A DNA stretch of 63,583 bases, the filler included, from Bigelowiella natans CCMP2755 (Eukaryota; Protista; Cercozoa): NCBI GenBank assembly GCA_000320545.1. It is 4 parts of 4 records of this genome, joined end to end, with 100 filler letters (N's around TTAATTAATTAA, not from the genome) between each part and the next. Parts side by side here need not be neighbours in the genome. Positions count along the whole stretch, not along the records: positions 47,446 to 61,689 come from ADNK01001771.1; 3 more parts are not named here. One strand, given 5' to 3'. Position numbers and translations under genes: made by a program. Below, piece by piece: positions 1 to 63,583 of the stretch (the stretch's first letter is position 1; each line of letters starts with the position of its first letter). Below the pieces are notes generated by a model, which saw nothing but the letters and a program-made list of their open reading frames with translations, was not told the origin of the DNA and ran no database searches.

Positions 1-981
1 GAAATACGAGTCTCTATTCTTATCGTGTTGAAGGTTAGTAGTGAGATAACAACTGATTGTCTGATTATTTACTTGCTGTAAATTGGATGCTTCTGCCGCT
101 GTAATATAGTTGCTACATCTTCACCATTTACTCACACCTGTTGTATATTGGGTGCTACTGTCACATCACTGGAGACTAATTGTATATGGATATAATTTAC
201 AAAATTAGACACGTTCTCGTGTACTTGCGTCCATCTCTCAAAAAGACTACTAAATCAAAGACTCGAACACACGCTCAGCCAAAAAAGAACCTGAAAATAA
301 AAAATAATGGAAAGAAGAGATCTGGAGAGGATGACGAGAAATCAACCAGTAGTAATTTGAGAATAACCCTATTTATTGTTGTTGTTTTTGCCACTCACTG
401 TTCTAGTACCATTTCACTGCTCAATGTCTATATGATGATAAAAATGTTCCATTCAAAAAACACCGTCACCAACCAACATCATTTAATAAAACGTAGAATT
501 TATACCATGCGAATCGAAGAAGAAGATGAAAGGACACAGCAAAGAATCATCCACTCATGGTATTATTACTACAAGTAACAACCTCCCAATCCTCTCTTCC
601 TCCCCCCCCTCATCATCATCGCCATCATGAAAATACATTAGTATTCACGGGAGGTAATGCTGATGCCCCTGCTTCTGCTGAAGTAAAGAAACCTTCAAAT
701 CAGAAAGAGAAAGGTTTAGGATAATGATGATGATGATGATGCTAATGATGATAACAGTGATGGTAAGGATGCTATTGATTATGCATGGTAGATATAACAA
801 CTTCGTCATATTTTACACTAATATAAGTACAAACTTGCATATTAACATGAGTTTACTCTTCACAGAACTTGATGAGCTGATGGCTCTGATCGGTTTAGAA
901 TTGAAAGGAGTTGCATCATCGTCATCATCATCATCATCTAGCAGCAGTAGCACCACTACTGCTATGATGACAGCTAGGTAT

Positions 982-1019
<38 letters not shown>

Positions 1020-1486
1020 AAATTGGCAATGAGAAGTAGAAGAAGAAGAAGAAGAAGAAGAAGAAGAAGAAGGAAAAAAACAAGACGACATGCTTATGAA
1101 TGGTCACTGCTTGTGGTTTGTTGTTACTATTGTTGTTGTTTCTGTTGTTAGTGGGTGGGGGTATACATATTGAGAAGAAGGGAGTTGCAGAAGGGAGGAG
1201 AGAAGATTTTCACATCCACACTTATCTACAACTACTACACTATACTACTACTACTTCTTTTATTTATCCATGATCATAATCATCATCATTATTATAACTA
1301 TCATCATTATTATATTTATTATTTTTATTATTACCTCGATCATCTTTCTTTCCGTTATAATTATGAACCGTTGACAGCAGGGTTTTGAGGCCTATTTCTA
1401 AAATATTCGAGTCTAAGCCCTCCCAAAAGTAGTTGTGAGTGAGTGAGGGAGTGAGATAGTAGTTGCTGAGTACATCATTCAAGAAT

Positions 1487-1548
<62 letters not shown>

Positions 1549-4500
1549 GGAAGAACAGTATTAGTTATATTCAAATATTAATCAACAAACAACTGCATAC
1601 AAAAAACAACATATCACACCATACAGCCGCTGCATAGTAAGCGATGATACGGATATCATGTGTGATGATGCGTCGTCACACCACATAGAAATTAATTGGG
1701 GGGGGGTTGGAATTGGACGACATTATGTACTACTACGTGCATTCGCACAGTAGCAGCAGTATGGTTATCATCCATATGTGTTCATCATGTGCAGCAGCAG
1801 TATGCTTATCATCCATATGTGTTCATCATCATGTGCATGGTCATCTTATTACAATTTACAATATCATACATCATGCAACTAATGTCATTATTTATGTAAT
1901 AAGAAGGTGGACAGTCGATGGCACTACAACTACTAATGTCATTGTGCTTTATGTAATAAGAAGCTGGACAGTCCACACTACAACTACTACTACTACTACT
2001 ACTACTACTATTACTCCTATCACTTGTACCATTTATATCATTCTATATTATTATTTCTCAGATATTTAGCCAACCCACGTGTGCAGATGTGGATTATCCA
2101 AGGGTGGTTTAAAGTAGCAGTAGTAGTTATATTGACTCTAGAATTTGATCTGAATTTATTTGTGAATATATGATGAAATAAATATAGTATGTGGTGACTA
2201 TGCAGAGTAATTATGTCATCACCATCATACCATCTGTGTTCCCCCTGTATAGTAACCATATCATCATCATCATCATCATCATCATGATTTTCTTCACTAA
2301 TATAATAAGTTTAACGTCGAGAGAAGCTCCTATCAGTGGCGGGGTTTCAGAGTTGCTCATAAAGTGCGTACGAAATCAAGGGCCCTCCACCACGAAGATA
2401 CTATTTAAAACAGCACAGAACGAAGGTGGCTCTGTGTGGAAGGCTATCATCAAGGCTGTTTGCGATGTAGATATTGAGGTCGTGTGCATTACAACAACTG
2501 CTACAATGACGACGACGACGACGACGACGACAACGTTGAGTATACAACAACTAGTCAGCAGAGTCATTTGCTAATATTATTTCACAGCCCTCCTCCTCCT
2601 CCTCCTTCTCCTCCTCACCTATTATATCTGTAACAATAATCTTTAGATATCATCGCCGGCAGCAAATTTGTTGAGAGAGATGTCGAAGTCAGATAAGATG
2701 GTAGCGTCTAAGTTTTATAACGATAAGGTGCGTGCTACTGCAATAAGAGGCATAATAAAAATAGAGATCATCATTATCATCATCATCATCATCATCATCA
2801 TAATTTTTACGACGTTAAGTATTGGTTGTATGATCATAGCACCAAGGTGCTGCTGTATGTATTAAAATAAAATCAATGATGATGATGATGATGATGATGA
2901 TTCTATTTTCTTTTCTTTCTTTCAACTGGAGGTTGGTTGTTTAATTATTCATAACTTATTACTACTACTATAATCAATCTAGATGATATACGCCGCTATT
3001 CAGCCATCACAGTTCACAGGTTAAAACGATGATGATGATGATGATGAGGAGGAGGAGGAGGAGGAAGAGGAAAAGGGCGATAGGACCATTATTTGACCTC
3101 TTTTCTTTCTCATTTGCAAGTACTACTATTACTGCAACCTATTATGGAAGTTGTATTATTCAGCTATTCTTGGTTCTCATTATTGAATAGTTGTTCACAT
3201 GTTGTTCTCGAATAATTATCTTCTATATATTCCGTTATTATTATCAACTGTTACTCTAGAAACCAGAATATTTATCTTCTACATTGCGTTGTTGTTATTA
3301 TTATCATTATTATTATGAATTGTTGGTCCAGAAACCAGATTGAGGATCCTAGAATTGGGTGCTGCTCTTAGTGTTGCTACTGCTGCTGCTGCGAATGATG
3401 ACGACGGGTATGTGTTGCTGCTACTTGCTATTTGCTGCTGGTGGTAATCATAACAATGACAATGATCATATGTCTATCTCTGTTATCTTCTGTCCCTACT
3501 ACTACTGCTACTACTGCTACTTGTTTATCATAAAATCAGTTTATGATTTACACACCATTATCATCACCATCATCATCACCATCATCGTCATTATAACATT
3601 ATTATGCAAGGGACCTCCTCCTACGACGATACAATAACAACTCAAATACTACAGCAACAAAACCACCATATTCAACTTAGACCTAAAGAGTACCTCAAGT
3701 CAGATCTGTTCAGAGAGGTGCTTTCTATAGTTGAGTCAGGGGTAAACAGACACCACCACCACCACCACCATCATCATCATCATAATATATTATTATCATG
3801 CACTCAAGTTTCTTCTATATTTCACGGTGAGGTTGCTAATCATTAGTAGTAAATAATCTGAACAAATGAATACTATCTAAATAAGTTAATATACCCACAT
3901 ATTATTATCATCTATGTTATTATTCACCAGCCGGATAGCTTGGATCCGCTCATATGGCCAAATGCTCTCCAAATTCTGGGAGAAGTAATGCGTACAGCTA
4001 TTGGTTTTCAGAAGGTGTATAATATTATTATTAATAATAATAATGATAATAACAATCATGATAATATACGGTAGTAGACGACGACATGTTCCTCCTCCTC
4101 CTCCTCCCACTACTACTACACAGCATATAATAGCAAGCAGTATTCTCTCTTACTCTCAATTGTATTATTTATTCATTCAGTAGCTGCGGCACTAAGCACC
4201 ACCTTAGTACATACCACTACTGCTATTACTACTACTACTACTACTACTACTACTATAGGTATTTTATGGTACAAATGGCGGTGGTGGTGTATTCCATCGA
4301 TTACTACTGAAGAAGAAGATGATGGCAGTAGCGGATAAACTTAATCTTGTACATCATCTTGGCCTCTCAGCTCGTAGAAGCCAACAATTAGATTGGGTAC
4401 TGCTGTGGATTATGATGATGTGTAAAATATATTATCAGGGGTAGTACTGTAGTAGGTAGTAGTAGTAGTAGTAGTAGTAGTAGCAGTAACAATAATGGTA

Positions 4501-5972
4501 TTAGCAGCACAATTATCCTTAGATTCATTACTAGAAGTGAAAAAAATGATGGATCGATGAATTAGATATCTTTCGTGTTGCTATGTATCTTCACCACCCT
4601 CATGCTTTTACTACTATTGGTCCTCCTATCCCCCCTTTTCTCAAAGTTCTCCTCCTCCTCTCCCCCGTCGTCACTATCATTATACCTACTGTGTTCAGAT
4701 TACTATTCTATCACCCTACTACTGCTGCAGGGACAACAATAACAACAACGAGAAAACGACATTGCATCAAAATATTGATAGTTGTAGTAATAGTAGTGGT
4801 AATGGCAGCAGTGAAGCGAATGCTTACAAACGTGATCATTGTAATGTTGAGCTCCTAAAAGCAGCTATGAAGTCATGCGAAGAAGGTAGTCGTAGTAGTA
4901 GTAGTAGTAGTAGTAGTAGATATAGTATCACGTAATTCTCATCATCATCATCATCATCATCGTCGTCATCTCTGTTACTGTAGAGTTATGTTCGGAGAAG
5001 TAGTGGTAGTAGTAGTAGTTGTTACTGTAGAGTATGTTCGGAGAAGTAGTATTGGTAGTAGTAGTAGTAGGTTAGGAACATCAAAATACTGCTGCCTCCA
5101 AGGTTGGAGGGAAGGAGTATGCTACTTTATGCTGTGAATGAATAAATCAATCAATTAGTAGTAAGTAGCAGCTTTTAATTCTATGCAGTACCTGTGCTAC
5201 TACATAATTTAAACAACAAACTAATTATACAACAACTATGATTTTCTTATATTGTTGAAGGTCTTTTAGAGAACGACAACGAGACCGTTAAAGCTATGGC
5301 GGTAAAACAACAAAAAGAAGGACAACAACCCACAACAATATGATATCCTGTTTTTGTTCCCTCCCTCCCTACCTCTATTTGATTGGTTGAATGAATGATG
5401 ATGTCTTCTTTAAGGTGATATTGAATGAATGAGTGATCATAATACTAGGCCCACGGTGTTTGTCTACTAGCAACATGCCTAAAGGATGCTCTACTTCTTC
5501 TTCATCGTCCTTTCAAGAACCAAAGTATGATGTGCTACGTTAACAAATACCAATAATAATAAGAATATTTTGCTGCCTGCTATGACATCAACTCCACGAA
5601 GTTGGCCAAACAAGAGAAAAAGAAAGAAGAAATAGAAGACTTAACAATATCAAATTTGTGTACGTAGGGCAGCAGTTCACTCACTCACTCATTCATTCAC
5701 TCACTCACTCACTCACAGCAGTTCACTCACTCACTCATTCATTCACTCACTCACTCACTTGCTTACCACTACCACTACTACCACTACTTTGAGAAGCAAA
5801 TAAATGATGATGATGATGAAGAAGAAGAGAGCAGTAAGTAGTAGCAGTTTTAGCATATAATATAGGGTATTAAACAATGCAGTTCATAATATGTAGTAGT
5901 AATTATTCTAGATAACTTTTTATCCAATGTTTGTTGTTGTAGTATGTTTGTTTGTGAGTTGTGGTAGAAGTG

Positions 5973-6005
<33 letters not shown>

Positions 6006-6361
6006 CTAGGACTAGTAGCCGCACTAGTAGTACCATATATAGTACAAATGTTGGCGTTGATCGCCATTCTCATTCTCTCTCCCCCCCCCCCATCTACTAC
6101 ATCTCCTCCTCTCATTATTAGAGGCATCGTTATCATCGTCGTCAAACAACGTCTCCCCAATGACGATAAATAACAGCAGCAACAGCATTCGTGGTAGTAG
6201 AGTTGGTGGGCATGTTACTACCACTGCTACTGCCCTTACAAACGAAGAGAAAGAAACAAAAAATGCTGATGAGAATAATAATCATCAACATCAACAACAA
6301 CAACTTTACAAGATGCTTAGAAAAGGGTCGGTCAACTTCACCCATCCCCGTCCTCGTTGTA

Positions 6362-6397
<36 letters not shown>

Positions 6398-7055
6398 GTA
6401 TTAGTAGTAGTAGTAGTAGCGGTAGTAGTAATAGTAGTATTTGTGTACTTCACGGAAGTAGGCGTGATAGGTGCTGCTTTTGGTTTTTATCATAGCTCTC
6501 TACATGTTCTTCATTTCATACTAGTAAGTAAGTAGTAGTAGTAGTAGTAGTAGTATATTGGTTCTGTGATCCGATAGCCAATCATCATAGTGCGAGTTGT
6601 GACTTACTACGACGATGCTATTATCGTGATGATAATCAACTTGATCGTTGTGGCAAGGGCACTATCTAATATTATAATCATCGCGATTGTATGTAATATA
6701 TATATATATATATATATATATTGTAATATAATAATAATGCGTTGTTGTTGTTGTTGTTGTTGTGTGTTAGTGTAAATATTATAATATTATACCTAATGAC
6801 CGGTATTTACCACCGCCACCACCATCATCATCATCATCTATCAGCTTGTTTCTGGTGGCTCGAGTAGCTGGAGAACGTACTTCAAGTGGTCAGGCCAAGG
6901 TAATAGTACTATCATAATACTAATACCAACAACAATAACTCATATCTTCCACCATTTTACTTATTTCAACAGCATTTGGTATCCGTTTGTACGTACATAG
7001 TAATCCAATACGCTTACTAGTACAACTACTACTAGTACAACTACTACTAGTATAT

Positions 7056-7108
<53 letters not shown>

Positions 7109-9251
7109 TATACGTACATACACATCGTTTGCCATAGAGCATATACTAAACACCCCCTTCTCTTATCGTCACAAAGTATGACTACATCATCATTATTATC
7201 ATCATCATTATCATGATCATAGGTGGCTTCTCTCGTCGGTTTGGCCAATGTTGTTGGCAATAGCTACGAGGAAGAACAGCAGACTGTCATAAATCAACAC
7301 CACCAGCACCAGCACCAGCAAGAAGAAGAAAAAGAACAACAGCTTAAGACCAGGTTTTTCATCATAATTATGATCATCATAGCCTTTTGTTGTCTACTAC
7401 TACAACTACTTCCACTGCTGCTACTGCGATAAAGTAGATGCCTGCAATAGTACTACTAGCAGTCGTAGCACCACTGGTAGTACCAGTAACAGTAACAGAA
7501 GAATATGGTGACTATGGTGGTGGTGGTGACCCTGCTACTACCTCTTAAATATATGATGATTCAGTACTAGTGTTACGTGTGTACTGTCAATTTTTGTGTA
7601 TGTTATCATATGATGAGGATTCAGCAAACATGTCATGCATGTATTATCCTCACTGTTGTTGCTGCTTCTCTCCTTTCTTTCTCTTTCTTTCTTTCTTTCC
7701 GTATTTATAGATATTATTCAACTATGTATGATGGTATACTACTACTACTACCACGTGGGAGGAGGAAGAGGAGGAGGAGGAGGAGGAGGAGGATGAAAAT
7801 TATCTGTGTTGTATCTTTTCTTACTCTACTATTTTCTTATCGTAATAATAGTGGAAGTGCTTTCTAAAGAAGCAACAAATATGATCATCGTCGTACTCTT
7901 TTATTGTAGCCTCTATAATCACCATTCTCCCCTCCACCCTCCATTTCTCTTTATTGTAGAAGGAATATGATCTTGAATGTAGAAGAAGCAGCATCAGCAG
8001 TAGATGACCTCCATGCCGCAATTGTTAATAGGGTTGGAATGAGGTACTACTACTACCTATCATACCATCAAGGAAAGGGAGTCTAATAACAACGATAGTA
8101 GTAGTCAAATATGAGGTGATTAGAACAATAATAGGAACACCATACATATATCATCATCAATTTGAGGGATTATAAACTAGAACAACAACCAATGTTGCTG
8201 GCAGGAGTTTGGTGAATGCTATTCAAAGCCCTTTTGCAGACGTAGCTGCTGCAGGGTACTATGATGGAGGAGTAGTAGTAGTAGTAATAGTGGTAGTGGT
8301 AGTAGTAGTAGTAATGATAGCACTATTTATTGGTTGTGATAGTAGTAATGATAACACTATTTATTGGTTGTTGATTTGATGATTCCCCTACTACTACCAG
8401 CTCTACCTACTACTTGATTTGATGATTCCCCTACTACTACCAGCTCTACCTACTACTTGATTTGATGATTCCCCTACTACTACCAGCTCTACCTACCTAC
8501 TACTTACTAACAGCTGTTCACTTCCTACTCATTACTACTCTCTTCATCAAATCATTCAACATAACAAAAAATAATAACAATATTATATTTGCCTTTTTCC
8601 TCCTCCCCCTCCTCCTCCTCCTTTCAGATACACGCTATTAAGGAATGCTGCAACGCATGGGTTGGTACTACTAGTATAGTAGTAGTAGTAGTAGTATTTT
8701 AAATGAGAAATAAAATAAACTTATGAATGAATGAATATCACACTAAAGAATAGCGACCACTAATCAGTGTTATTATATATTGTGATTGATTAACATTATT
8801 ACCATCACTAAGATGGGGATTGGAAGCTATATCAGTCACTCCCGGCTTGATGGAAACCCTGTTAGGTCTTGTTCTTGTTGGTGATGATGATAAGTATGCT
8901 TTGATGGAAACAACGTTGTTGTCAACGATGACAATGATGACGATGATGACGATGATGATGACGACACCAACGATGATATCGATCCTAGTAACTATGTGTG
9001 AATGAATGATATACATTGTAATGGCATATATGATTATACTAACACATACATACACAGAAAACTAGTATATACAATTAGTAAGTACCCGATGTAGTACGTA
9101 ATTACTAACTCCTCCAATTGACAAACTACATATAATTATGAGCATGCTTCGTCGTCGTGTTGGCTTCTGCTGCTGCTGCTGTCCTACTACGTAGATCGAG
9201 AGAAAGGTGCAGGATCGAGTCAAAAGGCTTGTGAATGGCGCTTTGCGGTCA

Positions 9252-9292
<41 letters not shown>

Positions 9293-9861
9293 TATATTTA
9301 GTGTTTATTAAATCACTACTCGAGACAGGTAGTGATAAACGTACATAATAAACTGATGGATGCACTACTAATAATAATAATGCTACTGCTACTCCTTGCA
9401 GGTATTGCAGGCTTTACACATGACACTCAAGTAAGTTCTAGGAAGAAGAAGGAAGGGGGGAAAGAAGGGGAACAAGAGAAGATAATAAATAGCTACTTGC
9501 AAAAACAACAAACTACTTGGCCAAAACACAACGAATATCTTATTCAACTACTGACAGAATATTATTTTTTAATTTCGCTATTCAATGATTTTTATGCACT
9601 CAGGCGCTACAATGGTGCCGAGCGATACATCGACGGATCTACACGAGGTCATATGATTAACATTGCTTACAAGTAAGAGAAATTAGAAGATGATCATGAT
9701 GATGATGATATTGGAATTTCACTTTTTCAATTGTCAGTGTTATTACTATCAACGCGTGCCATTCGCCATACACAGAGAGATTAGCCGAGTTTGTGCGACA
9801 AGGACCTTACTACAAAGAGCGGGGAGCTCCACAAGTGAAAGTGGCAACGGCAACTCGATGA
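1..9861 (+). CDS. Multi-exon alpha-helical protein, possibly SAPS-domain (PP6/SIT4 regulatory subunit-like); 5' end outside window, many exons unresolved
   Basis: Clean AG/GT-bounded exons inside microsatellite introns. 3677-3741 reads RPKEYLKSDLFREVLSIVESG; 3931-4014 reads PDSLDPLIWPNALQILGEVMRTAIGFQK. Last exons read RYNGAERYIDGSTRGHMINIAYN|VITINACHSPYTERLAEFVRQGPYYKERGAPQVKVATATR* (TGA 9859-9861). NALQILGEVMR and RGHMINIA resemble SAPS motifs as I recall them (NAxxxLxEIxR; GYMGHLxxIAN). The family call is tentative. Confidence 0.45.
8371..8499. repeat. Tandem repeat, 3 copies of a 43-bp unit (intronic)
   Basis: ttgatttgatgattcccctactactaccagctctacctactac starts at 8371, 8414 and 8457. It is preceded by a roughly 33-bp duplication at about 8308-8370. 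Confidence 0.9.
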
Positions 9862-9899
9862 AGGAAGTGAGCACAGCAGTGGTGTGTACGTGTGTGTGT

Positions 9900-11120
9900 G
9901 CGCGCGCACATGTTTTCACATTTACACATTTCATCATCTGCAAAATGTAGATCGAAGCAAAAGTGAAGATTGCGTACCAGGCAAAGATCTGTGCGTGATG
10001 ATGACCCTGATGCCACATGCTCGAAACTTGTGACTGCATTCGTCTCATTTGTGCATGCCAGCATGTGTGCATCGCATGCATCATGACACAACCAACAGAA
10101 ACCCGGTGACACTCTAGTTAGCTAGATCTAGCTGGGTGCAGCAGCACGCAACGCGAAACCACACCAAGTGACGCTTGAAAACTTTTGAACAACGTGATCG
10201 ATGAGAGCACAACGCTCGAGCAAGTTTCAGGCCGCGCGTGCACGCACTTCCTGCTTTGCATGCCAGCATGCAGTTGCATGGTTTTTCCAAACCTCAGATT
10301 TGGAAAAACCTCAAGCTGTCACTGTGATCACGACAACTCGATCCAACAACATGCAAATCCACAATTAAGCGAGGCGAACGTTTTTCAGCACAGCCATGGA
10401 CTGCTGAAAGCCACCAGTGGCTAGGAACTTGCTGGAGTCCACCAAACGTATGCATTCACAATGCATGGATCAGAGTGTTTTTTTGTGGTTTTCCAATGAG
10501 TTTTTTGACATTTTTTGGTGCAACCACCGGCTAGCCGGCCACACGACACTAGGACATCGCGAAGTCCATGCGTTGCAAGTTTCAGCTAGTTGTCGATGCC
10601 ACGGACGGGAGTCATCACACATGCAGCTCACACATCCGCCGCAAGTGCATGCCGCACACGTGCCGCAAGCAAGTGCTCATTGCTTCCGTTCATTGCAGTT
10701 CATCTTTCTGCTTGCTTGTCCATCATTTGTTGGTGCAATGATTTACAATTCAATGATGTTCATGCATGCATACACGTGTGTGCGTCCACGTGCTGCGTGA
10801 TTCAATGAAAAACCGTTGCATTTCCTGCTTCTAGGCTTTATTGACGATGCACGTCTGGACGTGCTGCTCACACACCTGCAGGCATGCATGCACCAGCATC
10901 GCAAAACCCATGGAGCACCACGCGAGCATTTACACCCGCTATGTTGCTAGCTAGTCATGCCATCATGAAATCTGATTTTTCTTTGGCGGGACTTAGTTGT
11001 GTGTGAAAATGACAGACATCGAGAACGTGCGTGCTACGTGTTGCACACAAATGCAACATCATTCGATCTAATACACATGTGCATGCAAGCAAAAACGAAA
11101 CAAAAATTGGCGATGCACAT
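9900..11120. repeat. TpA-depleted degenerate island (probable hypermutated repeat/TE relic)
   Basis: Manual count for 9961-10980: about 19 TpA, about 10 of them in CTAG. CpG is abundant and TGCA/CATG is rich. There is no credible ORF. A 12-bp hairpin lies at 10280-10310. Confidence 0.6.
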
Positions 11121-11292
11121 GGTAGATAGTCTTTTTCTGAAGCACACACACAATTTAATTCTAAACCGGATAAAATATAAATGTATGTATATTCATGCTG
11201 GTTGCAATTAAGATACAAGAGTAATCACTGGTAGTGTCTCCATTTATCGAGTCTGATAAATGTCGAATTGATAAAATTATGGCAACTCATGG

Positions 11293-11523
11293 CTATAAGT
11301 CGCTTGAGCACGATATCCAATCAGCTCTATCAATCTCTATTCTTGGTCGTAAACACCTCTTTTTCATCTGAGCAACAAATTTTCAAAATAAATTATGTAA
11401 CCAATTCATTTAAAAAATTATATTAAATCAAATATGTATTTTGCTTACGATTGGTATCTCAGTAATGTCCTTAAATATCTCAGTTCCGGTCCCTAATTTC
11501 ACGCCAAGAACAAATTAAAATAT

Positions 11524-11559
<36 letters not shown>

Positions 11560-11571
11560 TCTCTGTCACAA

Positions 11572-11612
<41 letters not shown>

Positions 11613-11670
11613 GTACATGTTATTTATGTATGAAAAATAATAATGTACCCTCATTCTCTCTTTCTCTACT

Positions 11671-11703
<33 letters not shown>

Positions 11704-11878
11704 TTTTCTTTTCGTTTCTTGAATTAATAATTTATATCACAAACATTATATACCTCTGCACCATGTACATCGCCAATTGTGTACCTTTCGTCGGGATTTA
11801 TAAAGTAGTGTAACAATTATTAAAGATTAAAATGGTTTATTTACAAATATTTAAATCTATAACATACACACAGAGACA

Positions 11879-11945
<67 letters not shown>

Positions 11946-12308
11946 TTAATATATACTAAGAATATATTTAACTGCGAAAGTATTAGTTCCATATAGCTTT
12001 TTGTCGTCTTTTTGCGAAAATCGATGGTTTAAGTCCTGTTATAAATAAGTTAAAAGTGATTTACTGAATAGTCCTAATTGTGATTTTTGAAAACAACCTT
12101 ACAAACATTAATCGTAATCTCCGGGTTTGGCTCATATTCAGCATCATCGCATGTCCTTTGCATTGCATCAATATTCCACCATGCTGGCTAAAAAATAAGT
12201 TGGATAATAATGTCTCAATGCAAAAAATTAACAAAATATAAGGTTACAAATACAATTACAAACACAGAAATACACACATGCAGCTGTAAACACACCTAAA
12301 CACATATC

Positions 12309-12347
<39 letters not shown>

Positions 12348-12366
12348 ACAGAGAGAGAAAGAAAGA

Positions 12367-12402
<36 letters not shown>

Positions 12403-12448
12403 TATGCACACATGTATACACACACATTTAGAAATTATTGTATAAATT

Positions 12449-12531
<83 letters not shown>

Positions 12532-13191
12532 GAACAACCACTTTCTAGAAATTTGTCCATAATCAAAATTTAAATTCATCAAGGGAATGAATTTTTTATT
12601 GTTTCGTAAACCTCTGGCATGAAATATTCTTCTGGCATAATTTCAACCAAACCTTTTTTAAAACATAATTTAGTATTATATTGGCATTGCTTTTGAAATT
12701 AATTGATAACTTGCTCTACTTTATAAGTTTGTCAGATGATATAAAGGCTATAATGTAAAAGTGATTATAAATAAAGTATCGTAGGAATTTAGCTAGGGTA
12801 TTCTAAATATTGTTATAATACGAACCATGAAGAGCTTCGCCAGTTCCATTTTTGAAGAAGTTGTCATGCATCATACTTATTCTACGAGGCCCTATTATCG
12901 TAATGCAGTATATACATGCACATATATTGTCTGTATTGATTTGAATGAACATTGAAATTGGAAATTTTATCTAGAAGAAATTGTAAGTTTATCGAGTTTT
13001 CAACAAACATAATAATTCAAAATTAACTGTGGATGAAACTATAAAATTAAAATGGTAGACTTTAGCTTTAATTCCGCTTTCTTAAAAAATATTTCTATGT
13101 TATTTTTGTTAAAATAGGATTCTATATTTACCTGTTTTTGTGACTGGATCTCCTGAACCATCGCCAACCTACAGTAATATAAAAATATAGA

Positions 13192-13233
<42 letters not shown>

Positions 13234-14623
13234 GCATATATGTACATTTACTATATATGACATCAATTGAATAGTTAACAGTTGATTAAACTTTGCTTTT
13301 ACCGCAATTCCAGTGAGCATAAATAGCCAAAAAGGATGCCTAATACATCATAAAAATTTCTAAATACATGCATTTCCTCAAAATTAATTTTTCATCCTAA
13401 ATATAACTAATATTACTTGGGTCTTGAACCCATTAGCGCGTTAGAAGCGAATCTAGAAATATGTCCAAAAGATTAAAATAAGGTTTTTATAATAATATAT
13501 TTTATACATCTGTTAGGCAGAATTTAAATAGAAAACAGTATCAAGTAAAAATTCACACACACACACATACACACAAACAACCAAACAAACAAAACACACC
13601 TATGATGTGTGTGTGTGTGTGTGTGTGTTAGTGTAGCTCAATCTTTCTGAATAGGTCATCCCTCATTGTATTTGCATTTATGATGATAAAAATTTCTATG
13701 CCTGTACTAAACAGAAAAAAACATGTAAACAATATTATTTGGTACAACAACTATGAAGTATCTAATCATACTGATTTTCTCGATGTTCAAGAAGTAAAGC
13801 ATGGAACAGAGGCTCCTGTGGATAGGGCAACGAATTTTAATCACAATTTAGATATCAATTTATACTTAATTGGAATTCATATTTAAAACATTAAAAGAAA
13901 AAGAAAATAAAAAAATATAAAAAATGTATATTGAAATATTAATATTTCCAGAAAAATTAAATCTTAGATTATATCCATTGTTTAGTGCTTGTATGAATGT
14001 TAATAAACCGAGAGATATTTTCTACCGTATTGTTTTTTGTACCTGTCCAATAAATGCATAACGCTTGCTTAGTTTATCAACACTCTGCACACATTCGCTA
14101 TCCATATCGGCGTAAACCTAATAAAAGTGTAGGAACAACATTCATCAACTAAATATCAGAATGATACTTTTGAGTAACATCATATGATTAAATTGCTCTC
14201 AACTTACTCGTAATTAAAATACTATAAATCGTAATTTAATTTAGAAACCCCGCCGAATTCGTAGAGGTAAACGTATCTGAGATAATCCAAGAAAACAAGG
14301 CAAATTGTATCACGAATTGCAAACTATAAAGATTTGTGGATAATTCAATCATTTTTCATTGTCATTTGCATATGCACAATCCTGTAAGTGGGTAGATATT
14401 CTCTCTCTCTCTCTCTCTCTCCCTCCCTCCGTCTCTCTATTTCTGTATGTGTGTGTGTGTGTGTGTGTGTTTGCACATAAGACTCCCACAACCACGATTC
14501 ATTTTATAAATTTTGATATCTAGAGTGCACAAAAGTAATGAAGGACATGTAAATTTTAAGAAGTAAGTATAAGCACGTGTGTAAACATACAATTTGTGTT
14601 CATCATTATTTACAATCACATAA

Positions 14624-14664
<41 letters not shown>

Positions 14665-14949
14665 TTGAAAATATATTCCACACAAGCATTAATCATATGT
14701 TAAAAAGTAACCTTGCAAAATCTGCCTTCTCGACCGGCTTCATCATTCGATACGCAGGCAAAAACATTGGAAATCTATTCGATTATAATGAGTGGAATTT
14801 CTCTTAATAACAAAGAGTAATTGATTTATTGAGATTTAAACTAACCTATTACCTCTTACTAATCAGCACGTCATTGTCTTTATCATCCCAGAATATGTAT
14901 TTAATAGAAGGATTGAGCCGTGGCCATGAAGATATCCAATCTGTAGTCA

Positions 14950-14999
<50 letters not shown>

Positions 15000-15305
15000 A
15001 AAATATGTATATTTATTCTTCTAAATCTGTAAAAAATGCAAGGATATACATGATGTTATGCTTAAAGGTTGCTGGTTCATCTCAATCGGAAAAAGTGAAG
15101 AGGCAAGCGTTGATTCACTAAGTGTGGTTCATCTCCCTACATGCATGTAGTAGCGATGTTTCTTTTCAACGCTTATTCATTCATTTGTTACCCATGGCAA
15201 AATCGGGAATCATACTTCGTGACTTCCATGATTGATGGACTGCATTTTAATGTAAAAAAGATGACTTATAGATACAATAAAATGGTTAGTAAGTACATAT
15301 ACAAT

Positions 15306-15344
<39 letters not shown>

Positions 15345-15962
15345 TATTAATATACATATATGTTAGATTAATAAATACCCAATTAATCTACACACATGCG
15401 CGCGCGCGCGCGCGCGTGCACACACACCCACACACACACGCAATTTTTTATTAAAATATATATATTTATATATATATTTATATTATTCATAAATAAAAAC
15501 ACACACACACACACACAAATTCACATTCATATTTACTCACATTCACATTCACAAATTATTATCATTAAATGAAAAAAATCATTTAAAACAAGAAAACTAG
15601 CATCTACTACCAACCAATATCTGGGATTCTATCTTCTTCCTTTGAATTGGCTGATACGTTTTTTAATCCCATCATTTTAGGAACGGGACTTACATAGACG
15701 CATTCTTTTACGTCTTTAAAGTTAGATGGTACTTGGAATCGTGGAGTTAAATCCTACAGCGTCAAATAAACATAATATATGAGAAACAAACTTGAAAAAG
15801 CCACCCACAACGAATCTGTTGGTTGTGAATACCCTAACAAACGATAATATTTATAATATTAGGCTCATATTTTATTCTATGGGCAAAAATCACCAATAAT
15901 AATATCATTCCCATAATAAAACGATTACATGGCCGCACTCGAATAATTGATATTCCTTTCAT
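11293..15962 (-). CDS. Glycosyltransferase family 32 (DxD, OCH1/SUR1-like sugar-binding region), multi-exon; start uncertain
   Basis: Spliced minus-strand exons give RIPDIVHQSWKSRSMIPDFAMDWISSWPRLNPSIKYIFWDDKDNDVLISKRFPMFLPAYRMMKPVEKADFARYVYLYEFGGVYADMDSEC. Later exons give EPLFHALLLEHRENQFASNALMGSRPKHPFWLFML, GDPVTKTGP and TFAVHNWRCTW. These match the canonical GT32 motifs IPxIxHQxW, ADxxRYxxLYxxGGxYxDxD, HPF and TGP. Confidence 0.78.
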
Positions 15963-16039
15963 CTTTTTGTGAGATTCCTCTTCGTTTTCACCTTCCTTAA
16001 CTACCTATTACTATCTTTCTTCTTCTATTCAGCTAGTGA

Positions 16040-17785
16040 TTGTCCTGTCTCTATCACCAATTATCTACGACTCGAAAATATACCTGGATATCATATTTAT
16101 CAGCTATGTGTGCATGGAATGCACTAAAAGTATTGTAAGTGATATCGGAGTCTTTCTCCTCCTCTTCTTTCCTCAAAGATAAGGGTGAAAATAAAGAAGA
16201 GGTATGGGTTTTTGAGATTCCAAAAAGTGAAAGCGAATCCTATGAACACACAAAAAAACATGGATGAAAAGGAGGAGAAGATATATATTTGTATTTGTGT
16301 TTTATGTGTGCCTACGTAATTGACGGTTCAATTGAAATAAAATCTTCCAATCCAACTTTGTAATAATACGTCTAAGATATTTTGAAGAGTCTTCCTCAAG
16401 GCTGTGGTGTTCTTCGTCAAGATACCACCGGTTATGCACTGAATACAACATAAAATTGATAATAAATATAAAGTTCTCAATAATCATAGTCATAGTATTA
16501 ACAACTAAGGGGAAACATTATATCGCTGCTTCATGCTGTTTGCTGGTAAACTATATGGGAAGATGTCGCTGTTTCTGTATGTGGGGAGTGCATTCTTCTC
16601 CCTTAACTATATTTGTCTTTTTGTTTTGTTCTTCCTTCTTCTTCTTCTTCTTCTTCTTCTTCTTCTTCATTATCATCATCATCATGCGCACCCTTCAATA
16701 AAGACCATCAAGACCCACATTGTTGTTGTTGTTGCTACTGCTGCTGGCGTCCTGGTTATCGTTATCGCTGCTGTCCAGACGTATCCATGTTGCCCCGAGT
16801 ATGTTCGTGCAGTGTTTTTTTGTGTATATGCCAAGGTTGACAGAGTATCTTTTCCTGATAATTAATTATATGCATCGTGTACATTAAAACGAAGCTAGGT
16901 GGAGGAACTTTTTCAAGAAAGTAGAGCAACTAAGACAAACAATATTTGCTACTTGTATGTAGTGTCAAAAGAAAATTTTGTTCTCTCTCTCTCTCTCTCT
17001 CTCCCCCCCCCCCCCCCCCCCTCCCCTCTTTAACTCATTTACGCACTCTAAACGTGTTGGCAGCGAATCCTTCTCTCCCCAGTTTTTCCTAATCATCAGC
17101 GATTTTCCAACAGGAAGAGAGGTATGCAATAGTCACAATTAATTTATGACCAAAGATAGAAGTGAGAGGAACCAGATACGCGAAAATCACTTTTTAATTA
17201 CTTTTATCATTAATTTTACTAAAATGATTTCCTGAGCTTGTCAAGAGAGAAAAGTAACGAAAATTTTTAAATTAACCATCATGTATCCATCATATATTTC
17301 AGCAGAAAAGATAAAGAAGGAGAAGGAGAACTGCTGTTGTTGGATAAGAAGACACTTTCCTAATCACAAAACTTATTCAACTATTTTTGTCCAGAATAAT
17401 ACGTAAACTTTATATTATAGCATAGTGTGCAGCATATTTAGTATACTACTACTACTACAACTACTACTGCTACTAATTATAATAAAAATATGAGTATGAA
17501 ACGAAGACCCACCCACCCTTGTGCTGCAAAGGATATTTGACATTTTCCCTTCTGAAGAAGTGCAATGAGCGACTCTTCCTCGTCAACACATCCGTCGCCA
17601 TTTTTGTCAAGATTTCCCATAGTAGTAGTAGTAATAGAATATTCTGACGCTGCTGCTGCCTTACTCTCCCTATGTAGTAGAAGCACTAAGGTAAACATTC
17701 AATATTTTCAAATCCCCAATAAGGTAGGTACAAATAATTAACACACACACACACACACACACACATTGAACCTACTTGTGATCAA

Positions 17786-17827
<42 letters not shown>

Positions 17828-17892
17828 TTGTGTTATTTATAAAGTATACAAACACTCAGACACACACACACACACACATACACACACATATG

Positions 17893-17929
<37 letters not shown>

Positions 17930-18392
17930 GTTTCTGTGCGTGTGTGTGTGTGTATGTGTGTGTGTGTGTGCGAGCGTACATGTATCGTTGTACAAAGCAT
18001 TATCATATCATGAAAGTAGAAGTTATATGTAGCACAAGAAATATAGTAATATGTGGATGTAAGCGTAGACCGACAGACGACTACGTATTATTATTACTAT
18101 TACTATTATTATTATTATTATTAAAATGATCATTAAATCTTGGTGCCTGGCAGAGTAAATTCTTCTAATAAGCTTGATTGTTCCATTTATGAGTTCTGAA
18201 GCCTTTTATGTATGTAGTTATTGTTAATAATAGTAATAATCCTTGAGTAGTAGTAAGAAATTGGTTGATGATGAGACCAATATAATACTTAACTTCGTTA
18301 TGTTCTCTGCATAGTGAGTAGCGACAAATTGATAACAATCAAACAAATATGGTAGGTAGGTAGGTAGTTCTCGTAGTCGTGTTGTTACTATC

Positions 18393-18450
<58 letters not shown>

Positions 18451-20045
18451 TCAATACTGATCAATAAGAGGAGCCACTACCACTACTACTACTACTACTA
18501 ATACTACTCACAGAAGAGAACCAACAAATATAATGATGATGATGATGACGATGATGATGATGATATGATGGTGATGATAATGTACGCAGTGTTTCGAATG
18601 CTTGCAAAGCAGAATAAGAAACTAACCGCAGGTGATTGATGGAATGTTGAACATCATCCATCGATCATCATCACAACCATCATAGCTACAATTTTACAAA
18701 GAAGTAAGTGTGTCATTATCACATTACGCAGTGCTTAGAGGAGGCGGAGGAGGAGGAGGACTTCCACTGCTACTACTGCTACTACTACTAGTAGTAGTAG
18801 TGTACCTTTGCTTTCAAAGGTCCTTGCTTACGAAGTTGTTCCACGGCTTTGATCTTCCATGAATCAAATCGAGATAATTGGTCTTACGACGACGATGATG
18901 ATGACGATGATGATGATGATGACAGAACTACTGTCAAGACTACTGCAGCTCTACTATAGGCTATAATGAGAAGGAAGGTATTGATTGTTGTGGTGTACCT
19001 CTTTATGTGTATCAATACACCCATTCCTATCAAGATCACACCTTTCCAAACTACGCAGTACCTAAGGAGGAGGAGGAGGAGGGGGAACTCATTATTATGT
19101 TACTAATCGTGCGTTTTGTAGATCTTTATGGTCATCAATACGTTATGAATAGTATGCTTGCGAGATGGTGATGATGCTCATTGTTTCATCATTCAAATTA
19201 ACAGGGAATCAACTTAGATTTATGTTTTTTGGATATTATCAATAAGTTAATTGATATGACTAGCATTATCCATATATTACCTTTGTTTGAAATAAAAGGG
19301 ACATTACATCGAGAAGTGATATTTCATCCGGAGCGTACTGAAGAGGACACATTTCCGTGTATATATCTTTAGCCTCAGGAAACCTTAAGAGGAAGATGTG
19401 ACGTGAGTAAGTAAATACTGATAGTAGCAAGTGCATGTATCAATTAACTAACACTTACTTCCTTTTGGCATTTTCCATCCCACAAGCACAGCATGGGTCC
19501 TCATCCTCCCCCTCTTCTACTTCTTCTTGTTCTTCCTCTTGTTGTTGTTGTTTCTCCACTTCAAGATCATCTCTCTGGATCCCATAACTACCATATACTG
19601 TTTCTGTATTATCATCATTTTTCAACGCAGCATAACGTCAATTCAAACGTAAGAAAAAGAAGAAGGGAGTCAATACATACATTTAGGAAGCGTCTGTTTG
19701 TCGCTGTATGCGTGCGTTCATGCTGTTGTATTTATCGTATACTACTACTCTATACAATTTGAGCCACCACCGAATGATAATATCCCAAAAGTATAATCAT
19801 CATTATCGTCATCATCATCAAAAACAACAATTGTTGTCACCATAGTCTGCACACACGCACTAAGGTGTAGTTGATGTTATTCTCGTAGTACGTACCATGT
19901 GATGTAGTAGTAGCTATTTCTCCCTCCTCCGCCATGGCATTGACGCTACTCGGTTTCTTGTTCTTCTTCTTCTTCTTCGTGTTGTGATGTGTTAGGAAAG
20001 AGGAAACAAGAAGAAGAAGGGTATTATTCGTCCATCGAGTAATAT

Positions 20046-20082
<37 letters not shown>

Positions 20083-20178
20083 TAGTAGGAGGAGGAGGAG
20101 TACACGTTAGAAAAAGAAGAAGACAAGAAGCGCCAAAATGCATAATAATAATGAACATTTCTAACTCAGCAAATGAAC

Positions 20179-20212
<34 letters not shown>

Positions 20213-20658
20213 TTTAGTAGCAGTAGTACAGAAAAATAGAAAAGAATAATGGTTTTAGTACGTTGGTGTTGTTTTTCTTTTTAGCATTGACTGGACATCG
20301 TCTGGATAGCGAAGTAATGTACATGTTAATGTGGTGATGATGATAATGATCATAATGGTGGTGGGAACAGTGATGATGATAATGACCAAGATACTACTAC
20401 TACTATTACTACTACTACTACTACTACTACTACCTGTAAAATGAGCCACATTTCCCCTGAAGAGGAATACACCTAGAAGGGACCAAATTATTGTTTATTT
20501 GCCATATTGAAAAACGTCCACCAACAGAAACATATATTATCAACAATATGTAAGACAAAGAATCAATGAATAGATATAAGAGATACAGAGAAATGATGTT
20601 ACATTAATATAGTATATATTTATAATATATTATTTATGTTTCGAATGAGCTACAACAT

Positions 20659-20693
<35 letters not shown>

Positions 20694-20960
20694 ACATGAT
20701 CCAACATCATATTGCTTATTATGCGTATACTACTACTTTGAAAGCCAATGGCAGAATGTTCCTGATGTTTCCGCACTTGTTTTGTTGCATTGTCGAGCCC
20801 CTATGATGATGATGATTATGATGATTATGATGATTTGATAAGAACTATTTATATGTAGTATGCACCAATCGTAGTTGCAGTAGTAGTAGTAGTAATAACT
20901 GATAATGATGGTGATGCTAGTAGTAGTAGTAGTAGTTGTAGTAGTAGTAGCCTTCAGCAT

Positions 20961-21003
<43 letters not shown>

Positions 21004-21529
21004 ATGGGAATGCAGTGATGAATATGGGTAGTATTAGTATTAGTATTAGTATTAGTAGTAGTAGTAGTTTCTATGAAGCAACTACTAGTACTACTAACCT
21101 ATTTCTATGAAGCAGCTCGTTGGAAATGAATCACTGCTACTATAACTGTAAGCTGCCCTTCCAGTGTACCTAGAGTTGAACGAAGAAGAAGAAGAAGAAG
21201 AAGAAGAAGAAGAAGAAGGAGGAGGGGGGGGGGGTAAGAAAGACATTCTATGAATGTTCGTTTTGCATGATAAATAGTGAATAAAATGACCTTGTTGTAA
21301 TCTAGAAAGATTAGCTGTTTTTGTTAGTTATTAGTATAAGCTGTACGGTCAGTAGTACCAAGAGTTGTAGTCGTCATTTTGACTATCATCATCATTATTT
21401 AACTGTAACGAAGTAGTTACTGATGATGGTGATTCTTTGTTGTCGTCATACTAAGTAGTAGTAGTAGTAGTAGTAGTAGTAGAAGTACAAGAGCAGTACA
21501 AGGATTGGGGGAGGGGGGAATGGTGGCAC

Positions 21530-21560
<31 letters not shown>

Positions 21561-21595
21561 CATTAGAAGAGATATTGATCATTCCAGTGCTGTTG

Positions 21596-21636
<41 letters not shown>

Positions 21637-21778
21637 GATACATTGGACGAAATACATATATGTTTTCATTGTTATTATCAATATTATCATAATTTCTTTA
21701 TTATCATCGATGATAACGCATCAGGAAAGTGATGATGATGATGATGATGACGACGACGACGACGACGTTCAAAGGGAG

Positions 21779-21816
<38 letters not shown>

Positions 21817-22772
21817 ATGTATGTGTGTGTGTGTGTGTGCGTGTGCGTGTGCGTGCGTGTTTGTGTATGTGTTTTTGTATATATTCAGCGAGTAGTCTCA
21901 CCACAGAGAAATCGTCATCATTAGTCCAGGAGAAGGAGGAGGAGGAGGATCCTGAAGAATCATCATCTTCTTAATGATAAATGTGATGATTATGATGATC
22001 ATTTCACCATCATCTGCTGCTATCACTACCACCATTGTCGTCGTAAGTTTTCCCAGCTATCCAATCTGAACAACAACAACAACAACAACAACATTTAATT
22101 ATCGCATATCCTTCAATACAAAAACAGCAACAACAAAAACAACAACAACATTATTTTTTCGCATATCCTTCAATCACAAAGCAATAGAAGGAAGGATGCA
22201 AGATGCTACAAAGACAGTGTTTAGTCTTCATTGCAGCAGCCACCATTATAAGAAGAAGAAACAGGGCCAACATTCCATAGAGCGGTTTGTTGATGATATG
22301 GTGATGATTACGGTGATGGTGATGACGAGTCGATATCTTGCACTACTAGTACTGTACTAGTACTGTACTACTACTGCTGCTGCTACTACTACTGCTACAA
22401 CTACTACCATAAGCAAGACTACTTACTACTTACTTACTACGACCCAGCACCAGGGCCGATTACTCACATCATCATCATCATCATCATCATCATCATATAA
22501 TCGATTTCTACCTCTCAGACTATTCATCATTGATATCTTCTTCTTTTTCCTCCTTGTTCTGATAGCATCGGCCCTCTTAACGCCTCTAAATCGGTCATAG
22601 TACTGTTGGTGCTCACCTACGATATAGTTGCGTTAAGGGTGGTGAAGGATGCCAAAAATCAACAGCTTGTTCACGAGGAACGAATCCTGTATATATATCT
22701 TATCACCATCATCATCATGTGCAAGTTTTGTTTGTTGATTTGCAAGACAAGAATATGATCGATGTCATATAA

Positions 22773-22820
<48 letters not shown>

Positions 22821-23147
22821 TCGTGATCACAAATAAGCCACACACCGTATTCAAGGATCGGCAAGTATTGCACGTGCATGTGTGTGTGTGTGTGTGAGTG
22901 TGTGTGAGTGTACATGTGCCTGTGCACGCACGATCACGTAAAATCTTGGTTGTTTAACTTACCCTGGTCTGCATAATCCCATTGGTGCTGTTTCGAAAGA
23001 GAAGATGCTGGTGAGGATGATGATGTTGATGATGATGATGAGAACCACCAGTCATCATCAAATAATACCATCCCTCTAATGTCCCAAAACGCCGACAGAT
23101 TTGCCTTAGTTGTGAAGTAGATAAAGTAGTGAGAATACAGCATGGTG

Positions 23148-23185
<38 letters not shown>

Positions 23186-23560
23186 TCCTAATATAATCAA
23201 CAACATGTTTAGTAGGTGGCAATCCATGAGAGAGAATCAATAAGTAGTAGATAAGATAGATTGATGGATAACGAACTGCTCAACAACAAAAACCACTACT
23301 TGCTTTGTACTACTTTCTTCATAAATCCTTCTCCTTCATCAATCATCTGTTATTAACCCTATTGTTTTCCGCAGCTACCTAGCACCAACACCCCCTCTAC
23401 CTGGACTTCAATACTACGTATCTTCTGTCTCTATTTCTAATGATGTTCGAAAAGTAGTAGTTATGCGTAGTATAAAATTTTCAATACTGACGAGGATGAG
23501 CACGAAGATGAGGACGCAAAGGAACAAATCGTAAATAGTTACTCCTCGCTTCTCGCAGTC
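16040..23560 (-). CDS. Hypothetical multi-exon protein with EF-hand-like loops and an N-terminal hydrophobic segment; exon chain not fully resolved
   Basis: Minus-strand exon-like blocks: LDKNGDGCVDEEE (about 17615-17575), ERCDLDRNGCIDTHKE (about 19050-19005), DQLSRFDSWKIKAVEQLRKQGPLKAK (about 18885-18805), GFVPREQAVDFWHPSPPLTQLYR (about 22685-22620) and TM-like TIYDLFLCVLIFVLILVSIENF (about 23540-23470). Confidence 0.35.
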
Positions 23561-24425
23561 CTAGGATATCACAATAATAAGAATAATACCATGAGTGGTA
23601 TGTATGATGGGGGAGTTGCTGTTACAGATATGGATGAAGGGGGGGCATATGTGATTTTATTTCAGAGAAAATGTCATCATCCTCCACAAATCATCTTCCC
23701 TCGAAGTCATCACTCGGTACACCATGTTCTATTTTATGTAAATTAGAACTCGCACCATCTTTAGGCGATTTAATTGCATTCGCATTCGACGCATCTAGAT
23801 GTTGTAGCTCCACGAGCGTGCGTCAGCCGCTGCGACAACGAGACAGGTTGCAGCTGCAAGTGTCAGGCTCGAATAGGTGTAATGTGTGTTTTGTGTGTGT
23901 TTGTGTGTGTGTGTGTGTTGGTGGTGTTGGTGGTGTTGTTGTCGTATCCTTGGTTTTGTAGCTCTATTTTGACCTGCGACAACATATATCCATTGTTTTC
24001 TTCTACTATCATTCTTTGGAGCTTAAGCTACTTTTTCGGAAGTGAAGATGTAATGATCATTACATGGGAAGAACTTCGCAATAACAATACCTACGGAACA
24101 ACTAGGGAAACAACTAATATTCATTGAAAGAACTTCGTAATAGCAATACCTATGCAACAAATAACAAAACAACAAAAACAACAAAAACAACAAAAACAAC
24201 AACAACCCATATCTCGATATCTATCTAGAAGGAGGAGGAGGAGAAGACTAATGAAGGCACTAATCAACTTATTGACTAATGAAGGCAATCAACTTAATGG
24301 CTTTGCATTTCGTAATGATGATGATGATTATGATGATGATGACGATAATGATGATGACGATCTATTGGTTTTGCTCATTGGTCAATTACCTACTAGGTTA
24401 TAATCGAAGACGACTACGATGCAGT

Positions 24426-24525
24426 NNNNNNNNNNNNNNNNNNNNNNNNNNNNNNNNNNNNNNNNNNNNTTAATTAATTAANNNNNNNNNNNNNNNNNNN
24501 NNNNNNNNNNNNNNNNNNNNNNNNN
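24426..24525. other. Assembly spacer (44N-TTAATTAATTAA-44N)
   Basis: The 100-nt structure is identical at all three gaps. TTAATTAATTAA gives stops in all six frames, typical of artificial contig linkers. Confidence 0.95.
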
Positions 24526-24589
<64 letters not shown>

Positions 24590-24792
24590 GAGGAGGGAGG
24601 GAGGGGAGGGGAGGGGGAGGGGGAGGGAGGAGGGAGGGAGGGAGGGAGGGAGGAGAGAGAGAGAGACGAACGAGAGACAGAGAAAGAAGAAGCCCGAGTT
24701 TTAAATTTGGTTCGAATCAAAGCTCTTCTGACTGTCATCATCATCATCATCATCATCATCGGAAGAAAAGAACAGAAGCACGCATGTCACTG

Positions 24793-24824
<32 letters not shown>

Positions 24825-24863
24825 GCTACTACTACTGCATATTATTAGATGATGAAGAACAAC

Positions 24864-26199
24864 CTCTCCCTCGGGATCGCAGTCCAGCCACAACACCACC
24901 AGCTCACACCCTTTCACAAACACACTCATCATCATCATCATCATCATCATCACCATCATCATCATATTCATCATCACAACAGCAATGCTCTTGAGAGAAT
25001 CCATCTTGCGAGGTAAAGCATATACGGCGTGGCTACGAATTCGGTCGGTTAATCAGGCTAACGACCCCCCCCCCCCCTCCCTCTCACCATTTGCGACGGC
25101 CTGCAGGTGCCGTAATATCGAGCCCGAGGCTGATAACGATGGGAAGATTTGTTAGACGATGAGGAAAGGAGCGGGGGGGGGAGGGGGGGGGGGGAGAGAG
25201 AAATATGAGATGCGTTATTACATGGCGTCTTCTTCGATGGAGCGGCAAACATCACCTCCGGATCCGTGCGTTCCCACGACTGAGTAGCAAACCAAAGAAT
25301 ATCAATCATAAACAATCAAATCATGATCAATGTGCTAAGCAGGAAATATTCCACAGAATTTGCCCTAACACATTCGGCAATTATGAGTAGAAATTCGATG
25401 ATGCTTCCTTCTCCTCTCGCTTTACAGAAGGAAACCGAAAAAGCCCACAAAAATAGCACGGGCGCTATTCGTCTTCTTCATCGTCCTTGGAGCACCAACC
25501 TCGTAGCCCTGAACATAATCGGTGCCGTACACGTGCCCTGGAAACATGATAGGCCAAGAGGCCAAGAGAAGGGGTAGGGAAAGAGAGAGAGAGGGAGAGA
25601 GAGAGAGAGAGAAAGAGAGAGGAATAGAGAGAAAAAGGAGAGGGACACCAGACATATGCTCAGTAAATGGTCTAAAATCTAACAGTGAATAGGATGGGAG
25701 TGAGGAGGAAGAAGAGAAGGAAGAAGAGGAAGAAAAAGGAGCGAGAGAATCAGAAGAAAGTAGAGATTGGAAAAGAGGGACTAAGTACTACCTGTGACAC
25801 TCGTCACGCGGAACGTGCAGTTATTGGCTCCGAGAAAATCGGACTGTGCATCGTGTATTATCGTTTGTCAAGGGGAGGAGGAGGAGGAGGAGGAACAGCA
25901 GCAGCAGCACATTTCATAACAAGAAAGGGAGAAAACAGGCAGCTCCAAGGTAAGATATATGCAAGTCTCTTTCGCCTATGGTGGCTGAGTAGCGACGATG
26001 ATGATCAAAGCGGCGGAGATTATGCAACGATCAACGACGAAGAAGAAGGGAAGAGTGACAGTTCCAGTTGTAGTAGATGGTAGCTTTGCTACAGAATGAA
26101 TGAATAATAGCACCTTGAAGACATGTACGGGCGTGGAGTAAGGATGCCTATTTAGCGTCTCGTAGCCATGGCCTCCTCTCCCTGCGGGGTTTATATTAT

Positions 26200-26238
<39 letters not shown>

Positions 26239-26612
26239 AATACGTCCGCAATTCACGAATGGGTTTCATCTCGTCTTTGCACTTCTCCTCCGGAGACAGC
26301 AAACACCATCATCACGTCATCGCATCATCATCAACCTCTCAACCAACTACAACAAATACGCGTATCGTGCTTTTTTGAATCAGAACCGTCATCGCTTTCG
26401 TCAGCATCCGGTCCCCCGCCCCCACGATTGGAAAACGCCTGCTCGAATGCATCGTATCAACATCAATTTTCCTAAGTTAATAAGTTAAGAAGTGGTAGGG
26501 TTGTGTTCCACGGCAACGTTTCGATGTATGGCTTCCTCATCAACCCCCCTCCTCGATATCATCAAGAATGTATTCGGTGAGGGGGCTGAGAACACACACG
26601 CGCACGCACGCA

Positions 26613-26651
<39 letters not shown>

Positions 26652-26713
26652 CTACAGCTTACTTTGGCCAACGCCTCCGCAATTGAGGGTTTCTCCGCAA
26701 TGTGTAGTACGAT
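24864..26713 (-). CDS. TOP3: DNA topoisomerase III (type IA, TOP3B-like) Toprim domain exons; remainder lost at the assembly gap
   Basis: Exons: 26713-26663 IVLHIAEKPSIAEALAK; HPYSTPVHVFK; SDFLGANNCTFRVTSVT|GHVYGTDYVQGYE; SWERTDPEVMFAAPSKK; LRHLQAVAN|GCELVVLWLDCDPEGE (24910-24864). These contain the diagnostic AEKPS, TSVxGH and LWLDCDxEGE motifs. Confidence 0.88.
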
Positions 26714-26769
26714 CTATAGATGACAACGGCACGCGAAAGAGAGTAAACAAAAATGCACCATCCCATTCC

Positions 26770-26810
<41 letters not shown>

Positions 26811-26849
26811 CCCTCCCTTCCAAAAATTCCTTTATTTTATGTCAATTTT

Positions 26850-27212
26850 CTTTTCTAGAGATCGAGATGAAGGAGGGGGGGGGGGGGGGGGGGCGAAGGG
26901 TCGAAGGGGTTTGGTTCCATACCCGGAACCCATTTGTTTGCTCACTACCCCATAAATCGACTGGTCCGAGGTTGCCTTGCCCCTACCTCTGCTCTGGCGT
27001 TCTGGCCCGTGCCCCGCCTTGCTCAGACAGTCGCGAACGTGGAATTCTGGTATGCCAAGATTCCAAAAGTTCCCTCGTTTCCGGCTCAAAGTCTCTCTCC
27101 TTCGTAGCCTCTATGAACCAGTGCCTGTGCTGGGGGGTTCTTTGTAGGGTGGGTGGTTGGTCGTATCCTCGGAGCCCATTGCTTCCGTAATTCCCCCTAA
27201 AATCACGCACAG

Positions 27213-27251
<39 letters not shown>

Positions 27252-27601
27252 GCATACGACAGGCTCACAAGAGAGAATAGAAACAAGTAAACAGAAAGGA
27301 GAAACCCGAAGCATTCGACTCAGCCAATCATCCTCTACCTTGAAGCACCGCAATACATACACCCTTCCCTCTCCCTGGTTACTCAATGATTTCAGAGCAT
27401 GGAGGGAGGGAGGAAGAAGATGACCATGCACTCAGCTACTACCCACCTCGTGGAATCGGTATGCAAGATCAAAAGTCTCGTCCGGCTCAAAGTCTCTCTC
27501 CTTCGTAGCCTCTGACAGTGCCTGTGCTGTTCTTGTAGTGGTGGTGGCACTTTTACCTAAACACACACACACACACACACACGCATACATAAAATAGTGC
27601 G

Positions 27602-27642
<41 letters not shown>

Positions 27643-28105
27643 CGTTCGGTGTGGTTCTGCTTTCTCCAGCACTACTAGTACTCACTACCGTCGCTTGAAG
27701 AGGCTTCATCGTCGCTACATTCACAGCCAACCAGCGTTTCCCGTATCGTGGATATATGAGAAGGGATGATGATGGTGATGATGGTGATGATGGTGATGAT
27801 GATGATGGTGATGGTGATGATGGTGGCAGTGGTGCGGCAGGGTAAAGAAAAAGAGAGAGCCTCAAAAACGATTTATGCACGTAATATCAGCGAGCCACAG
27901 AGAGGGATAGAGAGAGAGAGGAGTGACGCAGCAGCAGCAGGAGCAGGAGCAGGAGCTGCAGCAGCATCAGCCTGTATTATTATCATTATTATGATTATTA
28001 TTTACGAGAAGTCTGAGTCTCCTTCTCGGAACACATTGACGAATCTAGAGGTGAGATGGTGGGAGGGTCATTGAAGAAGTTGTAGAGCGGGTGGTGGATA
28101 GCGAA

Positions 28106-28139
<34 letters not shown>

Positions 28140-28733
28140 CGTCATTTTCTATTAGGCCACAGAAGCACACCTCTTTCTCTCCACCTCCATCTACCCCCCC
28201 CCCCTCATCTCTCATTTGCCGGTTCTCCCCTCTCATGCAGCACGAGGAGTCAACAAGCACTGACAGCATCACGATGGCTCCAAAACACAACTCGTGGAAC
28301 AGGCAGTTCCGTTACCGAATGACTTCGGGCTCCGGCCTACTTCGTCTCCCCCTGCGCCCTCTGTTTTGTTTGTATGGGGGGGGCGTTCGTGTGGGTGTGA
28401 GTGTGTGTGTTCGCTGTACACCCTTCCTTGAATATCACTATCATAATTATAGCTATTTATTACGAGTAGTCGGATTCATCCCGTTTGGGTAGATGTGCCC
28501 ATTTGCCCTCCGCTCCCTCCTCCTCCTCCCCGTGACGCCTTCTCCCGTTTGTTACCTGTTACAGACATTTGAAGGATCATGTAGTAAAGAACAAGGAACA
28601 GGAAGGAGGGGGAGATGGCATACATACCGCAGCACGGCAAATCATACACCCCCTTCCCCCCACACACACACTCATATATCATATATACATGGTCGAGTAT
28701 ATCGTGTCACAATATGTATCATAAGAGAGAGAA

Positions 28734-28777
<44 letters not shown>

Positions 28778-29238
28778 TGGAAGTGCAGCATAACAAAGAG
28801 CAAAAAGGACCACCGTCACCCCACCAACAAGCACGCACACCTCTTTGATCATTTGCCACGGATCCCTTTGCTGCTGCTGCTGAGCAGCAGCAGCAGCAGC
28901 AGCCATCACTACGGCTCGGCGTGAGCGATGCCCTCCAATCCCCTCCTCCTCGAAGCTCTTTCCTACCAAGAAGCTGTTATCGTTATTACGATCATTGGAG
29001 GAGGAGGAAGTGCTTCCTCGTCCCCGTCCTCGGCCCCTCCCTCTTCCGAGCCCAGACGCCTGTTGGTGTGTGCCTGCTGCTGCTCCTTGTGGTGCCCCCC
29101 TCCCCCTCCCCCTCCCCCTTCCTCTTCCGGTGCCTCCTGATGGTCAACGTACACGCGCATGCATCCGTCAACACAAAAGAATGCATACAAGCACATACAC
29201 ATAATATCCATATTTTATATATACATGTATTTATATTT

Positions 29239-29282
<44 letters not shown>

Positions 29283-30265
29283 TATTTAACTAATTGCATG
29301 GGGGGAATATTGGGTAAATGCTGAGATGTTACTTTGAGATGTTAAACTGATGATTTCTCTCTACATGCTACGCGCGAGCGTGTGTGTACTGGAAATACAA
29401 CTCGTTACTTGTCTTCTTTTACCGGGTTTTTGCTGCTGCTGAGAACGCACCGAAGAGGAGGTAGAGGTTGTTGTAGGTACTCGACCCCTTCCAAGGGAAA
29501 CCCTGGTGCTTGTGCTGCTGCTTGTTCCATGACCTCTTCCTAAAGCACCCTTCACCTACATGATGAACATAAAGACGAAAAGAAGGAGAAGAGGAAGATG
29601 AGATGATAACCACAATGATGATGCCCACCACAGCAACGGGCGGACCTCATTTAGAGCGGATTTAATATGTGTGCGGGTGAAAGTGCAAGTGCGTGTACGC
29701 AGAAGATGTGTGGGTGTAGCACACATCATTTCGATTCTGTCTTGATTATATTACACACACGCGCACGTGTACACACACGCGCACGCGCGCGCACATGCAC
29801 ACTATACAAACCAGGCGCTTCGCCACATCGGTATCCAGACCCTTCCGAACTGCAGGTTTTGCTTGAGGAACAAAGAAGGATGCGGGAGAGGAGGGGGAAA
29901 CGATATGTACATATATTTAGGAATACAGCACACCGTGTGTGTCGTCGTCGTCGTAAAAGTTGAAACACAGTATTCATATATTGAATGCCTATCTTGCACA
30001 CATGACAAATCGCAGAAACGGGTGAGGGACCAGCACCATGGCTCGATTTGGAGAGTCTTGCCTTGGTTTGGTACTGCCTCTGCCTTTGCACGGACGAAGG
30101 GAAGGAGGAGGAGGAGGAGGAGGAGGAAGACGCGTATCCTTGAGCTGAGGTCGCTTTCCCACTGATGTAAGGCGCATCCTCTCCCTTGGGAGTGCCACAG
30201 GCTGAGCAGAACAGGTAACCCGGGGGGTTGCGAAGAGTGCACGCTTTGCATGCCCCTACCATGTA

Positions 30266-30307
<42 letters not shown>

Positions 30308-32400
30308 GTCATTATTACTACTACAACAAATCACCGCCATCGTCGGTTCTACACCATACTCTTAACGTACATTCCTCCTGGCCAGCTGCTCTGTGCTGTA
30401 TTGCTGCATCTGTCTCGTACCTGGGGAGGGAGGGAGAAAGAGGGGGGAGAGGGGGGGGTACAAGGGGGAAGGGGTATTGGGAATGCCTTCAGATTATTTC
30501 CTTGACGTACAAATATTTTCGATACATGTAAGGAAGACACGTGTGAGCATGCGCGCGCTGAGGGAGGGAGCGCAATGTCGCAATAGTATAATCATGCTCT
30601 CCCCTCTCTGCTGCCTCCACATCACAATCATCGTTCGTGCAGCAACTGACATTCTTGCCAGCACGTCCAACCCAGAGTCTATCGGGCCTATCATAAATAA
30701 ATAATATGACATTACATGAATATGAAAAATATGTGTCAAGCTCCGCACATTTGTCCTCGCATGCATAGTTGTTGTTGCGATGGTACTGATGAGATGGTTG
30801 CCTGCCACACGGCTAGACCACAAACCATCGGTGATTTTGCTGCATCTAGCCTCTCCCCTGTTACACCTCGTTTCATATATTGCCTCATCGCACACGATAT
30901 TGTGGTAATATCATCATCATCGTCGTCGTCGTTATTGTTGGGTGAACTACTTAAGGTAGCTGCCTTCTCCTTCTCCTCCCCCATGATGGCTTGAAAGCTG
31001 CTGACGTTATCAGACCGTCGCTTGATATTCCCAACCCCCGCTTCCTTTACACCCCACGCGTTGGTCGTAGCCGCTTTTGTGGTCCTGCGCTCGCCTCTTC
31101 TTCTGGCCCCTCCTCTACCCTGCCCCAGGCCACGTTTCCGATTTGTGTTCTCACTACCCAAAAAAAAGCAGTGGCCGTATCACATCTTCATTGTTGCATT
31201 CACCACATCATGCCCCGTTGGGAGCTCATAATATACGGGGGTTATTCTGGTTCGTTATGATGCGTTGGAAGGTGTTGAGGGGGGGAAATAGCAGTGGTGG
31301 TATTACAAATTCGAAGATACTGGAACGGCTGTAGGTTCCGGGAATCCAGGGGGGGGGGCGGAGGAACGCTCCTGTTAATTTGGTGTAGTCAAACATATTC
31401 GTCATCCTCAACAGCAGCAGGTCTCCATTTATCTTCCTAATCGACATCCGACAAATTCTACGAACCCACCGACCACATCATTCCTGTTCTCGGATTGCGC
31501 TCCCCCAAATCGCACGAATGAGTCTGAGTTGGAAATTATTCGCATGGAAGAGTCAGACCGTGTAACTGGCAAGAATATTCACTCACGAAGGGCACTGGCG
31601 TTCTCTCTAATGGTTCGTTCTTCCCCACCATCGCTATCATCGCTTCCAATCTGCTCTTTTGCGTCGCTCTGGGGAGAAGATATGATGAACAAGTGAGAGG
31701 GTTATCATTGAGGACGTAGCTGCGAAATAATCCCCGAGAATATTACCCTCGCAGGAGCTGCATTGAAATCGTAGATGTTCATCTTTTTCATCTTGCCTGG
31801 TGAGGGGTGAGAGTTTCCATTCATTTTTAGTGGGGTCATGTGATACATCATTGCACGCCGTTGAGTCTTCGGCTCACCTTTCTTTTTCGACTTCCTGCCC
31901 CCACCTCGCGAAGAGCGCTGATGCCCACACATTACGCATTCTCTGTCCTCGACGTCGTTCAGATATGTACCTGGATTGTTGGGGGGTGGGTGTGCCGTCA
32001 GGATATCAAGACGTTCCAACATATTTTCGAGCCACAACGAAAGCAAGTATACACGCGCTGCGCTTGTTTCGGAATCGTCGCGGCACAAGGGCAGTGACGA
32101 ACACTAAAGAGCGACGTGTATGTCGGCAGTTTCGCCTTTCCTAGTAGGTGGATGAGGTTTGTACATTTGGGGCAAGCCCATTCGTCTTGTTGCCCTGAGT
32201 GCATAGGGAAATGCTCCGGAAGGGCTACTGCTCCCCGGCCGGGGGTAGGAGGCGTACTCGTACAACGCTGGAGAAGTATGCTCGGACGGTTGGTGTACTT
32301 TATATCAATCAAACATCTAAAATAATATTGCGGAATGTCCCTGTCCTATGAAAACCTGTTTTGGCGAGATGTTTCTGGGAGAGCTCCAACTTATCTTGCG
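26850..32400 (-). CDS. Upstream minus-strand exons with two RanBP2-type zinc fingers and RGG/RG-rich segments; probably the N-terminal part of the TOP3 gene, possibly a separate gene
   Basis: An intron at 32164-31971 joins EWACPK|CTYLNDVEDRECVMCG. A second finger reads (W)ACKACTLRNPPGYLFCSACGTPK at about 30250-30185. There is a GRGRGRGRG-rich block at about 29130-29000, and KGLDTDVAKRL|VKGALGRGH at about 29850-29520. Confidence 0.6.
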
Positions 32401-32952
32401 AGTAGTTCGGCGGTCGAAACTGGACAAACCACACAAACAGAAGGGAGCGGCAGGATGGGGATTCCGTATAAAATTCATCGGACGAACATCGATCCTAGCC
32501 CTTTCTAGCTGATGATTCGTCGCAGAAAGCATTCGAAGGCGGAATGAAGTGGCTCTCTGCCCTTGCGACAACTAGGTTGGGGATTTGGAGGAGCCGACAC
32601 ACGAGAGGCCGTTGTGGAAAAGAAGGGGTCCGTGGAAAGAGAACAATTTTTCGGCTCATCAAACGTTTTCTCGTTTATGCGATTTGTTGGAAAACAAAAT
32701 ATCTAGGATCGCCGTTGTCCCGGCATTTAAGTTGCATGAGGTATCGATGCAGGGGGAAAAGTGAATATTTGAAGCCCACTCTGTGGAATCCTACCCAAAT
32801 GACGATGCAGTTCTTGCAGAGTGCCCCACAACGTCTCTCTTTGCTGGGAAAAATTGTGGAATCTACACTGAAGACTGGAATTGAAGTTTTTCGGCCTTAT
32901 TTTGTGTCTGTCGTAGCTTGTATTTGTACGTAACACATTCTTAAAAATCAAA

Positions 32953-35518
32953 ATGCTGTCGTGTGCGCGACGCTTGTCCTCCCGCCCTTCCTCTGCTGTT
33001 CGGCTCCCCGTCAGCCTTTCCAGGTCCAGAGCGTCCTTCTCCACAGATGCGAAGATCATGTATACACTTACTGACGAGGCACCAGCATTAGCAACTTATG
33101 CACTGCTCCCGGTCATCCGACGCTTTGCAAAGCCTGCTGGTGTTGATGTGGACCTCACGGACATCTCGCTGGCCGGCAGGATCATTTCCCAGTTCCCAGA
33201 TCGACTTTCAGACGAACAGAAGGTAAATGCTACACTATCTTTTTCGATTTGTAGACTTCCAGCTTTCGCTGATGTACTGATAGAAGAGCAGTGAATGTGG
33301 TGGTGGTGGTAGACACTTGCAAGTCGCACCTTAAAAGAATGTGGAATGATATTTCTTCCTGCCTACTCTAGATCGATGACAATCTCTCAATGCTTGGAGA
33401 ACTCGCTAAGACCCCTCAAGCGAACATTATCAAGCTGCCTAATATCTCTGCATCCGTGCCGCAGTTGCTCGCCGCAATCGCGGAGTTGCAGGGAAAGGGC
33501 TACAACATCCCGAACTACATCCCTGACCCCACCAATGCCGAAGAAAAGGACGCGCATGCGAGGTACGCCAAGGTTCTTGGGAGTGCTGTGAACCCCGTCC
33601 TTCGTGAAGGCAATTCCGACCGTCGTGTGGCACGTCCAGTCAAGGAATACGCGCAGGCGAATCCTCACCGACTCAAGCCGTGGAGCAACGAATGCAAGAC
33701 GCATGTGTCCCACATGAGTGACGGCGACTACTATTCCAGTGAGCAGTCGGCCACTGTCCCAGAAGCTTGCTCCGTTCGTATTGAACACGTTAACAAGGAC
33801 GGGAAGGTCACGGTCCTCAAGCAAGAAGTAGCGCTCCAGGCGAGGGAAGTGATCGATTCGTCAAGAATGAGCGTTCGACACCTGCGGGCATTTTTAGAGG
33901 AGGAAATCCAGGCTGCTAAGGACCAGGGTATTATGCTCTCCCTCCATATGAAGGCAACCATGATGAAAGTCTCCGACCCTATCGTATTTGGCCACGCTGT
34001 GAAAGCGTACTACAGCTCGGCATTTGAGAAGCACGGGGAGACCTTCGAGAAGCTAGGCGTGAACCCTAACAATGGTATCGGCGATGTCTACGACAAGATC
34101 CAGGGGCTAGACGCTGGTTTGAAGGCTGAAATTGAAGCTGATCTTCAGGCGTGCTACGAGACGCGCCCCGGGCTCGCTATGGTCGATTCCGACCGTGGAA
34201 TCACGAACCTGCACGTTCCCAGTGATGTAATCATTGACGCCTCGATGCCAGTTGTCGTGCGTGACGGGGGAAAGATGTGGAACAAGGACAACGCTCTAGA
34301 GGACACCAAGTGCCTCATCCCAGACCGGTGCTATGCGACAATGTACCAAGCTGTGTTAGACTTCTGTCGGGAGAATGGCCAATTCGATGTGAGCACGATG
34401 GGCAACATTCCAAACGTAGGCTTGATGGCGCAGAAGGCAGAGGAGTACGGATCTCACGACAAGACCTTCGAGATCCCTGAGGTTAGTGCAAAAGATGAAC
34501 CAAACACAAACTAACCGACAGCATGACGGTGAGAAGATGATGATTTTGATGATTGATTTCGTTCTTTGACTTTCTCTCTTTTGCCTGTGATAATACACTC
34601 CTCTTTCAGGATGGAACTGTTCGAGTGGTACTGTCTGATTCTGGAGAAGAGATTTTTTCCCACAACGTAGAGACAGGCGACATCTGGCGCATGTGCCAGA
34701 CCAAAGACGCACCGATCAAGGACTGGGTGCGTTTGGCCGTGAGCAGGGCTCGTGCAACGGGCTCCCCAGCTGTCTTCTGGCTCGATGAGAACAGGGCGCA
34801 TGACAAGTCCCTGATTGCTAAGGTCAACGAGTACTTACCTGAGTTTGACACAAACGGGCTTGAGATTTCGATCAAGAAGCCGGTGGATGCTGTCAACTAC
34901 TCTATGGAGCGCGCAGTGGAGGGAAAAGACACCATCTCTGTCACTGGTAACGTGCTCCGGGACTACCTCACGGATCTCTTCCCCATTCTCGAACTGGGAA
35001 CGTCCGCAAAGATGCTCTCCATCGTCCCTCTTCTAGCTGGCGGCGGTCTGTTTGAGACTGGAGCAGGAGGTTCTGCCCCCAAGCATGTTCAGCAGTTTGT
35101 GAAAGAAAACCACCTCCGTTGGGACTCTCTCGGCGAGTACCTCGCTCTGGCTGTCTCTTTCGAAGACTTTGGAGAGAAGGGCAACGAAGGGGCAAAGGTA
35201 CTTGGCCAAACGCTCAATGATGCCACGGGGAAGCTCCTCTCCGATCGCAAGTCACCCTCAAGGAAGGTTAATGAGCTCGACAACCGCGGAAGCACATTCT
35301 ACATTGCTCTATACTGGGCCCAGGAAATGGCTAAGTACGACTCCTCCTTCAAGGCGCTCGCCGACAGCCTTCAAGAGGCAGAATCACAAATTATGGCTGA
35401 CATGATAGACTGCCAGGGCGTTTCCGTTGACATTGGGGGCTACTACTTCCCAGAACCTGAGAAGGTTGAGGCTGCTATGCGTCCGAGTGCCGATTTCAAC
35501 AATTTAATTGACGGCTGA
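32953..35518 (+). CDS. idh: Monomeric NADP-dependent isocitrate dehydrogenase (bacterial monomeric type) with a mitochondrial-like presequence; exons 32953-33222, 33372-34481, 34610-35518
   Basis: Family motifs [123 protein letters not shown] and HLRWDSLGE. Both introns are GT-AG and in frame. The N-terminus is R/S-rich and lacks acidic residues. Confidence 0.96.
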
Positions 35519-35639
35519 ATCACTGAAGGACTTTCCATCCGTCGTTCATCTGGTCATGGCCCTACGCGCAAAATGCATATTAGGAATTGAAGACCAAGAG
35601 CACCCACGTGCAAAGGACATGAATACGTCCACGTCCATG

Positions 35640-36480
35640 CACGTTGATGTCGTCGCTGATGTGATGACAACAGTACAAAAGGACTGTTTCATGTCGCATG
35701 CCTAGATATGGATTGCTGTTCGCGCTGTCCTGATTGTGCACATGAGTCATTTGTGTGCAAAGTGTGCTCGCTGCGCACTGTGCACGCAGTTGTCTAGCTA
35801 GCTAGTTGTGCGTCGTGTCGATCACGGTGCACATGCAGACAGCGTAGGTGATGACTCATCACATACAATCAGCAGCTCTAGAGCTGCTGAGGCGTCCACA
35901 GCTAGACAGCCATCAGCCATTACGATGCTGTGCACAACTAAACAACCGTGCGACTGACTGCTGGATACGATGCATGTCCACACAGCTAGATGGCGCTTGC
36001 ACGCTAGCGCTAGAACTAGCGCCAGCCACAATTGTTTTCTCACGACATCTGCTACATGACGCAGTGCACGCACATGGTTCGCATGCACTCCATTGCACAA
36101 GCTAGCAAGGTAGAACGCGCATAGCGCCCAGTCTTGTCTGTCACGCCATGCCAGCATGAGGCCAGCCACTCGGACGGATGTGACCTTGCTAGCTAGCTAG
36201 CTTGCCAACCTCCTGGCTAGCTGAGCCCCGCACTAGCGCAGCGAAGGACAACTCTACCCACACCGACAAGCATCAGTTCCGTTACGTGCGTACAAATGAA
36301 CCCAAGCACGGTATTGCACTGCAATGCACAACATGAACCAAGTTTGTGTGCCCCGCCAGAGGCACAAGCTAGCAATGCAAGTCCAACGAAAGAAAGGTTC
36401 GGGCATCCATGTCATTGCGCAGTGCTAGAGAGGTCAGAAACATACAATCTCATCACACCACACTCAGTACAGTTCATGAT
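35640..36480. repeat. TpA-depleted, CTAG-rich palindromic island (probable hypermutated repeat)
   Basis: Most residual TpA is in CTAG, including (CTAG)3 runs at about 35794 and 36189. A perfect 22-bp palindrome lies at 35869-35890. There is no credible ORF. Confidence 0.55.
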
Positions 36481-37454
36481 CATTCATCTGATTGCAGAGG
36501 AAGGAGGAGTGGCCATGGAGATGGGGGAGCCTGAAAGTGCTCAATCTGCCTCGCACGTTCGATCGCCAAACACAAGACCATCTTGAGGAAAAACATAAGA
36601 AGCTGCTGATGAAGAAAGTATGAGACACGTATCAAAAAGTTGAAGATTTTCATCGTCGTCAAATGAAAACAGCCTAAATCCAGGTTAACTTTGAATTTCT
36701 TTTTAAATGTGTTCTGGCTTAACATACTCGATAGGATGTCAAACCAATCACGATCCCCTTACATCGCCGCGAATCGCCCCAATTTTTCTTTCCCGCGTAA
36801 ATAAAGTTGCATTGTTCATATCTCCGTAATTCTCCGTGACAGATGAGGCCTGGATTGGAACAAAATTCGTACAGGGATTGACCATGGAGGGCGGCAGCTC
36901 GAAATCACGCGGGAAATCTTTCCCTGCAATCCTGGAACTTTCTACCAAGGTGTGACACTCGTGGTCTTTCGCTAGCCCGGAAATTCTTCCATAAATTTAG
37001 TCAATTTCTGTCAGATATCTACCCGTGAATGGTTTCGAATGCGTTCTTGATCGTGTTTCTCGATACGTTCTCAAGTGAGAGTTTCCCGCCAGATGAAGAC
37101 AGCCTTCAAAGGGCGAAACATCTAGTAAGTCCTTTTAAACCTAGAAGTCACACTTCGGAGAGTTACAAGCGTTGTAGGCTCCTGCCCCCTCCCACCTCGG
37201 ACATTTTTACAGGTAATAACCTCACACGCGGGTGTGTGTTTCCTCTCCCTGGATCCGCATGATGAGCTAATCCGAATAATAGTAAGAGAATAATAGACGA
37301 ACCCTCTGAGCACCCAAATTTGTTGTGTTCGGTTCGTGTGTTGTTTGGTAGCTTTCTAGTTCTCGCAAGGGATAGAGGACAAACGTGAGCGCTCTGGAGT
37401 GCCCTTTGGTTGCAAACCGCGTCAAAAAGGATGAGCAACGATAATGTGAGACCC

Positions 37455-38058
37455 ATGGATCAGCCGAAGAACCCAAACCAGCTCGAGCGGGTCAACTCTA
37501 CATAATGCTGCAGGCGTTAATGCATCTCATACTGATGCGTCGCCTTCTTAATCGAATCTAGGTTCTCCTGGCGATGCTGAATCCCCAGAACAATATTCGC
37601 CGCGCAGCTGAGAAGTGCCTGGAAACGTTCTTCGAAAATGCCGCGTGCGTCCCTGCAATGATGCAGCAAATCATGTCCGGGCCAGATGCTCGAGCTCGAC
37701 AGGTACACGTTCACATCTTGAGGAGGGGGGACCGTCCTCCATTTAGACATATTCAGCGATGCGTGGCGCTTGTGAGTAATTGTCCTTTGAAATATAAAGA
37801 TGGCAGCCGTGTTGCTCCGAAAGCGACTGTCCGTTGGGCTGTGGAGGAGTAGCGAAAAACATTGGAACGCAACTACGGTAAGTCGACAGCGAGAAGTTGA
37901 CTCGTCATATGCATTCATGGCCTTCTACAGTTTGATACACAATGCTGAACCTTCCAACCAGAATGGATTGATGCGCCGCTTGGTGGAGGAGAGCGTTTGG
38001 CCCGTTAGAAAAGCAGTGGCAGCTCTGGCATGCCGAGTGGCCAAACTTACGGTAACAG

Positions 38059-38100
<42 letters not shown>

Positions 38101-38845
38101 GGGGGTCAGCTAGATTACGCTGTGTTTTTGTTTGTAGCAAAGAACGATTTCAATAGTTGTTATCCCTTTTCCTTTGTCCCTCTCCTCCTCCTCCTCCTCC
38201 TCCTCCTCCTCCTCCTCGATGACATTAAATTTTCAGATCCCTGACGGCAAGTGGCCTCAGCTCCTCGGGTTCCTTGTACAATTATCCACAAAACCAAAGG
38301 TGAGGGGACGAGATAATATCGTGAATGGAGTGCAACATTAGTCTTTTATCAACACTCACGTTTGTATTCTTCATCTTCTCGTTACTCAACTCACGTGTCC
38401 GAAAACATCCTCCTTTGAATCACCATCCAGGAAGAACTTCGTACCGTATCAATGCTGCTATTTCGCGCGATGGGGGAAAACCTAGGGCAGCACATGGTAT
38501 CCCTCTTGGAATTATATTTCACATGCATGCACGAAGCACACCTCCTCTCCCCCTCATTCCATATCACCCGCATTGCACACAACACAAATACACACACTCA
38601 CAGAGATCTATCTTGCACTCCGTTGTCACTCCCTCCTGTCTTATTCTCCTCCTTTTACTACTACTAGTACTACTGTTACTTACTACCACCTCAACTACTA
38701 CTAATAAAAGTACTATTTCTACTTCTTTTCCCAGGTGAAACACTTAGAGAAATACGCAAAAGTGTGCGTTCAAGGCCTCAGGGTAGCAAAGAGATTCTTG
38801 CTATGTTTTCGTGATACGACATTGACATCATACACACGCGAATAA

Positions 38846-38881
<36 letters not shown>

Positions 38882-39349
38882 ATAATGGGGTTGTTCAGGA
38901 CCCCGCTGTCCGTGTGAGAGTCGAAGCTTTCAGGGCAATGGAGGTAACACGTAGATTAGAGGAAGCTGAAGAAGCAGAAGCATCCACTCATCATCATCTG
39001 AGAAGTACAAGCGTCCACTCGCCCAGTACTACTAATACTACTACTACTACTACTAGTAGTAGTAGTAGTAGTACCCGGGCCGAGAAACATTGTAATAATC
39101 ATCGTCCTCCTCCAATTCGTCAGGGCGTCGTGGGGTACTTGGAAACGAAGGAGCACGTAGAGATGTACGGGAACCTTATCCCCCTGGCAGGTAGTGGATG
39201 CTGTGATCATTATGCTTATTGTGGGGGCGGGCGGTACGATGACAGAAAGCGGTGTTGTGGTAGCGATGAGGGATGACTACCTACATAAGTGAAGTCTACC
39301 CATCGGAGATTTCGGATATACGTCACACAGTAATGATTGAGTGCGCGTA

Positions 39350-39387
<38 letters not shown>

Positions 39388-40274
39388 CGGAGAAGATGTA
39401 AAGATGCACATAGGAATGACACCTTTTTTTCCCTATGTGATTTATGGCCGATCGTGATCCGCATCCGCAGTAAAATCCGCCCAGGAAATACTGAAAAAAG
39501 GTAACATTAGCACTGGTGGTATTATTCGTAGTGGCAGGTTGGGGGGGGGTTGGGAGGGGGTTCTGGAAAAAAACCCAACAACTTAAGCGCTAATTCTCCA
39601 TTGTCCACGTTGTTCTTGTGTGCTCGCGAAGATGCGGATGATGCTGCCCCAGCGCTGGAACTGTTCAACACTCTCGCAGAGAGTCCTGTTCCGGTAGGAA
39701 GTTACCCCCCCCCCCCCCCCCCCACCCCCACACCTCCCACAATCAGCATCAGCATCACAATTAGACTGCGAGATGTTATTCGCATCGTGTTGGATGCATT
39801 TTTTTGAATCTTTTGTTTTTTTTGTGGATTCTTTGTTTGTGTGTACTTCAATCACGGCGAAGGTCCTGGAGAAATATCTGATTCCCCTTACGAAGTTTAT
39901 GATGGAGGTTTCGGTAAGAGATAATCACCAGCGTGTGTATGTGTGTATGTGTATATATATGTGTGTGTGTGTGTGTGTCACGATGATAATGATGATGATG
40001 ATGATGATGATCTGATTTCGCCCAAAACAACATCTCCTCTCTCCCCATCCTCCTCCTTCAAGGTAAAATGCGAAAACATGTCTCTTTCGGACACGGCAAT
40101 GCGGTTCGTGCAGTCTGTCGTCGACATGAAGCCGCACAGACTCGTTCGGGCCAACATGGTAGCAGCAACAGCAGCAGCATCAGCATCAGCATAAAGATTT
40201 GTTTTCCTGCTGCTACTACTACTACTACTACTACTACTACAAACTACAACACGCGTGCGCACAAACACCACACA

Positions 40275-40326
<52 letters not shown>

Positions 40327-41390
40327 AAGATTTGCACACGTAGTCACGCATTTCCATTGCCACTATCCATTGCTTCTAGATCCCGGATGTGTTGCGCGCT
40401 GCATTCTACTTCGTCAGCAAACCGGACGACAACCCCTTCGGTAGCGTAAGAGCATACACACACACACACGCACGCACAAACTTAAGGAATCAGTTGCCAC
40501 GTATGCTGTGTGTAGCTTTCTATCTGTTTCGCCCTCCTCACTTACAGACACATAGAGGGAAAGAGAGAGGGAGAGAGAGAGAGAGAGAGAGGGAAGGTAG
40601 AGAGAGATTGAGTATGTTTCGTGCTCTGTTTCTCTTACCCCCTCCTTTCGTACCCTTTCCGTCTCCTTCTCGCTACTCTTTGTTGTGACCCACCCACGTT
40701 ACGTTCAGATCCGGACGAGGTCACCGCACAGCGCATCGGGGTATGCGATGACCAGCACTGGCACAATCATAAGTGCATGCATGATCTATAGCGGGGATAT
40801 GCTCGATTGCTTGTGTGTGTTTGCGTGTTTGCGTGTGTGTGTGTGCGCGTGTGTCTGTGTGTCCATCAATATTCTATATACACATTACACAATGCCACTT
40901 GGTTTCTCGAGTTGAAAAAAAATGGACGCGTTTTGTCCATCACTTCACGAGTAGGTTTGCATGATAAGCGCACTGGTGGAGTCAGTGCCGTACAAACACG
41001 TTCTGAACCCTTGCCTCCAGACGTCAGTCAAACTCATCAAGGTAGTATTGCCAGCTGTACTACTAGCAGTGGGAGCAGGAGGAGGAAGAAGAGAGAGGGG
41101 GGAGGGGGGGGAGGAGTATAGGTAAAGAAGATACCAATATCTGATCGTCATCCATCTATTTCTTTCTCTTTCACACCACGGCAGAGCGACAACCCGCACC
41201 ACAAGAGAGGCGGAATGGCTATCATCGCCGCGATCGCAGAGGTAGTAGTTATAGACGACTGGCGGCGGCGGTCGTTGATAAATACTGCTACAAACAACGA
41301 AAGGCTGCTCTCTGACAGCAGCAACGATTACAAAAAGAAGATATACCAGTGTGTAGTACCTCTCTTCTTCTTCTTCTTCTTCTACTTCTT

Positions 41391-41435
<45 letters not shown>

Positions 41436-41460
41436 TTACAGCTACCACTATTATTACGCG

Positions 41461-41491
<31 letters not shown>

Positions 41492-42143
41492 ATAGAGTAA
41501 CTCACATTCGTTGGTCGGTTGGTTTGTTTGACAGGGGTTCTCACTGCTGCTGCGTGAGGCATTACCGGATCTCCTCGACGCCACACTCAGCCTCATCCAG
41601 AACAAAAGCGCGATGGTGCGAGTCGCAGCGTGCGTGTGCCTGCTGCAGCTGTGCGACCACATACAGCCGGACATCTGCAACCACCACGAGGTGTGCTATG
41701 AATTACCTTCCTACTTGGAGTAACTACTCTTTTGATGCTGCTGCTGCTGCTGCTGCTGTTCACTCGATATGCTCTGTGCCAGTAGTTTTAGCAAACAGTG
41801 GATTTTCTCTCCCCTCCCCCCCCTCCTTCCCCCCCACCTCCTCCTCCTCCTCCTCCTCCCTTTTGGCTTGGAAGAGGTCGTGCATGCGGCGACAGTGACC
41901 AACACACACTACAACAAACACCTACTACCATCTTCTTCTTCTTTTTCTTCTTCTTCTTCTTCTTCTTCTTTTCACAGAGGCTGGTAAAGGCGATGGTGAC
42001 AACGCTTGACAGACCAGGAGAGCACCCCATGGTGAGAAGAGGATGACGACGACGACGACGATGACAAGAGGAGGGGACTTCCGAGGGGGGGGGTGGTCAC
42101 AATACCTTACTGACATCGCATTTATCATCATACTTCATCATTC

Positions 42144-42177
<34 letters not shown>

Positions 42178-42483
42178 TTGGCTTAGTAGCAGCAGCAGCA
42201 TTTGCAGAATCCATGGCATTGATGAAACATTTCACAGGTTCGTGTGAAGATGGCCACGGCGATGTGCGCGTTCCTTGAAGGCCTTGACCCGGTGGAGATA
42301 GAGAAAGAGAGTGGATAATGCAACGACTGATGATGATGATGATGATGGTGGTGATCGTGATGATGAAAACGGTGACATGGTGGAATTAATGATATCAGGA
42401 GACAATGGCTATCTATATCAAGCCTCTCATGAAAAAATTCGGACAGCTGGTAAAAAGGAAATGAAGATGATGATGATGATATG

Positions 42484-42515
<32 letters not shown>

Positions 42516-43675
42516 AGTGTGTATGCGACGGAAGAAGAAGAAGAAGAGGAGGAGGAGGAGAAAAGCATTGAACTAGCAGCATCCCAATGACAATGATATT
42601 ACAGATCATTCTCACCCTCCTCCTCCTCCTTCCCACAACCGGAACAACACGCAGGTCACCGGCAACGAGTCTGAAGATATGAAGGAAATGGCCATTGGTG
42701 GCATCATGGTAGTTTGTTGTAACTATTGTTGACGTTGTCCATCAAAGTGATCGATATTTCACCGTTGGCGAATGGTGGTGGTGGTTGAGGGGGGGGGGGG
42801 GGGGGGATGCTTCTCTTTTCTGACATGACGACAACAACATTGACAATGATGATGATAATCATTCTGTTCTTTACTTCTTCTTCCTCCTCCCTCCTCCTCC
42901 TCCTCTTCACCACGACAGTCTGTCGCGATTGCCAGCGAGGAAAAGTTCACGCCTTTCTTCAAGGATTCAGCCAACGCCCTCTTCCACTTCATGTCAGTAG
43001 TAGTAGCAGTAGCAGTAGTATTTGGGGGGGAGGACGAGGACGGAGGACACGAGAATCGTGCACAGAACAAAACAAACGCATACATGGTGGTGTGTGCGAA
43101 GCTTGTGTTCCGCAATGAAAGGAAGAGCACCGATGGCTTTTACCCCGCGTCATCGCCACGAACCAACGCCACACATGTCGCGGGACAAAAATCATCGCCT
43201 TTTCCCAGCACACTACTCTAGGACGTTTTCGGATGGGGGGAACTTGTTGGAGGGTGATGTGCTGCGATGAATGATCATGATGTTGGCCATCTCACCATCA
43301 ATCAGGTCGAAGAAGGCCGACGAGGACCTCAAGCTGAGGGCAAGAGCCACGGAGTGCATGGGATGTAAGTAACGACCTGTTAGTAGTAGTAGTAGTAGTA
43401 GTAGTAGTAGGAAGAAGAAGAAGAAGAAGAAGAAGAAGAAGAAATGATGAAATAAGTTATACAGTGGGGAGACAAAAGGCAGCCGATTAGGAGGTAGGAG
43501 GTGAAGAAGAAGTGGAAACGAAAAGGGATTAATGGTTGCTCGATATGGACAATCTACCAAAACAGAAAGGAGCCGAAAATCATAACAACAACAACAGCAA
43601 CAACAAACCTGCGGACGGACAAAATGGGATTTTTTTTTGCGATTTTAAGAGCTGTCATTTCCCTCAGTCCCCCCT

Positions 43676-43746
<71 letters not shown>

Positions 43747-44514
43747 TTGCAGGCGTTGCTGTGGCGGTCGGGAAGGACATCTTTAGACCATGTATTTTCA
43801 TACCATTTCCCTTCTTTTCACTTTGCTTCCTGTTGGTGTGTGTGTAGGTGGGTGGGGGAGGGGAGGGTTATTGAATCATGGAACTACGAAGAATCACAGA
43901 CCAAAAAAGATATGAACATTGAAATAAACCATGTACAAAATTGACGACGATGACTGATAGTTGCGGTGTTGTGTGATTGTGGGATGATGGCCGATATCTA
44001 CCTGAATGAAGGCCTGAATCAAGTCTTTGCACTTGCGGATGAAAACCTGACACTCGACTACTTCAGTCTTTCCGAGGTGATATTGATGATGATGATAATG
44101 ATGATGATGATGATGATGATGACGATGACGATGACCAGAATATCAACATTACATGACAACGAAACAAATGGGGGAATGGATGATATCTGCAATTCATAAA
44201 GATGAGAGTGCATGCGATTGTACATGACTCCCCCTCCTTCTCCTCCTACTCCTACTCCTAATACTACTACTACTAATACTACTACAAAGGCAACGTTTCG
44301 CCTGTACACTAGCCTTGCCCAATGTCTAGGAGAGGAATTTTGCAAAGTTCTCCCAAAGGTAGAGTGAGTCAGCACAGCACAGCACAGTACAGCACGATGT
44401 AGTGTGATGTGTGGATGCCCCCGCTTCCTTCTTTTGGAGTATATATTATTGTCGCAACAACAACAACTATAACCACCACCAGCCGTGCGGTAGCACAGGG
44501 ACATCAGTAATAAT

Positions 44515-44552
<38 letters not shown>

Positions 44553-44651
44553 GTGCTTTGGGATGATGATGATAGGTTCATCAGTACGCTGTGAAGTGCC
44601 TTGAGTCCATGGACGGGGTTAGTAGCACATTGCTGCCTCACACACGCACAC

Positions 44652-44730
<79 letters not shown>

Positions 44731-45197
44731 GCAGCAGCAGCAGCAGCTTGGAGGAGAAGGAGAATGATAAAATGACGACGAAACGATGCGTCGTGTTTTT
44801 CCCATCAACGTGAGCGATCATCTCCTCCTCCTCCTCCTCCTCTTACCCCCCTCCCCTATTCATTCATCGTATTATATCATCCCTTCTCTCCACAGGTTGA
44901 GATTCGACACCAGGGAGGGGACATGTCCGCGTTTCATCAGGTGATTGAGCCACTGAGAACCATTCATCGTGTTGATGACGATGATGATGACGATGAGTAG
45001 TAGTAGTAGTAGTAGAAGAAGAAGAAGAGGAAAATATGTTTAAAGGCGCCTCCGCATTCACGCTGTGCACCCACCTCCTCCTCCCTCCCACGTTTTCTTA
45101 CACGCGAATACAACAGGAGGACGTCCATGATGAGGATGATATGCTTCGTCAGATGCAGTAACTATGCCATTAGAAGAAATATGTTTAGTTATGAAAG

Positions 45198-45232
<35 letters not shown>

Positions 45233-45874
45233 GGGTTTCCAACTTCAATGTCGTTTTTATGTTGTTTTAATATCCCTCCCTCGCTTAGCCCTCCTAACCC
45301 TCCCCCCCTTTCCCCTCCCCCCCATGCGAAACACATCCCTCCTTTGAAGATACTCAATTAGAAGTGGTGCAGTGGATGAGAAGGCAGCAGCGGTATGTCG
45401 TACTATAATTTGTATATAAGTAAGCATTTTTATTTTGGAAAAGGAAGAAGAATACGATGATGACGGTGACGATGGTGATGGTGGTGGTGGTGGTGGTGGT
45501 GGTAACCGTGAGGTCTGAGAGGAGGAAAAGGAGGAATGGGATTGTTTACCCAGTAGTATTATTAATGCAGGAGGGTTGAGAACACGCCCATAAGAATAAA
45601 AGGAAACACACAAACGGCTAAATTTGTCAAACCCTCCCCCCTCTCCCCTTCTCTTAGATTCAATCTATGCAAAGCTTTGCGGAGTTCTGCGGTAGGGAAA
45701 CAACATCGTCGCATGCATTTGTATGCTCTCAAATTACCAACCTCTGCTCCTACTTACTTTTCTATAGTAACAAGCAGCAGCACCCTACCTTGCAGGCACA
45801 TTTTGATCATCATCGTCGTGATCATCGCCGTCATCATCGTCGTCATCATCGTCCCCCATCATCAACGACGAGAA

Positions 45875-45916
<42 letters not shown>

Positions 45917-46571
45917 CCATCGAATCAGGGCGAGGTTATCTGCCTTTTATCAAGCCAACTCTTGACATTTGTAAGGAGATGCTGGAGTACCCTCACGAGT
46001 TCGTCCGCCATGGTACTACCTACTTGTCGATGTAGTAGTAGTACTACTACTAGTAGTAGTGGTGGTGGTGGTAGCACTTGTTGTTGTTGCTGCTGCTGCT
46101 ATTGCCACCAACTACACGATCTGCTGCTGCTGCTGCTGTGGTGATGCTAGTGCAGGGCGTTTACGTATGAGTAAGCAGCACCCGATGCATACACATACAC
46201 TTCTCTTACTCCTCTTCCTCCTCCTCATTGATGACGACGACGATATTTCAAAGGTGTCGCGGCGGTGCTGCACGAGATGATAAAGCTGGCACACAAGACG
46301 TTCCCCAACCCGCAGAATTCCAACAAGATGCAAAAGAGCGCCATGGCTATCGTCATGGCGACCTTACCGCACATTCTGGAGGTAGTGGTGGTCCTGGTGG
46401 TGGTGGTGGTGCTTTTGATGATGATGGTAATGATGGTGATGAAGAAGTGCTATGACAATGACAACGATGATTTGCGGATATGCATTCACTGCTGCTGCTG
46501 CTACTGCAGATGATCAACGTTGAGACGGATAAGCAGTGCTGTGCAGAGGCGGTGGACGCGGTATAGTATAA

Positions 46572-46608
<37 letters not shown>

Positions 46609-46716
46609 CATAATATTTGTATCATTGTACAAACATCATGAGACGAAGAGCACCGGGTGGATGATGAGGGATACCTATAGACAATGACGACGATAATTAT
46701 CGAGGACGGAAGAGAA

Positions 46717-46758
<42 letters not shown>

Positions 46759-46898
46759 AGAAGACATCGATGGAGCTTCCTTTCTCCCCTTTCTAATTCT
46801 GTGGCGTATATTCTTTAAATGATAATCCGAGCACGTTTCGGGGCCAACATGATCGATGTAGCATCGTCCATTCAGTGTCGTAAACTGTGCTGATGATG

Positions 46899-46931
<33 letters not shown>

Positions 46932-47100
46932 TACAACTGCTCAGGTGAAAACGTCTATCGAGAGTTTTGGAGTTTCTATTCTGGAGGTAATGGTAGTAGG
47001 CAGTGGTGGTAGCAGCAGTGGTAGTTGGACTTGGAGGAGGTGTCGTTGCTATGGTCATCGTTACTTGTTATCCTTTATGTGTGGAAATGAAAATGAGACA
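37455..47100 (+). CDS. IPO4: Importin-beta family HEAT protein (importin-4/Kap123- or importin-5-like), multi-exon, truncated by the gap at 47346
   Basis: Exons read [12 protein letters not shown]|[20 protein letters not shown]...DARARQ|[10 protein letters not shown], then [111 protein letters not shown]|[10 protein letters not shown] and [27 protein letters not shown]4 versus IPO5 is not certain. Confidence 0.85.
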
Positions 47101-47345
47101 GACAACGTTCGTAATACCTATACCCCCCCCCCCCCACCCCCCCCCCTCCTTCTTCTCCCCCTTTCGGGAAATTTTTCCGAAATTGGGGGAAGCCTCTTTT
47201 TAAAAACTTCGAGGGCCGTGATTGCCCCCCGGATAGATTGATGTTTCCCTTGGGTGGGGGGGGTGGTGGTTTTAAGAATATAAAAAAATCCTTATTTTTT
47301 GGGATGATAATGTTGAATCTATTGGTGTTTTTTTTTCTCCCCGGC

Positions 47346-47445
47346 NNNNNNNNNNNNNNNNNNNNNNNNNNNNNNNNNNNNNNNNNNNNTTAATTAATTA
47401 ANNNNNNNNNNNNNNNNNNNNNNNNNNNNNNNNNNNNNNNNNNNN
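47346..47445. other. Assembly spacer (44N-TTAATTAATTAA-44N)
   Basis: Same 100-nt linker; flanks are low-quality homopolymer-rich sequence. Confidence 0.95.
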
Positions 47446-47623
47446 TTCCTGGGGAATTTCGCTTCCCCCCCCCCCCCCCCCCTCTTTTTATTCCTGCACT
47501 ATTACCCCAGAGGAAGGGACCGAGAGCCTTTTCAGCTGCCAGGTTTTTTTGTGTAGTATAGTAGTAGCAGTAGTAGTAGAAGCAGTAACGTTAAATGATA
47601 ACACATTCGCATACAATATAACA

Positions 47624-47659
<36 letters not shown>

Positions 47660-47795
47660 TGAAGAAGGGGTACGGATCATAAGTAGCAAAACCCTCAATG
47701 GTGCCCCCCTCGATCCCTATTCTGAACGTGATAGTGGAAGGGTCGGCTGCGAAGGGGGGGGGGGGCGGGACCTGAAATCGACGTGCATTTTGCAA

Positions 47796-48583
47796 TCAGC
47801 AGAAACGCCGTGTTAGGAAGAGGGCGAGTGGTGAGAAATCAAGCTACTGCTTATGATGGAAAAACACGGGTGCTTAAACGCTAACGACGAATCCGCTGTT
47901 TTCGTTCATGAAGTTTCTCCAGGGATCTTGATATCGTCTCCTCGGCTCATGCTACAACAGCTACTACTGCTACTGCAACTTCCACTACTGCTGCTAGTGG
48001 TAGTACCTCGTTGTGCACGGGGGTAGGATGGTGCCAGAACTTCCACAATTCCGGCATCTCAGGAGCTTCCACAACTTCCACCTGATGATGATGGTGATGG
48101 TGATGGTGGTGATGATGGTGATGATGGTGATGGTGATGATGACGATGATGATGATGATGATGATTACGATGACGATCGCAACAAACAGAGCTACTATCTC
48201 CCTTAAAAAACAAAGTAAAAATGGAGAAAGTGTCTATTCGGTGTACCTTCAACCTACTATTCACTGCATCGTGCGCCCAGAGGCCGCTGAAAGAAGTAGA
48301 TTTCAGTGATAGGAGAACGTGAGCGAGTTTCTTCTTGCGTGGATGTGTCAGCTATCATGGCTTTTTTGGGGTGCAATTGTATTATGAAGACAACGACACA
48401 ACAACAACAACAACAAACTATCGCCTTGTAGATTCAATAATCATCGGTGCCTTCGCTGCGTGAATGCATTCAGATGGCATTCGTACAAAGAGAATCGAAG
48501 ACGGTTTATGCTATCATATCACCACACCTCTGGCCCCAGTACATTAGCAATCTCACCTAATAGTAGTAGTTGTAGCAAATTTA

Positions 48584-48620
<37 letters not shown>

Positions 48621-48988
48621 GGTGTTTGTTGGTATTTGTGGTGCAGATTCTTGTTCTTCTTCTCCTTCTTCTTCTTCTTCTTCTTGTTCTTTTCCCTCCC
48701 CCTCCTCCGTACTTCTTTCTCGTCGAGAGCTAGAGCAGAGGCCAACTGCGGATAGGTACGTTGTTGAGCGAGAAGAAACAAAGGCAAGGTTTTTATGAGT
48801 CGAACGAGAAGACGATGATTATTTTATCTATTGTATAATGATGATGATGAGGAGGAGGAGGAGGAGAGGGGGAGGGCAGATGGGGCCTTATCCCCAATAT
48901 CTCAACAAAGCACTCATGACTTTGAGCTCGCACGAATCAAACGACCCACGTCGCAGCATAAGGTTCATCATTATTGCCCATTGAAGAA

Positions 48989-49023
<35 letters not shown>

Positions 49024-49507
49024 GCACTAATCCTACTACGAGGACGACTCTCACCCCATTGAAATCAATCTCCCAGACATCGTCCGTCTCCATGTCAAAG
49101 CTGCATCATTTGTAATCAAGCATTTGGTCAAGGAATGGCCTGCTCTGGCATACTCATACTAGATGTCAGAGACGTTGCGTCGTGTCGTAAGCCGATATCA
49201 TTCAGTGCTCGCCAGTAGATAGATGTGTGAAATGTATCATGAGGGAGGGGGGAGGAGAAAGTCGGGTTGTTTTTTTTTTTAAAAATGAGGACACGCAGTG
49301 TGGTCAGTGGCCTTTAGTAGTGTAGGCTATTGGTTTTGCTGCTGCGACAACTACCCCCAAGAAACAGACACGTGCGGGCTTTCGATTGAAACATGCACAG
49401 ATCCGTCAGGGGCATTCGTTTGAATCCATCTGATGATGTGTGAATATTGATGATGATGATGATGATGATGATGGTGATGACGATGATGACGACGACAACG
49501 ATTATGG

Positions 49508-49547
<40 letters not shown>

Positions 49548-49590
49548 AAGATCATAATGGCAACACCGAGCACTGCCGAGCTTACTAACA

Positions 49591-49623
<33 letters not shown>

Positions 49624-50609
49624 CACACACAAGACACGCAACACGCATGCGCGCAGTATTTGCATGATTCTCGGAATATCAGCCGTGACTCTAGCACGAA
49701 ACGCAACTACTTGGAATCCATTCCGAGCCATCGTGCTCTGCCGCTGGCCTTGAGTACGGTTCCCGCTGCTGGCAGAGGGTGAGCGTCACGAACTCGCTTT
49801 ACTGCTTCCTCGACACTGCATCAGGATGAGAAGGGAAGAAGGCGAGTGGGGAGGGAGAAAGGAGGGGATTAGGCAAATGCTTCGCCATCGGGGTCACACA
49901 CGCAGGGCTCACAGTATCACTGAGCGCGAGCAAAATGTGCGAAGAATGGAGAGCGTTGTGGGAAATAATTGGGATGAGGGCGCATCCTTTTCTCTCCTAC
50001 CAACAAAAATATTCACATCCGCAATAGCCTAGGTGGCCCTCTTTTAGGTGTTCTCGCTTCAACAAATTACTACTGCTACTACCACCTGATCGGTGCAGGC
50101 TCCCCCCCCGCAACACCGCTGTTAGCGTAAGACCTTCTCGACCTCTGCCTTCGTCGCGCAGCGCAACCGCGTGTCTCGCGCCGCCGTTGTGAGAGAAATG
50201 AGTTTTGGCCGCCCATTTCTTTTCTTCCCTGACCATGTCTTCCCAGCAAATGTGTTAATTCATGCTGCTGCTGCTGCTGTGTGCTCCACGTTGAGAAGAG
50301 GGGAGGGGGGAGGAATTGTGGCTGTGCTGGAGAGAAGGCGCGCGTCTGGATGCGTGGTGAGGTATTTCTCTTTCGTAATCGTAACCCGGGGAATAATCCT
50401 GATGGTGTCTCGGGGTTTCTTTCTCCTTTAAAGGCGAACATATGCGGCCTGGAAGTTGCACGCGTGTTTGGGGGGGGGGAGAGCATAAAGCCGCTGGTGC
50501 TGCTCTTCACCGATGCCACCAGGAACAACACCAAGCTGTTCATAGCCAGGAGAAGAATGAATCTCGGTGCGTGGCGCTCACGCGCCACAGGAGGGATGGG
50601 AAGCTCCAT
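47796..50609 (-). CDS. Hypothetical protein with a bipartite (signal + transit-like) N-terminal leader, probably plastid-targeted
   Basis: The N-terminus MELPIPPVARERHAPRFILLLAMNSLVLFLVASVK is followed by an S/R/P-rich stretch. Phase-compatible exons give YCGCEYFC|CDTVSP|AVEEAVKRVRDAHPLPAAGTVLKASGRARWLGMDS|KWIQTNAPDGSVHVSIESPHVSVSW|GFDMETDDVWEIDFNG, then GLWAHDAVNSRLK|VEVVEAPEMPELWKFWHHPTPVHNE|HEPRRRYQDPWRNFMNENSGFV. Some internal joins and the 3' end are uncertain. Confidence 0.55.
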
Positions 50610-51458
50610 CCAGGAGGTACGGGGGGTGCCGATGGGCGCGGAGCTCGGCCTGAGAAATTGTGTGGAGAGATTTAGGAGAAAGGCCTGTGTTTGTTGCCTG
50701 CGACATGCTTTTTCGCAGCCATGATGACAGAAATGTGCTCGAATCTTTCTTGAGCGGAAAGGAAGCTCCCCCGAGGTTTCCTCCGGGCGGCCACGTGTTT
50801 TTCAGCGAAAGCCCCTGTTTTGCAAGGTCCAGAAGCGTCTCTGGACTTCCTTTGATTTGGGCTTTCCCACTGGGGTGTCTGTTGCATCGTCGTGCAACGT
50901 CACGTGCGATGCAGGGCCACTTGTGCGCGAACTGTGAACTTGCATTTCTGTCCTCCACTGTGCCTTCACGAGTGTGTGCTCCAAGCGTTGCGATGGGACG
51001 GGAACCCAGCACTTGCAATTGTGGGTGTTCCTGTGTGTCTTCCACGTTGTTGCACCCTGCTGTCGCAGTGGGGTGCATCACGTGTCCATGGTGTGCACCC
51101 ACACGAAGTGGAGACCCCTGGATCCAACCAACAGCACGTGCGTCGTTCCTGAGCAGGCCCGTCTGACATCGACACTTGTCCCATTTGTGTTTGCATTGCA
51201 CCTCCTGTGAGCTTGGGCCGATCATTGACACCCAGGCCTCATCCAAGAACTTGTGGAAACGTCTTTCACACAGTTCGACGTGTCCAACCTTCCTTTTCAT
51301 TCCTCAGCTAGCTCAGCGCCAGAGCGGCTCTGCGAGCAAAAGAAGCTGGACCAGTGGAGGAGATCAAGAACACACGAGGGCAACGGGAACAGCAAAAAGT
51401 GTGGCACGTGTCGCAAACAATCCCTCCCTCCTGTTCATGTGTGGTGTGGTGACATGCA

Positions 51459-51619
51459 AGCAATGACATGCAACAACGATCATCACAACCGCCAGTGGCG
51501 GCATCTGCGATGTGGGCAGAGCCCACCTGCTCGCAAAGCGATGCGACTGTGTTGTGCGACTGCATCATTGTGCTGCCGTTGCGGCTGCATCGTGTTGCAT
51601 TGTTGCACTTGTGTTTCAC
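51459..51619 (+). repeat. Inverted repeat, left arm
   Basis: Reverse complement of 54007-54151; the 65-nt core 51488-51552 is identical to the reverse complement of 54062-54126. Confidence 0.95.
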
Positions 51620-52049
51620 AGGGTGCTTTTTTGGGGGAGGGGGTGTGCACACGTGCAGCATGCACACACGTGATGTGCACATGTGTGCACACGTGTGTGC
51701 ATTGTGCATCATGATTTGAAAAGTTTTGGTTTTTGCAATGCCACACAATCCCTTGTTGATCATGAAATGAAGGAGGTCAGAAAAAAGCACTGATCAAAGT
51801 GGGGGTCCAAAAAAAAATGAAGAAGCATGCGATGTCATCATGTGCTGTGTGCCGTGCCGTGCCGTGCTGTGTGCTGTTCTGTTGGGAAGCGATGTGCGGT
51901 GCTGTGCGACTGCCATGCATGTTGCGATGATGGTGTGCATGTGAAGCGAAGCAAAAGGATTTGGCAAAGTTTGTTGTCACACATCAACAACAGAAGGGTG
52001 CTTCTGAAGTGAAAGGTCATCTACATGTCAATTGTTCCAACCACATTTT

Positions 52050-52714
52050 CTCCAAACTGGACCCGGTGTGTGTGCGGAAGCAGTCTACGTGGCGATGAGA
52101 AGATGCTCCCCAGATTTGAGAGCACAATCACCATCATGCCCACCAACAGCAAACAGTTTGCCATCCCCAACCGCCACACCCGACAAATTCCTCTCAGTGT
52201 TCACATCAGGGATTTTCTTCCACCCTTCTTTGAGATAGTCCTCAATCGCCTTCTTCGTTTCCTGCTGTTTCCCCTTGGGTGAACTCAGTTGCGAGATTCG
52301 CTCCAGCTTTTCTTCCAGCTCCCGGATGCGGTTGTTGGCCTCCTCCTCTGCCTTCTGCTCATCCTCCAACAATTTCCTCTCATCTGCTTCTGCCTTCTGC
52401 TTCTCCTCTAGCAATTTTCTCTTATCCGCTTCTGCTTTCGCTTCTGCTCTCGCTTCAGCCTCCCTGACGGCCTCTTCTTTGTTCTTCTCGGCCATCTCCA
52501 ACTTCTCTTTAAGCTCCTCTGCTTCGTCGTCCAATCCAAGTTGCTTCAAAAACTGGAGAGAACTCATTTTAGGAGCAATCTTATTGAGCCCTTCGGCCAG
52601 TTGACCTGCCTTGGGTCGCTTGGTTCTGTCTGTGTTCAGGCACAATTTTATGGTTTCCCTGAGAAACGGGTCCGTCTCATCCATGTCATCATAATTCAGC
52701 CTCCCATTTTTCAT
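52050..52714 (-). pseudogene. Remnant of a protein kinase C-lobe tail + coiled coil + one Kelch repeat
   Basis: ORF 52085-52714 contains FLRETIKLCLNTDRTKRPKAGQL (kinase subdomain XI-like), E/K/A-rich heptads, and WKKIPDVNTERNLSGVAVGDGKLFAVGGHDG (Kelch). It stops after one blade. Upstream sequence has stops in all frames. Confidence 0.7.
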
Positions 52715-53235
52715 GGCACTCTTCTTACCCGATTTCGAAATTGACCTTTGTTACATTGTTGCGACATCTTGATGGGAGCTTTCTTTCTAGCTTTCTAGCT
52801 GTCTGCCAGTTCCAATTGAAAGTTGCAAGCTGTGGCAAGGGGGAAGGACAACTTTGTGGCCTGCATGGGCCGGACAGCTGCCAACCAGAAAATTGAATGC
52901 TTTTTTGAATGGCTTTTTGTCATTGATGGGGTTCGGAAAACTCAAAAACTAGCAATGTGCTTCCGAACCTTGGCAACTTCACCCCTGAAACTTTCCATTC
53001 CATGCATGCATTTTCCAGAAACATCACAAGTGTTTGGGATGTGTTTCGCCGAAGACTTCGAGGGGCTTCTGAGAAGAATGCTCTTTGAATGGATTCGAAT
53101 GTGCCATTCCTTGTCGGCCACCTCATCCACCACTGTTCTCATCTAGCCGATGCACATTGAGGACGTCATCTGCTCGGTTGAGGAGGGGCATCGTCTGTTC
53201 TTTGCCTGAGAAAGGCAATGTTTGCATGCAATCAG

Positions 53236-53271
<36 letters not shown>

Positions 53272-53844
53272 TGCGGCCGTTGCAACAGTAATCGTTAACA
53301 AACCAGCTATTACTGTCGCAAGACAAGGCAATTTTGCAGCCTGCTCTAGCTGCTGCTTCATCTGCACTTCACAGAACTCTCGTGCATTCCCTCCCCCCCC
53401 CCCCCCCTTCCCTTCCGTCGCCCCCCCACGATCCATCATCCTCATCGTCATTGAATTCGAAAGAAATATCCATCTGTGCGTGCGGGTTCAGATTCCAATG
53501 GAAGAAGTTGCGAAGATTGCCGAAATACTTAAGGTGAAGATCAAATGCAGAGCCCATCCTACCGCGTCATGTGCTAATCTCCTCCCGTAAAAATCTGTTC
53601 CTTTTTCTTTATACTGCTGCCCAGATTACGCTGCCAAAATTGAAGACGCACCATCGCGAGGTTGGCGTGAAGATGAGCAGAGAAAAGAGGGCACAGTGTC
53701 CCTGAAAGCTCCGCTTGGTCTCCCCAAAGTGAAGCGTCTCTCCCGACCTTCTTAGCAAGAGCGAAAGGAGAACTCCAAAGGCCTCTGATTCGAAGGGATT
53801 TCCTTCCATGTTTCTCTCTCACCGCTCACACGAGTGTGCATGCA

Positions 53845-53885
<41 letters not shown>

Positions 53886-54006
53886 GTGTGTGCACGTCTG
53901 GACGTGTGCTTTGGTTTGATTTCATCCGTGCTTGCAATTCTCAAAGGGCATCACTGCCATGCGATGCATGAGCCTTTCATTCTGCACACATCGGTTTGAT
54001 CCGCGC

Positions 54007-54151
54007 GTGAAACATGAGTGCAACAATGCAACGTGATGCAGCACAATGATGCAGTCGCATGACACAGTCGCATCGCTTTGCGAGCAGGTGGGCTCTGCCC
54101 ACATCGCAGATGCCGCCACTGGCGGTCATGATGATCATCATTGTCATTGCT
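54007..54151 (-). repeat. Inverted repeat, right arm
   Basis: Matches the left arm apart from a 4-nt and a 12-nt indel and transitions at pyrimidine-purine dinucleotides. Confidence 0.95.
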
Positions 54152-54785
54152 CACACATCACACACGTGTGTGATCTGGCTTTGACAGGAGTGGAAAAAAA
54201 AAGCTTGATTTCAATCGAGCTTTTGTTCGAATGCATGAGCCCAATGATCTTGCTTTGGGCTTTTTCAAGTTTCGCTCACGACTTCCACCTCAGCAGTGTG
54301 AGGCAGTTTCGCTCGCTGCTCGGTCAACAGGCAACACGTGATGTTTCCGCGCTACGAAATTGATCAAAACAAGTGCAATGATGGATGCAACGTGTGCTGG
54401 CATTGCTGTGTCTGTTGTGCAAAATGCATGTGCCACGTGTCTGGATGTTGCACACACACACAGCACGCACTCACATGACAAATGTTGTGCATTTGCACAC
54501 ACCTGCTAGCTAGCTAGCTTGGACTCCTGAAGAGCAATTGGTCAATTCATGACAAGATGTCACATGCATGCCACGCATCAATGAATCAAATTGCAACCAC
54601 TTGTCATGCGTATGTGGCCCAGAAAATGCATCATGAAGATGAACTACTACTGTTGCTCCTGAAATGCATGCTAGCATGTTCGAACCAATCACGAGTGGAC
54701 AATTCGACCCAGAAACGCATCCATGAGGGGGAACATCGCATATAACTGCAAATTGAGTGACTCAAAATTCATCACGACGGCACGT

Positions 54786-57677
54786 CTAAGCATCCAATGT
54801 CTGTGGGAAAACTGAAATTTGAACATCAGGATCTGTATCAAATTCCCTTTCGTGGCAGCTTGAAATGATCCCTGCAACCTCCTCGCGGAAAATTTGCCCT
54901 GCTTCAATGACGGCATCCCTGCTGGCAAGGCTGCGAATGAATGTTGCAAATATTTAGAAGAAGAAATATTAAATTTATTGATTTTACAACACAATTCAAC
55001 TCACTCTAAGGTGTCAGGGAGAGAGTCCCTATCCCAAATTGGATCTATTGAAAAGTCTTTAGGGTCTGGTATCAAAGCTTTACCAAGTAAAATGTCTGAC
55101 CCTGGAATGAACAAAAAAGAAAATACACGATACTGAGATACCAAATATTTAGCCAATGATAACAACACCCACCGAAAATGAAGAAGTTGATGAAGGCGAA
55201 ATTGGAAGCCAACGTGAAACTGGTCGGCTACCAAACAACTCTTAAGTCACAGTTCACGACTGAAATAATAAAAAATACCAAAAAATTGAAAAACTCTTTG
55301 TCAGTCAGGTCGCGGCTAGTTTTCGGATCTGGAAGGTCTGTTGTGGGAAGTGCCGAAGCAAAACCTGAATAACATTTAAGCATATTAAGCATCGCGTTGT
55401 TCAGGAGCAGACATTCAAAGTGGGCGACCTGTGACGAGAATCTGTGCAGGGTCTGAAACGCATGCCAATGCAGCTGTTGAGTGGCCAATAACATCATACA
55501 GAAGTAATCCTAAATTTCTCGAGAGTTTCATTCGGTTGAGGACAATTGGCCCGTCTGCATAAGGCACAGATAAGTGACAAATATTCTTCCAACTTCGAAC
55601 TATACAATAGTTCTACCTATGAAGTTCTTCTGTATATCTTGAAAAGCAGTTTGGAGCTGCACGTCGCATCTTACCTCTTTTGCAGAATTGTAGACGTTGA
55701 AGACGATTCTAATTTAAGACCAACACCAAGATTGTTTGTTATGCTCCTGCTACTTTTGAGCTTTTGAGGGAGTTCCCTCTACCGTTTAGCTAGCTTGAGG
55801 GTAGCTTTACGAATTTCAATAAGATCTTTTACAGCAGGGAATAAGTTCCAATGATCTCCTCCTGAGAATGGAAAGTATGTTCATGATAACATGGTCTTTA
55901 TTTCCGACTAGAATTTCGAGAGCGGACCTTCGGTAGTGAAGTCCCTACGTCTTATCCTGTTTTCTCTCAAAATATGGAGTATATCTGGAGAATTGAAATT
56001 ATAATCTAGAGCCTCCAATGCCCTATCAAGATCGTTGAGTAGTCCCTGTGTGTCAGAAGGGAACGAGAAAGGAAAGAGGATTGGCTGGGCTCCTCCAAGA
56101 AATATGAATGAGTGCTGTAAAGCTTGGGGAAGGAAGGGAAAGATCGTTTTTATAAGTGGATGAGAGATTTCCATGTTGCTAAGTAATGACAGTAATGCTC
56201 CACCAAAATGAACCTACGTAAATAAAATCAAGGTTGGTTGAATCTGATCGAGTTGGTGCACAAGGATCTCATCTCACATGGAACATTCCTACATGACCAA
56301 CTGCTGAGCCAAAAGCTGCCACACTGGATCTATTATGTACCTCACATGTCAGATACAAACTGATATTGAACATATTTAGAGTTTAGATAATACCGTGCCA
56401 TTGCAAGAGAAAGGATGTAAGCTTTGCTGTTGCTGCTCCCTCGTGAATATACTTCGTATTCAGTCTGAGCACCAGAGCCAGGTGCTTTGTACTTTGAAAG
56501 TCTAACTGCAGTTGCATAAACTCTCTCCTCTCTGTTCGTAATATGAGTACACATATTCAGAAATTTAAGTGGAGAGAGGCTAAATATGTACTACCTGGGA
56601 GCAGCACACAGAAGTACGACAGTCCCAGGTATCACTCTGGGTTTTGCTGGACCCATGCTTAATGGGGGTACTGTTTCAAAGAAACGTAAATCTACTACAT
56701 ACAAGCTCCCGCGTCCATTTCTATTGCTATTAAAGCACCTTCGCTTCGATTCACGAAAAATTTCATCTCCAAACAGGTCATACATTTCGGTGTAAAGAGG
56801 AGTTCTTTGATCTATTCTTTTGAGTGGAAGTTGGGTATTGAAAGGCGTACTTCTTTTTATGAAAGTCCAAAAATCAACTTCAGCTTCAGACACATATGTA
56901 AGAGCATCTATAGCAGTCTTCAGCAACCCCGTGCTCTCATTATATCGTATACAGCCACTTGACTCTTGTGATTGAAACTCGGCTGCAGCAGGAATACTCT
57001 CGCGAGGTGTTGGGGATAAACTCAGCGCAATGTTCGAAATTCTTTCAACAGTTCTCTCTTGTGTTGTATCTCCTAGAAACTGAACTCCAAATATTGGATT
57101 AGGAAAGCTGTCTAAATCTACACAGCTTATAAGACCACCAAATTTCTGTAAAACTAGGTCACGTCTTTGTTGAAGCAATGATGGATTGAGTAGAAGATCG
57201 GTTAGAGTTGGCGAGAGATCGTTACCAGGTGTGAAAGCTAGGGGCGGCAGGCGTAAAAATTCCCGATTGGAATTGAAAACTGGAATGGGCGGTTCCAAAA
57301 TATACTCCGACAGTCCGAAGGTAGAAGCATTACATTGGCGACGGTTTTCTTTGGCCGTTTTCCCAACAGTGTACATTTTGGTAACCTCCTGTATTCATGT
57401 ACATCAATCAAATGACTATAACAATGAAGGAATGACGTACCGTGTAATTTGGAGTTTTGTAACCTTGAATCTTTCCTATACATGAGAGTAGGTTATCGAT
57501 ACGATCCTCAACCGCTGAATTGTTGGAAAGAACTTTGCAGCCACTGACGGAATCTTCTCCTCCCGTTGGGAAGACGTGTTTTAGTTGAGGTAAAAGAGAT
57601 TGTGATGCCCCAGATGCCCATCGAGCACTCACACCTTCTATCAAAAGCAACGAAGTGACAGCCGCGATCGAAGACAT
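54786..57677 (-). CDS. Divergent lipoxygenase-family protein with an N-terminal signal peptide, multi-exon
   Basis: Exon 57677-57441 begins MSSIAAVTSLLLIEGVSA. Exon 57388-56595 contains IFGVQFLGD and GSLYVVDLRFF. It continues RVYATAVRL...LSLAMAR|SSVAAFGSAVGHVGMFH (56329-56278, HxxxxH), then SHPLIKTIFPF, DVQLQTAFQDIQ, LLYDVIGHSTAAL and SDILLG, ending QIFREEVAGII...QISVFPQTLDA* (TAG 54788-54786). The motif order matches LOX catalytic domains. Confidence 0.82.
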
Positions 57678-58385
57678 TGCTTGGTCACCTCCGACACGAA
57701 CACAATTGTGTTCGATGCTTGATGATAACGTGGGCGATTTTCCCTTTGCGCTATTTTTCCCTCTGTCGCAGACACAATTTCGCATGTCATTCATGTAAAA
57801 ACACATTGTTGACGCTTCGAGACGCTTCGCTGTTGCAGTATTTTGTTTCGATAACCGGGTTTTATCGATCAAATTCTCCTCCTTTTAGCACCAAGCGACA
57901 ATAAGCTCTCCTGTCCAATGACGATGTGCTATAAATAGCTTGGTCAACGTGCAAATAGCACGTGAGGGCTATTGTTCGTTCGGAACCTTCCCAGAAAAGC
58001 CCAGTCAACTAAATTCTTTGTACTGCCAAGCAGTTTTCTGCAGGCGACAAATTCAGTCTGCCTGTGTCGATCAAAATTCTGCCAATATCTTCCTTGCGAC
58101 TGCACTTTGCAGCGCGTCTTCAAACAGAACGCCACACAGCGTCAATGGCCGGTTTCCTGACAATCTCTTATGGCATTATTGGGTGAAAAAGGCTTGTGTA
58201 TGAGAGCATTTACACCTAACGACAAGATGTTTTATTTGTCGCTAATATCAGAAACATTGTCAACGGGCAGATTGAAGTTCGTTTTTGACCCGAAAGGTTA
58301 GTGCTGACTCTTTCAGCTTTGAGGAAAAGGTCTAAACAAGATTCGGTTGGCGGCTGCCCTCTCTCTACCTTTACAAAATATCCAG

Positions 58386-60007
58386 ATGGGAGCATGCGTG
58401 TCGGATCTGGACGATGCAAGCAGGCGCCTTTCACAGGTTCGGATATTTTCTCATTTGGCCATATTTAAATTCATTTACATCAAGAGACTTCTGTCAAAAA
58501 AAAAACACTCACACAGGAGGCAATGAGAAACAAGCAAATAAACAGACAACTATCGTTGGAAGCAAAGCAAGGGCGTTTACATCATAAACTTCTGCTACTT
58601 GGTGCTGGGGAGAGTGGGAAGTCCACATTCTTGAAGCAGCTAATCCGAATACATGACAAGGGCTATGATTTGGATGCCAGAAAGGCATTTACACAGTCGA
58701 TTTATAAAAATATACTAAGCTCTATGCAAAGCATCTTAGAAGCTATGGAGACAAACGGTTGGGAACTGGACAAAAAACTTGGGGGTGCACTGAATGTTTT
58801 CAAAGAAGAAGTGAAGAAAGAGGAAAACTCGTGGACAATAGATGAAGAAATTGGTGATGCTGTTGAAACTTTGTGGAAAGACAAAGGGGTCCGTGACGCC
58901 TTCTCGAAGAGAGATTTACCAGAAGTTGGATTCTACTTATTTGATGGAGCAGAATATTTCTTCAACAAAATCGACACAATAAAAAAGGACGACTACACAC
59001 CTGATGAAGAAGATATCGTTCGCTGTCGTATAAGGACCTCCGGAATAGTGGAAAAGGTTGGGCAACAGTATTCCATAATTCAAGGCAGTGTATGCTGACA
59101 ATGCTGACAAAAATTTTCATTATAGGGATTCGATATCAAGGGGAATCATTTTAGGTTCAATAATTAAAACCAATAACCACCTTTGCGATGAACATAATCT
59201 GTTTAATTTTAGGGTATTTGACGTTGGTGGGCAGCGAGCAGAGCGCAGAAAGTGGATACACTGCTTTCAAAATGTGACTGCTGTCATGTTTATTGCATCA
59301 TTGAGTAGCTACAATCAGGTTATAATTCTCTATATTTTGTTCGGATAGTTTCGATATTATTTTTTTTGTAACATATTCTCCCTAATTCAGCTTTTTATTT
59401 CTCCTTTTCTCTCTCCTCCCCGCTCTTCTCTCCTGCATTCACATCTTATCTTTTCGAGATTCTAATATAAGGACATAAGTTTTTATGAAGATGTTATATT
59501 CGCTCAGAATTTGTTTGAGGATCAAAGATCAAACAGAATGACGGAAGCTATTCTTCTTTTCGAGGACATCAGCAATTCGCACTGGTTTCAAGAAACTGCA
59601 ATGATCCTCTTTCTCAACAAGTACGATATTTTCAAAGAGAAGGTACAGAAGGTTTCGATAACCCAGTGCCCAAGTCTGCAAAATTTTAAGGGAAAGACAG
59701 AGGAAGATAGTCTCGCCTACATCCAAATGGTTTTTGAGACCTCCTGTCAGAATCCGCTTCAGAGCGTCTGTAATAATTGATTCTTCTTCACAGATACCGA
59801 GATGTATTGAACACATCTATTTGACAATATTTAGATACGCACTTCACCACTGCAACGGACAAGAGAAACGTTGAATCTATTTTTGATGCTGTACAAGACA
59901 TTGTTATTCGGAAAAGCATGGCGGAAGCTGGATTGCTGGTCGAATCATCCTCTTACACTGAAAATGATCCTGGATCCAGGATCCTGCCTGGCACGTATAT
60001 TGCGTGA
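58386..60007 (+). CDS. Heterotrimeric G-protein alpha subunit; exons 58386-58436, 58517-59056, 59126-59154, 59213-59318, 59508-59769, 59835-60007
   Basis: MGAC lipidation motif; [15 protein letters not shown] (G1), RCRIRTSG (G2), [17 protein letters not shown] (G3), ILFLNKYD (G4) and THFTTATD (G5). All introns are GT-AG and phase-consistent. Confidence 0.96.
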
Positions 60008-60049
60008 TTGATCATTGTTTGGATTTGAGACAATGTGGGTCTCAAATCG

Positions 60050-60760
60050 AAGGATTAACGTTTTTCAACTGAATCAATAGTCGTCAATTGGGTAAGCTAG
60101 ATGCTAAAATAAATTTTGTATGTATCATATCAGCCACCTACGCTAGCTGCTCACGGTCGATCATCTCAACAACCACGTGATTCTCGATCAATGCTCAGTG
60201 GATGATTGACAATGCCCCGTGACTCCTCCAATAAAGTGGTCGATCGTACTCAGGATAAGGTGTACTTCAAATTTTGACACACAAAAAGTTTAAATTACTC
60301 TAGTACTGACTATAGTCACCGTCTAGCCGTATCTAGCGCATCGCAATTTTATGAGTGTCATCGTAATGCAGCTACTGACAGCATCGAGCGCCCAAAGTTG
60401 CAAAATAGAATCACAATTCTTCACTTGTCATTCAACGCATGTCGTCATCTATGTCGCCGCATGTAGGCTACTAGGCTAGCAGCTAGGCAGGCTAGCAAGT
60501 AGCAGTTGACATCTTTCGTAGCGCACACTAACAGACTACGCTCACTGGCTAGCTAGCACAGGCAAGCAACATGATCTAGATGATGGAAAGTAGAACTACT
60601 AGACTACCAGAGTAGCTCAACATCAATTGCTCTTTTCAACGCACGCTCACACATGGACATGCTAGCATATACTAGTGTAGGCGCATGCATCTCAAGACAT
60701 GCTAGCATTAGCATGCTAGCAGGCCTAGCTAGCTAGAAGTGCGCTGAAATTGGTAGATCT
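60050..60760. repeat. CTAG/TAG-biased degenerate island (partially TpA-converted)
   Basis: At 60460-60740 nearly all TpA is in TAG/CTA context (gctagcagctaggcaggctagc; gctagcattagcatgctagcaggcctagctagctag). There is no credible ORF. Confidence 0.45.
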
Positions 60761-61365
60761 GTGAACAATTTGAACGACGTGTGATGAGCACCGATCTGAA
60801 GTGAATGCCGGGAATGCGTAGTCGCATCAGAACATTCGAATGTGCAGCTTTTCCGATCAAAATTCCTCGATGTCATCCTCTTGCAAGATGCTATCGGTGT
60901 TGTCGGGCCCATCATCATCGCCACTGCGATGCACAGCAGCAGAGGCACCTATTGCACCCCCTCTCACCGTGTCGGTCATTGTTGGTAAGTTGTTTCTGCC
61001 TGCTGCCGCCGACGGGTTCGTCGGCCAAATGGGCCTTGGTCTCGAGGACAGCAGTTGATAAGAAGAAATATCAACTATCAGCTGTAATTGAAGGCGCGAG
61101 GGCGGATTTTCCATAGCAGACGGCCCTATCCGTGCGATGTACGGTAGGACATCTGTCATAGACGCACGCGTAGGATGCCAAGCAAACAGCCCACTGCCCA
61201 GAAATGCCTCTCGTAGTCCTGCATTAAGTAGTACAAATTCATCGGTGCTGGTGCTACCATCCTGCGAACGCGCATCCGTCTTGGAGCTTACATGACGAAA
61301 TCTTCTTATTCTTCTCTCTCTCCTTCGCCACTACCTCTCTCTCTATGAACACTCTCCCAGTACAC

Positions 61366-61981
61366 TTTCTGCGCCCTTGGCCCTTTAATTGCTCGAAATC
61401 CGCCTCCACCTGTGTCCACGGACAAGGTATATGTCAGACGATATCAGCAGCCAATGTTGTGTCCGCATGAGAGTCTCCACGCAGTAGCAGACTCTTCGGC
61501 TGAAAAAGAGTGGGAAAGCTGGGGGGGGGGGGGGGGAAAAGGTCCAACAGCCCATAAAACACCCCCCCCCCCCCCGCGTTCCCCCTCTTTTTTTGGGGGG
61601 GGGGGGGGGGGGGGGGGGGGGCTCTCATGGGGGCACAAAATTGGGGGGGGGTATCGTGTGACATATGGGGGGGGGGGGCGCGATTTTGTNNNNNNNNNNN
61701 NNNNNNNNNNNNNNNNNNNNNNNNNNNNNNNNNTTAATTAATTAANNNNNNNNNNNNNNNNNNNNNNNNNNNNNNNNNNNNNNNNNNNNGTACCCGGGGA
61801 TGTTTGCGAGCCCCCACACAGAGCAAGGAGTACTCTCACCCCCCATACCATTAGGAACATAGTAGGTGCGAAGTTTCTTTTAAAAATCATAGTCACGTAA
61901 GCACTCTTTCTCATTCTTAGTCTCTCTCCCGCACTCTCTCTCGCCCTCTTCCTGATTTTTGGCGAGGGTAAACAGGATTAA

Positions 61982-62026
<45 letters not shown>

Positions 62027-63419
62027 TCCCCCCCCCTCCCCTCCTCCCCCCCCACACACGGAAGATAGAGAAAGAGAGAGAGAGAAAGAGAGAGGCCATG
62101 CACATATCTGAGCATCAATCCTGCTCAAAAAAGTACTTTCGCAAATTTATCTTCCGTAGCGCTGGCTTCTCTAATGATGGCGCCACGGTCAATTTTGACC
62201 TATTTGTGGGGAAAGCAAGTGGGAAAAGGGTGAGGGGGAGGGGTCAGGTGCAACGACACCGTTATCTCCCTTTTATCGCTGCACGACTCCGATCACACGT
62301 TCATCTTGTTCCTGTATGTCTGTGTATCTGCACTCTCGAAGGACGGCGTACTATCCTGAAGATGGCCGCTTCCATTACCTTTCTACGTCTCGCTAGGAGG
62401 TAAAGCGCTGCAGCGGGGTACACCGCATTTGAGAAATCGGCATAAGCCCTGGCACAAACACATACACACACACACCCACACAACACACGCATCACAACGC
62501 GCTCCCCAGGCAACGATTGACGGCATTTGAGCTTGCTCATGAGTTCGGCGACTGGCGCGAAACTGATGTTTGGAATGCATTTATGGCTCTTAGCACCTCT
62601 TCTGCCTTGGAAGATTCGAGATGAACCTTTTCCGGAATCTGGTGGCGTAGCAGCAAACAATACCATTGTCACCAAACAGCAAAATTCTCTCCCCCCCCCC
62701 CTCGCCCCATGAGGTGTATAAATGACACATCGCGACCGCATTAATCTACAGCCAGTCTTCTGATAGCCCCTGGCCAAGTGGAGAGGTGGAATCTATCTAC
62801 TCACTCAATCTGCAAGTTGTCCTCCCCCACCCCCTGCGAAAATGAACGAAACACGGTGGACTGTACGCAAAAAGTTTAAGTTAAAGCCAACACACGTTTT
62901 AAGAGCATCCTCTGCTTCGTTTTGGAATGATTGGCAGCGAAATTTTGAGCATAAGTCTCGCAAACCTAGCACTTTCCTAAGTATCATAGAAGCATAAAAT
63001 AAGGATACTGTTGTAATCGGTGGCATTTTTTTGCTGCGCGTGCGTGTTTTTGCCCTTTTCCTTCCTCCGGACAGCACACGCACACACATACACATACACA
63101 CACACACACGCACACGCACACATTCACACAAACGAGAAAAATGCGGTTAGTGTTGTTCCTACTTTATTCCAAGCACTGCGGAAATCATGTCCAGCTTTAA
63201 CTGATATCGGTTCTCGCTTTTCAGCCCGCTAAGGCGGACAATGAGCTCTCGGTCAAGACGCATATTCTTCCTAATGAGATTCACAGCGAGAGGGTGGAAG
63301 GGTTACCTATCTTTTATGATCAAGGCATCAATGTGCTTTGTGTTTAGTTTACTGTGCAGCAGCCAAGTCGAAGCAGGAAACAGTTATCGCTCGCTGGTCC
63401 TGAAGTGAATATTCCACAG
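61366..63419 (-). CDS. ORC6: Origin recognition complex subunit 6, partial (5' end beyond window, 3' end unresolved, spans an assembly gap)
   Basis: Exons read ITVSCFDLAAA, LDRELIVRLSGLKSENRYQLKLDMISAVLGIK|KVLGLRDLCSKFRC, QSLPGER, AYADFSNAVYPAAALYLLARRRK (62448-62379)|VKIDRGAIIREASATEDKFAK (62199-62137)|VEADFEQLKG (61409-61366). They resemble plant/animal ORC6 motifs (DRxxAxKLSG, LxxRxLxVQFGC, DFxxPxxxAxAxYL, KVDKxKLI). Confidence 0.75.
61690..61789. other. Assembly spacer (44N-TTAATTAATTAA-44N)
   Basis: Same 100-nt linker. Confidence 0.95.
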
Positions 63420-63424
63420 CTAGT

Positions 63425-63583
<159 letters not shown>

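What the first reader, a model, noticed from the sequence alone, without database searches (positions are those of the whole stretch)
50675..52021. TpA is erased over 1.35 kb: candidate 'reverse-RIP' A-to-G hypermutation system acting on repeats
Seen: reading line by line, 50675-52021 (1347 nt) contains one TpA (51309, inside CTAG), where roughly 80 would be expected at even base composition. CpG is plentiful and TG/CA, TGCA and CATG are in excess. Neighbouring genes have ordinary TpA. Established: fungal RIP is C-to-T at CpA and creates TpA; 5mC decay removes CpG. Neither fits. Inference: a process converted TA to TG/CA (A-to-G on either strand, as adenine deamination would) specifically in repetitive or foreign DNA. 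That would be a genome-defence mechanism running opposite to RIP. The alternating purine-pyrimidine scramble at 51643-51712 looks like a converted (TA)n microsatellite. I cannot check whether this has already been reported in other algae.
Basis: partly seen in the sequence, partly recalled or inferred. Interest (0 to 1): 0.9.

Follow-up and report, generated by a model that had tools for sequence, protein, structure and literature searches.

The report
TpA-erased island in Bigelowiella natans
A 4-kb stretch of this chlorarachniophyte alga's nuclear DNA has had almost every TA step turned into TG or CA, the scar of a TA-specific hypermutation process that a 2026 preprint has already shown at work in the same species.

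Summary
Window 50675-52021 has 1 TpA where about 74 are expected. TG and CA are each about 1.8 times expected. A second TpA-free block lies at 53753-54353. The whole span 50256-54507 is TpA-poor, while the flanks are ordinary.

The piece is nuclear DNA of Bigelowiella natans, or a near-identical strain.

- Two inverted copies inside the TpA-free blocks differ only by transitions inside pyrimidine-purine steps. Six of these are TG/CA double flips.
- A gene fragment in the island has lost TpA to TG or CA at 6 sites relative to a 96% identical transcript. There are no changes in the reverse direction.
- A sister gene has replaced 8 of 8 tyrosines by His or Cys.

A 2026 bioRxiv preprint (Mettrop et al., doi 10.64898/2026.01.13.699255) reports de novo TpA-to-TpG/CpA hypermutation in B. 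natans mutation-accumulation lines and TpA-depleted clusters across the genome.

The enzyme, the targeting rule and the defence role remain unproven.

One nuance is local. This island shows no viral or transposon hallmark. It consists of an inverted duplication plus a fragment of a multicopy kinase-Kelch family, and three other members of that family are on the preprint's TpA-depleted lists.

The parts
50256..54507 (.). Whole TpA-poor, TG/CA-rich island. It has a partly depleted left shoulder at 50256-50673 and a partly depleted centre at 52022-53752.
   Evidence: 500-nt windows have TA o/e of 0.00-0.44 here, against 0.5-1.2 outside. 1-kb windows pass the preprint's thresholds (Rho TA <=0.43 and Rho CA+TG >=1.52) for window starts 50546-51646 and 53146-54246.
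50675..52021 (.). Left TpA-free block, which is the finding itself.
   Evidence: 1 TA against 73.8 expected. TG o/e is 1.79 and CA o/e is 1.75. GC is 0.53, against 0.46 for the whole piece.
53753..54353 (.). Right TpA-free block. Only one further TA (54353) occurs before the GCTA repeat at 54505.
   Evidence: A 600-nt gap between successive TAs. Rho TA is 0.17 and Rho CA+TG is 1.62 for 53446-54445.
51444..51619 (+). Left arm of the inverted duplication.
   Evidence: blastn gives 176 nt at 82% identity to 54165-54007. In the 156-nt aligned core, all 16 mismatched bases are transitions inside pyrimidine-purine steps. In purine/pyrimidine code the match is perfect over 107 nt, 51470-51576.
54007..54165 (-). 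Right arm of the inverted duplication.
   Evidence: Same evidence as the left arm.
51643..51712 (.). Alternating pyrimidine-purine mosaic of TG, CA and CG units. It is a candidate converted (TA)n microsatellite, with its core at 51673-51702.
   Evidence: A 30-nt perfect Y-R alternation made of 8 TG, 5 CA and 1 CG. This is the same length class as the intact (TA)15 at 47627-47656 and (TA)18 at 48582-48618 in the flank.
52088..52744 (-). 5'-truncated copy of a multicopy gene: protein-kinase C-terminus, coiled coil, and the first Kelch motif. The ORF is 52085-52714 (209 aa) and equals EukProt entry P0121.
   Evidence: Pfam Kelch_1 hit. tblastn to P0122-P0129. 96.4% nucleotide identity to transcript L003. 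Relative to L003 the copy lost TA to TG or CA at 6 sites, with no reverse changes.
51963..52087 (-). 3' untranslated region of that gene copy. It runs about 60 nt into the TpA-free block.
   Evidence: Transcript contig L003 (JGI sample 3300017095) is 100% identical over window 52160-51963, where the contig ends.
50581..51300 (-). First 'exon' (240 aa) of the 836-aa gene model P0132. It is probably a prediction artefact of stop-poor TpA-free DNA.
   Evidence: P0132 residues 1-240 match at 100%. An open run of 241 codons is expected by chance for this composition (P=0.125), and there is no codon-position bias. No Pfam hit and no homologue among 1.8 billion representative proteins.
51309..51310 (.). 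The only surviving TpA in the finding's range, inside GCTAGC.

Best explanation
The island 50256-54507 is the scar of a TpA-specific T:A-to-C:G transition process that operates locally in the Bigelowiella natans nuclear genome. It has run to saturation at 50675-52021 and 53753-54353. TpA reads the same on both strands. A hit on the top-strand A therefore gives TG, a hit on the bottom-strand A gives CA, and hits on both give CG.

Shown here:
- TA is erased and TG and CA are gained.
- Only transitions separate the two inverted copies.
- TA loss relative to paralogues runs in one direction only.

Shown in the literature: the process is active today, at about 6e-7 per site per generation, in two virus-derived regions of the same species. 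It was seen only in some experimental lines.

Inferred, not shown:
- The agent is an adenine deaminase acting on DNA. The preprint names an ADAT2-like protein, Bn78255. From my own knowledge, the natural TadA/ADAT2 substrate is A34 preceded by U33, which would fit a 5'-T preference.
- The agent is directed to particular regions by chromatin, small RNA or duplication.
- It serves to disable invading or duplicated DNA.
For: 1. Size of the effect. 1 TA against 73.8 expected, with TG and CA at about 1.8x. Restoring about 73 conversions would bring GC from 0.530 to 0.476, close to the piece's 0.464 (arithmetic).

2. Inverted copies. Over 156 aligned nt, all 16 mismatched bases are transitions and every one lies in a pyrimidine-purine step. 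There are 6 CA/TG double flips, 2 CA/CG and 2 CG/TG, and 7 CpG are kept in both arms. In purine/pyrimidine code the match is perfect over 107 nt. If the ancestors had been CpG, the ratio of single hits to intact sites (4:7) predicts about 0.3 flips, against 6 observed. If the ancestors were TpA driven to saturation, half of the ancestral sites should flip. Six flips then imply about 12 ancestral TA, close to the 8.7 expected at flank density.

3. Window copy against transcript L003. Over 760 nt with 27 mismatches, L003 has TA where the window has TG or CA at 6 sites, and there are no reverse cases. TA counts are 17 in L003 and 10 in the window. More distant paralogues L001 and L002 show the same direction.

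4. Family level. Comparing P0129 with P0127, 8 of 8 Tyr became His or Cys. Transitions at TpA explain 13 of 35 residue differences, against at most 5 for any control dinucleotide. P0127, P0126 and P0123 are on the preprint's lists of TpA-depleted genes.

5. Locality. Intact (TA)15 and (TA)18 microsatellites lie 2-3 kb away.

6. Direct observation of the process in B. natans mutation-accumulation lines, and 124 TpA-depleted clusters across the genome.
Against: - No less-mutated copy of the TpA-free blocks themselves was found, so their ancestral TA content is inferred, not seen.
- The island carries no viral or transposon hallmark, although the preprint ties the process to foreign DNA.
- On a fixed 1-kb grid started at the piece's edge, only two non-adjacent windows pass the preprint's thresholds, so the island may not be one of its 124 clusters.
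- TG and CA show no strand-coordinated runs (z -0.26 and -0.82). That gives no support for processive single-strand editing, although saturation would blur such runs.
- Sequence cannot tell whether the enzyme acts on A or on T.
- No experiment has shown a defence role.
Confidence: 0.85

Rival explanations
1. The mutation pattern is the same but the chemistry differs. The thymine of TpA is modified, for example oxidised to 5-hydroxymethyluracil or otherwise hypermodified by a TET/JBP-like enzyme, and then miscopied as C. This gives T>C at TpA instead of A>G.
For: TpA is its own reverse complement, so T>C on one strand cannot be told from A>G on the other. All the tests here fit both readings equally. 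From my own knowledge, dinoflagellate 5-hydroxymethyluracil is enriched at TpA.
Against: The preprint offers no evidence for thymine modification in chlorarachniophytes. It does find an ADAT2-like candidate carrying the residues linked to DNA editing. Nothing here tests this rival directly.
Confidence: 0.1
2. Selection rather than mutation. TpA (UpA in RNA) is purged from untranslated or regulatory DNA because it destabilises transcripts or creates spurious TATA, polyadenylation or stop signals.
For: Part of the block is transcribed as a 3' UTR. From general knowledge, UpA is mildly under-represented in most transcriptomes. The paralogous transcripts L001-L003 have TA o/e of 0.41-0.44.
Against: - An o/e of 0.01 over 1.35 kb is far beyond any known UpA avoidance.
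- Other non-coding DNA in the same piece keeps normal TA and long (TA)n tracts.
- The two inverted copies resolved the same sites differently (TG against CA). That is what independent mutation gives, not what conservation gives.
- In P0127 the process destroys kinase tyrosines.
- De novo mutations have been observed directly.
Confidence: 0.02
3. Decay of methylated CpG (CG to TG or CA), acting on a segment that was TA-poor to begin with, for example DNA acquired from a TA-poor donor or a contaminant.
For: TG and CA are in excess by about 130 while TA is short by only about 73. CpG is short by about 30, so some CpG decay probably contributes.
Against: - CpG o/e is 0.68, close to the piece's overall 0.75, so decay is not saturated.
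- The flip statistics of the inverted copies reject CpG ancestors, with about 0.3 flips expected and 6 seen.
- Paralogue comparisons show TA, not CG, at the changed sites.
- The block is flanked on one contig by genes of the same alga, and an independent transcript crosses its edge, so it is not a contaminant.
Confidence: 0.02
4. GC-biased gene conversion at a recombination hotspot raised GC and removed TA as a by-product.
For: GC is higher in the island (0.53-0.57) than in the flanks (0.38-0.47). The mosaic identity between L003 and the window hints at gene conversion among paralogues.
Against: The loss is specific to one dinucleotide. AT (o/e 0.85), AA (1.40) and TT (1.06) are retained while TA is 0.01. 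Biased gene conversion has no such context specificity.
Confidence: 0.01

Closest known systems
TpA-targeted hypermutation of integrated viral sequences in Bigelowiella natans (Mettrop et al., bioRxiv 2026, doi 10.64898/2026.01.13.699255)
   Same: Same species. Same signature: TpA lost, CpA and TpG gained, transitions only, locally clustered. Paralogues of the gene fragment in this island are on that study's TpA-depleted gene lists.
   Different: The preprint's two actively mutating regions are an NCLDV insert and a virophage insert, and both still hold many TpA (3.3% and 9.2% of dinucleotides). This island is an end state, with about 0.07% TpA in the block. It has no viral or transposon hallmark and contains an inverted duplication plus a host-type gene fragment. 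Whether it is one of the 124 reported clusters could not be checked, because Table S10 is not held.
Repeat-induced point mutation (RIP) of fungi
   Same: Local, dinucleotide-specific, transition-only hypermutation that riddles selected DNA and wrecks reading frames. Here duplicated DNA is involved: inverted copies and a multicopy gene family.
   Different: RIP is C>T at CpA and creates TpA while lowering GC. This process destroys TpA and raises GC. RIP needs duplication and a sexual cycle. The preprint's main target is single-copy, and its mutations arose in vegetative lines.
ADAR hyper-editing of double-stranded RNA, and ADAT2/TadA adenine deaminases
   Same: A-to-I is read as G, and a 5' U/T neighbour is preferred. 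The inverted repeat here could form a hairpin RNA.
   Different: The changes here are fixed in nuclear DNA on both strands. From general knowledge, ADARs are confined to animals. No enzyme has been tied to the process.
APOBEC/AID cytosine-deaminase hypermutation of viral and retroelement DNA
   Same: Host-driven, context-specific deamination proposed as a defence against invading DNA.
   Different: APOBEC/AID gives C>T (G>A), lowers GC, and leaves strand-coordinated clusters. Here the change is A>G/T>C at TpA, and TG and CA show no strand-coordinated runs.

Membership tests
B. natans TpA-depleted / CpA+TpG-enriched regions (Mettrop et al. 2026) | [quoted passage not shown] | tested here: met
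   Sliding 1-kb windows pass for starts 50546-51646 and 53146-54246. The windows 51446-52445 (0.08 / 1.75) and 53446-54445 (0.17 / 1.62) pass on the grid.
B. natans TpA-depleted / CpA+TpG-enriched regions (Mettrop et al. 2026) | Cluster definition: at least 3 consecutive passing windows on the scaffold's 1-kb grid | tested here: inconclusive
   With a grid started at the piece's edge, only 2 non-adjacent windows pass. The true scaffold phase is unknown, and the preprint's cluster table S10 is not held.
B. natans TpA-depleted / CpA+TpG-enriched regions (Mettrop et al. 2026) | Substitutions are A>G / T>C at TpA only | tested here: met
   Inverted copies: 16 of 16 mismatches are transitions in Y-R steps, with 6 TG/CA flips. 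Paralogue TA to window TG/CA: 6 against 0. Family level: 8 of 8 Tyr to His/Cys. These are indirect scars, not de novo events.
B. natans TpA-depleted / CpA+TpG-enriched regions (Mettrop et al. 2026) | Target is of viral or other foreign origin | tested here: not met
   No Pfam domain of viral or transposon type, no relative in IMG/VR, and no protein homologue for the open frames of the TpA-free blocks. Heavy mutation could hide such an origin.
B. natans TpA-depleted / CpA+TpG-enriched regions (Mettrop et al. 2026) | Elevated de novo mutation rate in mutation-accumulation lines | not testable with these tools
   This needs the scaffold coordinates and the lines' reads.
Fungal RIP | C>T at CpA, creating TpA and lowering GC | tested here: not met
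   The direction is opposite. TpA o/e is 0.01, CpA o/e is 1.75, and GC is raised to 0.53.
Fungal RIP | Acts on duplicated sequence | tested here: inconclusive
   The island holds an inverted duplication and a fragment of a multicopy family whose other members are also TpA-depleted. The rest of the blocks have no detectable second copy in the data at hand. The preprint's main target is single-copy.
CpG decay after cytosine methylation | CpG strongly depleted, and TG/CA gained at former CpG | tested here: not met
   CpG o/e is 0.68 against 0.75 for the piece. The flip statistics reject CpG ancestors.
ADAR-type or ADAT2/TadA-type adenine deamination | A is the edited base and inosine is the intermediate | not testable with these tools
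   TpA is palindromic, so sequence cannot separate A>G from T>C. The enzyme is not encoded in this piece.

The most novel reading that the evidence does not exclude
The trigger may not be viral origin as such. It may instead be duplication or hairpin-forming inverted repeats, recognised through homology or double-stranded RNA as in RIP. This island has no viral hallmark. It consists of an inverted duplication flanking a 5'-truncated copy of a multicopy host-type kinase-Kelch gene. At least three other members of that family are on the published TpA-depleted lists, one of them with every tyrosine converted. If this reading is right, the process polices gene-family expansion and pseudogenises host paralogues. 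It would also inflate the gene catalogue with stop-poor artefactual models.
Probability: 0.25. Interest if true: 0.7.

Novelty: already known. Interest (0 to 1): 0.45.

Why it matters
A eukaryote that erases one dinucleotide from chosen stretches of its own chromosomes is a rare kind of genome editing. It is the mirror image of fungal RIP and may be a DNA-level relative of ADAR or APOBEC defences. The process has already been reported for this species.

This locus adds three things:
- A clean saturated example with an internal control. Two inverted copies resolved the same ancestral sites independently.
- A hint that host-type duplicated genes, not only viral inserts, are hit.
- A practical warning. 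TpA-free DNA has almost no stop codons, so gene predictors call long false exons in it.

Tried and rejected
- **Rfam.** At gathering thresholds there were no hits. At E<=1 on the island there were only sub-threshold microRNA-like matches to the TG/CA mosaic.
- **Inverted-repeat core as a structured RNA.** Its folding energy is not better than shuffled sequence (z -0.91).
- **Pfam.** Scans of 20 open frames of the island found only the Kelch motif.
- **Protein searches with frames of the TpA-free block.** There was no homologue for 51229-51711(+). For 50581-51303(-) the hits were only the locus's own gene model and one low-complexity protein.
- **IMG/VR.** Three scans found no viral relative.
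- **Metagenome collection.** A scan for the inverted-repeat core used Y-R wildcards at every TG/CA, so that unmutated TA copies would match. It found 0 hits. A protein-guided scan for paralogue DNA also found 0 confirmed hits.
- **Exact-protein look-ups.** Look-ups for P0121, P0132 and P0127 found no genomic contig, so no further B. natans genome could be fetched.
- **Strand-coordinated editing.** The runs test on TG against CA was negative.
- **Coding potential of the 241-codon frame.** Rejected.
- **Purine/pyrimidine-coded self-comparison.** It found no further hidden copy inside the piece apart from microsatellites.

Full report
**Observation**

The range 50675-52021 (1347 nt) holds a single TpA, at 51309 inside GCTAGC, where 73.8 are expected from base composition. 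TG is at 1.79 and CA at 1.75 times expectation.

Ten thousand shuffles never gave fewer than 46 TA. At the TA density of the flanks, the Poisson probability of one or fewer is about 1e-31. TGCA, CATG, TGTG and CACA are 3-5.5 times expectation and TATA is absent.

The feature is larger than reported, however. There is a third TA-free gap of 600 nt at 53753-54353. The whole of 50256-54507 is TA-poor, with 45 TA in 4.25 kb. The rest of the piece has TA o/e of 0.5-1.2.

**Origin of the DNA**

The piece is eukaryotic nuclear DNA. It carries a G-protein alpha subunit gene whose best named relative is from the chlorarachniophyte Amorphochlora.

The 209-aa ORF at 52085-52714(-) is identical to a EukProt entry. 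Its 90%-identity cluster includes a protein named EP00466 Bigelowiella natans, jgi/Bigna1/147384. Its paralogues are jgi/Bigna1 models.

A JGI transcript contig, L003, is 96.4% identical to 52722-51963(-) and 100% identical over the last 200 nt. I therefore take the organism to be B. natans or a near-identical strain.

The transcript also crosses about 60 nt into the TpA-free block. That excludes contamination or misassembly at this edge.

**Anatomy of the island**

From left to right, the island contains the following.

- *Left TpA-free block, 50675-52021.* The 836-aa gene model P0132 places its first 240-aa exon at 51300-50581(-), wholly inside this block, and continues through exons down to 47500 and beyond the piece's edge. 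That exon is very probably an artefact:
  - Only TGA stops remain in TpA-free DNA, so an open run of 241 codons is expected by chance (P=0.125).
  - There is no codon-position bias.
  - There is no Pfam hit.
  - There is no homologue among 1.8 billion representative proteins.
- *Gene fragment, 52088-52744(-).* This is a 5'-truncated copy of a multicopy gene encoding a protein kinase, a coiled coil and Kelch repeats. Only the kinase C-terminus, the coiled coil and one Kelch motif are present.
- *52750-53750.* Unassignable sequence with microsatellites.
- *Right TpA-free block, 53753-54353.*

The two TpA-free blocks contain an inverted duplication, 51444-51619 against 54165-54007.

**Test 1: the inverted copies**

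The well-aligned core spans 156 nt and has 16 mismatched bases.

- All 16 are transitions, and every one lies within a pyrimidine-purine step.
- They comprise six CA/TG double flips, two CA/CG and two CG/TG.
- Seven CpG are conserved in both arms.
- In purine/pyrimidine code the arms match perfectly over 107 nt.

A TG/CA flip has only two one-step ancestors, TA or CG.

If the ancestors were CpG, the ratio of single hits to intact sites (4 to 7) gives a per-copy decay probability of about 0.22. That predicts about 0.3 flips, whereas six are seen.

If the ancestors were TpA driven to completion, half of the ancestral sites should flip. Six flips then imply about twelve ancestral TpA in 156 nt, close to the 8.7 expected at flank density.

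The duplication therefore predates the conversion, and the two copies were converted independently.

**Test 2: the gene fragment against paralogues**

Against L003 (760 nt, 27 mismatches), L003 has TA where the window has TG or CA at six sites, three of each kind. The reverse never occurs. TA counts are 17 in L003 and 10 in the window. The more distant paralogous transcripts L001 and L002 show the same direction on small numbers.

**Test 3: the gene family**

P0129 is the product of L003. P0127 is jgi/Bigna1/43804. They are 86% identical.

- All eight tyrosines of P0129 in the aligned region are His (4) or Cys (4) in P0127, which has no tyrosine at all.
- Using the L003 codons, 13 of 35 residue differences are exactly what T>C and/or A>G at a TpA predicts. 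No control dinucleotide explains more than 5.
- 13 of 19 codons with an internal TA have a changed residue.

**Other consistent observations**

- The 30-nt run at 51673-51702 alternates pyrimidine and purine perfectly and is a mosaic of 8 TG, 5 CA and 1 CG. Transition-only conversion of a (TA)15 would give exactly this. Intact (TA)15 and (TA)18 lie 2-3 kb away at 47627 and 48582. This is suggestive but not provable.
- Restoring about 73 conversions would lower the block's GC from 0.530 to 0.476, near the piece's 0.464 (arithmetic).
- TG and CA are interspersed without strand-coordinated runs. This argues against a few long processive single-strand events, although saturation would blur such a signal.

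**Literature**

- 231 of 302 nuclear point mutations fell in two regions, an NCLDV insert and a virophage insert.
- The rate there was about 6e-7 per site per generation.
- 230 of the 231 were A>G or T>C, and these fell on TpA.
- The hypermutation occurred only in some lines.

The preprint also reports:

- 324 TpA-depleted coding sequences.
- 470 genes that are both TpA-low and CpA+TpG-high.
- 124 clusters of such 1-kb windows.
- An ADAT2-like deaminase candidate, Bn78255.

It compares the process explicitly with RIP and with ADAR/APOBEC defences. Four full-text searches found no other report.

Three paralogues of this island's gene fragment are on the preprint's lists. Gene 80879 is in Table S6, 43804 is in Tables S6 and S8, and 145496 is in Table S8.

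By the preprint's thresholds, sliding 1-kb windows over both TpA-free blocks qualify. On a grid started at the piece's edge, only two non-adjacent windows pass. Whether the island is one of the 124 clusters cannot be said, because Table S10 is not held.

**How it most likely works**

*Shown.* A local, TpA-specific, transition-only conversion to TG, CA and occasionally CG. It is saturated in two blocks, partial between them, and absent 2-3 kb away.

*Shown in the literature.* The process is active and intermittent in this species.

*Inferred.* An adenine deaminase acts on DNA with a 5'-T preference, and the inosine it produces is copied as G. Hits on either strand of the palindromic TpA give TG or CA. 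From my own knowledge, the natural substrate of TadA/ADAT2 is A34 preceded by U33, which fits that preference.

Because TpA is its own complement, a thymine-directed chemistry giving T>C would leave the same scar and cannot be excluded from sequence.

The rule that targets the process is unknown. Selection against UpA, CpG decay, biased gene conversion and contamination are each contradicted:

- by the dinucleotide table;
- by the flip statistics;
- by the paralogue comparisons;
- by the transcript that crosses the block's edge.

**What this locus adds**

The island shows no viral or transposon hallmark. What can be recognised is an inverted duplication and a truncated copy of a multicopy host-type gene family, several members of which are TpA-depleted.

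Against it, the preprint's main target is single-copy, and heavy mutation could have erased a foreign origin here.

**Verdict**

The phenomenon is already known from a 2026 preprint, so this is a further and unusually clean example, not a discovery.

Noticed in passing
window 50581-51300 (-): The 836-aa gene model P0132 starts with a 240-aa exon that lies wholly in TpA-free DNA. An open frame of this length is expected by chance there, because TAA and TAG cannot occur. It has no codon-position bias and no homologues. Gene catalogues of this alga probably contain many such false exons and genes in TpA-free DNA.
   Followed up: yes
window 50256-54507 (surviving TAs, e.g. 51309, 52409, 52788, 52796, 52950, 53144, 53347) and 54505-54519: Among the 45 TAs that survive in the island, CTAG contexts are over-represented (18% against 6% outside, Fisher p=0.01, uncorrected for 10 contexts) and ATAT is under-represented. 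The only TA in the finding's range is in GCTAGC, and a (GCTA)n repeat marks the island's right edge. CTAG may be a poor substrate.
   Followed up: partly
P0127 (jgi/Bigna1/43804), compared with P0129 from L003:52-1836: An annotated 286-aa protein-kinase model has no tyrosine at all. All 8 Tyr of its 86%-identical paralogue are His or Cys in it, and several Ile are Met or Ala. It is probably a hypermutated pseudogene annotated as a gene.
   Followed up: yes
L003:1199-1958 against window 52722-51963: The transcript contig is 100% identical to the window over long stretches (52631-52331 and 52160-51963) but differs in two patches (52722-52640 and 52290-52170). Its first 1198 nt (kinase N-terminus) have no counterpart in the piece. 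It is either a chimeric assembly of paralogous transcripts or a sign of gene conversion among family members.
   Followed up: partly
window 52140-52172 and 52245-52307 (-), compared with P0123 and P0126: Two JGI gene models of paralogues contain peptide stretches that match the window's DNA in a different reading frame from the Kelch/coiled-coil frame, at 100% over 11 aa and 90% over 21 aa. These models are therefore frameshifted, and the paralogues are similar at the DNA level.
   Followed up: partly
window 47627-47656 and 48582-48618: Intact (TA)15 and (TA)18 microsatellites lie in the neighbouring gene region, 2-3 kb from the TpA-free block. They show how local the erasure is.
   Followed up: yes
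window 58386-59152 (+) and onward: G-protein alpha subunit gene with introns. A short first exon at 58386-58424 encodes MGACVSD. The main exon is at 58484-59098. The best named relative is Amorphochlora amoebiformis at 54-58% identity.
   Followed up: partly
window 47465-47482, 53389-53407, 61521-61536, 61595-61621; also 61429-61666: Long homopolymer runs (C18, a C-rich run of 19, G16, G27) and a 238-nt imperfect palindrome (65% self-complementary) near the right end of the piece. Their function is unknown.
   Followed up: no
window 52347-52449 (-): A 42-nt tandem repeat (2.5 copies, 83% matches) within the coiled-coil coding part of the kinase-Kelch fragment.
   Followed up: no
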